NCBI GenBank assembly: GCA_026026165.1
Contig: JAPEUD010000078.1
Location: 1 to 64,000, forward strand
Length of the DNA: 64,000 nucleotides
DNA from: Sarea resinae
Lineage: Eukaryota
Reading direction: 5' to 3'
Below are positions 1 to 64,000 of this stretch, one piece after another (the stretch's first letter is position 1; each line of letters starts with the position of its first letter). The notes under the pieces are model-generated. The model had not been told where the DNA came from and did no database searches. It saw nothing but the letters and a program-made list of their open reading frames with translations. Made by a program: the position numbers and the translations under genes.

Positions 1-1290
1 GTTCTATAGAGTTCTATTAGCTTCTATAGGTCTGTAGAAGCTTCTAGATGTATCTATACTGTCATGTGACATTCTGTAACAGTCTAGATACTTAAGAGTG
101 ACTAGAATTAAGGTTATAATTCTAACAGAAATTGTGAGACAGTACTACAATAGTGTTGATTTTTAACACAGTTACTAACACCTATAGAAAATTTAGGTGA
201 AAAAAAAGTAAATTGACTATAGTAGGAATCGATCCTAGGAGCATTACGTAATTAGTGATTGACGTTACACTAACTAGGCTATCTAACTTGTTAGAAAATC
301 TAGCCCTCTAGTAGTATATAGCCTACTAAAACTATAATATTATTTTGACATAGAGATTTTTAAATTTTAGATCACCTAGGAGATTTAAGACGTTCAATGA
401 AAAAAGTCATGATTATGTAAGCTTACATGATGTTTGCAATTATCGTCGAACGTCTCAGTAAATATTAGCTTATTTAAAATTTTAAGAAATATCTACTACT
501 ACTATAACACCTACAATTAGTTTTAACACTGTTACAACACCTATAGAAGGTGTTGACACCGCCTATAGTTACAGTTACCACTAGGTCTTAACACCTACTT
601 TAGTTTTAACACTGTTACAACACTGTCTTAACACCTATAGAAGGTGTTTAATACTTATAAGAGGTTTCTAACACCTATAGGAGGTGTTAGATACTATTAA
701 TACTGTAACAACACAGTGTTAGGATATATATAGTAGGCACCTAAGTACCTACTTACTAGAAACTTCTAGTGATAACAAATTGCATAAGTAATTTGTAATT
801 AATAAAATAACAATGATATACAGTATGCTTTATAAGAAGGTCAAGGGATAGTTGTGTAAACCTTATGTTATAGAAGTTCTATAAGATTCTATAGAGTTTA
901 ATTACTTTCTATAGGGTTCTACTAGATGCTATAGGGTTCTACTACATTCTATTAGATTCTATAGCTGTGTAGAAGCTTTTAGATATATCTATACTGTCTT
1001 ATAACAGTTTGTAACAGTCTAAATACTTATAAATAACTAGAATTAAGGTTATAATTCCAACACTTTTTTCTATAGGTGCGCAAAATGTCCTGCAACCTAG
1101 GGTAGGTGTTATAACAGTCTTAAGACAGTTCTTACACTGTTTAGGAATTTCAAACCATAGGTGGTTCTACTAGGTATCACAACTGTTGTAAGACTGTGTT
1201 AGAAATCCTACAGTTAGCTATAAGGTACCACTGTTTGTACAGCGGTATACTAGTACCAAATCTAAGGCGCGTAGCTACTAATTATCACTC
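1..1290. repeat. AT-rich, TpA-enriched RIP-like degenerate repeat region with internal sub-repeats (TTTTAACACTGTTACAACACCTATAGAAGGTGT-type units)
   Basis: Visibly very low GC with abundant TA/TAG/CTA and no credible ORF. Sub-repeat units recur near 161, 521, 604 and 671. A ~120-bp block at 1-127 recurs at ~945-1062. Confidence 0.85.
213..288 (-). pseudogene. Degenerate tRNA-Ile(AAT)-like element (tRNA pseudogene or SINE head)
   Basis: The minus strand reads AGTTAGA-TAGCCTAGTTAG (A-box-like)...CACTAATTACG (AAT in anticodon position)...CTAGGATCGATTCCTAC (B-box/T-arm-like)-TATAGTCA, followed by a T-run. It resembles the mature form of the tRNA at 42152-42258. Acceptor and anticodon stems are broken. 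Confidence 0.5.
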
Positions 1291-1596
1291 TAGCTCACCG
1301 CTATTGTCAATGGAATTGCCGAAGCTGCTCCGCAGAGCTCATGGTCCGAGGCAGAATGGCTTCTATTCCTTACGTGAGTCTCTAATTTTAATAAATAGCG
1401 ATGAGACAATTCATTTGATACAGCAAGCTCGGTGTATCGTAAGAGAAACGACAACGACACAACATCCTCCAGGGCCACAGACAGGCCTTTTTGTTCCTCG
1501 CCCCATTGTCCGCTTGCTCATCCGTCATGAATATCTTGCTCTTGTAAAAGTCAACGATCTAGTACATTCAAGCATATACAACTCAACGTTGATCTC

Positions 1597-2813
1597 TCAC
1601 ACATTCAATCTGTACAATGGCATCCTCGACTTAGCTCCGTCATCTCTTTCCAATCCCCGCAATGCAGCCCCTCCTTTACCTGTCAGCTGCTTTCCATCGG
1701 CATCCATTCCATGAGCATCTCTCAGGTAGTCTCCGATATCGTTCAATAAAGCAATGTTCAGTCCAAATGAACCGCTGTCTGGGTCCGCGGGCTACATCGA
1801 GTCAGCATTGCCGTGGAAGATATATAGGGAAACTTACCACCCGCGCCTCGTATACCTGACATCCGCATGTCTTGCATATATAGTGACAATTCGTGCCCGA
1901 GCCAAAAGTATACTCGTTCAAGAAACCTTCAGCCGGGATGTAGGGTGTTGAGGAAGACTTGGGTGGGTAGAAATAGACGTTTCGCTGTGGTGGATAAAGC
2001 CAAAGGACGCCGTTCTTGAGCGAGCATTAGCTTGCATGACTGAATGATACGCCGAGGGAGACTCACGCCGAGGCAGATCGAACATGCGCAATCGCAGATC
2101 TCCGCAGTCTCCAATGGCTCGCTCTTTACTGCAAATTTGACAGCTTGACAATGACACGATCCTATATAGATCTTGGATTCATCGTCATCACCAAGCTGGT
2201 TAAGATACTTTGGTGCGCCTGGAAGGTCGTCCAGCTGGGAATGGGCGTAGGCGGGGACACGGTCCAGGCCGCCATACCTAGTAAGACATATCAGAGGGTG
2301 ACCGAAAAATGGATTGAAACGACTTACATTGTCAGCTTGTGTTTCCATAGGTCAAAGTGATCCCCGCGGATCGCTCGAACCTGAGTCGACCAATGCGTTA
2401 TTGGTATTCAGTCAGTCAGAACAAGATGTGGACGATGCTCACGTTGTACGTGTAGCTTTTAGCGTCTGGCTTGAATTGACCGCCAAGCACGTACGTCCCG
2501 CATTTCCCGCAGAACTGATATGTTTCCTTATAAGCGCTTCTCCAGCAGCGATATTGTAGCGTGGACTTACTTGATGCGCGAAAGACTTTGTTCCAAATCT
2601 ATATTCCTGCAGTTCAACACCATCCGTCCCTACACCTTTTATAACCTTTATACTACTCTTTGGAGCTTCACCCCATATGATTCGTCTTTTGAGACAATGC
2701 GAGCAATCACATACACCATTATCGCTAAATAAACCTTCGAGGGGAAGTGTAAGTTGAAGAATGTGAGTCTGGCAATGACACGCCAGATAGTATATAGCTG
2801 TTTGGTCTGTCAT
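1597..2813 (-). CDS. Tandem double-domain GFA/Mss4-like (CENP-V/GFA family) zinc protein, 6 exons, 316 aa
   Basis: Manual splice model: exons 2813-2571, 2514-2443, 2380-2328, 2277-2067, 2014-1838, 1791-1597, all GT-AG and in frame. Two sets of CHC...CDCxxC...(F/I)CxxCG...N motifs (ACHC/CDCSHC/FCGKCG/NVRAI and SCHC/CDCACSIC/ICKTCG/GLNIAL). Confidence 0.85.
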
Positions 2814-2819
2814 AATAAC

Positions 2820-3352
2820 TTGGTGTATAGCTAATAAGTGAGGATAAAGGTGTTGTTAGGTGTTTTTATATGATGCTAAAATAGATAAGGTTATACATAG
2901 GTAAGCAAATGTTTATAAGAGTTAATTAGATTAAACAATTATATCACTTAATATTAACATTATATTTATAGCTAAGCTAAACACAAGCAAAGTTAAGTGC
3001 TTAGACTAAAGAGTGTATTATATTACTTTAATCCTATTACTCTACTTAGAGTATATAATAAAGCCTAAGAAGTTATTAGCAGATCTAATAACAAGTCTTA
3101 GTTCTTTACTAGTAATTTATATTTACTATATTTACAATTTCCTGTTTTAGCTAAATATTATTATTACTATAAGTGAGACTACTAGAATATAATCTTAATT
3201 CTAGATATTCTAAAGTATCTAGACTGTTATAGACTGTTATAGACTGTTATAAGACAGTGCAGATACTTCTAGACGCTTCTACACACCTATAGAAGTTAGT
3301 AGACCCTAATAGACTCTAGTACAACTAGTAAATAGAATATAGTAGAACCCTA
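2820..3352. repeat. RIP-like AT-rich tract; 3181-3352 is an inverted copy of the repeat at ~931-1062 and 1-127
   Basis: The reverse complement of 3181-3352 reads TAGGGTTCTACTATATTCTATT...TTCTATAGGTGTGTAGAAGCGTCTAGAAGTATCTGCACTGTCTTATAACAGTCT...AGATACTTTAGAATATCTAGAATTAAGATTATA, which is collinear with 932-1055. Confidence 0.85.
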
Positions 3353-3460
3353 CTTAAGCCTAGTAAGGCTGGCGACGCTGCTAAGCATAAGGTACCTACC
3401 TAGGTAGCCGGCTAGATGCACCTTCGTGTATGCCCTTCGATTGATACACCTACGAAGTAC

Positions 3461-3568
3461 TAGTACCTTCGTATTTGGGCCAAAGCACAACGGGGCTCGG
3501 CTACTAGAAAGCCATAGTACCTTCGTATTTGGGCCAAAGCACAACGGGGCTCGGCTACTAGAAAGCCA
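3461..3568. repeat. Perfect 54-bp tandem duplication
   Basis: TAGTACCTTCGTATTTGGGCCAAAGCACAACGGGGCTCGGCTACTAGAAAGCCA occurs at 3461-3514 and 3515-3568. Confidence 0.95.
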
Positions 3569-4129
3569 ACAGCCGCACTGACGTCCGGGAGGGACAGGCG
3601 GACGACAAGGGTCTCAGCTTGGATCACCGTGCGGCAGTACCAGTCCATCAAGAGGGACGTTTCTTCCCTTGTCCAGGACCAGATTGCCGCTTTGTACACC
3701 GAACAGCTGATAGTAGCGACAACACGACAATCTTTTGAGGCGCTCACCCAGTGACCAGTGCGACTGTGATACCAAAGTGGTAGACAGGACGGAAAATCTA
3801 CCCCAAGAGGCTCTCATCTGTTCAGTGGACGAGGGCCCTTGACAAGACCTAGCAGGCGCGTATTGGCGATTTCGCAAACTTCCAGGTACTGGGAGAGAAC
3901 GTATGCAAAAGAGATGACAAGACTACTAACGTATCCTGATTCAGCAACCAGTTTGCATCACATAGCATACCTGCGACTGGCATCGGGCTCCGATTTGGAG
4001 CACCGCGGTGCTCCGCAGCCGAAGCCGGCCTGTATGTGCATCAGATATAGCTCGCCTGGTCTCCGTCTACTCCTATGAATTTACTGCATAGCTTAGTCCC
4101 TCGCTGGATGTTAGAGGGCTGAAATCAAC

Positions 4130-7015
4130 ATGTACAGACGCCATCGAGCCGTGGGTGGGGGTTTGGCCTACGCCAACAAAAGCAATGCGGCGCAGATACC
4201 CGATTCTATTTCGTTGCTCCGGACGTTCGACTCCGAGACGAATCCCGCTCGGCCCGTGAGACCTTCACCATTGACTGCTTCACCAATTCAAGGGATGCCA
4301 TTAGACCTGCTGGACCGCATCCGATCTTTTCCTCTTTTCATCTCAGCGCCAGACACCTTTCTCGCTGCGATTGGAGCACATCTTCGACCACAGCTTCATT
4401 CAGCACACGAGTATATACTTACTGAGGGCGATGATGCGAAAGCCATGTACTGGCTGGTTCGGGGAGCAGTAGCAGTCACGTCTCGTGATGGAGAGAGTAC
4501 ATATGCGGAGCTAAGACCCGGAGCGTTTTTCGGAGAGATTGGGATTTTAATGGACATCCCTCGCACTGCAACCATTGTTGCTCGGACGAGATGCTTACTG
4601 GTTGTTTTGAAGAAGGAGGATTTGAAGAAAGAACTACCCAGATTCCCTGAAGTGGAACGAGCTATTAGAGAAGAGGCGCAGGAGAGGCTTACCATTTTGG
4701 AGCGAAAGAGAAGAGAAAGAGCCGACTCTACCGTAAACGAGCCTTTGCGATTGAAGAAGCGGAGTCGGGATGTATCAGCGGGGCAGGTCACCGTGGGGGA
4801 CTCAGGCTCTGTGAGCGGAGAAGTCATCAACTACAAAAAGAGAAAGTCCCCTAGTCCAGGTCTGGCAGAAGCGGCGGCATCAAGCGCTCTGGGAAGCGTT
4901 CTAGTCAATGTACGCCAGCTTCTGAAAGAGTTGCCACTCTTTGCAGGCCTACCTCCGGAAATTTTGCACTTTCTTGGGCTCAATGCGCAACCGCGGACAT
5001 ATCCTCCTTTTACCGAGATCATACGACAGGATTCGCAAGGTCGAGAAATCTTCTTCATTGTAAGAGGAGAGGTTGAAGTTGTTGACGAGAACTCGGGCAG
5101 GGCTGGTATTAAGGCTTTTCTGGATGGATCCGGAAAGCTAATTAATCGAGCATCGCATGTAAAGGCACGTCTGAAGCAAGGTCAATACTTTGGGGAAGTC
5201 ACCAGTCTTTCTCTTGCTCCACGGAGGACTGCGACTGTTCGCTCGGTTACTGCCGTTGAATGTCTCATGATAACTGGGGATGTGTTGAATGAGCTCTGGG
5301 AGCGATGCTCCCCTGTCATTCGACAACAAGTCGAAGAAACAGCCAAGAAGCGACTAGAAGGTGCAACTGATCGAGATGCCACAATGATTGATTCCTTGGA
5401 TGTGACGCCTCCAATCAATGAGCTTGTTATAGCTGATAACAAGCCCAAAGAGTACAGGAAAGGATCCGTACCTAGGGTCACATTCAGCCACCCCCAGCGG
5501 GAAGACCCTAAGATTTTGGTAGAGGAGAGACCGGTAATAGAGCCATCTGACCCCGACCCCTTTCTAAATGTGGACCTGGACAGTATTCGCTCCAGGTCAA
5601 GACGAGGATCTTTGGCTCCACCCCCTCCGGAAGGCGGGCAGCCTGGAAAACCGGACAGCAAAGATCGTCCACCATCTCCCCGAAGCCGGTCTTTAAACTC
5701 TACTGCTTCAAAAGCAAAGCATTCAACGACGCCACCTGAACACCAGCTCACGCCAAAGCGGCCAAAGATAATTCAGCGTCGACCGAGCCACAATAGCAAA
5801 GGCATCCTACCGCGGCAGGTCCTGATTCGAATCTTCCAAAATCTTGATATCTATCATCTCATGCGCCTGCGTGCCGTCTCGATGTACTGGTCCAAGCTCC
5901 TTAACACTTCTCCCGATGTCCTGCAAATCCTTGACCTGTCTGCCTATAATCGCCAAGTGACAGACGAGGCCCTCATCAAGTGGATCTGCCCCTTTATTGG
6001 CTCTCGACCGCGGCTCGTTGATATTGGTAATTGCTTTCATATCACCGACGAGGGTTTTGGAGTATTGGCATCTGTGTGTGGTGCCAATGTGAAGTCATGG
6101 AGAATGAAGAGCGTTTGGGATATCACAGCTCATGCTGTGTTGGAGATGGCAAGTAAAGCAAAGGGATTAGAAGAGATTGATCTTAGTAATTGCCGAAAAG
6201 TGAGCGACAATCTCCTCGCTCGTGTTGTTGGATGGGTCGTGCAGGAGACTCCACCAAATATACAGACCAATAGCCGGTACAGCTCGAACGCGAACACAGG
6301 CATCCATCCATCAATACAACCACCGGCGGGGACAGTCGTTGGCTGTCCCAATCTGAAACGATTGACCCTTTCATATTGCAAGCATGTGACGGATAGGTCA
6401 ATGGCTCATCTGGCAATACATGCGGCATCACGCCTGGAAGAAATTGACCTGACTAGATGTACCACAATCACCGACCAGGGGTTCCAACATTGGGGCATCT
6501 CTCAATTCACAAGGCTCAGCAGGCTATGCTTGGCGGACTGTACGTATCTGACTGACAATGCAATCGTCTATTTGACAAATGCAGCGAAAGGGCTAAGAGA
6601 ACTCGATCTGGTGAGCAATAGTTACACTCTGAGTTGTGCAATCAAATTTTAATTTCACACATAGTCCTTTTGTTGTGCCCTGTCCGATACGGCGACCGAG
6701 GTTCTAGCACTTGGATGTCCCCATCTCACTCATCTTCGACTTTCTTTCTGCGGCAGCGCTGTTTCTGACAGCTCCCTTGGCAGCGTTGGCCGCCATCTCC
6801 TAGATCTGCGGGAATTGTCTGTACGTGGCTGTGTTAGAGTAACAGGTATTGGCGTGGAAGCGGTCGTTGGAGGCTGCCACAAGTTATCCGTCTTCGATGT
6901 GTCTCAATGCAAAAATCTGCAGAGATGGCTAGACGAAGGTGGAGTGCAGAGAGTAGGAAGAAACATTCGTTTTGAGACTATTGTTGGAAACTCGAAGCTT
7001 TCTGAGTCTCGCTGA
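4130..7015 (+). CDS. Cyclic-nucleotide-binding domain (x2) / F-box / leucine-rich-repeat protein
   Basis: CNB motifs GAFFGEIGILMDIPRTATIVAR and GQYFGEVTSLSLAPRRTATVRS. F-box-like LPRQVLIRIFQNLDIYHLMRLRAVSMYW. Cys-containing LRRs (LEEIDLSNCRKVSD, LKRLTLSYCKHVTD). Intron 6611-6664 joins exon 2 (SFCCALSD...) in frame. Confidence 0.9.
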
Positions 7016-7618
7016 GCTCAGACCAAACTACGATTACAGTTTTTGGCTGGTTGGGCAAATGTGCTCGAGGAGTTTGGCCATTTATTCTTTTCTGCTTCTG
7101 CATGGCGCCAAACGGAGTTTGGTCGATGATACCATGTTTCAGGCGCTGCAACTTGGGATAGCGAGGCCGAGACAAATGATGACAAATGACTGAACAAGCT
7201 TCTCAATATGATAAGATGAGGACAATTACTCTATCGACACTATGATCCTAATTCAACAATTTCAAAGTATTTTAAGGGTATGCGACTGTCTGGCTCCGTG
7301 TACTGATAATAAACTCGAGCGGGTCAAGTACGAAGTACTCGTAGAGTACCTAAGGCAGGTAGGTACTACTATGGTGCCGAAGGGAGAACGCACCCGGCCG
7401 GGATTTTCTGGAAAGTTCCGAAAATTCCATTGATGATCGGGCGGCTTCGGTGGGGAAGAACGTCACCTCCGCCGTCGCCTCCCTTACTCAACTTACTAGC
7501 TATCTCCTCCATCTCCCCGGCCTCCCACTTCTTTCATCTTTCCTTCATCCAAAGTCAATAACAGCATTCTCAGTTTTAGCTTCCGGAAAATTTGAGGGAG
7601 TTGATCAGAGCCTTCAAG

Positions 7619-8720
7619 ATGGCGTTCACACTTCGTCGTCCACTTGCGCTTCCGTCTGCCCTGAAGCAAATATCCAAGAGTACTTCCGTCGCGGCCACTG
7701 TTCGAGCGTTCCACAATACAGCGTCCAAGTCAGCGCCGAATGCCTTTTTCTCATCAAAGACGGCTTCCTCGGCTCCCGTTCAACCCCTTAGCAAGTCCCG
7801 CAATGCTTTCCAGACTGCATTTCGTCGAAACTATATGCAGCAACCCTATCAAGCCGCCAGCCCTAGTGGCGGTAATTTGACCCAGCGTCTTCTCTACGGT
7901 GCTGGTATATTTGGAGGCACTCTCGTCGCCATCAACCTGGTTTTCAATCGTGAGACTAGGGAAGATGGAGGAATGCCTCCCTACGAGCGGAGTTACCTTA
8001 ACGAAACGTTTCTCCATACCGGCTTGGGCGTGGGAATTATCGGCATTGCCGCCCGGGCCCTGCACCAGAACGGATGGAGCTACAGATTGATGGCAACGAA
8101 CCCCTGGGCCGTCCTTGGGCTGAGTTTGGTGGCCAGCATCGGCACTATGTACGGAACCTTTGCAACGCCTCCAGAAAAGTAAGTCTGCATACCTAATTAT
8201 ATTCGGATGCACGAGCAACACTAAGTTTTCCCACAGTTACATGGTGAAATATGCTTTTTGGGGAGGATTCAATCTGACACAGGCTGCTTTACTCTCTCCA
8301 CTATTCTTCCTTTCGCCGGCCCTTCTAGCCCGCGCCGGACTGTACACCGTTGCCATGATGGGCTCGATCGCATTTGTCGGTGCCACGGCCAAACAAGAGA
8401 AGTACCTTTATCTCGGAGGCCCACTTCTTGCGGGTGTCGCTATAGTGGCAGTTTCCGGTCTCGCGCCGCTCGTGCTTCCAGCTACTGCGGTAAGAACGTT
8501 GGCACTCACGGACAAACTTTGGCTCTACGGAGGCCTCGCTGTCTTTGGCGGTTTTACGCTTTATGATACTCAAAAGGTCCTACACCATGCTCGACTGGCC
8601 CAGCGTGGGCTAATCAAGAGAGATGCGGTCAATGAGAGCATCAGCCTCGAGCTGGACTTCCTGAACATCTTCATTCGTATGGTCCAGATATTGGGTATGA
8701 GGAATAACAATCGAAGGTAG
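7619..8720 (+). CDS. Mitochondrial Bax inhibitor-1 family protein (GHITM/MICS1-like)
   Basis: Basic presequence-like N-terminus, multiple TM segments, and motifs YLYLGGPL, LYGGLAVFGGFTLYDTQK, SISLELDFLNIFIRMV. Intron 8179-8236. Confidence 0.9.
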
Positions 8721-9569
8721 AATGGCGAACGCTTGGCATGCTTATCGAAGCGCATATGCATTGATTTCGGGGAGTTTCAGGTCAGCGTTTCGTAAACAAT
8801 TCTTAAATCTCCTCTCTTTGCTTGTACTACATTTCATTGAAAACAAGCACTTCTTGTACAATTATAATTATTCAGAATTGACCATTACTTGGTGTGCATA
8901 GAGGTGTATCTAGCTAACTAAGTGAAATGTGGACATAGAATGGATAAAGAAGGCAGTGCCCAAACGCTTCCTGTGACGAATATTTTCTCCTCAGAGCAGA
9001 AGATGAATGCATGAAAAAGAAATTGAGGGACTCGATTATTCAAATTAGTTGTCGTCATACATCCTTTACGGCGGCATTTCTCTCCCTATCCCATCCCAGT
9101 GTGCGTGCCAAATGCCACTGCAAAAAGCACTATTCGGGCAGCCATCATAATCGCTGCAAGCCCTACGCATACAGTAGATCCAAGTCCCTACATGTCCGGT
9201 TCAGAATCAGCGCTACCAGACATCTCTTAATCGCACAGAGACCTACTGAGCCTTGGTCTTTATACCATTGAGCACTTTGTTGAATGTATACTCGTATACT
9301 GCAGGCCATGTCGAGGATCTGAAAAGTGGAGCTTCTTGCTATACGCTTTATTAGGGAGAATGTGATGTTGGCATTTGAGATAGGGTTTGAGATCAAGTAG
9401 TATTCACGAGTAGGACAATGGTGCTCAAGTTGACGTTTGGCATCAGGTTATTGGGCGCGTCGTAGATCTTTACGTTGCCAGCCAAGGAAAGGAAATATTG
9501 GTACTTACCTACCTTCCGGGCCTACCAGAATCAGTAGAAATAGAGGAACCTACGACATACAAGGAGGCC

Positions 9570-10060
9570 TAAGGCCCTAATTCTAGCTAGATAATTGAAT
9601 TTTCTGTATAATTATATTTCTAACTCTCTTGTACAAGGATAATACTGTTCTGACTAGTCATACATTCTTAAAAGCTGTCTTTAATTGAGAGAGTAATACC
9701 TAGAGAGGTAGGTAGTGCTTTGAATATACTTGATTTAGAGCTAGAACTATAAGATAATAGTTTCAAAATTATGCTCTTTCTTTCTCTTCTTCTCTATACC
9801 TTAGTAATAAGCTCTAGGTCTATTAATTCTCTATAACCTCTACTATACTGTTATATTTAAGTATTTACTTCAGTATACTAGTATACATACTATAGTGATT
9901 ATAGCTATAATTACTATGACTTCTTAGAAACTCTCTCTATAATTATAAGATTATAAAGTTACTTGTATTCTAATTTAAGGATAGAATAGAATTATTGAGG
10001 CTTCTAACTTTTCGCGATTATAAAGGTAGCAACTAGTAAATAATAATATACAAGAGCTTA
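9570..10060. repeat. RIP-like AT-rich island (probable degraded repeat/TE remnant)
   Basis: Abrupt drop in GC with TpA excess and no ORF in the track. The element family is not recognisable. Confidence 0.6.
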
Positions 10061-12373
10061 TCACAGAAAGGCACCTATCAGGCAAGTATTAAATCACCTA
10101 CCTTATAGATAAAACTGCCTGTCTCCAGAGAACCGGAATGCTTTTGGTCAGCACTAAGAGTCTAGAAGGTCAAACGTCATTGAAAGATCCAAAGATCATG
10201 CTCTGCGCATTTCGGTCCTAAATAGGACAAAAAGTAGCAGTGATCTACTTCGTCCAGAGCCAGCAAAACACTTACCAGCAACTGCCCCACTGATTTGCTT
10301 GCTCCACTGATTTGCCGTTAAGGGTGTAAGTAGGTTTGTCGCCTCCATCTCTGACGCCTTTACCAACGCAACCCATCCGGGGAGAGTCGGCACCACGGCC
10401 AGTATGAGCAATGACTAGCACCTTTCGTCACTCTCTATCTAACGGGTAGGGACTAATCTAAGTAAGGCAATGGAGCTGGGGGCCGAGGGCGGCTTTAGCC
10501 TTCCTTGCACCTACCAATACGAGACTAAACGTCAATGCCTGTGCTGCTATGGTCCCCGCAGAAGATCATCTTGATGTTGGGCCGCAGGCTGCCCTTCCCC
10601 AGGCCTTCCCCACAGTTCACCCGCCTGTCGCTCACGGCCGCAGTTGACCTCGCTGCTTCGGACACTAGCTCAAGCCCGCTTTTACGTACCTAAGGTACCT
10701 TACGCACCTAGGCACCTCCGGGTAGGCGGGGTTGTGCAGCAGTGAAGGATGGAAAGCCGTGTCAGGGTAGCGCTCGATTGGAATCCGCAGGGTGCGAGCA
10801 TTGACTAGGTACGTAGTGGAGTACTTACCTTAGGTAAGTTGACTGACTACCTAGTAGGTACCTAGGTCCCTTTGGTAGTATACTACGTACTTCGTACTTA
10901 CCTTAGCAAGTGAATAAGGAGGTAGGTAGCCTTACTTCAAGAATGCGTGTAGCTACGAGTGGTTGACTCGCTAGAGCCTACCTCAGACATGTCCCGAGGT
11001 CGACCTGATGCGACTCGATGAACTGCCAATTCCAATTACTCCGAGCGATCTGGAACCCAGACACCTGTCATATTGTCCCTCGATGTTCTCAACTTGCTCT
11101 GCTTGAGTACGCTTACACACTGGCCTTTCGGAGATCGTCGCTAGGACTGACCGACCACCTATCTATCCTACCAGGTGTGCCGACTGCGGGGCAGATGCCC
11201 AAGATGGTTGCCGTCACCGACTCAGCAAAATGAGAAATGCGTTTGAGTGGACACTGACGTTCGACGTCCGAACCGAAGGAGGGCTCTCGCACTACAATAG
11301 CCAATGCCTTCGTCTCCTTCCCGACTCCCCTAAGGTCGAGGCGACTAAAGACTAGCGTGGTGTGGGGAACCCTCGCTTTCCCCCCCTCTGCCGTGCTAGG
11401 GCACTCGATTATGGCAAGTATGGAAGCCTCGGGAGCTCGAAGCGGCTCGAGCTCAGGTCCCCAGGGATTTTGGAGCCAATTGACGAGTGAATCGACCCAA
11501 CTACACCGCAGGGAACAAGAGAATCTGGGGTTCTCTAGAAATCGACACCCATCTCATCTCTCGAAGACCCCGGACCAATTCGGACAAACCCGCATGTAGA
11601 TCCGACCTTCCATGCCAGAGAAGCGTCAGAGCTCGTCGTCTTACTTCTCATGTCCTTTCTAATCATACTATTATCGCCTTCTTTTCTTCATGGTACATTT
11701 TTGACAAGTCTCTGTTTGCCTGTGCTTTTCGACAGTGATTAATAATAATATCATCGAGTTTGAATGCTGCGAATGATGAAAATTTTTCAACTCAGATTGC
11801 GCATGCGCTAAGTGGAGAACAAAGTCGATCAAGGGTCGATCAAGAGCCTCAATAATGACATGCGGGATAGGCGCGTATCATGTTCGGCCTAATTTCTTTA
11901 ACGTGCAAACCACCGAATTGAACATTCATCCGCGACTACATCAATCTAGAATAACACCAATCTCCAAATGATCAGCAGCAGAGGCTTGAGGAAGTTTAGC
12001 TTGGCGCTCTTCCTCACTCAGGTCCAATGGAAATGACTACATTACCTCGCTCCTTTCGGATCGGCTTGGCAATATTACGGAGCATTGGAGCAATTTGGCC
12101 GAGAGGATCAGCGTCTAGAAAATGGCATGGAGGGTGATCTTATAGTAAGCCATGGCGGCATACGTGCAATGCCAAGAGGATCTTCAATCCGGGGTTCGTT
12201 CTCATCTGGGACTTGATCCCATGACTTCACCAGACACCCATATTTATATGTGATCGAGGTGAAGGCTTTCCAGAGCTTCGACTACTCACTTTCGAATTGA
12301 TCTCATTCTTCGAATGTCGCTTACACTTTGAGGTGCTGGACCTGACGACTCCTGTTACCCCCTTACCTTGATC

Positions 12374-14194
12374 ATGGCATCAACAACTCAAAACGGTGTC
12401 CCTAATGGGGCCCATGTTGAGGACCATGCGGCTCAGGCCAAAGAGATGGAGCACTCGAGCACAGCAAAAGACCTCGAGTCGCCTGGTTATCTCGGAGAGA
12501 AGACTGCCACTACGACGAGCGGCGCGGACTTTGAATATAACTTCGACGTTATCACAAATTTGATCGCCCTTTTCTGGACTTTCTTCGCGAGCACTTGGAC
12601 AATTTCATTTCCGAATGCGGAGACCACTTATATCACCGAAGCTTTTCCGACCGAGTCCAACCTAGCGACATGGATCACGGCGTCACATACCATCAGCCTC
12701 TGCGTTGTGTCAGCCTTTATTGGACATCTCTCTGACATATTTGGCCGCAAGAACTTCCTCATATTGGGTCCCCTTCTCACCATCATGGGAAGTCTGATAG
12801 CCGGAAGGGCTCATAGCCTTCAAATGGTTGTTGGAGGCCAGGTTGTTAACGGCATTGGCTTCGCACTTGGATATCTCTCGGTCGCATCGATCATGGAATT
12901 AGTCCCAAAGAACAAGAGAGCTACTGTCCAGATGTACTCGAACGTCGCAGCTAGTGTGGCATATATCGTCGGAGTGCTCGCAGCCGGAGGATTCATCCAG
13001 CACAACACCGGTGGAGCCATGAACGGATGGCGTGCGTGCTTCTATCTAAGCGCAGGCTTCAATTTTCTAGCCGTCATTTTGCAATTCTTTTTTTATCATC
13101 CATCGACCCTCTCAACCCTTTACCCGGGCCTCAGTTTTGGAGCACGCTTGCGCAAGATTGATTGGATTGGTGGGTTCCTCGCTGTTTCCGGATTGACCAT
13201 CTTCCTAGTCGGCTTGGAGTTCGGCAACAATCCTTATAAATGGGATAGTGCGACTGTCCTAGCTCCAATCTTTGTCGGCGGTTTCCTCATCGTTGTCTTT
13301 GCGCTCTACGAATGGCTAGGACCCGCAGGTGGACTGTTGGATCATAGGATGTTTGAGACCTGGAACTTCGGATTGATGATGGGCCTTAGCTGGCTGTCCG
13401 GAATCGTCTTGTTCGGTCTGCCGGAATTTTTCCCACAACTAGTGACTCACACATGGAGCCAAAAGCCTGTCACCACCGGAGTCTATTCCCTACCACTCAA
13501 TGTTGCCTTCATTGCTGGTGGTTTCATTGGAGGTCTGTGGGTTATCTTCATCAAGAGCGCTAGAGCCTTAATCACGTTCTCTTTCGTGTGCATCCTGGTT
13601 GGTGGTGGTCTCCTGGCTGTCGAGAATCCTCATATCAACTTCGCTGCATGGTTTTTCCCGACTGCGATCATCGGTATTGGGGTGGGCATTCAATCCACTA
13701 TTATGCCAGTCGTAGCAACCATTTGCATGCCACTCAATCTGATTGGCACTGCTACGAACGTTTTCTTCTCTAGTCGAGCGAATGGCGGGACCGTTGGGGT
13801 AATCATTTTGGACGTGGTTTTCAATTCCAAGCTTACGAAGAAGCTCCCGGCGTTGGTCGAAAAGGCGACTCTGGCAGCTGGTATAAAACCACAAACTTTA
13901 CCTGCACTGCTCAAAGCCGTCCAGGCTGGTAGCCCCGCTGCGCTGGAGGCGGTCCCTGGAGTCACTCCGCAAATCCTGATGGCCGCTGAAGAAGCCACAA
14001 TGCAGGCTTATGACGACTCTTTCCGCTTCGTATTCTACTCCCTGATAGCAATCGCGGGTGCCTGGTCGTTGATTGCGTTGCTCATCCGTCCCATACGGGA
14101 CCAGTTGACTACTGAAATCGCCTCTCCAGTCACACCAGGAGGTGTTCGCAAGATCAGCCCAGCAAGCGAGCGTCGAGAACTGGGCTTGGCTTAG
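12374..14194 (+). CDS. MFS transporter, TRI12-like/DHA2 14-TM efflux family, intronless
   Basis: 606 aa from the ATG. MFS motif A GHLSDIFGRK, GWRACFY, RKIDWIGGFL, AYDDSFRFVF, and many hydrophobic segments. Confidence 0.9.
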   Translation: MASTTQNGVPNGAHVEDHAAQAKEMEHSSTAKDLESPGYLGEKTATTTSGADFEYNFDVITNLIALFWTFFASTWTISFPNAETTYITEAFPTESNLATWITASHTISLCVVSAFIGHLSDIFGRKNFLILGPLLTIMGSLIAGRAHSLQMVVGGQVVNGIGFALGYLSVASIMELVPKNKRATVQMYSNVAASVAYIVGVLAAGGFIQHNTGGAMNGWRACFYLSAGFNFLAVILQFFFYHPSTLSTLYPGLSFGARLRKIDWIGGFLAVSGLTIFLVGLEFGNNPYKWDSATVLAPIFVGGFLIVVFALYEWLGPAGGLLDHRMFETWNFGLMMGLSWLSGIVLFGLPEFFPQLVTHTWSQKPVTTGVYSLPLNVAFIAGGFIGGLWVIFIKSARALITFSFVCILVGGGLLAVENPHINFAAWFFPTAIIGIGVGIQSTIMPVVATICMPLNLIGTATNVFFSSRANGGTVGVIILDVVFNSKLTKKLPALVEKATLAAGIKPQTLPALLKAVQAGSPAALEAVPGVTPQILMAAEEATMQAYDDSFRFVFYSLIAIAGAWSLIALLIRPIRDQLTTEIASPVTPGGVRKISPASERRELGLA

Positions 14195-15061
14195 TGATTA
14201 TGATCACTCTGTTTCTTCATTACTTCATCTATCCGAAACGATATGAGGACCGAAGAAGACTGGGGAGACTCGATCGGAGGACGGAAATTTCCTCGAGCTG
14301 CTCTAATTTACGCCTTTTTTATGAATGTATTGGGTCAGGGTGGAGATACGATTGAATTTCGCTCTAATGTTTATGAGTCAATCGATTCCCACCTTACGTA
14401 TAAAGTGACTGTATTTATTCTCTACCTAGATACCAAAACGTCTCCAAAAAGTGATGTAATAAGATGCTATTATTTCCAATGGTTTGCTTCCGTGAAATAG
14501 AGCAGACACAATCAAATGATTTCCGAAGATGCTCAATCATTCAGGAATTCACCGTCGGCCTTACCTACTGATTGCCTAGTGTTTTACCGTATACTAGAGG
14601 AGGTACGTGCCATCGGTTTGGTTGTATGTTGAAATATTCGGCTATATGGATATCGATTCAACTACTCTACTAACTAGGTGGACTATACTGCGTTTATATA
14701 ACTAGATATGAGGCATTTGAACGCGTAATCCTGCTGCAGAATTCAGGAGAAGACGATGATCATGATGTATGATAACTGGGTCATCTCCATGGATATATAC
14801 CCTGATTTCCTATTCCGGCCTAGTCACATGATCGGCTGGATCGGCATATCCCGACATTGTAAGAGTACGGAGTACCTACTTATTGGGTACCCGTTGAGTT
14901 GAAGGCTTTCATAAGATAAGATAAGATAAGATAGTAATGATATCTGATCACGGCAGGCATTAGATGCCGTTGCCACAACTCGCGCGCAAATAGGTGAGCC
15001 ATACGCGATGATTGTCGAAGATTGTCACTCACTCAACTCGAATACTATCATCACTCCCAAC

Positions 15062-15617
15062 ATGGTGAGAAAGAGCGATCGAAAGATTCTTGATATTGCC
15101 CTAACATTTGGTTCTCTAGCCTTCCAATGACCCGGGCCCTCTGTCGTGGACCTTGCGCTTCAAACACCACAAGACCACTATACTTTTATTTGTCGAACCT
15201 CTTCAGAGCTTTCACTCAATAAAGATGGGACTGATACAGGCGCTTAATGCGACTAGACCGGATGGCAAGCTTGATGGACTTGCAATACCATCTGACCCCG
15301 AAGAGGTGCTTCTTGGGCTTCCGCGTAATCCTCACGATCTTGGGGAAGGTTGGGTTGCGCTCGAAATTCCCGAGGTGGAGATTCTCGAAGAAGATGGAGG
15401 GAAGAGGAAAATAGGCGGCAAACAGGGCATTCTCAACACTTCACCTCAAGGTGCTAAATTGAAGGATGGTGCTGTTCTGGCATTCAAATTCAGGAGGAAC
15501 GTCGCAGATATGGATGCACATGGCATGGCTTTGGAAGATGAAGAGCAATGGGATGTACTCGTGCCCAGTTACGAGGATGAATACGGTAGTCAGGCTGAAG
15601 AAGGCGGATCCTCTTAA
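15062..15617 (+). CDS. Hypothetical fungal protein (~166 aa); exon 1 contributes only the ATG
   Basis: ATG at 15062-15064, then intron GTGAGA...CTAAC...TAG (15065-15119), then in-frame PSNDPGPLSWTLRFKHHKTTILLFVEP...LKDGAVLAFKFR...WDVLVPSYEDEY. Confidence 0.75.
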
Positions 15618-16894
15618 GGACTGAAGCGGGCAGGAGCGGTAATAGCTGGGGCCGTTGTGGATAACTGCTTCATCTCAACCAGTCGAAAATGTCTCACGCA
15701 TAGGAAAGGCTATAGGAGTTCAACGGCGTTTGACTTCATGCTACTAGCTCAACTGAGATCCGCAATTTCAAAAGTTGACCAAGCACCCTGAAATGCAACA
15801 AGCCGTGACCAAAGGTGTGGTTCAGTCAGCTCTTCTAAATCATATTCAGGGGGATCTTTTCCAGCAAAAAGTAGTCTTTCTAAGCGCTAAATAGACTTAG
15901 TAGTATTCTAGGGAAAAGAATGTAGGAATATCACGCGGGTTATGAGATACTGTAGATAGTGTTTGATATTGATACCCTCTTGAAGCGTCACTCCCCGGGT
16001 GTCTAGCAAACTTTCTAGAATCTTGAACGAGATGGCGGGAGGTCCCGTGAAGATTAAGTGAAACATACATGTTTTGAAAGGATCTTCAAAAATAAGCACG
16101 TTCACGAGGCCAAATGCGATGTCCATTGAATGCAGCTTTGCGGCCACTTTTCTCTACTCTATGGCATGGTCTCCACTACCTAGTAGCCTGTAATACTCCG
16201 AGTAGTAGACCCTGGCCCGGTATTGCTGACCTATAAAGATCCTCAAAAAAGGAAACTTTTGAGTGAGAGACCAATAATACGGTCAGCTGAATTTGTCCTG
16301 AATTAGCCCAATTTGAACTCTCTGAGTGGCTCGCGACATCATTTAATGAGCGCGGGCAGCAGTGCTCACTGGCTTAGGGGATACATGTACTGTACCTACC
16401 TAGGTACCTACCTACCTAGTACTCCGTAGTATCGAAAATGATCTATGACCATATGATAAACGGCCCGGGTCAGGCAAAGTACGAAGTACCTACCTACCTA
16501 ACCTACCTACAGAGTACCTTGCCTGAGGTACCTCACCTTACTCTGGAGTAGGGAAGTGAGGTTGGTTTCATTAAGTCGTTGTTGGGGCAACCGGAAAGCG
16601 CCGTGCAAGACTCGAGAGTGTGTCAAGCATAACAACATCGTCTGTACGAAGTGCGAAGTAACTTGAATTGAACTGCATTGCTACCTGCTCGCGACTCTCA
16701 TTACTTCCTCGTTCCACACACCAGCTTTCAAGCTTCTTCATTGCTACTAAACTACCCATCCAGCAGCCGTACACATATCTTCTCACCTTCATTACCTTTG
16801 TGGGGCGAAGTGCTCTCTTTCAAGGTGCGCAACGACTAACAACATAACGATCTATACCTAACCTGTACACCGCAGATTATTCTCTTGAGCAGCA

Positions 16895-19800
16895 ATGGCC
16901 GCAGCGGATGGCGGCGCATCGTCTATTTCGGTGGCTGTCAGGGTTCGACCATTCACCATCAGAGAAGCAGCACAATTGACTAAATGCGATGATGGGCCCT
17001 TCTTCTTGGGTGATGGTTCACTGGCAGCAGTGCCTACACCGAAGCTCATGCAGAAGGGGATCCGTCCGGTAGTCAAAGTGGTAGATGAAAAGTGCCTGTA
17101 GGCTGTCCCTCCTCATGATAAGCCAATCGACAAAGCCGCTGACATCGTTCTAGTGTCTTTGACCCCCCTGAGGACAACCCTGTGCAGAGGTTCTCACGAT
17201 CAGTGGTCCCTAGCTCCGGAAAGCGCGTGAAAGATCAGACCTTTGCTTTTGATCGTGTCTTTGATGAGAACACCACTCAGGCAGACGTTTACGAGGCTAC
17301 GACGAAGAATCTGCTGGATAGCGTACTTGATGGATATAACGCAACAGTCTTCGCCTACGGCGCCACGGGATGTGGAAAGACACATACCATTACGTGAGTC
17401 TCCAGATTTAAAAAGCTTATCGGCACATCGGAGTTTGCTGACGAAGATAGCGGTACCGCTCAACAACCCGGTATCATATTCTTGACCATGCAAGAGCTAT
17501 TCGAACGAATAGGCGAAACAACAGAGGAAAAGGTGACGGAAGTGTCTTTATCATACCTTGAAATCTACAACGAGACTATAAGAGACCTTCTGGTCCCTGG
17601 TGGCAGTAAGAGCGGACTGATGCTTCGGGAGGACGCGAATCAGACAGTCTCGGTAGCAGGCCTATCGAGTCATCACCCCCAGAATGTATGTCTTGTTCTC
17701 ACCGATTGAACGGATATGGCTAACCTAGGCAGGTTCAAGACGTAATGGATATAATCATGAGAGGAAACGAATACCGCACCATGTCCCCGACGGAAGCAAA
17801 TGCAACATCCTCCAGATCCCATGCTGTACTGCAGATCAATCTTTCCCAAAAGGATAGAAATGCTGATGTGAATGAGCCTCATACTATGGCTACACTTAGC
17901 ATCATCGATCTTGCTGGTAGCGAGAGAGCCAGCGCAACTAAGAATCGAGGCGATCGTCTGCTCGAAGGCGCCAACATCAATAAGTCCCTACTGGCACTAG
18001 GCAGTTGCATCAACGCTCTCTGCGATCCACGGAAACGCAATCATGTGCCTTATAGAAACTCCAAACTCACTCGGCTGCTGAAGTTTTCGCTCGGAGGAAA
18101 TTGCCGGACTGTTATGATTGTCTGCGTGAGTCCTTCAAGCCAGCATTTCGACGAAACCCAAAACACGCTTCGTTACGCAAATCGGGCGAAGAATATCCAA
18201 ACCAAAGTGACGAGGAACGTGTATAACGTGAATCGTCATGTTAAAGATTTCCTGAAGAAGATCGATGAACAGATGGCCCTCATCAACGAACTCAAGCAAC
18301 AACAAAAGGAACATGAGGCCACTGCGTTTGTGAAGTTCAAAAAGCAAACGGAGAAAACTGATGTGATTGTGAGAGAAGGTATTACTAGGCTCCGAAGCGC
18401 GTATTCGCATTCGGCACACGAACGGCAAGAGAAAGTTTCCGACATGAGGAAACTACGTTTGATCGAACGCAGAATCTCGATGATATCTTCCTGGATTGCA
18501 GCTTTCGACGCAGTGTGCGACGCTAGAGAGGAAGAAGAGCCGCCGCAGAATCTGGTGAGCATGAGAAAGACGGCTCAAGGGATACTGGTGGAGTTGGAGG
18601 GTAGTAGACAGCACTACCACCAGCGGCTAGCGAGGTGCAATTGGGAGAGGACCTTAGATGCCGCCTTACAGACTGGATTGAGACAACTGAAGGAGGCAGA
18701 TGTTCACAGCATCGATGGAAGTGAGAGTGCAGCCTTATCAAGAGAGGCTGAATTATTGAAGTCGAATGCTGAGAGGGATGCTCTTCTGGGGATAATCGGA
18801 CAGGAGAAGACCGGAGATTCCACGATTGCTCAAGTCCTTCTACAAGCTCATTTTGAGACAATATCTTCGTTGAATCGAATTCTTCAGATGGAGGAGCAGG
18901 AAGCTGTTGAGATGGCAAGAGATATTCTTGGTAGGATGCTCAATTCGTGTTCAGCCGCCACATCACAAGCCATCAAGCCAGACGGTGGCTTGCCCGCTAT
19001 CGAAGCATTCCCTCCTACTCGGTCCGGGACTCCGAGGCGGAAAAAGCAGGTGAATCTTCTCGCCCCATCGCCAATGAAACCCAGTGCGAATGGCGGCCTT
19101 TCTAAGTTGTCTCACCTCTCAAATTCCCCGTTCAAGGCATCCCCGAAGAGGCGGAAGGTTTTTGTAGCGAAGAAAGGCGTGTCCTTCACACCCAACAAAA
19201 AACCTTCAACCAAGATTAGCAAGAGGGTCGTACGATGGCGGGATGATACAGAGGATGGGACTCTTGCAGAATTTGAAAAAACGCCACAGAAACTTGATGC
19301 TACTCCTGAATCGTCTTCGGCGGAGCCGCCGACAGCAGACACCTCAAGCTACTTGGTGGACGGCATCTTGGCCTCTGACTCGAATGATTCGTCACCTATC
19401 CTGCCACCACCAGAACCGTCGTTGGATGTCAAGCCTAGATCCAGCCGATTTCAAACGGGCTTTCTTTCGAAGAGAACGGATGGGTCGCCTCTGCCGCCGA
19501 CGATCAGCAATTTCTCATCGGACTCCGAACATTCTCCTCTTCTCGATCTAGAACCTAGCAAAGTCTCCAACAATTCACCTTTGCGATTTGTTGAGACGCC
19601 ATCAAGCGACGCAACGCCGAATGAATGCGGAAGTAATTCTTCCTCGGACGGGGAAGGCAAATCCATGAAGGTCAATAAGACCGATGCTGCCCGGCTCAAA
19701 TCGGCCATCAAGCGAGCGTCCAGCTCTTCTGTGGTCTCGAGCGGATTGAGCAACCGGACACATCGACGGAGAAGCCCTACAGCCGCAACCGCGGGTAGCC

Positions 19801-20072
19801 CGCCCAATGAGAATGCACTGTTCACGGCAAGCCACGCACGAAGGATGGTCAAGTCTGAGAAAGAGAATGATTGGAGAGGTAGCGTGCTGAGCCCGAGGAC
19901 CACGCCTGTGGTGAAGGGTGCCTCGCAACGACGGACGACGATAAGCGAAGACAAGGCCCGCGGCTCCATGGGATCAAGAGGAGAGACAGCACGGCTGAGC
20001 GCTGTCGTGACTGGAAGCGGTGGAGCGTCAAGGGGAAGTCTCGCGGCTGGAGGCAAAAGCACGTGGAGATGA
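16895..20072 (+). CDS. kipB: Kinesin-8 family motor (Kip3/KipB-like)
   Basis: Motifs ISVAVRVRP, AYGATGCGKT, NATSSRSHAV, DLAGSERA, HVPYRNSKLTRLL. Introns 17098-17153, 17394-17450, 17686-17732. Confidence 0.93.
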
Positions 20073-20957
20073 ACTTGGCAGACGATGCAAGAGGACTTTC
20101 TATGTGCTTTGTCGGAGAATCCCCTCGTTGGCTGTAGATGCTAGAACTGTCATTTGATGTCTGCAGCGATATTCCCAATTGAATGTGGAGCTTGTTCTGG
20201 TGTTGGAAGGATCGAGGATTGGAGCCTGGAGTTGGGAGACCTTTACACCTACGATTTTGATTCTCTGAAGTGGTTCTATCACAGCACTGTATATTTTATG
20301 GTTATTGATTCCTCGAAGCCGATTGATCACATTTGATTCAGATGATGCTTGGGCTCGATATGTACCTCGCAGTACGCTTGAGTGTACACAGTACGCTCTT
20401 ATCTTATCCGTCTTATCCGGAGTCCCTCGAGCGCTCTAGCCCTGGGCAGGGTTCTCGAACGTACCTACTACCTTATGTAAGGTAAGCATCTACTCCGAGT
20501 ACCCAAGGAGCTCGTAACAGGTAGTTCTACCTGCATCGTCGAGTGTCTCGCTCCCACAGGAAGTGGCGACGAGGAGATATTCAAAGTACACTGTACTCAG
20601 TACCAACCTTTGGGTATCGTTGACGCCATCAGCGCCATCGGACGCCGTCACAATTTCCGATTGTGAGCCACATCCTTACTGTATGGTCCCCGAATTCCAA
20701 ATCCGATCCGTCTTACCCTATCTCCCTAGACTCCCTAGGAGTATTCACAAATAATCTCCAATCTTTTGCCTCGCTTTCACTCCATATTGTTCGAACGTCA
20801 CCTCTTCGTTCAATACTGAATACCCCATCAGGATCACTGCCGATAATCACCATTGCTGTTGCTTCTCCCAACCTTGACTTCTTCAGCTTCATTGATCACG
20901 GCGAAGTTTCCATTGCCACCGCTTTCTCTTGTCACCATCTTGACACTTGCAATCCTC

Positions 20958-21763
20958 ATGGCTTTCACAATGTCTCCATCCCTAACTCGCCTCTTTCGGC
21001 CCTTTTCCAGTAGCCGCTTGAGTCTCCATCCGGAAGGTGGTGGCTCCAACATTCCTCCCAATGCGCAGATCGCCACCGTTGCTGCAGGGTGCTTCTGGGG
21101 AGTCGAACACATGTATAGAAAGACCTTCGAAGGCAAAGGCTTGCTCGATGCCAAAGTTGGCTATATCGGTGGAGACAAAAAGCATCCTAGCTATCGAGCG
21201 GTGTGTACAGGAAACACTGGGCGTATGTCTCCTCGTCACTAGAATGTTACTGCTTCCCTCTGCGCTGCTTTTAGGAACATATGAGCTAAGGGCAGGACAG
21301 ATGCGGAGTCACTCCAGGTTGTATTTGATCCGGACCAGGTAACTTACCGGCAGCTACTTGAGTTCTTCTACAAGATGCACGATCCTACAACGATGAACAG
21401 TCAAGGTCCCGATACCGGAAGCCAGTACAGGAGCGCCATCTTCTTCCACAACGAAGAGCAGGAAAGAATTGCACGAGATATCACCAATAAGGTGCAAAAG
21501 GAATGGTGGAACCGTGGAAAGGTGGTTACGGAGATAATCCGTGAGTCTACATTTCTCCTGTACGCGAACTGCACGAGACGCTGACGGCCTTAGCTGCTGG
21601 CGAATGGTGGGACGCAGAATCTTACCATCAATTGTACCTGGAGAAGAACCCATCGGGCTATGAATGTCCTTCGCAGTAGGTTGACCGAATAAGCTGTTGT
21701 CTGCATTTCTAGCTACTAACAGGGCCCAGCTTCCTTCGCACATTTCCCCTACTTTCGGAATGA
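20958..21763 (+). CDS. msrA: Peptide methionine sulfoxide reductase MsrA
   Basis: Catalytic GCFWG motif, TGHAE across intron 1, QGPDTGSQYRSAIF, AESYHQLYL, C-terminal GYECPSHF. Three GT-AG introns. Confidence 0.95.
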
Positions 21764-23209
21764 GAATTACCTATCCTTTGAGCACAGGTTGTACACTATG
21801 TTATCATGAAAAGTTGGATTTGATAGCGACTTCAGAGAGAGCGGTACTATTCTTTGTGTTTTCTTCCTTTTGCTCAAGCGTTACAGGAGTTTCATGTTAC
21901 TCCAATTGTTTCTCGTCTACAAATAGAAAAGGGGCCACTTGCGGACAACAACTCAAAAGCTTATCTGGACCCATTAGTTGTCCAATATCTTTGTTTGCCA
22001 CCGTTGCCTGTCGATCTACAATGTTCTGTGTTAGAGATTTGAAAGTGGTGCCGAGAGATATTCGGTTCCATGTATCCCCCTTCCCGCCACTCTCCCTTCG
22101 CCCCCCACCCGGGCGCCATGGTCAATGGGCTTTCACAGTCGAAAGGATAGCCGCTTTCTCAGGCGGACCGGAGCTGAAATCCGAAGCTAGAATTCACCAC
22201 GTATGATGCGCTAGGGAAACATCCTTCTCTCGCGCGGCTGCGACCCGTGGGCCGTTCTGAAAGACCCTCAGACGTAGGTAATATGCCCTTCGCGCTGGCG
22301 GCCACCACCACTACTGCTGCTCTAATGTACTTGTCCAGAGATGCTCTTTTATACTATGTATCACCTAGTCAATAGTGAACACTGAGGGCTCCAGTGTATT
22401 TATATGTCGTTGCATTCAACTCTGGTCTTTTCTGTCTGCTGCAACTCTGTATGCATGTATGTAAATATGTATGTGTATGCGATTCAATAGGAAGGGGGAA
22501 AGGTGATAGTGATTTTGTAAATTTTATGTCTGCCTGCCTGCTTGCCCGTCTGCCCGTCTGCCCGTCTGCCTGTCTGATATCAACCCAAAAGTTTCTAGGC
22601 TTTTGTGCGTGTGTTCCTCACTTAAGAAATCAGATATACACACAAAGAATACCCAAGGCAGCACAGCCAGGACACACGAATGACGTGTAGGCTATAGATA
22701 GATAGATAGATAGCTAGACAGGTAGACGCACGTGTGTGTTTAGTAGCTGTTTGCTCCTTCTTGCGAAATATCATTCGCATGTGTTAAGCAAGTCGATCCA
22801 ATTTGCCACCGTGGAAACCCCCCCGCCCGGCCTCCCTCCGAAAGACCTCCGCTGATGCTCGACCAGGACCTGACGAGATGTGGGGCGCTGGACAGACAAA
22901 GGCGAAATGATGCTCAAACCCCCTCTGAAGATAAGAATGAAATACCACGAACTCGGTCCAGGAACGCTTTTGGGGTTCGAAAACGTAGAAAAACGGTAAT
23001 TACAAAGGAATCCCGTGTCGGCGGCGCGCCATGTCTGTTATTACCTCGCCTCGCCACAGCCAGCCCGGCCTTATATCCTCACTCACCCACCCGATCAGGC
23101 CGTCCTGACTTTTCTGCCCTCATCGCTCCTCCCTGCTCCCATCTCCCCCGTTCGTTTTGCTTGCCATCATTCTCTGCAGTGCGTATCCCTCGTTTCCTTT
23201 CTCCAGAGA

Positions 23210-23509
23210 TCACGTATAATGCTCCCTCATGACACGCTGAAAGCGCCAGGGTCTCCTCTCCCTCGTTTCCTCCCGCTCGCGTCGACAGTCCTCGCACTTC
23301 TGGCACACGGCCCGCATTCGGCGCTCGCGGATATTGCGGCCGTAGAGGGGTGCGCAATTCGACGACCACATGAAGGGCAGGGTGTACCGCGAACGCTCCC
23401 AGGGGTCGTTGATCCGGTTGAGCTGATGCCTTATCAGGTCGCAGTCGCGGACGAAGAGCTTCTTGGTCCGGTGGCCGCACAGGTAAACTTCTACCTCGTA
23501 GAGACACAT
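23210..23509 (-). CDS. Small (99 aa) Cys/His-rich hypothetical protein, MC-x8-CGH...C...C...CxxC pattern
   Basis: Internal ATG at 23509 gives MCLYEVEVYLCGHRTKKLFVRDCDLI...NCAP...VCQKCEDC. Coding-like GC-rich composition. No homology search was run. Confidence 0.6.
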   Translation of the reverse strand: MCLYEVEVYLCGHRTKKLFVRDCDLIRHQLNRINDPWERSRYTLPFMWSSNCAPLYGRNIRERRMRAVCQKCEDCRREREETRERRPWRFQRVMREHYT

Positions 23510-25075
23510 CGTAGATGAGTAGACGGTCGGGTCGAGAGCCTGAGGTGTGCTCGAGTAGGCGGTAGGAGAGCTGGTTGGCTGGTCACGTATGATATGAGCA
23601 AGTCCGGCCGTGAATGCGCGGTTGGGAATCGATGTGGTTCGGCAATGATGGCAGACAGGCCCCAAAGCTGGTGAATATATTCTTTCCAGGTGAAGAGAAG
23701 AGGAGCTTCAGTTGCACTTTGTGTTTTGGGATTGACACAAAGATTGCAGCCCTGAGTCTGTCTGCCTGGGATGCGAGATACCTGATGCCTGCAAGAAGCA
23801 GTGGTGTGAACAAGTGATAAGAAAAGGAAAATGCAACCTCATGGAAAATCCAGAGCATCATATACTCCGCTCAATACCGCCCTACTTCGATGTGCCGTCA
23901 TCGGCATCGTTGTACTAGCATGTGTTAGCTAAAATTAACAGCCAGTACCACGTTCGAGCTTTTCACCGCCGGAGGATGTGGTGGAGTAAGACTCATCGTG
24001 CCAGCTCTGGATGTGGGGAAGAAGGGCCATCGCAGCTTGATATGGCCGACGATCCGATTGAGATTGGATTTTTCAACGAACCGGATCGTCGAGATACGTT
24101 GGCGCAGTACAAAAGAGAGCACTAAGAGAGACCAAGAATGGACACACTTAGAGAGCACTGGCAGGACTTCAATAGCACCCATCGGCTGAGATCAGTACGA
24201 ATAGTAAGTCGATCGTTGCAGTGAATATCACAATATGCGGAGTTGTGAGGGTGCGGCGTGTTTGCCCCAGACGATCGCCTCCTTCTAGAGGAGTTGCTCG
24301 ATTCGGACAATTGAACCTCCAAGACTAGAGTTTGATAAGTCTTTGGAATATGCACTATCCACTATGAAGGGAGCAGTGAATGGCGAGCAAGAGGCAACAA
24401 GCTAGCAATCGGTTTTCTTGTGGTGTTTGCACACCAAGATCACACCGAGATTGCCACTTCCTGCAGATTTTAGTAACTCTGTGACCAGTATCAGGGTGCC
24501 ATTCTCTCCGACATAGTCTAGATGCTGACGACAATTGAGATCGGTCAACCTGACGGACAATGATCTTTGAACGTCACCAATGACCAAACTTCTGCCGCAA
24601 GATTGCCGTGATGCTCAATGGTTACACATGATCGATACGCGATTGCTCTGGCGGGCGAGCCGGACTGAGCTGCTGCCTGCGCTACCGGAGATTCAGTCCC
24701 GCTGGGTACCTGCGTGTTCAATCACCGTTTTCGTAAGAGAGATTACTCTCATGCTAATGTATGGCAACAGACATAGCCAGAAGACTTTCGACATGGCGGA
24801 TCAGTGTGTGATTTGAAAGGCTATGAAAATGCATTGACAGAAGACTATGTGACTCGATGAAATATGATACTTGAAAAATGTCCTCAGAGGGTTGTCGGAG
24901 TATTACCGCGAAACGCTATTGATGCTCTCTGGCGAGGATTGGGAAAAATTAAATACACGCCTGCCCCGAAAGTAGTGGGGTATTCCCAATGCATATGCTA
25001 ACCAGGATTAGACCGACAGTTGCGTCAAAACCCCAAGACTCATGAGAAGAAGACGAAGCTGATTCCAGCTTCATG

Positions 25076-26582
25076 CTATAGAGCGATCGCTCCGACAATG
25101 GCGATCAATCCAGCAAATAGCGATCCTTGGAGGATCCGTTCACTTTTCACCGGTGACGCGCCACTGCCCTTGCTGTTACTGCTGCTGGAGCTGCCGCCTT
25201 GACTGAACCCATTGGAACCGGCGGTAGACTTCGCGGTCGCAGCCGTAGATGCCCCAGTAGCCGAAGAGGCGGATGATTCTGACGAAGCAGATGCACTTTG
25301 AGCACTGTTATCACCAGGTCTACCGCCTGATAGACCAGGTACCTGCGGTGCTGCTGCGCTACTGCTAGCGGCAGCTGACGAGCCCGTCTTCTTGCCAGAT
25401 TTCTTTGCTCCAGAGGATGCCGACGACGAAGATGCGCCTAGCTTCGGGTTCTCACCAGTAGCCTCGAATGACGAAAGAATTGTCGGATCGTTGACGGTGG
25501 CGACAGTGTCATTCGTTCCCGCGGCGGAGTTAAAGATGTAAGACTTCGAACCTGTAACATTGGCACCTTGGGGAGGATCGTAACACTCGACGTTGACGTC
25601 GCTGACCATTGCATAGTAGTAGCCGTTGGTCATGTACGGGCTGCTCCACTGAATCTGCCCGCCAGCCCATGCAACTGTACCCGCGCCGTTGGAGGGCAGA
25701 CCAGCAGGCCACAGGGAAAGCTGTACTCGGGCGGGAGTTTGCGGGTAGTCATATTGATTTCGAGTAGAATTCCATGTGGTGTTGCGGGACTTGGTACGTC
25801 CAACCACGCCATCAATAGACCAGGTAATCTGATCGGGTGTCCAATCGATCTCGTAGGTGTGATAGTTTTGGAACGTGTCCGAGTCGACGGTGATGTTTAA
25901 TTCATTGTCATCTAGGATTTGTCAGCATGAGAGGTTTAAGGTGGACGAGATGATACTACGCACAGTCTGTAATGCCTTGGAAGTAGTAATTGGACTGTGC
26001 ATGAGTCGTATCGGTTCCAACGAATTCGAAATCAATCTCGTCCTTTACGTCGGACAGGAGGATGAAGGCCGTGACGACACCAGCGCCACCGCTCGTCTTC
26101 AGGGTTGCGGAAACCTTGCCGTACCAGACGTAAGCCGTGCTAGCAAGTAACGTTCCAACACTACTTTGAGGCATCGTCAGAAGAACCTGATCGGAATAGA
26201 CGACAGGCTCGCCGCTGGAAACCCAGTTGGCCTTGGATGAGTCGCCGAGATACTTGGTATTGGCCTGGACTTGGCTGAGGTCCTTGAATTTGTAGTCTGA
26301 GCTTCGGCAAACGGGTGCCGGCGCGCAGGAGTCGAGGCTGTGTGAGAAGAGAGGATCGCAGCCGCCGAGGCAATATGCTCCAACACCACACTCACCATAT
26401 TCTGCAAATCACCATGATCAGCCATGGCACATCAACAGATTCAAGAGAGAAAGCTTACGAGAACAGCAAGGAGTGTCCGCCGGGCAATTATTGTTGGCGC
26501 CGCATTTGATGGCGCCGTCTGCATAGACGGCAGTAGCAGCCGCGAAGACCGCCACGAGGGCCGAGATATGGAGGCGGACCAT
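25076..26582 (-). CDS. utr2: GH16 cell-wall chitin transglycosylase, Utr2/Crh2-type (signal peptide, chitin-binding module, Ser-rich stalk, GPI signal)
   Basis: Signal peptide MVRLHISALVAVFAAATAVYA, Cys-rich CPADTPCCS..GECGVGAYCLGGC, catalytic DEIDFE, YPQTPARVQLSLW, Ser/Ala tail and hydrophobic C-terminus. Two introns. Confidence 0.9.
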
Positions 26583-28357
26583 ATTGATGGTCGATGGGAT
26601 TGAAGGATTGACGTGAATGAATTAAAATCTCCCTCTCTGCTGAGCGGTATCACTTGCTAATTATGGAGAAGCCTCAGATGGACTAAGTGGGGAAAGCCTC
26701 GAGATTCCCGTAGTATGTAAGATGGTGATGGTGCTGGCCGTCGAGCTGATTGAACAGGAAGCAGGCAGCGACAGAGACCTGTTATCTGGACAGGTGGACA
26801 ACGAAGGTCGAAAGGAAAATAAGATTAATGATGCAGCGAATGAATTAATAAACAAGAAGTGTAGCTTTGGTGTCGCTGCAAACACGTCCGTTGCGAGCGA
26901 ATGTGCGAAATTGTCGTAGGTATAAAGAAGGTGGAAGGGGGGGGGGGTGGATCGGAAGGGAGAGAAATAAGGAATAAAGGGCTGCACAGAGTACTCCGGC
27001 GTAGTAGAGTAGGTACTTAATAGACAGTAACGGCCAGCACGGTAGCAGTAGGTACCCTCCCTACCTTAACCTACCTTAGTAAAGCGATGGTGGTAGGTAC
27101 GGAGTAGATCGAGTCCTCGCTCGCCGCTGGTATGACTGCCAGGCAGGGATGGGATGGAATGGGATGTAATGGGATGGGGACCCAGGGAACGGACTCAGGT
27201 ACGAGAGTCTCTTTGTTAGCAGGGACTACGATCAAAGTCTCTGTACTTCATGATGGAAAGGCTTTCCCTCCACATGCTCTCGTCCCTCTCAAACGTGGAG
27301 TGAGCGAGCGAGAGGGCAAGAGGGCGAAAAGCCACTACGTGTCAAACGGGGAAGGTTGCAGGTGTGGCGGACATGGTTGCTGCGTACATGTCGGACTGCA
27401 GCCGTAACAGCAGGACCCGGTCTCTGGCCGTGACATTCGCCATGACTGAGTCTGAGACAGCACTTGGTTCTATCAGGCCTAGCTGGCGACAGTGATGACA
27501 GCCAGAATGCTGCGAATTGGCTACGACCGGAGGAGTCCCTCGTACTCGTATCGGGTACTTGGCACCGAGTAGAAGACCCTGTGCATAAACCCATAGAACT
27601 TTGTACACCAGGGAAGCATCTGAGTTCCTCCATCCAGCCCGTTGACGCTATTTTTGGTTGGAGCGGCCGCTCAGCAGAGGTCACCATCTCAATGCTTGTG
27701 GGAGAAGTTTCCACCATCCCCCATGATTCGACCAACTTCCATCCGTGCACCACCACTACTGCGATACTCTGCTGCTACAGCCCTACTACTACGGACTACC
27801 TAGAGTACTGCGGTAGAGTGAGGTACCGAGAAGGAATAGCTACCTACCTGATGTACCCTACTGCGCGGTAGTCCTCCGAGTAGAGCCAGCATCATGGATG
27901 GTCTCCAGCTTCGAGACGTCATAGGGGGAAATCATTTCAGACTTCACAAATGAGAACGCCATCTGGCTCGCTATCACGGAAGTCCTCACCCGCGAGATGC
28001 GCTCCGCGATGTGCCAGATTCACTAGTAAGACATGGCTATTACGTATTCCGAGATGATCCTGTCTCGGTCTTGATACTGTACGGAGTAAGTAAGATATGG
28101 AGAGGCACCTCAATGTATGATGTTCACTATTGACTGCTTGCGATTGCTGTACTTTTCAGAAGAAAGAAAATGAAAGAAGCGAGACTGCTTATGCGTCCCT
28201 GCATTCCGTGATGCTGTATCCATGTGTCGTGCTTCGTGAGGGAACCATCGATCAACACAGGTAGGCACGGAATAGTTCCTACAGAGTGCCAGCGGACGGC
28301 CCATGTTAGGCTAGCCACTCATCTGAACACGGACACGACTCTGGACTCACCTGTACC

Positions 28358-29941
28358 TCAGGGCATAACAGAGATCAACCTCATCTCGGTCTCGCATGGG
28401 TCCTTTGAGAAACTGACCTTGAGACCTTCGTACGGCCCGTCCTGCCTCGAAAAGGTCACGAATCTTCCCAACAGTGCCTTGGACACTTTCACACTGGAGA
28501 GGACCACTGTCGCATTTCCCGAGTTGTAGAGATGGATGAGCTCAACATTTTGCTCTCCAACACAAGACTTAACGTCTTTCTCGAAGCGACCTCTGGTCAG
28601 TTGAGTGAACAACCCAGCACGCACAAATGTGAGGCGACGCCGAGCAAATGAAGGGGAATCCATGCTCTTAATGTCTTCATCGGCCGGAAAATACGACCCC
28701 AGCTCAACCTGGATACGTTTGCCGTAAGTCGAGCTTCCACGTTCGGCTTTCAGTCTGAGATCAGTTTGGTAGAAGGCCATGGCATGCTCAGAATGCTGGA
28801 ATATAATGCATGCGGCACGCCCAGGACAGATCTCGTCATGATCGTCAACGAAGACTATGGACATCAGTGGCCCCTCTTTGATCTTTTCCGAGACCTCTCG
28901 GAGAGTCATGTTGGACGGGCAATTGATAAGCCAGACGACTCTTCGTTGATGCGCTAGTGGTTCGACAGGACGAGGGACCTGGAACATTCTCGGTGGAGCA
29001 TCGGTCAAGTTGATTGTCTTTGTGTTACCGACGATACTGACCTGGCGGCCATGTTTGCGACCAGACAGGATTTCGTCCGGAATAGCGGCCACTTTCGCCC
29101 ACGTAACCTTGAAAGCCTTGGCATCTGGGTTTGCTATCTCTTGAAATCGATCAGTATTCCAGCAAGGCGGACGAGGCTTAGCATGGCCATCCGTGAGCGG
29201 GGAGAGTGGCCCAGTATAGCCGATTCGCGCAGCGTATTCGGCAGTGCTCAGGCCTCTCTTTGAGCATTCCGTAACCTGGTCGCCTCTAGCAAGAAACGTT
29301 GATATCGACGCCGGAACGACTGTCTCGGAATCCTCAGGAATGGAAATGTTCTGCTCTGACGCTTGATCGGCTGAAAGTAGAGCGGCTCGGTAGGCAGCTG
29401 ACAATGCTGGCTGTGTATATGACGCCATATATTCACCAGCCTCGCACTCCACGTCCTGCGCATCTTCTGGGGCAAACCCCAGCCCAGGTGGATACCTTGG
29501 AGCTGTCCTAGGAACCTGTTGATAGATGTGCCCCGAGGCTCCCGAAAAAGGAAACGCACATGAATGGTTTCCTTCAGTATGTCCACCTGCATAATGGATG
29601 ACGGTCATGTTAGACGAGTTAGTGGCCACATTCTCCTTCTTCGTCCTCTCTACTTGAGAGCTCAGGGCGCCGAAGGACTGGATGAATGTCTTCCTGGTCG
29701 ACATTTCAGACTCTAGCATCGCCTGAACAATATCCTCAGAGAGCTCGTTGATGCTCTTTGCGATTTGGTTGGCTCGATCAGGAGCAATTTGGCGAAGCTA
29801 AAATTGCAATGAGCAAGCCATCAGGTAAGTAGAGAATCTTTTTAGTACCTGTTCTGTGCCATGATTGAGGTGCATGAGTGCAGTCTGAAAGGTGGCACAC
29901 ATTTCATCCACCCCTAGGTTGTATGGAGAGGTGGATGCCAT
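28358..29941 (-). CDS. Fungal hypothetical protein with two C-terminal RRM-like domains
   Basis: Exon 1 29941-29849 (MASTSPYN...TEQ), intron 29848-29798, exon 2 in frame with the 453-aa ORF. RRM-like segments RRVVWLINCPSNMTLREV, AACIIFQHSEHAMAF, NATVVLSSV, VSFSKDPCE. Confidence 0.7.
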
Positions 29942-30842
29942 TCTTGCGGTCCAGCCTTGGATATGTCGGCTTATGTGTGGTCGTTTGTCCACGCGTGGAA
30001 GCCTTCAGGTTGTTTCCCACCTGGCACTTTCTTCAGATATCCGTTTATAATGCTAAAGCCAAGGACGACTTGAAGCAGTACAAGATCAAATAAGAAAAGA
30101 AGGACTGACCAGAGTGGCAGTAGAAGTAGTAGTGGTGATGGTGATGGTAAACGTTGTTTTAGAAGTATGAATGAGGAGAAGCAGGAAGAGGGTACAGAAG
30201 GCACAGGAGCCCGACAGAAATTGAGGACAGAGAAGAGTCAGGGACGGACGGGCTGATTGTGACAGACGTGTTATGTGGATATCAACTGCTCAGGACCTCA
30301 AGGTTGCAAGTGAGACCCATGACGCGGCATTGTCCGCGCGCGTCGACATGAAACGGTAAAGTTCGAGTGAAGCAGGGCATCCAGAACTTCCAGTGACCGT
30401 GAATTTTGGACGGTGAATTGAAGCACAGACGGCCCATGGTGGAGTTGACGAAAGTCTGGCTTCTGCCGGCTGCTGCATGCCTCCTTTCATATCGATAAGG
30501 CTTCCACATCTCCATGTGAATCGTGAAACAGAAGATATGTCACTGCTCACAGACATCCATGGATGCTCTGTTCCTTCCGGAACCATTGTTATTCTTCTCT
30601 TTCTCGAAAGGTCTGGAATCATCGATCTCGTCCTTGCACAGATGTGCCTAGGAAGAAGCCTGAAGACGTAAAGAAGGAGGGTTATACACAAGTTTGCTTC
30701 AGACTTATCAGCCGATCACCGAGACACGTCTGGCAGAGTAGGGTACTCATATCAACAACGCGGTAGAATGACTTCAATGAGATCCATTACGCTGAGACTA
30801 TAAGCTAATCCCGTATCATCTATCCCACTCGTTCTTCTCTGT

Positions 30843-32358
30843 CTATCGTGCCAATCCTACGGCCGCACCCATTCGTCGAAATATCTCTGCTCCCAACGCC
30901 CGCTGGTCTAGCTTGGTCCTGCCCATGGCATGTCTATTTTCCTCGGCTCTTCTCAGCAGATATTTGACACACTCGCCCGTCGTCCCCCAGACCAGATATT
31001 TGTACGCCTGCGGTATGTGTGCCTTTTCTGTCTCGTCTGAAAGGGCTGGAGCCTGCAAAAGCTCACAGCTTACCTCGTCCGCCATCCCCATAAGCTGTGC
31101 ATATACGATCTCGATATCCTTGTCTTCAGCTTCTGTGCACGCTTTTCGTGCCTTCCTTACAGACTCCTGATTATGCGTGGCCACCATCAGGTTTACCTTT
31201 GGAAAGTTTCCTCCTGCTCCAAGCGCGCTAGGCATGGTCGTCCCATACCTCCTTTTGATCAGGCTGTCTATCATGCCATCGTATGCTTGATCGGTTTCCT
31301 CCTTAGTACTCCAGATGATGTTCCTTGGTTCAGATGCTAGATAAGCTCCCCGCACAAGCTTGGCGCCCAACGTAAAATCCTTTTCTACGGCCGCTGCCAA
31401 GTGGTTTGCCAGAGTTGCTGGCGTTGACTTCAAATATGCCTGATATGTACCATAGACTGTTGCTTTGTTAGACGCGGAAGGATTGTAGCGCTTCTGGAAG
31501 TCTAGTGTCCAGGAGTCGATGCCCGTCTGTAATGCTTGTTGTTCGGCGTCAAACGCGAGGCGGACTCCCCTTGCTACAGCAAGATCACAAATCTCAATCG
31601 TTGCGTTCTCCAGGGCTGGCGGCATAGGTGAGTTGTCAATCAAGTGATCCAACGCCAGACGACCAGCTCCAGTAAATCTGCTCGTTCGAACCTATCAGTA
31701 TACCTGTGATGCTTCCCAGAAACATCTGTCCAATTAGACCTTACTTTAAAGCTACGAAGTCTCCCTTCTCAGCCATCTCAACAGTCTTTAAGGTACCCTC
31801 TTTCCAAGCACTCAGGGCCTGCTTCACAGACACATCTTCGTTGTCCTGTACTTGGTCGATCCCTAGAACCACCTCTTTCGCATATGCAAGAATCACTCCT
31901 TTGTATCCTATCTCTTTCAAGCCCGTCACCGTCTGCTGAAGCTCTCTCGTAGTCTCTCCGCCGCAAAAATGCGAATAGAAAGTTTGCTTGAGCACCCATC
32001 GAAGTACCGTATTATGGTCAGGATTCAACCAAGGATATCTAGAATGAGCTAGAAAACTCAAGATAGATAAGCAGGGTGGTAGCAGAATCTTCGAAGAAGA
32101 AACGGTTGCAACAAGATATGAACGTAGGAGGTTCGGTAAGGGAAGGATGGTCAGTGGATGCTGCTGATATAGAGAGGACTTGGATTGCCCGAAAGATGTC
32201 GAAGGTGGTATAGCCGTGGATGTCTGAGCGGCAGAATTGCTAGATTGCTTTCGTATGAAGCCGCTGCGAGGTGCCAAATTGTTGACGCCCAAAGGCAGCC
32301 CGGGACGACAGTAGAGCTGCGATACCGATAGCTGGCCGAAAATAGGTTTCATGGCCAT
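30843..32358 (-). CDS. put1: Mitochondrial proline dehydrogenase (proline oxidase)
   Basis: Motifs FYSHFCGGET, VALKFTGAG across intron 31744-31678, DAEQ, TYQAYLK, KLVRGAY, VATHN, QLMGM, YLLRRAEEN. Confidence 0.95.
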
Positions 32359-33189
32359 CAGGAGAATTGCTTGGACTCGATACGAAGTAGGAGAATTGCC
32401 AAGTGCGTATTACGGAAAAGGCCAAGCTCGAGGCCGTGTAATTGCACGAAGAGAGAGAAATAGCTGTTTGGAAGTGGATATACCCCTCATTTATCAGCTA
32501 CGAGCATTATCATCGATTGTGCCACTCCAACCACCATTTCGGCTTCCCGTCCCCACCTCTCTCACCAGAATCGGACTCACCTTTCCTACAGCAGTGCCCG
32601 TTCATTGTTGTCATTGGACGCGGGCCGTGAGTAGCCGCGATAACGCGATAACGACACCTTGGAATACTGAAGTAGATTAGAATCTGTCCTAGGAGGAAAG
32701 CACGACTTAGAGACTACCTGTTACTTACGCGAGAGAATGCCTCAAAGCGAGTACTTCGTACACCTCAGGTACTGAAATACCTCTTACGCACCTGCAAGTG
32801 CCCCGCAATCGGCCCTGCCCCTCGTTGATCTGCAGGCCGGAAGCGGCCTCCTTTATGAATCATGCCAAGCAATGATTTATCCGATGATTCTCAAGGATCG
32901 ATGGGGACAACTGTTGTCTCTAGTCCCTGTCACGAATTCATAGTGATTTACTGGTCGATGATTGGCTTTTTATTCCTATTTTTGTCCTTTTGTATGTATT
33001 ATAGCTATGCTGCTCTTGCTCGCACTGCTTGGTATCTACCGATCAGCTTATTTCTCGTCATGTCGCCTCCAGGGGCCCGAAAATTGTCATATCCAGCATT
33101 TCACACCAATTCTCTCTCGAGCTTAGTTACCCTATGAATCCTGTGAAAACACCAAAGCGTCGTGTACTGCTTATTCGCGAACTGTATTA

Positions 33190-36177
33190 TCAAGGGTGAC
33201 CTGGCGGCTTTCCAGCACTTTCCTCGCTAGTTGGGACTTTTGGACCATCTTTGCTACCTTCCGCCCGCTCGTCTTCACTTTGGCTCGAGCTATCCGGGCC
33301 CTCAACACCAGCCTCGCTCTTCAATCGATCGGCCTTATCCTTTAGGACTCGGGCTTCCTCGGCCGCCTTTTGTGCTCTAATCTGCTTTTTCCACATGCTC
33401 GCATATCTGCCTTTCTTCGCCAGCAGTTCGTCGTGTGTCCCACTCTCGGCAACCTGTCCCGCATGCAGGACGAGGATTTGGTCGGCCGTTGTGATCGTAC
33501 TCAGACGATGGGCGATCACCAACATGGTCCGACCTTTGCTGAGAGTTGCGAGGGCCGTCTGAATGTGTTGCTCGGTCTCAGTATCAAGTGCCGCAGTGGC
33601 TTCATCAAGAAGGATAATGCGTGGATCCTTGATGATTGTGCGCGCAATTGCCACACGCTGTTTTTCACCCCCTGACAAACGCAGCCCACGCTCGCCAACC
33701 TTTGTCTCATAGCCGTCTGGGAAACCGAGGATTTTATCGTGTATGCTGGCAGCACGGCAAGCCTCGTAAACTGCCTCATCAGATACGGACGGGTTAGCAT
33801 ACTTGAGATTATACATTAATGTTTCGTTAAAAAGAACAGTGTCTTGCGGAACGACACCAATGTGACGTCGAAGTGAATCAATAGTGACGTCTTGGACATC
33901 ATGGCCATCGATCTGAATACTGCCCGATTGAGAGTTATAGAAGCGGAATAGAAGTCGGAATACTGTGGATTTGCCACCGCCAGATTCTCCAACGAGAGCT
34001 GTCGTCGTCCCCGGTGCACAGCGGAATGAGAGACCAGAGAGAGCAGGCTTGCGTTGGTCATATGCGAATTTGACATCGTCGAAACGAATCTCGCCCTCAC
34101 ACGATGGCAACGGCTGCGCGGATGGGTCGTCGACTACGGTAGGGCTCTCTTTGAAAAGCTCCAACAATCTCTCAGAGTTGATCATAGCAGACTGGATTGA
34201 TCGATAAAAGGTTCCGAAGAAATTCAATGGCCCCTGGAGTTGAGCCATGTAGGTCAACAGCGCCACAAATCGCCCGACCTTCCGTTGGCCATTGGTGACC
34301 TGATAGGCGGCGATGAAGCATGTGACGAGAAGACCAAGGGTGAAGACAAGGTTCTGCGTCACATTCATTATGTTGAGGGAGAACATGACCTGATATTCGG
34401 CGCGTTGATATGCTTCGACAGCTCCGCGATATCGATTGAACTCATAAGACTCTGCGTTGAAATATTTTACAGTCTCATAAGAGACCATAGAATCATTCCT
34501 AGATATCCGTTAGACATGCGAGAGTCAAGCGAGTGAGGACAGACTTACTTGACCGCATCCTCTTCTCTGCTAGCATTGACCATCTGTCTGCGAATCTCTG
34601 CTCGCCATTGTGCCATGCGAATGGTGAGATACAAGTAGCAGAATGTCACTATGGCCACTACCATAGCATAGTACGCATCAAAGGCGATCAGGAAGTATGC
34701 TATGGCAACACCCAAATCCACCAACATTGGCACAACTTGGAAAGTGACCTGCTCGAGAAAAGTATTAATCGAGTTGCCTTTGCTTAAAGCCGAAAGCACT
34801 TCGCCGGTCTTCTTTCCCAAGTGAAAATCTAGGCTTAGACCATGGACGTGTTCAAAGGCAGCGGTAGAAAGCTCCCGATAAGAATATTGACCAATGGGAA
34901 TCCAAAGAGTGGATCGAACAGCACCGAGGACACCGGTACTCCCTTGCAATACGCGGTAGACGATGTAAACGCAGATGGGGCCCCAAGGGGTCCGTCTGTT
35001 TTCCCCGTCCTCCCCAGAGAGAATATCCGTTATGACACCAACCTGATACGGAACGAGCACGTTGATCAGCCGTTGGGCAACGACCAATATGAAACAGATG
35101 ATGACGACAATCTGCAGTTGCCGATTTTTGGAAGGCCATAAGTATGGAAAAAACAAGGAGTAGCCCTTGATATACTCCCACCAGCTTTTTGATGGAGTAG
35201 TAGTAGGTCTGCTCCAGCCCGCGGGTGCGGGTTTGGACGGTCCGTCTTTGCGAGGAGTTGCGGCGGATCCGTAGCCGGCCGGAGATGCTGGCCCATGACC
35301 ATTTACCCTCCCATCTTCTGCTTGACCGTTCAAGAGGCTAGTCGTTTCACTTGGTCCAGATGCTGATTCGGTCGCCATAGACTTGCGCCGGTCGTGACTC
35401 CATAATACGACAAAGACGACGTTGAAAGTGATCAAGGCCAGTAGTAGCATTATCCGAGTAGCTGCTATAACGACCTCTGCGATCTCCCACTTAGTGATAT
35501 GCTTCCGTAGTCGCCCACCAAAAGGATCCCCAACACGAGGTTCATGATGCTTAGAGGTATAGATGACAAGAGATGCCCCGAGCAGTAGCAGCTCAAGAGC
35601 TAGCCCAACTATCCACGTCACGGCATGAGCGGCTGTCGGTGCCGGTTTCGTATCGAGCAGTGAAATAAGAACGAGGGCGTAGACAAAAAATGAGCCGACA
35701 ACATAGATCTACATTTTTGCATTAGCATGATCGATTCCGCACATGAGAAGATAAATTACTGACTGCTACCGATTGTCCAGACCACCATTGTTCCTTGCGA
35801 TGGGTCAAGGCATGGACGATGACATTGATGGCATCAGCGAGGAATGTGGCGAGAATGCCCACAGACAGCCAGTCGAAGAGGAGTTTTCGAGCCGGAGTGA
35901 AGTCCAAAGCAGCGACCTCGCCTTTCTTCTTGGAAATCTGACTTGCACTCCTTGGAAGTGGTTTTCCACCGGGGCCGGTCTGGACCTCGGAAGCTCCAAT
36001 GACGCTATCATTGGGGGCAGTGATGATGCTGTGGAGCGTGAAGGCGAAGAGGAAAACGACGAGAAGAACGATGGAATAGGAGAACTGCGTGTAGACAAGG
36101 ATGTCGTGTGCCGTGCCTATGGTTCTATCGGCATCCGATGACGAGCTTGAGAGGGGAGGTGAGACAGAATCAGCCAT
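33190..36177 (-). CDS. hmt1: Heavy-metal tolerance ABC half-transporter (HMT1/ABCB6 family)
   Basis: N-terminal extra TM domain, SLFFPYLWP, LSLDFHLGKKTGEVLSAL, Walker A GESGGGKST, signature LSGGEKQR, Walker B ILLDEATAALD. Two introns. Confidence 0.93.
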
Positions 36178-37727
36178 GACTTTGGATGATTCCGTCAGTC
36201 GAGTCGAGCACCGCAAGGGCAATTCCCACACTCCTGAATCCTAGAAAAACGATGATGGTTCAAGGTGGGAGCATGTTTTCTCTCACGAGAAGCACGGGCG
36301 CAGATAGAATTGGTCTCGTGCGATGTTGGACTGTGGCGCAGATGGTGGGTATAGAGGGGAGAAGAGATGGATCGGGGAGGGGGGGGGGTCCGGGTCGAGT
36401 GAGTTTACTGGGGCTGACTGCTGCGTGAATGATCGGTCTCGGGCTAATAAGTGCCAACAGCAACCAGATGGACAACAACAGATGTTGCCATTTTATTTCT
36501 GTCTTTTTTTTCTGCGTTGGAGACCAAGCAGGAAGGCAGCGACTGGCGGAGAGGCGTCGAGCTGATATGGGATCTGCTGCTACATATTTGGTCCGTCTAT
36601 CTGACTTTCTCTACTCTAGTCGTGTTCTGCGTCTTCGACCGACTGTTGGCCAGCTCCCATCCATGGACCCATGGGTGTTTACGGCTGTACTTTGGCTCGG
36701 GCGAGAAATGGCGCCCATGGGCAAGTACTCCGTATGGCATGTGCATGGGCTAGATCGAATGCACCGGAATCAACACCATGCAAATGCAATGCACAGTGGT
36801 CGAAAGGAGCCGGGATCGAGCCCTGAAGTACTTCACTGTAAATATAGCGACGATTCTGGGAATCTTAACCGCGTTGGTCCATGTACAGAGGCGGTGACCG
36901 CCTCAATCCTCTCGGACGGGAATTGCCCATCCCACCTCGGCATGGATCAATGGGCATTCGAGGGATTTCATTCATGGATGCTGCATCTACTATAGTAAGG
37001 CGACAAGTACCTCCCGCCTACTGCGCCCGTACTCTTGGTGTGCGGTACTAAGGTAAGGTACCTTCTGTCCGTCGGCATCCACTTCCCTACTAGAGTCACC
37101 ACTGACCGCCTTCAGGACAAGGTTGCAGGCGACGGTGTCTGCCGATACCTCGTCCACGTACCTCGAGTACCTCGTACCCTCGCTTGCTCCGTACTGCGGT
37201 AGCCCTGGGAGCCCAGTGGGAACGGGCTGACCTAAGACGCTTTCTACGGGTACTCGGGACGACCGTTGTGGCAAGACTGCCATCATCCATGGATCTAGTA
37301 GTAGGTCCCACCGGCCTCGGCATCATCCCGCTGATGAAGATGGTCGTCGTCAGTCGCGAACTTGGGCAACATAGCAGTTAAACGTCACGACTCAAGTCTC
37401 AAGCACGGAATACATGGAATCTCCCCCCATCAACATTCTCAGGAAATCCGTCCAGATGCTTCATCCACCTGATCTGCCGCATTCTCGCTCTCTATGTATC
37501 TCGCCGACGTGCAATCATCCACGCTCAAGCCAGTCCAGCTGGCTGTCACCCTCCTGACTTGAAGCTGGCCATCAGGTCTCGCAGACCAGAGAACAACCGT
37601 CCCGATTCTAAGCAGTCTGAGCTTGCTGAGCCGGAGAAAGGCGGGCTTATACGGACACCTGCATCGGAGACATCCACCTCTGATGCCGTACCAGCATTCA
37701 GCTCGTTCAGAATTATAAGTTTACAAC

Positions 37728-40700
37728 ATGGCCGAACCACCGCGTGTGAATAATCCGCCACTTGCACTCTCCGAGCCACCTCCGCCACCTCCTCCGCTTC
37801 CTCCGCAAAAGTATACCCACAGGGCGACCAATGCTCTCGCGCGCTTTGCCCAGCCATTCATCTATGGATCGCGGCCTGCAAGCGTCCAGACTAGTCGATC
37901 CGATGAGATACGGAGAGAGATAGCTTCTGCAGCGATTGCGCGAGGACCGAAGTAAGCATCTCCAGGTAAAAGCATTCGATTAATAGATGTTGACCGGCAT
38001 CTAGTCCTCTCTCCTCTTTGACCACGACACACAAAACCGGCCTGGAGATAGATGCTCTCGATATCTCCCCTCAGGGAACTCATGCCGTTCTTGCTGGACA
38101 AAAGATCCTCAAGACGGTCCGGGTTTCCGATGCAACATGTGCTGAGGAGTTTAATTTGCGCTCTGCTATCATAGCGTATGCTTCAACACACAACACCTCT
38201 GGAACTACTTTATCCGCCAAACACAAGGATCAATTAGGCGCTGTCGATGTTAAGTGGTCACATGGCAGATTTGAAACTACCATTGCAACAGCTGTTGCCA
38301 ACGGGAAGGTGGTACTCTATGACATCAATCGTCCAGGCGTTGAGATGGCCCGTCTACACGAACATAATCGCCAGGTGCATAAGGTCGCGTTCAATCCTCA
38401 TCAAGGAGCTTTGCTTCTTTCCGGAAGTCAAGACACCACAGTGCGACTCTGGGATATGCGCGCAATGTCTGGCGAGCGAGGGGTGATGACATGCAGGAGT
38501 GTACATCGATATATGGGCAATACTGAAAGTGTCCGCGACCTGAAATGGTCTCCTACCGATGGCGTGGAATTTGCCTTTGGCACAGACAATGGTGTAATTC
38601 AACGATGGGACTTGCGCAAGGATAATGCACCCTTGCTCAAAATCAATGCGCATAGCAGGACCTGCAATTCCATCGATTGGCATCCTGACGGGAAACATCT
38701 TGTGAGCGCTGGCGCAGACAAGAATGTAAAGGTCTGGGACTTTTCATCCGTGAATCGACGACAGAAGTCTCCTTTTCAGCTTCGAGCTCCACATGGAGTA
38801 CTCAATGTGCGATGGCGTCCGCCGTGCTGGTCTTCGGAAACACAGGAAGCCGGTGGATGGCAGTCGACGCACATCGTCACCTCTTATGAAGACAAAGTTG
38901 ATCCACGTATACATCTTTGGGATTTCAGGCGACCGCACATGCCGTTCAGGGAATTTGACCGCTACAATAGGGCCCCAACGGATATGCTCTGGCATTCTCA
39001 AGATTTGCTCTGGACCGTCGGTAAAGAAGGCATCTTTACTCAAACAGATCTTCATTTCGTCCCGAAGGTCCTCGAGAGGCGCAGTCTTCAGGCTTTTGAT
39101 TGGGCTCCAGATGGCGAGATTACCTTTTTTACCCAAGTCAGACCTCGTCATCGTGATTTGAGCTTCGTAGAATCTCCTGATGAGATGCTTCTCAACGAGA
39201 GAGGTGCAGTGGGGAGTAGGAGTCCCACGGATGACAGCGTTGATGAAAGCTTCCTGAGTTCGTCGTTTCAAAGACGTCACCGTGGCTCAGAAGCGAAGTC
39301 CATGAAATCGTTGGGGAATACGCCTCCATCGGCTGGTAATCTAACAGCGACGGCCAAAACCATTATAAAGCTCGATGACGCCTTGGATAGGAGCGGCACT
39401 TCTAAACCCGCCCAAATGAGTTCGACTGGATATGTCTTGGGAACATTCGATGTCGCTGCCTTCATATATCTCGCCGAACGTTATAAGTCGAAGCCCTCTA
39501 AGAAACCTATTGCTACATTGCCATTTGAGTTGGACGAACGAATAAGAAGGGTGTTTGATCAGAATGCCGAATGCGCTTCGTACGTAGGGTTCTATCGGCG
39601 ATCTCAATCTTGGAAGATGCTTGGTCTCGCTATGTCTCGAGAGTTGCGAGTAAGGGCGGAGAAGAATCGGTTGGCAAGGTTCAGGAAAGGCCTGCCGACC
39701 AAAAAGGACCATCAAGAGCAATGGAAACCAGTCAAGGGTTCCGATGGGGAAAAGCTGAATGAACCGCCAAAGCTGAATCCAGCAATGAGGGCCCTTTCTT
39801 CCCGTGAAAATAACGGCAAGATTCCGATGCTGGAAAGCTCGTCCAATGTGCCAACTCCCATTGCGAGACCTCTTCCCGACTCACCGAGCCCTCTGACAGT
39901 CGAACACGAGGTTCCAGTTCTTGCTGGGCATGACAACCTGTCCTTGCCTCCTGCAATATTCACGCCTAGTCCGGACATTAGAAGCTTTCAGAATCAGCAG
40001 ATCACCACGGGATCTCATACGGATGGACTTGCTAGCTATTCGTCTCAGTGGTTCAATTCCCACGAAGATGTGGCCGAACGACGAGCTATGATGAGTAGCT
40101 GGCGAGCTCGGCCGAAGCCGATTCTGAGTCTTGACCCCCCGAGTGAGCAACAGGAGGCTTCTTCGTTTCATCCTCCATTTGAGAGACACGACTCAAACGA
40201 AAGCTTTCCGATGTTCTCAGCATCGTCTGATTCTCAACCATTGCGATCGATGCCTAGCTCTTTTGCTGAAAGCTCCAAAGGACAAGAGCTGGAACCTCTC
40301 CCTGAAATATGGGAAGAGAACTTTTCTCTACAAGAATCTCCAGACGATGCGAACCTTAAAGTCGCATCTTTGGGGATTACAAATTCTAGCTCCGAGTCTG
40401 ACCTTTATCTGTACGACTTTGCTTCCCATCATGATATCCATGAAGATAAAATGGAGGCAAGCGGTACAATCGTTCCAGACGAGCAGCCTCGCAAACCCAC
40501 TCCGGTTAGATCGATCGAAGAAAGGGCCCCGCATTCCTCAAGCAGCAAGCCCGCTTCTCCCGCGGTTGGCAGTCGTCCTTTTATGCCTTCGGATTATTTA
40601 CCTCCAACTGAACAGCCCCCAGACTGCGATGTAGCTTGGACTGCCTCGTCTATGCTCTCGCATCTCATTGAATTCCATACCGGAACACTTGCAGATGCAC

Positions 40701-41452
40701 AGACGCCCGCTCACCTTTTGCTTCTCCTCGCACCCGTACTTGGTCCCAATCCCTCCATCCCTTTTGCGCTCGCAGAATCTGTCCTTGCAACCTACCATGC
40801 TCATCTCCTCTCTCTCCGACTTCACAAAGCCGCGGCCCAGCTTCGTCGTCTATGCTATCCGACTTACCCTTCCGTCTTTGATCAGGGGCTGCAAGACGTT
40901 TACGTCGGGCTCGTTTGCCGCCAATGCCACAAGCGTCTCGAAAACGTCAAAACTAAACGCAGCATTTGGATCTGCGAACGCTGTCTTGGAGCTCAAGCAC
41001 CTTGTTCTGTATGTCGACTGCGAAAGCCCGCACTGGGTCCTGAGAGGGAAAGTACGCTATGGGCGTGGTGTCAAGGGTGCGGGCACGGTGGGCACGAGGA
41101 ATGTCTTCGGGCATGGTGGGCGGACGAGTCCAGTGAGGGTGGCTGTGCTAGCGAGGGATGTGCGCATGACTGTACGTCGGGCAAGAGACGCGATGATCGA
41201 TTACGGCGGCGAGCGGAGAAGGAGAAAAAGGACAGGGGCGCCGTTAGGAGGGACAGCTGGGTGGTGGGCGAGAGCAAGGCTGTTGAGAGGGTGAGGACTA
41301 AGCTTGGTCCTCCTGGAGGTGTTGGGGGCGAGACAAGGGCCTCGGCTGAAGCTCTCGCCGCTGCTCATGCTAATGCTAATGCCAGTGGCCGGACTAGCCC
41401 AGGTGGACGAAAGGTGCGACTTCTGGATCCGACAATTACAGAGGGTAAATAA
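37728..41452 (+). CDS. rtc1: SEA/GATOR2 complex subunit Rtc1/Sea2 (WDR24-like): WD40 repeats plus C-terminal RING
   Basis: WD repeats ([26 protein letters not shown]) and C-terminal [27 protein letters not shown]. Intron 37952-38004 links exon 1 in frame. Confidence 0.88.
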
Positions 41453-41924
41453 GTGGCGTTCATGTAGTTTGGAAGTCAACAGACGGCGTATTATGATGCA
41501 TTCATGGTTTAGCATATCTTTTTATACCTTTACAGTCGTATACGTGGGGGCCTTCTGTCGTCGAATTTGGCTTGTCCATGGATCTCTGTGTACCTGAACA
41601 TTTTCAGGCAATGTGCTAGCCGTACTATGCCATTTTTGAATTATCCTATCTGTATAACAGAAGTTCTGACACGATTCAAATACCTCGTCTACTCTCTTGC
41701 TCTTCAATGCGAATTCCAAATTTGTTGCCAATTCCATCGGCGATTAATCCACCATAGATATTACATAGGACCGTCTCATCACAGAGATTATGCGTGAGCT
41801 TGGCTGCTGTAGCACTTATGAGTGATAACCTACCTTACTTTTCTCGAACCACTCTCGCGTGGACAAGGAGACTTCTGCCTTCCATGGGCAACGCGGTGCG
41901 ATCCAATCGATTCCTATCCTACCC

Positions 41925-42075
41925 TATTCATTCATTCATTCATTCATTCATCCATCACTCCCCACTGCCTCTTCTTACCCGTCCTTTTCTTTACTTTACT
42001 TAGCCTTCCCCTACCTACCTACCTGCCTACCTACCTACCTACCTACCTACCTACCTTCTTCCCTACCCACCTACC
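41925..42075. repeat. Microsatellites (TTCA)n and (CTAC)n upstream of the tRNA
   Basis: TTCA run at ~41927-41950 and CTAC run at ~42011-42056, read directly. Confidence 0.9.
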
Positions 42076-42151
42076 TCCCTTACCAACCTATCTATATATA
42101 CCCCCTCACGCTTCCAACGCAATAAGAAGCCCTCCCAAAAATCAAGCAAAT

Positions 42152-42258
42152 GGTCGTATGGCTCAGTTGGTTAGAGCATCGTGCTAATATTTCCTTCGAC
42201 GGCTCGTCGGAGTACAATGTTAACGCGAGGGTCCTGGGTTCGACCCCCAGTATGACCA
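42152..42258 (+). tRNA. tRNA-Ile (anticodon AAT) with 33-nt intron
   Basis: Acceptor stem GGTCGTA/TATGACC, D-arm GCTC..GAGC, anticodon stem TCGTG/CGCGA with AAT at 42186-42188, intron 42190-42222, T-arm CTGGG-TTCGACC-CCCAG. Confidence 0.95.
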
Positions 42259-42277
42259 CAGATTTCTGCTTCTTCCT

Positions 42278-42289
42278 CTTTTTTTTTTT
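42278..42289 (+). terminator. Pol III poly-T terminator of tRNA-Ile
   Basis: T-run about 20 nt after the tRNA 3' end. Confidence 0.8.
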
Positions 42290-45200
42290 CGCTTTTTGTG
42301 GTGGGTGGGTGAGTGGGTTGGTGCGGTGGGTCGTGTGCGCTGCGCGGCGCTGCGCGGCGCTGCGCTGGGTTTGGGGCTAGCGGGGCTGGCTGCGGGCGTC
42401 GCGGGGAGATGGTACTTCGTACGTACTGCGCAGTACTGCGTAAGGTTAGGTACGAAGGTACCTAGATGTGATGATTGGTGCGTGGGTGGGATCGATGGGG
42501 CGCGGGAAGTGCCGGCTCGCTTCTTTTTTTTCTTCTTGTTCGCCGCTCGCTGGAGCGGAGCGGAGCGGAGCGGAAAGAGCGGAATGTAGCGGAGGGGAGA
42601 GGGGGAGCCTGATTGTATGTACAGTCTCTATACATGCTTTATGTATCTCGAACTATAAATAACAAAACCGATAATCATGATACGATGGGATAGGTAAGGA
42701 TAGCTATACATAGCAAGTATATAACAAGTAGGATGAAGAGATAGTTCGGTTTGTTTTATTATACTGTTTTATTGTGTTAGCTTTGTGTACTGTATGTAGT
42801 AGAGTTGATAGAGCTTGCTAGTTAGTATTGTTTTGGTTTTTCTATCGCTAGTACTATAATATGCTTCTACTAATCAGAGGTTAAGAGCCTAGATTTCTAG
42901 AAGAAGGCCTAAGACTTTTATGTGAGAGACCTCTTAAGTGCAATCCCTAGCTTAACCTGAAATCTTATCTTGAATCCAAGCTTGAGAGTTCTGTCCGTGA
43001 AAACACACATCACCCTCTACCTATCTGCCTATCTACCTACACACATAAGACACACCCACAGATATAAAGGCGATTTTCCAGCCCAACTCCTCTCCTTACC
43101 TTAAAAACCATGAACATTGCTAAATGCGAACGCAAACGCGGGGCGCGCTCGGCCTTTGGGCAGCTAGAGCTAGCTCTAGACAGCCAAGGTAATTTGATAG
43201 GGCCGTGATAAGGGGGTCGGAATGATGTATCCTTTTTGTTAGTGGAGAGTAGCCTAGCTTGAGTGAGTGAGTAGATAGGTGAGTGGGTGGGTGTCTGGAC
43301 TAGGCTTCGGATTCGGAGTGGGATTTGGCTTGATGTCTGGGGTTGAGTTGGGGAAAGGAGAAGGAAGAGAGGGAAGAGAGGGAGGTAAGGCGGATGAGTG
43401 GGGAGGTTTGGAAGAGGGGAGGAGAGGCTGGAAAATAGGAGATAAGATCTGGAGTTGGAGTCTGTTTTAGCTGCCTAGGCTGACGACGACGATGATAGAC
43501 CATAATGCTTGGACTGGGCTTGATGGTCGGCAGACTGTACACGGCGATGAGGATGAGATGGGGTATCAACGGGTTGCATAGTGAAAGAGAAAGAGTGAAT
43601 TGCATGAATCAGACTGACATTGAGGTTATAAGACGAACGAGATGAAGTCGAGAAGACGGTCACATTGCAATCACCTTAGACAGTCATTGCTAGATTGCTC
43701 ATTGGATATCTCATCGGATCGCATCGTGAAACCTTCTCGAAGACAACCCGATAGACTTTCCACAAGACAAAACGAAGAGCACGGGGAGCCCCCAGCAGTG
43801 GTGATTTGTTGAATTCCATCGACAAATCCCTTGCGTCCCCCAATGTTAGTCTCATGACAAGACTTCCTGGTCTTGCTTTCAGAGGCGCATCTCCCAGAAA
43901 CCGGTCGATTACGGTGGCGGCGTTCTTTCGGTCGTCGGACAAAAAACAGGACGTTATTTCCCGGGTGGTTTTCCGGGGTGCATGTATTCGCACGTAAGTC
44001 AAGACGTCAAAGTAAGTATCCGGCACCCCAGGGACAAAGTACACGAAGCAGGTAGCCAACAAACGCCATGCATAATAATCATCTTCAGAAGCCAGCCACA
44101 GCCATGTATTCGTACAGGAGACATCTGACCAAGCTTAAAGGCGGTGAAGGATGCAGAAGGTGGCATACAGAACAACGCAAGATGCAGCATAGCCTTCCCT
44201 GGACGCAGCAGCTAGACAAAGCAGATTGGCAATTATCTTGGCCTCTGCTCGTGGGATGCACAACAGAAGAAAGGGGAAAGCGAACGTGGCGCGATGACTT
44301 CGGCCGTTTGGAAGTGTCTGGGCTGGGCCTATCGTGTTGCGTCCTTTGGGGCGAAAATAGATGAAGCTTACTGTGCCAACGTGAAGCTAATGTATTGGAT
44401 GCTTGGCAGCTTCAGACTTGCCTTTCACTGAGGAGATGTCTCCGAATCTGTCGTGATAGAGTATCTCGACCATGATTTGGCCGTGTCGTATTGCGTCTTC
44501 TGGGGCTGATACCTTGAAGCTAAAGCGAATGCATCTGCGCAATGTCCCACTCTAAATTGAGGAAGTATCTCCGATGAATGTAGAACGAGGGAATCGCGAC
44601 CGTGATCGTAGCAGCATGCGTTGTCTGCGGTACCGGTCGATTTAAATAGGTATTGAGAGCAGAGATACAGTTGGAGTCTCGCGGCTGCTCTGATAGCTGC
44701 AATTACAAGGGTCGAAAATTCAATGCCTACTTCAGTACCTACCTTAGGTATCCGTTATCTACTCCGAGTAGCGCTTCATCACCAGTGGATGTTGGCTGCC
44801 AAGCTTCGAGCCAACTTCCGAAGCAGCTTCATGCCAGGATAGAAGAAGCCAGACCGCCAGGTCGGCAGTACGTGATATTCAAGTGGCACCTCTGTCAGGA
44901 GTGCAATGAAGAGTCGCTGCTCCGGACTGTTGCCGTCACGCCATTGTAGGTACGAGGACGGGAATTCTGCATGATAATGTCCGAAGGACGAAGTACGTCG
45001 ATTGCCAAATTGCACCGTTTGGGCGCATATTTGGGGCAAGGACATACTGGAGTACGCGCATTTCTCCGATAGAGCCGTGGGGTAGTGATCGAAGTGAACC
45101 TATGAACCTATGAGCTTGGAACAGAAGCTACGTGGCAAACCGACGGGCGCGAAGACGGCTATGATCGATATGATCAGTCTCTTCTTGTTCCAGGTTGTCG

Positions 45201-46920
45201 TCTCGTCTGAACCAGAACGGGTCGGGCCGTGTCCTTGAAGACGACACCTCCCTATCATGGCGGCGAGCTCGGTGGGATCAAGACCGAATGCGTCATGGAC
45301 ACGCGAGCCATGTGAGGTGAGGGAGGGACGCAGGAATTGTCTTCCCACGCCGTGAGACCCATGTCTTGATCATTGATCTCCCGAGCTCTTGCCGGACAGG
45401 GCGGCGCTTCTCAAGTCGTTTGAAACGCCGTTCTGCATCGCTATCCGGACTGAGGATTCTGCATGTCAACATCCACCCATCTATCTCCGAACCTGCTGGT
45501 CGGATCCGATCCACACCCTACCTGATGGACTTTGGAATGCCGCTAAGTTAGGTGCAACTGCTTCACGCGTGCGCATCCACCTACCTACCTTACTGAGCGG
45601 TCTGATCTGCCCCGTCCGGTATAGCCCACGTTGCCGAAGACCAGAGACATCAGAGACACCAATGACATCTGAGGGTGATGTGATCTGTAGGGTCCGTCGA
45701 AGGAGGTCAATTGAATCTGGCTTACCGCCAAATCACTCGAGGAAGCCCGACGGCAGGGACAGAGAGAAAAAGAGGAGAGAGCGAACACGACGGATCCATG
45801 TCGGCGGTTTCGTCATTGAGACCAATATCTGAAATGACATATCATTTCTCCATCTCATCTGTCTCATCTAGCTCATCTAATCTTTTCGGCTCGGGAGGGA
45901 GGACAAGAAGCGTCGCGAACGGCTGGCCACAGCAGACCGGGGCCGGGCAAGAGTGAAGAGGAAGTAGGCAACCGGCCAGGAACGGCGGAATTGGAGGTCT
46001 GAAGTAGGCGTCTGATCTAGAGATGCAGACTAGGTGCTAGGTGCTCGGTGCTCTAGGCCTGCGATATCCGATGATCATATAGAGATGGGTACAGTGATGC
46101 GACTTTGTCTATCTGCCGGAGGGGTGCGATCCGATTCCCTGCTGCCAGGACTGGGCAGTAAGGCAAGAGAAGAAGATCATTCATCACCAATCGTCATCAT
46201 ACCTACCTTCCATTCTTTCATCTTCATGCCCTACCAGCCACGGCCTTCCGCCTGGGGTGCTGACATACCGACCTTTGCGTTAGATGGGCATGAGCGGTGA
46301 AACGCCCGACCAGCTCCTCTGTCTGCTCTATGCAGCATCAATAAACTTACAGACTCCTACTCGTCCCGCACTGGAACACTGACGCTGGCTTAATGCAAGT
46401 ATCGAACCGTTCCATTGCTTGACAGGCAAAGGAGATCACGAGAGCTAGCTACCTGGAGTCACGACAACGAGAGGCATCTGAAGTAATGGTCGTAGATGGG
46501 TAAATATCATATCTCATAATAGCATGTACACCTCTACCATGGGTAGGTAGTACTGTCGTTGTAGTAATGGTAGTCGTCGTAATCCGGAAGGCAAGAGGAA
46601 AGCAAATGAAAACGGAGCAAATCTATCGCGAATGGAGAAGAATCTCCATCCATGGATCGTTGAAATGGACGCCAATCGACAGGGCCGTTTTCCCTTTTCC
46701 GCCAGACGTGATACATATCCCGCATACTCCACATGTCCCATCCACCCGTGCCCAGCTTTTACCATACTCCAATGCAATCATCAAAGTCTATAAGTCATCA
46801 ACCGATAATCGATACAAGCCCTGCAGCATTCATACTCATATTCATCCTCGTCCTCATCCTCATCCTTGAACTTGTACTCGCATTCCTCATGAGTCATTGG
46901 TCAATCGTAGCTTGAGCTGG

Positions 46921-48491
46921 CTAAGAATGGAAGAATGATCCCGAAGCTGATTCGTCGAATGGATATGCTGTAGCCCCAGAACCTTGGACGCCTTCGAGTA
47001 TGTCCGAGTCGTCGCAGAAGAAAGGCTCGCCTGGCACATTAGGGATGCAGCCCACGATATCCTCAAATCCAAAACTGTAGCTCTCTCGTTTTACGGGCTT
47101 TGGCCGCGAGTATGGAGAATGAGAGTCTAGACCATAGGAAGGCTGCCTCGTGATGTGCGAATTGATGCCTGGAGTCAGAGGTGGGCCATGGCTATGATTC
47201 TCGATGGATGATCGAGGAACAATGGCCATGCCACCAGCTGCTCGGTCGATCAATTCCATCTCGTCGGAATCCTCGACTCTGCCAGCTCGCCTCGATCTCG
47301 CTGCCTTCCTGGCGGCTCGTCCTCCTTTGGCTCCAGACCGTTGACGCTGTGGTGCTGGGCTATCTATTCGGGCAGTCTTCTTAAATGGGACGCTCTTCCG
47401 GAACCGGGTTGTAGACTTGACGCCGTTGAGTACGGCCGATGGTTCAAGCACCCAGATGAATCCCTTCTTCGACTCATCTGCCGGAAAGACCTGGTCTACC
47501 TTTTGGAACGCCTGCTTTGATTAGCAGCCCGATCATTTGAAGCGCCGATGGAACCTACCCCGTTCATTGAAAGGTTATGACGAATGCTGTTCTGCCATCC
47601 CTTGGACGAAGAATTCTTTGCCTTGTCCGTATTTCGCTGGAACCATCCGTAGATATCCCGGAGTACCATTTTGTGTTCGGGTACACTCATTAGAGCCTTG
47701 TAGATTAGCTTTGCATAAGGCTCTTCATTAGTCGTGCCGTCGGTCTCGTCATCATCTTCCACCGTAGGCATCAGGTCAGGCGAATAGTCATCAGGCATGA
47801 TCACTGAATCTGCCGGGGCGCTGCCTTGATGATTCTGATCGGGCCGAAATAATCCTCCGTTGATGTCGTTGTCAAATCTATCAAGATGAAGCTGCGCTAG
47901 AGCCTGGCTTTCAAGCTCCATAGGGGATGTGCTTTCCCCCGACTCTTGTTGCTGGTCATCAGCAAAGAGCGAATATTGTTGCGGATCAAGATGATAAGCA
48001 GCGGGTGGGTATGCCTCAGAGATGGAATCGAGAGACCCTGAAGCAGAATCTGTAAATTGCTCGGATTGATAGCTTCGTGGACACCCGGCCAGCGAATTGG
48101 TCACCGGATAGCTGTACGTGGTATCGGACCAGAGCAAGCTGTCTGGTAGCTTGATCTCTGCACATGCTCGCCTGTTGGGATTCTCAAGCGGCAGTCCATG
48201 GCATGACTGAAAGTTCATGCCCGCCTGGTACAAGTTTGAAGCAGCGAGGAAACTTGGCCACTGAGGAGGTTCCGTCATTGATATGATGTTTTCGGGATAT
48301 ACTGGAGCTCGTGCTGAAACTGGAAGGGACAGAGCTGGGGGATCAAGCATAGACGATATACTCTTTTGGGGCCGACGATTTGATGCTTGGGAAGGGATAG
48401 AGGACGGCCTTCTCGAGGAAGCGTTGAGATCGTAACTCGTGGGAGATCGACGGGGGAGCAACTGTTGACATGGCGATTGCTGCGAAGCCAT
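46921..48491 (-). CDS. Forkhead-box transcription factor
   Basis: PYAKLIYKAL...MVLRDIYGWF...KGWQNSIRHNLSMNG|AFQKV...KGFIWVL. Intron 47558-47512 restores the domain in frame. Confidence 0.92.
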
Positions 48492-49453
48492 TGCTCGTTG
48501 GAGGCTGTCGGCTTTGACTAAGTTTATCGTACGGACGGGAGGCTGAAGTAACGGAGCGCTTTCCAGAAAGGACAGAAGCGACAGACAATGCATGACTATT
48601 CAAATGGCGCAGATTTCCGCACGGGAGAGCTTCATTCATAAATCTACCAGTCATGCGACGTGGGTGCCAGCGCATCAGGAGATAGGTCTATTGCAGTAGA
48701 ACAGAGAGACAGACGGACAGAAAGAGAGAAAGAGAACGAAAGAGAAGACGGCGAGCGTGGGAAAGGGAAAAGAGAGGCAGCATAGCAAACAGGACGAGAA
48801 TATCAAAAGGCCGGGCCCGCCTGAGGGTTGTTTCTCTGCATCATCCTCGCTTGTACCTGTGCTTTGCTATGCTCCCCTACGTCTGCTCTGCTCTGCTTCA
48901 CTGAATACTGCGTGAATATCCTGACCATGCCTGACCCTGTCCTGGTCAAGCGATTGGCATTGCTGCCGGATCACGTACACGAGCAGGCGGAACCAATGCA
49001 ATGCCCAGGGTGGAGATCCCCGCTATGTGACACAGACCTTGTCGTCGATCATTGCGCAGGGAGGGCGAGCAAGTGGAGGTCAGTAGGGGGAAGGGGAGGA
49101 AGGGGAGGAAGGGGAGGATGGGGAGGAACTGCATGTAGGGAGAGCGGTGGGCAGGCAATTCCGTGGGTTGCGAATCGGAGGGATGCAGTTCTGGTAAGGA
49201 ATCAGAATGAGCCATTGGATGGACGCGCGCATACGACTACGGGGCGACAGGCAACGAGCGTCCATCGATGCCGACCATGGGATTCTGCAGCCCCAAGAGG
49301 GCTTCCAGAAGGTCTTTCCAGCCCAGAGCGGGGAGCAGACGTAGCCCAACGGTCAAGAGGGGGAGCCTGACCAGCTGGAGAAGTGTCAAGTCTTAGGTCG
49401 GTGGGTGATGCTCTGCCAGATTCGAATCAACCCCACCAGTTGGGATGGATGGA

Positions 49454-49632
49454 TCGATGTGCTTGTCGATGTGCTTGTCGATGTGCTTGACATCATGTCG
49501 GGACTTTGTAGTAGGTGCCCTGCCCATTCCATCATGCCATCTAGGCTAGAGTTGCACTGCCGGTGACGGTGACGGTGACGGTGACGGTGACGGTGACGGT
49601 GACGGTGGCAGTGGCAGTGGCAGTGGCAGTGG
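49454..49632. repeat. Short tandem repeats: (TCGATGTGCTTG)x3 and compound (GGTGAC)x7-(GTGGCA)n
   Basis: Read directly at 49454-49489 and 49562-49632. Confidence 0.9.
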
Positions 49633-50982
49633 CGGTGACTCTGTCAATGATGGATCCACGAGATGGATGGCACTGGTGATGTTGGCGGCATTGGACGGTT
49701 TGCATCAGATGCATGGATCCAAGTCAACACGTGCCTTGCCGAGAGTGACAGATTGACAGCAGAATAGGCGGTGATCTGGTAACAAATCAAAGTATCGATG
49801 ATCGACCTGATACCTAGCTTACTCATAGTAGACGGGGATCATCGCTTCCAGTTCGCTTCGTGCCTGGCCGATGGCCGACGATGACCGAAGAGAGACGAAC
49901 AAAGGATTGGAAGGGAAAGACACCTCAGATGAGCATTGGAAGGGACCTGAAGCAAAGGATGCAAAGTGATGCGTCACAGCGACAACAGATGCTGCAGACC
50001 TCCAGCTCCCGACGTCCTTACTATCCTCACCACCCTCACCATTCCCGCCATCCTCTAGGGCTCCAGCTCACCATCGCCTACTTACCTTAGGTGTCTTGAA
50101 GAGGTTATGAAGTACAAGATACGAAGTGCCTCCCCTTCCTTACCTTCCTGTACCTTTCCAACGGTCTCTACTGCGCAGTACAGCAGTAGCCCCAGACTTC
50201 TCCAGGCACACTGCCCATCCCTAGCGCCCCCATGATCCATGATCCATCATCCATGTTGGCCCCTGCCTGGCTGCAAGTCCCAATGGTCCAATGGTCCGAT
50301 GCTGGGTGGATCTTCTTCGATTTACCCAAAGCATGCAAAGGTGAGAGTGTGGCATCAAGCATCAACGACGTTGGTAGTAAGTTCCTTGGTAAATGACTTG
50401 GGTTCTACCTGCCCTACCAACAGTTGCCTTGCCATGTGGATTGGTTGGCCGGGACGTGGACCGGTACGCTGACGCTGATGCGGACGGCGAGGCAGACGAT
50501 TTGGCAGTCAATCGCATCGCTAAAGGGAGATACATGGAAGCATTCAGGTAGTGTGTCCCGTGCAAGATCGCCCCATCCCACTCGCATCTAGGTGCAGCCT
50601 TCTCCCATCTCCCAGAGACGTTGCTTTTGCTGCTTTTGCTCCACAATCTCCATCTGCATGCGTCTAGCACGCAACCCCAAGCCTAAGCCGCGACTGGTTG
50701 TTGAACCCCCATGCCTTGGGCTAGGTGTCCAGCCCAAACCGTATCACGGATCTGCCCGATACCTTTACCGCCACCCAGCAAATTGCGCCTAATTCCCTGA
50801 CCCCTTCAACTTGTGACACCGAGCGCCCGCTGCCCTCGAAGGGAACCTGTTTGCGCTTCAGCGCGAATGTCTGTTCGATATGACCGGCACCAGGTGCATT
50901 TGAGGCCTAGTTCTCCCTCACGCTCCGTAGACGAAGCATCGCCGGCTACTTTACGCAAGAGTGGGGGTCCTTCGGCTGTAGC

Positions 50983-52768
50983 TTATTTTCTGTAGTAGAT
51001 CTGGATCATGATGTTAGCGGGATCATGGTTTGCTGTGACACAACCAACGTACCTTCTTGAATTGGAAATGGAGTTGTAAGATGCCCTATGAAACCTGTCA
51101 GCAGTGTGGCATGTCGCATGATTCAAAATCCGCTCAGACCCCACCTTGTCAAAACTGCTCTTGAACCCTCTCTCTCTTTTGGCGCTGTAGTCCCACTCCT
51201 TATCGACGATCCGGAATGCGATATCTTCATACGGAGGGCCGGCGATGAAGCGAATAAGGCATGTGTCCTCTTCTCCAGCAGGAGCAAATGATTGACCCCG
51301 TTTTCGCCCATTCTCGCGCTCAATGCGGTATGTTGGTGCTTTGCTTTTGTCGATAAGATCGGGGTAGAATATGTTGAATTTGTATCCCTGAACCACTTTC
51401 GGTGGTGGATTGTCATGATCGTAGTGGGTTTGGTTGTACTTGTTCCACTCGTAACCCATTTGGACCCGGTTGAAGTATCGTGGCTTTCGCGGTCGATGCT
51501 TGCCCGTCCATTGGGACTTTGAGGTTGTTATGACGTCTTCTTCGCCAGCAAATATCTCCTCATCTTCGCCAATACCGCGCGCCACCTCTCGTTCATAAAG
51601 GGCTTTTGTCGCTTGCGAGAAATCTTCATTTGGAATAGCAGCAAACCGAGAGACACCAGAGTCGACACGTTCAGGAGCCTTTGTCTCGGTCTGTATGACG
51701 CTCTTCTCTTGCTGTCGTTGTCTCATAGGTACAAATCCCATTTTGAGCGTATTCTTTCGATCAACAGCCTAGAGGAAGTGAGCGTAGCCACGAAGTATGA
51801 GGGATGGAAAGACTAACTATTTTCTGCAAGAAGTCCCTCTCATCTATAGACTCTAGGGTTTTGTCTTCGGTCCGAAGTTTAAGAAGCGGCTCTGGATCTA
51901 AAGCAGTCGAATATTGGACCGTGGTGGGATATGTGCCTTCTCCCAAAGTCTGACCAGAGCCCTTTCCGTCGAAAATACGACTTAATTTCTCAGATACAAT
52001 TTCAGCCTCCTCTATTTGCTGTTGTCGTAGGCTTTTGAGGCGATCATCGATGACCGACTGGTATATAGCTTTTAGCTTAGCCTTAGCCTTCCAGACCCGA
52101 AGAGTTCGTAAAAGTTGCTCCCAGTAATCGAAGTCGATTGGCTCATTGGAGTCTAGTTTTTTCACTACCTGTTTCTCTAAAGCTTGTAGTTCGTCATATG
52201 ACTTGGCAGCGAATGTCCGATCAATATCCGCGGAGACTGAATTGATCGCGCGACCTTCTGGGTCTTTACCAGAGAGCTTGAGCCGGCGATCTGCGCAGAT
52301 AGTCTTCATACTCTGCTGATTGTAAGTAGAGTCCGGCAATAAAAGGAAGTGGGTATGACATACGTTCCAGTAGTCTCGGCTGCTGGCCCGAGTCTCCAAG
52401 GACGCAAAAGCATCAATGTCATGTTCCAGATCTTGTAGTTGGGGTGCATCCAGACTGTCGAAAATCCCTTCAGGATTGACTACAGGGAGTTCGCCCTCCT
52501 CTTCGTTCTCTTCGAGAGGATCTGGCTCGACCACGGAGAGCAACACGGCCAACCAGTCCACAGGCTTCGCCCGACCCTCTTTGACCCGAATCTCGGCCTT
52601 TTTCTTTGCCTGCTTGAGAACAAATTTGTCTTCGTCGGCGACCCAGGCAGCTTCCTGTGATTCCGCCGGTCTTTTGGCTGGAATCGTGGAAGTAGTACGC
52701 TGATTTGGACGGCCTCCACGCCATGGGGGCGTTTCTTGACTTCCTCGATTCCCTCGATTCTCCATCAT
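50983..52768 (-). CDS. cactin: Cactin (spliceosome-associated factor)
   Basis: Motifs FVLKQAKKKAEIRVKEGRAKPVDWL, RKPRYFNRVQMGYEWNKYNQTHYDHDNPPPKVVQGYKFNIFYPDL, GPPYEDIAFRIVDKEW. C-terminal exons GILQLHFQFKK|IYYRK*. Confidence 0.93.
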
Positions 52769-53254
52769 GGAGCTTCGCACTTTGGCCGAATAGCAAAACT
52801 GCTTAAGGCCTCGCAAAACAAGCAGAAAGAAGATTGCCAGTAAAGGTGTGAGGACCGGTTGGTAAGGTAGAGTAGAGTAGGGAAATAATGACAATAATAA
52901 TGGCCGAAATGTTCCAGTCAGTAGCACTGCGGATCGACGTCAAAAGCGCGGAAGTTCCCGGTCCTCGAGTACGGAGTACTCCTGCTAACCTATCCATGGA
53001 TGATACTGCCGAGCGCCTACTTGGTATGGAGGTATTCTTAGAGGTCGTCAAGTCAGCAGTCAGACTCCAGGCAGACGTGTTACCTCCCCATGGGACCACC
53101 TCTCGACACTGACTGCGACTAATGCACACTCACTTTACAGTTCCCCGCTCTGGTCTGTCCATATGATTGTCCCATTTACCGTACAGCTCATCTGCATCTA
53201 TTGCTCCATCTCGTGTGATAATAAAGCGTTTTTCGTTGAGCCTTCAGATTCATT

Positions 53255-54820
53255 ATGCCTTCAGGATGGACCCAATTTCCTCTAGGATCCTCTGCAAGCG
53301 ATCTGCCACCGCTTCTTGTCAAGAGCGATTTCTGCAGCACTGGATACAGCATCTTTGTCACTGATCTAGACTACATATGGACAGAAAGCTTAGATCGCCG
53401 TCAGATCTTCAAGAGAGCTTTGAATGAGAATACGAGCATAGATCCTAGTGAAGACCCGAGCCAGATGAGAATTCTCCTGGAGAAAATTCAGGCAGCAATC
53501 CAAGGTGATGAGGATACCGATATGATTCTTGCATCCCCTGAGGGGCCGCAACAATTGGTCTTAAAGATCACTGCTCCGCTCCCAGCACCGTTGTCCCCGT
53601 TGGAATGGACTCTTCGCTTGGAGCTCCATCCTAAAGGCACCCTCCAGGACGAGCTAATATTGCCTCTATTAAGTGCGCAGATCGCTCTATCACAGCGATC
53701 ACAGTCACTTATGGATATAATTCGAGAAAAAGACCACGTGATTGCTAGACTAGTAGATAAGCTCGAAGCTTCAGGCACCGATTTGGGCTCACTATTTCCT
53801 GGGGCAGCGGGTTTGATGTCGAGGAACAAGAACAAGGGCTCTAACAGAGAGACCGTTGGTCGGGTAGTCAGGGGACTGGGAAATTTTGATGAGGAAGAAT
53901 GGAGTGCCGACATGAAGAAGACATTTAAAGGAGAGGACTCCTTTGGCGACACCTCAAGTCTTGAAGGACTGGTGGAAAAACATCAGAAACACGAGAGAAC
54001 CGATAAGTGGTGGGAGGGCTTAGGGCAAAATCCCGCCGCTGATACTCCTAGAGCGGCCTCAGCTAGGACACAGTCCAGGGTAGGGTCTCGTTTGAAGATG
54101 CCAGCCAATGCACGGACTGAAGGGAAGCAGAATAGCGACGAGGAATTCCAGGTAGGTCAGTGAGATGTGTTGACTTCAAGGGTACTAAAATATAGCAGCG
54201 ACAGAAAACTCCACCCAATATTCGACTCCCAGAAAAGCCGGTCTTGATCGGAGCCGAAATGCAGACAAGCAATGATGCGATCATGGGGACGAGAGCTGAT
54301 AGTCCGGATGAGACAACTGACGAGGAGGATGACCTCGAAGGCATATCAGCACCAGCAAGCCGCAGAGCCAGTGACCCAACATCCAAGAGTAAGCATATGA
54401 TACCGTATAATTGAGGATCTGCAAGTTAACGAACCTCAAGTTGATGTTATGCCAAAAGCAGCAACCACCCCATTACCTTTACAACCCAAAAAGAGACTCG
54501 GTACGCTTGGAGGTCGAAGTAAAGCTAATGTAAAAGAGACTGCAGCAGAACCATTGATCCGGGACTCACCTGCGAAGTCTTCTCATAATGGAAAGCTTGG
54601 AGTCATTGGTGGGAAGAGCCGCACGTCCAGCGAGCAGGGTGCATCCACCCCAGATAGAAACCAGCTCGTGCCAAAGGAAGACGATCAAGTACGAAAGGTG
54701 CCAGCAAATGAAGAGTCCGAGGAAACTCCCCAGGACAGGGCGAATCGAAGGCGGGAGCAATTAAGGAGAGAACTTGAGGAGAGAAGCAAAGCCCCACCAA
54801 AAAAGAAGCGTAGGTTTTGA
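53255..54820 (+). CDS. XLF/Cernunnos (Nej1-like) non-homologous end-joining factor
   Basis: N-terminal LLVK...YSIFVTDLDYIWTESL..SIDPSED..LKITAPLP..LEWTLRL, coiled coil KDHVIARLVDKLE, basic C-terminus KKKRRF. Two introns starting at 54152 and ~54389. Confidence 0.85.
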
Positions 54821-55512
54821 TTCTGCCGCGGCAAGTGCCACCTACTTTGCCGAAGCCGACTACCTGGGTCTATCCAGAAGGCCTACATGCGATCAGCTTG
54901 CGGATGGTGTGATAGAGGAGTCATTGGAAAGACGAAAGATTTGACAGTGGACTTGGCAAAGTATCACTCCTTGCGATTAAGGTCTGGCAATGACTTGCCA
55001 GTCTCAATTCGTGCTCCAAACGAGGACCGGGGGATAATCCCAGGGTGAGGCTATCTCAACGATATGCTTGCCGCCTAATCATATACCAAAGTCCGCAGAT
55101 GAGTCTAGCCAGCGAATGAAGCATCTAGAATATACCGGGTGCTATCTCTGGCCGGCGATGCCAATCAAATGGAAAGCTGCATTGCTTTTCTGGCATTTCG
55201 AAGCCATGGACATGAAGCGGAGACGCGTGAGACGACGTAACAGAAGAGGTCACGGGCAGATAAATGTTTTCCTTGAGATGCTTCTGAGGATGCAACACAT
55301 TCATCATGAACAAACACATTCATCATCTCGGCTATTTCCCACTTATACTTACTGCACTGACAATCGTCGGTGATGCTCTCGGTTGCACCCATCATACTCA
55401 CTCATGATCCTGAGTTTACAAATAGCGTCACCTCAACTCAGCTTCCATAGAGCTGGACCCTTTGCCTTCACAGGCCTCTTACATCTTCCAGCTCTTGCAC
55501 CAAGCTGACAAT

Positions 55513-58500
55513 ATGTGTCGATATCGATACGAATACTTTGGAAATTGCACGCATCAGAAATTTGCCTTGTACGAGCTTTGTCAGGATGCCGACGTGTTGA
55601 TCAGAGCCAATGATGAACAAAACCAGACTTCACGGGTAGTACCCCAATTTCCAAAATCAGGACCCGGCTCAGATTCATCATGGCCTCCGAGTACCCAGAC
55701 TGGAAGAACAGTAACTCGTTCTTTGCCCGAAAGCTTCTCAGATCTATTTCCAAGGTCGATCTCAAACAGTGGACCGCAAGCTATGCCATGGAGTGCCCTG
55801 ATAGCTAAATCTGGCACGCAAGGAAATATTACAGGAGCGGAGCTCATGAAGAATGAGCATGACAATTTTTATCGTTCTGCATTCCTAGGACAAGGACAAG
55901 GACAAGGAAAAATAAACCCGAGGCTTCGAGGAGGCGCCACTTCTGACCATATGTCACCGCAGTTTGAATCCGATACTGGGCTAGAGAGAGTATCTACCTT
56001 GTCTGGTCAGAACAATACAATTTCATTTGCCACGCCAACCGGAATGTCGTGGGCGGAGGAAATCGAATTTGAGGAAGAACAGCGCTCAACTCAAGGCCAA
56101 GTGCATAGCCTACCACAGAACCTAGCTGCCGAAGCAAAACTACCTTGGAAGCCGGCTGGAATTTCCTGGGCCGACGATGTGGAGGAAGAAGAGATCCAGC
56201 TTTCCAATCATGCTACAGAACCCATCATCTCTAAATTCTTGACTACGGAGAATCCCGTGGAACCGCGACAGAGAACATCATGGGCCGATGAAGTGGATAT
56301 GGACGAAATGATAACATGTGAACAAAGTCAAGGCTCCACTTCAAAGACTAGAAGAATCCAAGAGGGTAATTCTGCGATGTCACCGAGTTCGTGGGCTGAT
56401 GTTGTCAAGCTTGATTACGCAGAGCAGTCATTTGAAAAACAATCATTAGCACCATCCAGCCAAGTAACGCCAGACAAGCCAGCAGATAAGAAATGGATAA
56501 CGACGTGGGCTGATAAAGTTGAAAAAGAACATGCAACAGGGCCCATCCGTTTTCAGGAGGAAAAGGCTGTAATTCATCGCTCAGCGGTCGAGGCACACAG
56601 TGGGGTTCCCACGAATATGAGAGCCCTGCCTTGGTCCTTTAAGCCTAGACTTGATGGCAAGAAGAGCCGAAGTAGCTGGCGAGTGACAGATCAATCGTCT
56701 CCCAATACCGATATTTCTAGATCGGGTCGTGTCTATCGGCCAGGAAAGGAGCGTATTTACATTCCTCCCAAGGAGGACCTCGCAATCGCATTGCGCAGTT
56801 CGCTTCATAAGTCGAAGAAACCGTGGCGGGGGCCAGGTGCTGTCAGTCGTGCAACAGATCACCAGCCCGCAAAAGGAGTAAGGAATCTCGAGACGCCCAC
56901 TGAGGGAAAATCCAAAGTCAGTCCGCAAGAGTCAATTGATAAGTTCAAAGTGTTTGATGGCTTTCATGTCTTTGATAATGTCTCCCGAAATCTCCTGAAA
57001 GACCCTCAGAATGAATCCATCTTGGGCAGAAAGGTCTCTTTTGGTGACATCCGTACGGATGAAGCTTCAGTATGCTATTCAGCGTCTCAGGGTTTGTCAA
57101 GAACAGCAAGTCCACGTGAGCTGCCGTCTCAAGACAATACTGCTCGTATCAAAGACCTTATCGCGGCTTTATTTCCCCAGCCGCATCGTGTGAGATCCGA
57201 GAGTACGCCAATTCCGACCAGACCAGAGGATGACCTGATGAGCAGACCGCGAGCCTCATCACTGATCCTAAGCAAAATACTGCCTGCGATCAATCGTCGC
57301 ACGCTTTCGGACCAAACAGTGGCGTTGGATTCCTACGAGCATGTTGAGAAAGAGCTGTGGACCCTCGGAGATGCTATTGAACTGCGAGGAAATATTTCAG
57401 TCGCTGAGGGTAGACAGATCCATTCAAAAATCAAAAACACGCACTTTGCAAGAGAAGACGTGCCAATTGCCGACAAAAGAGACTTCGAGAGAAGCCGATC
57501 AGACGAGGGACAGGTTCATTCTGTGGCGACGAGCAATTTGTCTTCGGAAAACTCTTACGTCAGTGAGAACACCGAAGTCCTTGGCAGGCTTGTTCCCTTA
57601 GCGCGAACAAAAAATCAAACTATCGAGGATAAGAGTCTTCAGACTCGGAGTCCGTTCTCCCATTCACCTGTGCTCCAAGTTACACGGGTTTCTGAAGGCG
57701 AATCCGCGGGACATTCCCCTAGCGATGCTTCTGTCCAGCATGGCCGCATGCCAAGTTCACTCTTTACTGATCCGGCTATTGAAGATAATCTTGATCAAAG
57801 CACCGGCTCGTCGACTGAACAGAAAAAACCCCCACTTCTCAGCCTCAATCTAAACCCAGATGCTCCATTATCAAGTCCACTAAAACTTCCACAGGCTTCG
57901 CCGACCGTACATCTTGCAGACGGTTGGAAAGAGCCGAGTAGACAGCGGAGAAAGACTCGGAAGACAGGGGCCCAATGGAAAAAGAAGCAGCCACTGTTGA
58001 ACTTGGGTCACACTGATACCGAGAAGCACCTCTCGTCTGACGGTTTCGATGACATTCGAGGCGGAGAAATCCAGCGAGGGGCTACGACTGATATCTGGAA
58101 GATAAGACATAGCAGTGATGATCACGGAGATAGTTGGCATAAAGTTGAAGCTAGGGGACGGCACGCTCCCAATGCGGACGGTCCACCGAAGGAGCAAAAA
58201 CAGAAGGAGTCAAAGCGAGGCAGAGGTAGGGGAGGCCTGGGTCGAAAATCTACGAAACCCAACGCCCGCGGGACGAAGTCTCACCAGTTCGGCATTGTAC
58301 CGGCTGCACTCCCAACTTCAGAACCGTCTTCCCGGACTTCTTCTGATACTCAGGCATTACGAGGTATTCAGGGTTCTCTGTTAATCAAAGGGCTAAGCTA
58401 CGCTGCCATTGCCGACCCGCATTCACCGCAGTCCAATCACTCCAGCATACTATCATCTGATGGCATCTTTGTGTCGGCGCCCCAATCGCCAATAAAGTCC

Positions 58501-59361
58501 CCAACTAAGCCACGTCTTGTCCGCGTAAAGCATGATAAGGCGACTCAAACCCCTCAAACCCCTCATTTCGACGATGCGCCTCTATCAGAGGAGGATTATT
58601 TCTCTGCATCAGAGGTTCCCGCTACAAAAGGTAAGGCAGCTATCGACGTCAGACCAAGAACAGTCTCCAAGTCATCCACCCGCGTTGCCTCAGCCAAGAC
58701 CTCCTTTGTACAACTTCAGGAACAGGACTTGCAAAGAAGACTCGAATCAGATGCCATCGATAAGACGACCAGACCAGAGGCGCTCGATGATAAGTCCGAG
58801 CGTCAGGTAGTTCACAAATCATTAGGGCCGCAAGCCAAGCCGGCGATCATCTACGATAGCAAAAACGGCCTCGATCCCACCACTCCACCATTCGTACGCC
58901 GTCGGCCGCCTACTTCATTCTCCATGATGCGGGGGACATTCTCATATGCACCTTCTCTAGCAATTGAGCCGTGGTACATGACAGATATCGACAGAGCATC
59001 ACCAACTTTCAATGCGTCATTCCACGCCCCTGACATACCAGAGCCTTCGGCCTACTGTCAACCGCCTGTCGCTCCGCCTCACAGTCTCAACCCCGTTCCA
59101 GTTACAGAAAGCCCACAAACTGAACCCCGCACTGGCCCCCAAAACAGTCGTGCAGAACAAATCCGCTGGCTTTTTCAGGAGAAGGAACGACGACCTGGCA
59201 TGAAATTCGTTCGCGTGCTACTCCCCGACTTCGAGTCAAAAATCCGTCGCATCCGCCCCTGTGGCGTCTTCCACATCGAGAAAGCGACCGAGGTGCTGAA
59301 TCAATGGTGTCCAGACTGCGTCAGCAAGTACGGTCTTGACTTCCACTCCAACTACCTGTAG
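55513..59361 (+). CDS. Large intronless, mostly disordered hypothetical protein (1282 aa) with terminal Cys/His motifs
   Basis: Uninterrupted 3.85-kb ORF. Starts MCRYRYEYFGNCTHQKFALYELC and ends RPCGVFHIEKATEVLNQWCPDCV. Interior is rich in S/P/E/K/R. Confidence 0.85.
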   Translation: MCRYRYEYFGNCTHQKFALYELCQDADVLIRANDEQNQTSRVVPQFPKSGPGSDSSWPPSTQTGRTVTRSLPESFSDLFPRSISNSGPQAMPWSALIAKSGTQGNITGAELMKNEHDNFYRSAFLGQGQGQGKINPRLRGGATSDHMSPQFESDTGLERVSTLSGQNNTISFATPTGMSWAEEIEFEEEQRSTQGQVHSLPQNLAAEAKLPWKPAGISWADDVEEEEIQLSNHATEPIISKFLTTENPVEPRQRTSWADEVDMDEMITCEQSQGSTSKTRRIQEGNSAMSPSSWADVVKLDYAEQSFEKQSLAPSSQVTPDKPADKKWITTWADKVEKEHATGPIRFQEEKAVIHRSAVEAHSGVPTNMRALPWSFKPRLDGKKSRSSWRVTDQSSPNTDISRSGRVYRPGKERIYIPPKEDLAIALRSSLHKSKKPWRGPGAVSRATDHQPAKGVRNLETPTEGKSKVSPQESIDKFKVFDGFHVFDNVSRNLLKDPQNESILGRKVSFGDIRTDEASVCYSASQGLSRTASPRELPSQDNTARIKDLIAALFPQPHRVRSESTPIPTRPEDDLMSRPRASSLILSKILPAINRRTLSDQTVALDSYEHVEKELWTLGDAIELRGNISVAEGRQIHSKIKNTHFAREDVPIADKRDFERSRSDEGQVHSVATSNLSSENSYVSENTEVLGRLVPLARTKNQTIEDKSLQTRSPFSHSPVLQVTRVSEGESAGHSPSDASVQHGRMPSSLFTDPAIEDNLDQSTGSSTEQKKPPLLSLNLNPDAPLSSPLKLPQASPTVHLADGWKEPSRQRRKTRKTGAQWKKKQPLLNLGHTDTEKHLSSDGFDDIRGGEIQRGATTDIWKIRHSSDDHGDSWHKVEARGRHAPNADGPPKEQKQKESKRGRGRGGLGRKSTKPNARGTKSHQFGIVPAALPTSEPSSRTSSDTQALRGIQGSLLIKGLSYAAIADPHSPQSNHSSILSSDGIFVSAPQSPIKSPTKPRLVRVKHDKATQTPQTPHFDDAPLSEEDYFSASEVPATKGKAAIDVRPRTVSKSSTRVASAKTSFVQLQEQDLQRRLESDAIDKTTRPEALDDKSERQVVHKSLGPQAKPAIIYDSKNGLDPTTPPFVRRRPPTSFSMMRGTFSYAPSLAIEPWYMTDIDRASPTFNASFHAPDIPEPSAYCQPPVAPPHSLNPVPVTESPQTEPRTGPQNSRAEQIRWLFQEKERRPGMKFVRVLLPDFESKIRRIRPCGVFHIEKATEVLNQWCPDCVSKYGLDFHSNYL

Positions 59362-60188
59362 CTGCTTCGGCAGTGGTTTTAGCGCGTTGGGCTGTGGCGT
59401 TGAATCAGGACAAGGGGTGGATCGGATGTTTGGACCATCATTCATGGGCCTTCCTTCATGCTGTTCGGCGTATCTCTTGATAGTCTCATCTTCCCCGCTC
59501 TTCCGGTGCTCATTCCCCGTATCCCATTCCCTCTTGCCAATACCAGTTTCGCGCTCGGCCTTTCTCGATTCTAGGCGGCTTCTAGGCCTCTCGATGGATA
59601 GGATGTGGCATAGCGTACAGCATATTTCATGTTCTTTCCTGTTTCCCTTTCCCTGTTTCCTCTTTACGCCGTGGTTTCATTTCCAAATTGCCCCTACGAG
59701 ATTTCTATTTACTTTCCTGCCCTTTTTTTCAATAAAGGGGCATGCTCTCCCTCTTGTCCTTGTTCCCCTCATGTTTTTAGATCCTTTAGGTAGTTCAATT
59801 CAAAAAGATGAATAAAAGAGGGTTCGAAAACAGTCATCGGTCGCTAATGATCCCTGAGTCCGAGTTCGCGGTTCCCAGGCACTTGGTACTAGGTTGAATG
59901 AAGGGTTCAGGATAGTACAAGATATATATCTCTATCTCTCTCGCCCGAGATCAGACCAGACCAGTCCACGGGGTCTAAAGTAAACAGACGCTTCAGGGCG
60001 TTAGAGCCTCAGTTTGACTACTAAGGGAAACCCTGGGATATGAGAAGGAGAAAAAACAAAACAAAAAGAACGAACGGAATAAGGAAAACGCCGGTAGGTG
60101 ACCCGCTCTATATTCATGCCCACCGCTAGCTAATTACGTCAGCCAGTCCGGTCGAGATTGGGACTTGGCTGGATTCGATTATCAGAGT

Positions 60189-62270
60189 TCAGTGCACGTG
60201 GCTATGGGCCGCACAGCCCCACTGTCCCGCAGCCTGCTCTTGCCCTTCAGCACCGGCTCCTTCCTCGCCGTCTCTCTTGACCTTCCTCTTAAAGTCCCCG
60301 TGGTAGCAATCCAAGACGTCCAGAGCGCCGCCATGATCGGCTTCATCGGCCACCTTGCCCATCCAGCCGACCCGCTCACCGTCCATTTCTTGACTTACTC
60401 CTCCGTGGCCGCTGACGGCGTTGAGGGTGTCGAGCAGGGTGCCCTTCTCGCGCAACTCACGTGTCACGGACTCGACGTCGACGCCTAGGTAGTCCCGGAT
60501 GAAGGCGCCGATTTCCGTGTTCTCGTGGTTGCCGGTCAGGGCGCGTGCGATTTGGGGCGACGAGGAGTAGATGTTTACGTCGACGGCTGTATGATATATA
60601 TGTTAGCCTTGGTGGGTGGCGTGCTTGTTTGGTGAGATGTTGTGGTAGGGTAGAAGGCAATGGGGAATGCAAGAAAAGGAAGCAAAAACGGAGAAAGAAT
60701 GGAAACGTACCGGAGTGGCCATGCGTAGACCAACCCACTTGAGCGCGCCGGCTGACAATGTCCGCGAATATATATGCAGCGGCGCCGGGCTGGTCGACGA
60801 GAGACTGTATTTCGTCTTTGGACGCGTCGAAGACGCCGAGACCGTCTTGGAGGAGCGTTTGCACGTAGGATTTCATGTCTGAGGTTGAAGGAGAGGAAGA
60901 GGAGATGTGTGCTTGGAGGTCTGCGTGGAGATGTTCGGCGGAATGCGAGGCATTGGCCAGTACGCCGGGATACCAGAGGTACTCCGGGTAGGTCGAGTGG
61001 AGCTCTGTGAGGTAAGTCGTTAGTATCTGGCCTGTTGCGATTGTGCAAAGTAAAGGGATTCATTCTTACGTCTGGCGGTAGCTAGGCCTCCGGTCTCGTG
61101 GTCACTGGTACTGACCATTACACCAGGGGTGTCGGATTCGTCTAAGAACTCGACGACACTCTGGAATGCGTGGTCGTAGGCAAGGACCTCGTGTACTTGT
61201 GCAACAGGGTCGTTGGCATGGCCAGCATGATCGATCCTGCTTCCTTCGATCATCAGGAAGAACCCCTTATCGCTGTCCTTGGTGGCCTCGGTCAGAGCTC
61301 GCAAGGCCGTCCTCGCCATCTCGTCGAGTGATGGATAGATGTCTTCCTGGGTACGACGATCAACCTCGTAGGGAATGTCGTCTTCGGCGAAGAGTCCGAG
61401 CAGGGGAAGCTTGACACCACTGCCCATGTTCAGCCCGTCAAATCCCTGTCGGTCAGAGACGTAGCTGAAGCCATTCTTCTCGGCCATGCTGACCACATCC
61501 TTATCATCCTGCCGACACGAGCCATCGGTAGTATTCGGTAGGAAGTGGCAGCGCCCACCACCGAGAATCAGATCGACCATTCTTCCCAGAGGATAGTAGC
61601 CAACCTCCTGTTCAGCTATCCGGTCCTCCTCGCTGCGCATGTTAACATGAGCAGCAAAACAAGCTGGCGTCGCGTCGGTGATCCGCGTGGTAACGACCAG
61701 CCCTGTCATGTACCCTGCCTTCTTCGCAGCCTCTAGAACAGTACCGCAGGCCGAATGATCCGGTAGGACGGAAATTGCTCCATTGTAGCTCTTGAACCCG
61801 CACGAGAATGCCGTAGCACCAGCAGCAGAGTCCGTGACGAGGCTCGACGACGATCTGGTTCTCGAGCTGCCAATCATATGCCTGTCGAGAACAAGAACAT
61901 CGTCCAGCGGCAACCCGCTCTCGAACTGTCGGAAAGACCTGGTCAGGGACAAGCTCGTGGGGCCCATACCATCCGATACCATAAAGATCATGTTGCGCTT
62001 GCCATTAGGTTTGGGTGCCGCATCCTTAGACGACGTCTGTTGGTGCTCGTAAACAACGGCAAGCACTATCACGACGGCCGTAGCTAGAAGAGCCCAGACG
62101 AAGAGACCGATCTGCCGCCAGAAGAGCCAGCTGTGCTTCTTCTTCTCACGATCTCTGCGTGAGGTTCTTTCTCCTGTGAGAAGGGCATCTTCTTCGGCAA
62201 TGTCGCGGTCATCTGAATGGAAGCTCGAGGTGCGATCCGCCGAGAGTAACGGCTGCTGCCCTCCCGCCAT
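60189..62270 (-). CDS. pho8: Vacuolar/repressible alkaline phosphatase (type II membrane anchor)
   Basis: N-terminal TM segment; motifs IFMVSDGMG, VTDSAAGATAF, ITDATPA, MIEGSRIDHAGH, TSDHETGG, GWSTHGHS|AVDVNIY, GNHENTEIG. Two introns. Confidence 0.95.
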
Positions 62271-62751
62271 GGCAGCGTGGACCAAAAGGGTCGTAGATCA
62301 AAATTCGGTGATTATTGAAGATGCATGCAGTTTCGTCGATGGCAGCCAAGCATAGAACTTGAGGGGGCGGTGGATACGACAGATGAGACTCTCGAGGGGT
62401 TATGCCCAGGATGTTCCCAGGGTCGTCAACTGACGTTGGAGCTCCCGCTTGGCAGACGCTCACGATGATGTCCGAGCTCGGTACCGCAGATCTGACGTAC
62501 ATGGGCCGCCGTATCGTTGCTCATGTAGTACACTCCGATCTACTATGTATATCGACTTGCGATTGGCTCCATTTTCCATACAGCGAGCTGTTTCAATTAC
62601 CGTCATGGAGCAACATTTGATGAACCCTCGAGCAAATATAATGATTCCCCATCCTGGTCACAAAGTCAGACCAAACACCATGATTTAAATGTACAGCTTG
62701 CTGAGAATCAATGCTCTTGGTTGTGATGAGCGCGCTCTACGATCCACTGCG

Positions 62752-63524
62752 TCACCGAGGCTCCTTCCAACCGATGGGGATGAGTGCTGCGGCAACGTTT
62801 CCCACTCCTCTTTCTGTAGCCAAGAGATTGAACTGTGCGGCCGCATTCGCCGTATCCTGTACCTCAATCCTAACTCCTAATGAATTGAGATATGCTCGTG
62901 TTTGGGGAGAAATCGGCCCCATCGAAGGGCCGATTCCCAATATCAAAAGATCTTTCTTTGTTAGCGACCTGCCGAAAGAATAATGCTCAAGGTATTGCGC
63001 CAAGTAGACGGAGGATTGAACATACCAGGTTTCGGCCATACTAGGTCTAAGAGGCCCCAGGAGCTATGGTCCACATCCCACTGCCCCTTTGCATTCAAAA
63101 GCGCTTGCCTTCTGCCACCGGCTTCCCACGGTCTCCAGGTAAATGCTTCCCCATTCAACAGAAAGCAGCCGCTCCCACCAGCGATTTTGAGACCGCTATT
63201 CAACAAAAACCCATCCCTATGACAGGCATCAATGCCGGTGGTTGGTCCAGTAGAGCTTCCCAGAACATTCAAATCCTCAAACTCGGTTTGAGTATCTTCT
63301 TCTGATGAGGGGCCTCGGTATGAAGAGCTGGGCTTGGAAGAGGAATCAAGACGCCTGCTTGATGCGTGGTATTGCCTGAGGCTGCGCTTAGGAAGTAAGG
63401 GTGACTTATTCAGACATCGAAGAGAGCGGCTCTCGACATTATTTGATCGCAGGGAGAGAGTGCGAACGGATGAGGGAAAGGTAGAGCGAAGAGTCCGCGC
63501 GGTCTGGGCGCAAATATTGCTCAT
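62752..63524 (-). CDS. NDUFAF3: Complex I assembly factor NDUFAF3 (Mth938/DUF498 family)
   Basis: Mitochondrial presequence-like N-terminus; PKP|DLLILGIG, GVRIEVQDTANAAAQFNLLATERG..VAAALIP. Intron 63025-62952. Confidence 0.9.
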
Positions 63525-64000
63525 TGTCTAGATAACGAGGTCAGTTGAGAAGAACCTGACCGGTTCCAAATAAAGGCGAAGATACTACTTACAAATACTA
63601 TGTTATCGTTGCATTGATTTGCAGCTGGAGCGCTACTGAGGTCTGCCCATGCCGCTCGAGACGTCATCCAGTATACCTGAAAATGAATATTACGCTTTAC
63701 AGCAACCACCTATTGCGCACTTTGGCTGTCCTGAAGTGCAAGACCAATGCTACCCAACCCTGGATATCAGACAGTCATCAACACAAATCCATCGTACATG
63801 GCTACTTCAAAAGTTGACTTGGCCGGGTCATGTCGCTTGGCTGCCCAAGAATTGGTAGATTCGGCGTTCTAATTCGGTCCGAATCACCTAGATGCATCCC
63901 TATACTATTGAGTTGCGGGACGGATACTAGACTTTCAATATCTTTGAACGGACTGCTCTAGGACAAAAGCAAGACTAGGCGCAAGGGACCGGCAGAATAG

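Follow-up and report, generated by a model that had tools for sequence, protein, structure and literature searches.

The object of this analysis is a long open reading frame, P0001, in a 64,000-nucleotide stretch of contig JAPEUD010000078.1 of Sarea resinae (hereafter the window). It runs from ATG to stop over 1282 amino acids, as claimed in the earlier note on this DNA, and the features discussed below are collected in Table 1. The frame is in fact already open from position 55426, which makes 1311 open codons in total, and given the frequency of off-frame stops in the same stretch (120/2562) such a length is not a matter of chance. Codon usage is best in the proposed frame, out of three, in 113 of 114 body windows of 58 codons, with scores that average 8.9 and never fall below 1.5. 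The neighbouring ORFs lie at 53255-54820 and 61020-62297. Judging from the sequence, P0001 is a real gene of an unremarkable kind, seen so far in one resin fungus only.

Table 1. Positions of the features discussed in the text (numbering of the window; residues are those of P0001)
Feature	Position	Strand	Basis or remark
P0001, single-exon ORF, 1282 aa	55513..59361 (stop codon included)	+	translation, codon usage
N-terminal cluster, C2, C12, H14, C23	55513..55581	+	regex; translation uncertain
First exon of the deposited model, 8 nt, with an out-of-frame ATG (relative to the long ORF)	55586-55593	+	
Intron of the deposited model, 176 nt, GTGTTG...CAG	55594..55769	+	P0002 start matched to the DNA
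RLRGG, residues 137-141	55921..55935	+	regex
Five Trp-acidic motifs, each with an acidic run after it, residues 179-336	56047..56520	+	regex, shuffles
Basic cluster, NLS-like, residues 807-826	57931..57990	+	K/R count
RGG/RG box KRGRGRGGLGRK, residues 901-912	58213..58248	+	regex
SYAAIA, residues 962-967, single occurrence	58396..58413	+	regex
C-terminal segment of ~70 residues with C1250, H1254, C1266, C1269	59149..59358	+	regex, weak helix-strand-strand-helix prediction
PCG-x14-CPDC	59257-59319	+	regex
P0003, unannotated 99-codon ORF	23210..23509	-	MC-x8-CGH-x9-C, 28 residues, C-x16-C-x2-C-x2-C

The protein was also claimed to be an orphan, and this holds: database searches matched nothing but this gene itself, which is on record as a hypothetical protein of 1199 amino acids (P0002) from a Sarea resinae MAG. 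A search of 5.8 billion clusters with the whole protein returned itself alone among 6736 candidates, and with the C-terminal 88 residues itself alone among 7; phmmer, with the 1199-aa form as query and 1.84 billion representatives as target, likewise found only that protein. For P0001 the homologue searches covered the length classes other than "shorter" and "longer", with queries taken from the whole protein and from its C-terminal end. None of 150 pattern matches in metagenome loci was confirmed, among the listed sequencing runs no RNA run and a single DNA run, which may be the source of this DNA, contain the stretch, three runs searched at 80% likeness gave only that contig and a 37-base chance piece, the sequences of solved structures held nothing for the whole protein, and the ESM Atlas gave no usable match to its C-terminal 93 residues. 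Pfam recognized no family in the whole protein, in either end or in eight overlapping 250-aa tiles; an Iso_dh match was discarded as chance (11.6 bits, the cutoff being 27). A literature search for Sarea resinae gave taxonomy papers only. Since no orthologues were found, no signal of purifying selection can be read for the motifs or the termini.

P0002 opens with MPTGPQAMPW, that is, with MPT followed by a join to the long frame at residue 87. Its beginning at an out-of-frame ATG, with a tiny first exon and then an intron, is the reason why it has no N-terminal cysteine cluster. If this model is correct, or if translation starts at Met91, the protein would have about 1190-1199 amino acids, the MC...CTH...C pattern would be untranslated leader or intron, and the C-terminal cluster alone would be real. 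We regard this as unlikely, although likelier than the other alternatives considered below. The annotation does leave the N-terminal cluster out, the first 86 codons reach only 0.1 in codon usage, a value under that of each of the 114 body windows, and non-coding DNA, when translated, tends towards richness in Cys and Tyr. The 27 codons over the N-terminal Cys/His cluster score 0.0, and the 58 codons that the deposited model takes as intron score 0.6, again below every body window. On the other hand, the deposited model has to read an 8-nt exon in a frame of its own and to splice out a 176-nt intron from a GTGTTG donor, and neither that donor sequence nor an intron of that size is typical of Pezizomycotina. 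Further, no stop interrupts the long frame over the 119 codons before Met91, for which the chance is about 0.003 at a stop frequency of 0.047 (by arithmetic from the off-frame stops), and this favours translation of the N-terminal part. There is also an A at -3 of the first in-frame ATG, and the N-terminal pattern is found again at the first ATG of a second ORF, P0003. Translation of the first 86 codons is uncertain; in our opinion, the 5' end is probably mis-called in the deposited model, and the long ORF is worth considering in its place.

The interior was described as being of low complexity. Its composition is indeed rich in S, P, R, A and E, but the description is overstated, as Tandem Repeats Finder sees just three tiny DNA repeats. 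By a crude FoldIndex calculation 859 of 1232 windows of 51 residues (70%) are disorder-like, and crude hydropathy places fold-prone stretches near residues 480-620, 690-720, 938-989 and 1124-1176. For residues 1091-1282, the pLDDT of AF2 in single-sequence mode averages 43.8 and nowhere reaches 70; no secondary structure is predicted for residues 1091-1212, and the C-terminal ~70 residues reach 50-58. It seems reasonable to consider the interior mostly disordered.

The five [ST]WA[DE]x[VI] repeats reported earlier are indeed there, at residues 179, 218, 256, 293 and 331, which gives spacings of 39, 38, 37 and 38 residues. In 5000 shuffles of the protein the core [ST]WA[DE] appears 0.03 times on average and at most once, against the five times observed. 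Comparison of the protein with itself yields 36 similar 9-mer pairs (0-14 in 30 shuffles), which are mostly SWAD units and the KK.PLL and GQVHS pairs; peptides occurring twice are KK.PLL.LN, RS.xGQVHS and [AL][ML]PWS. Outside their cores the SWAD units of this one protein no longer resemble each other at all, whereas the core has been preserved, a pattern that selection on the motif would leave. The five Trp-acidic motifs at their even spacing would dock several copies, or several pockets, of one partner, and the other repeated peptides would supply additional contacts. Such multivalent docking is, in our reading, the candidate use of the array.

Trp-acidic motifs of cargo adaptors bind the TPR domain of kinesin light chain (PMC6214655, PMC5450233), and they resemble the motifs of P0001 in having a Trp amid acidic residues and in being presented several times in a disordered region. 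A search of the sequences of solved structures with two SWAD units gave nothing for one and a designed protein at E = 1.3 for the other, and SWAD-type strings in the literature were unrelated words only. The kinesin-1 W-acidic core has Asp or Glu directly after Trp; P0001 has Ala there in 5/5 motifs, thus we do not assign it to that class. A SWAD-type motif also stands near the N-termini of eIF4B and eIF3g, and there too acidic residues come after a Ser-Trp-Ala-Asp core within a disordered segment, but as a single copy where P0001 has five; we treat this likeness as a lead only. Proteins of the GW182 type, with Ago-hook or W-motifs, carry many GW/WG dipeptides in a disordered region. P0001 has 10 [GS]W or W[GS] dipeptides, one of which is GW, and [ST]W occurs 8 times versus 3.6 expected (p = 0.02).

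Several shorter motifs had been pointed out in the interior. RLRGG and SYAAIA are both present. We rejected the reading of RLRGG as a ubiquitin or ubiquitin-like tail, given that neither the whole protein nor tile 1-250 matches a ubiquitin family of Pfam at E up to 10. The RG-rich tract is also found (RGRGRG at 902), and at the level of the motif RGRGRGG at residues 902-908 qualifies as an RGG box, with 3 RGG and 12 RG in the protein altogether. The protein resembles RGG/RG-box RNA-binding regions in having this box plus two more RGG triplets; it differs from them in that the box is single and short and is accompanied by no RRM, KH or other RNA-binding domain of Pfam. In the basic cluster three overlapping 7-residue windows, from residues 810-812, contain at least 5 K/R each, and the cluster may serve as an NLS. 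With the RGG box and this cluster the protein would be able to bind RNA, be directed to the nucleus, or both. The PAM2-like segments were not recovered: an ELM-type regex had 0 matches, and the half-match LNPDA at 780 has Ser at the aromatic position. Hence what is left of the proposed RNA/translation-regulatory scaffold is one RGG box, at motif level, while its PAM2 part falls away.

We now turn to the ends. The N-terminal MC-x9-CTH-x8-C occupies residues 1-23 as claimed; the C-terminal cluster is present as well, at residues 1249-1269, but its spacing is PCG-x14-CPDC and not x15. The 1282 residues contain nine cysteines, three in the first 23 positions and three in the last 33, and if cysteines were placed at random, such clustering at the two ends together would have a probability of about 1e-7. 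Each end offers four candidate metal ligands (CCHC at the N-terminus, CHCC at the C-terminus), thus a zinc site shared between them is not required. The simplest arrangement would be two separate four-ligand mini-knuckles, not necessarily halves of one site. In Pfam, no curated zinc-finger family matches the first 100 aa, the last 122 aa or P0003 at E up to 10, and we speak of putative zinc binding.

The terminal cysteines could instead be redox or disulfide sites and not metal ligands, above all WCPDC (residues 1265-1269) as a thioredoxin-like CxxC. Publications about thioredoxin-like proteins and thiol reductases do contain the same five letters. However, no thioredoxin-like family of Pfam matches at E up to 10, and WCPDC is followed by 13 residues only. 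A stretch of 13 residues is too short for the remainder of a thioredoxin fold, and we consider the redox explanation very improbable.

The major idea of the earlier note was that the two ends fold together around zinc, so that the interior of about 1200 residues becomes a closed loop displaying its motifs. Known precedents for distant cysteine groups closing on one metal are the CD4/Lck zinc clasp and the Rad50 zinc hook, where the site is shared between chains or distant segments. There, however, each side contributes two ligands, whereas P0001 has four at each end, which individually suffice in number. The concentration of 6/9 cysteines at the ends speaks for a clasp, and so does P0003, in which clusters of the same order, MC-x8-CGH-x9-C and then C-x16-C-x2-C, lie 28 residues apart. 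The first 50 residues of P0003 and of P0001 align at z = 4.4, a score reached by 2/2000 shuffles, and a second match to the broad N-terminal pattern is expected in only 8/300 random windows.

On closer inspection the help from P0003 is limited. Its similarity to P0001 is measurable in the N-terminal part only; the C-terminal parts are not significantly alike (z of 1.7 and 0.7), and C-x15/16-C-x2-C is common by chance, with 7 observed versus 3.2 expected per window. P0003 is unannotated and its codon usage is poor, -4.7 in its own frame versus +11.3 on the opposite strand, which makes its status as a gene doubtful. A search for relatives left none of its 4 candidates within an E of 10. The ESM Atlas places closest to it clusters of unnamed Ascomycota proteins, 82-113 aa long, with scores of 0.88-0.90, a lead only, as the recognition of 2204 is below the 2300 mark. 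The AF2 single-sequence model of P0003 has a mean pLDDT of 43.8 as well, and all its residues stay below 70. A degenerate DNA pattern of the common N-terminal motif found 23 loci in metagenomes, 8 of them in frame and all in ORFs of 12-65 codons, and none was gained as a family member. The longest in-frame match lies on a bacterial-looking contig, in a reading frame that begins further upstream, and was rejected. P0003 may possibly be a compact relative of the N-terminal module.

Given also that the N-terminal cluster is possibly untranslated, the sequence evidence leans against a shared site, and we hold the closed-loop clasp to be quite improbable; end-to-end folding is at best putative. A predicted complex of residues 1-60 and 1195-1282 with two Zn scored 0.00 in both runs, but its controls did not fold and the partner pLDDT was below 50, so it carries no weight either way. 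A broader version of the idea is that MC-x8/9-C-x-H-x8/9-C at a protein start, together with a downstream C-x15/16-C-x2-C, forms an undescribed ascomycete zinc module that would tolerate an insert of any length, from 28 residues in P0003 to about 1226 in P0001. We give it a very small chance.

The reading that we prefer, though we would put it at somewhat short of an even chance, is that P0001 is a lineage-restricted, intronless ascomycete gene whose product is a mostly disordered multivalent scaffold with two independent terminal knuckles. That is, a Sarea resinae-like ascomycete would encode a scaffold which works via short linear motifs. Many lineage-restricted disordered proteins are encoded in fungal genomes, and P0001 resembles the taxonomically restricted scaffolds among them in its long single-exon ORF, S/P/R/E-rich composition, repeated motifs, and lack of a Pfam domain and of relatives. 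It differs from them in the Cys/His clusters at both ends and in a Trp-acidic motif that occurs five times at regular spacing.

It could also be argued that P0001 is a lineage-specific ORF, either young or in decay, which has not settled into a function, and that its motifs are a product of internal duplication and drift. The failure to find relatives among 1.84 billion representatives or 5.8 billion clusters agrees with this, and the SWAD spacing of about 38 residues suggests an old internal duplication. Nevertheless, a frame of 1282 codons with consistent in-frame codon usage is not what such an ORF leads one to expect, nor is a SWAD core that is kept between wholly diverged flanks. We therefore consider it improbable and return to the disordered scaffold as the reading to be preferred.

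As it stands, P0001 is one more lineage-restricted disordered fungal protein, from which little follows. Its regularly spaced Trp-acidic motifs are nevertheless a clean and testable candidate for a docking array. P0003, like P0001, begins at its first ATG with the N-terminal Cys/His pattern, which is a hint of a small ascomycete module as yet without a name; if the zinc module is true, P0001 would be its long form, whose clasped ends would close the disordered array of motifs into a loop.

The 1282-codon ORF that the earlier note had placed at 55513 to 59361 on the + strand does run from ATG to stop, and the observation was for the most part right. Its frame is already open from 55426, and it is a real gene: with stop codons at a frequency of about 0.047, chance cannot produce 1311 open codons. 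In 113 of the 114 windows across the body, codon usage is better in this frame than in either of the others.

The same locus is represented in the database by 'MAG: hypothetical protein M1819_006591 [Sarea resinae]' (P0002, 1199 aa), which is identical to the long ORF at 1196 of 1197 positions from residue 86 onward. Its first residues, MPT, derive from an ATG that is not in the frame of the long ORF; given this start, the tiny first exon and the intron that follows, P0002 does not include the N-terminal Cys cluster. As to which 5' model is right, the evidence is mixed. The first 86 codons of the long ORF have a codon-usage score of 0.1, and the stretch of 58 codons that the deposited model treats as intron scores 0.6, less than any of the 114 body windows, whose mean is 8.9 and minimum 1.5; such scores are lowered also by rare residues, for example Cys and Tyr. 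This speaks against the long ORF and for the deposited model, in which the N-terminal cluster would not be protein at all, a question orthogonal to function. In our opinion that model is rather unlikely, since the frame upstream of Met91 is open for 119 codons (chance about 0.003, from an off-frame stop frequency of 120/2562), the first in-frame ATG of the long ORF has an A at -3, and the deposited donor and tiny first exon are atypical among Pezizomycotina introns. Hence the deposited structure at 55586-55769 is probably a gene-prediction artefact that masks the first 85 residues, and the long form of 1282 aa is, in our judgement, fairly likely to be the correct one.

The description of the protein as an orphan agrees with our searches, as the only database match in all collections searched is the same locus. 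A word-indexed search of 5.8 billion clusters returned only the protein itself, both for the whole sequence (among 6736 candidates) and for the C-terminal 88 residues (among 7). Against 1.84 billion representatives, phmmer with the 1199-aa form likewise found itself alone. These searches covered length classes other than 'shorter' and 'longer', with the whole protein, its C-terminal 88 residues and the 1199-aa form as queries. A metagenome scan gave 150 pattern matches and none confirmed, and there was no match among sequences of solved structures. Pfam offers no family for the whole protein, either end or eight 250-aa tiles, apart from an Iso_dh match that we attribute to chance (11.6 bits, cutoff 27). 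Sarea is an isolated branch at class level (PMC7451776, PMC9157775); for a disordered protein that evolves fast, the orphan status may therefore be in part a product of sparse sampling. That the locus is instead a young ORF without settled function seems to us improbable.

Cys/His clusters are indeed found at both ends, the C-terminal spacing being x14 and not x15 as first reported. Of only nine cysteines, three fall within residues 1-23 and another three within the final 33; placed at random, they would do so with a joint probability of about 1e-7. The earlier note had proposed that both ends might fold together as one zinc site around the interior. Each end by itself holds four candidate ligands (C2, C12, H14 and C23; C1250, H1254, C1266 and C1269, with H1278 in addition), so that a shared site is not required, and two independent putative knuckles are the simpler reading; the single site is in our view very improbable. 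AlphaFold2 without an alignment gives helix-strand-strand-helix at residues 1213-1273, with a pLDDT of 50-58 only. The C-terminal CxxC reads WCPDC (59305-59319, +). This string occurs as a thioredoxin-type active site in papers on thioredoxin-like thiol reductases, which would favour redox-active cysteines; however, only 13 residues follow it, leaving no room for a thioredoxin fold, and thioredoxin profiles gave no match to the protein, so we hold such a role to be highly improbable.

Scanned over the six-frame translation of the window, the broad N-terminal pattern MC-x(5-12)-C-x-H-x(5-12)-C matches exactly twice, in the long ORF and in P0003, an unannotated 99-codon ORF. Of 300 random windows matched to this one in dinucleotide composition, eight contain one match and none two. 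P0003 reads MC-x8-CGH-x9-C, 28 residues, then C-x16-C-x2-C-x2-C, the same cluster order in compact form. Aligned locally, the N-terminal 50 residues of both ORFs score 37 against 20.1 +/- 3.9 for shuffles (z 4.4; 2 of 2000 shuffles reach it), with common positions beyond Cys and His. The C-terminal parts show no significant likeness (z 1.7 and 0.7), and the C-terminal pattern is by itself common by chance (7 observed, 3.2 expected). Strings of the MC...CGH kind at the protein start are probably common among Pezizomycotina hypothetical proteins. The codon score of P0003 is -4.7 in its own frame versus +11.3 for an opposite-strand frame; it is absent from the protein collection and has no homologue in a word-sharing search. 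The ESM Atlas clusters closest to it consist of small, unnamed proteins from Ascomycota and score no higher than 0.88-0.90. As a gene P0003 is doubtful, and we offer it as a lead on the possible modularity of the Cys/His ends. A strict DNA pattern of the shared residues yielded no convincing member from metagenomes. The metagenome contig L002 (1-1305) fits a degenerate form by chance. It is bacterial or phage-like in look, the frame of its small Cys-rich ORF begins upstream of the matched ATG, and it is no relative of the protein from Sarea.

Features of the locus, the compact ORF and the neighbouring ORFs
Feature	Position	Strand	Basis or remark
N-terminal cluster MC-x9-CTH-x8-C	residues 1-23	+	regex on translation
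C-terminal cluster PCG-x14-CPDC	residues 1249-1269	+	regex on translation
RLRGG	residue 137	+	regex on translation
Five [ST]WA[DE]x[VI]	residues 179, 218, 256, 293, 331	+	regex on translation
RGRGRG	residue 902	+	regex on translation
RGG box, single	residues 901-912	+	
SYAAIA	residue 962	+	regex on translation
Basic cluster, single	three overlapping K/R-rich windows starting at residues 810-812	+	
KK.PLL.LN pair	residues 770 and 823; 57820-57846 and 57979-58005	+	self-comparison
RS.xGQVHS pair	residues 191 and 662; 56083-56109 and 57496-57522	+	self-comparison
[AL][ML]PWS pair	residues 86 and 367	+	self-comparison
Deposited first exon	8 nt, from ATG at 55586	+	frame differs from long ORF
Deposited intron	55594-55769, 176 nt, GTGTTG...CAG	+	deposited model
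P0003, unannotated 99-codon ORF	23509-23210	-	broad N-terminal pattern scan
Forkhead-type factor	47496-48599	-	by eye
Cactin-like	50983-52939	-	by eye
Alkaline phosphatase-like	61020-62297	-	by eye
Methionine sulfoxide reductase-like	20847-21584	+	by eye
GH16 transglycosylase-like	25076-26408	-	by eye

Most interior motifs of the earlier note (RLRGG, the five Trp-acidic motifs, the RG-rich tract and SYAAIA) were recovered by regex; the protein also has one YIPP and 22 [ST]P sites. The supposed PAM2-like segments were not: a PAM2 pattern fits nowhere, and the sole half-site, LNPDA at residue 780, lacks the aromatic residue. By a crude FoldIndex 859 of 1232 windows (70%) are disorder-like, with some fold-prone patches. 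When the protein is compared with itself, 36 pairs of 9-mers are similar, whereas 30 shuffles give 0-14. The five Trp-acidic units have nothing but core and acidic tail in common, and the linkers of roughly 30 residues are unrelated, as one would expect where selection keeps a linear motif within an internal repeat that has otherwise diverged.

In its behaviour the protein is like disordered scaffolds rich in short linear motifs. It is no PAM2 carrier; its RLRGG lacks a surrounding ubiquitin-like domain; it lacks the thioredoxin-like fold despite WCPDC; it falls in none of the Pfam zinc fingers; and it differs from W-acidic adaptors of kinesin in that each of its five motifs has Ala after the Trp. 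The SWAD core may resemble N-terminal motifs of eIF4B and eIF3g; sequences of solved structures, searched with two repeat units, gave no relevant match. We tentatively propose, with confidence a little short of even, that the protein is a multivalent adaptor. A single partner, in several copies or through several pockets, would be bound by the five Trp-acidic motifs, the RGG box and basic region may contact RNA or drive nuclear import, and the terminal putative knuckles would be small structured anchor points. Five neighbouring ORFs resemble ordinary fungal housekeeping genes, judged by eye only, and nothing suggests a functional cluster with them. Taken together, this is a disordered protein of restricted taxonomic distribution and as such nothing unusual; two minor curiosities are the even spacing of its Trp-acidic motifs and the recurrence of its N-terminal Cys/His pattern.
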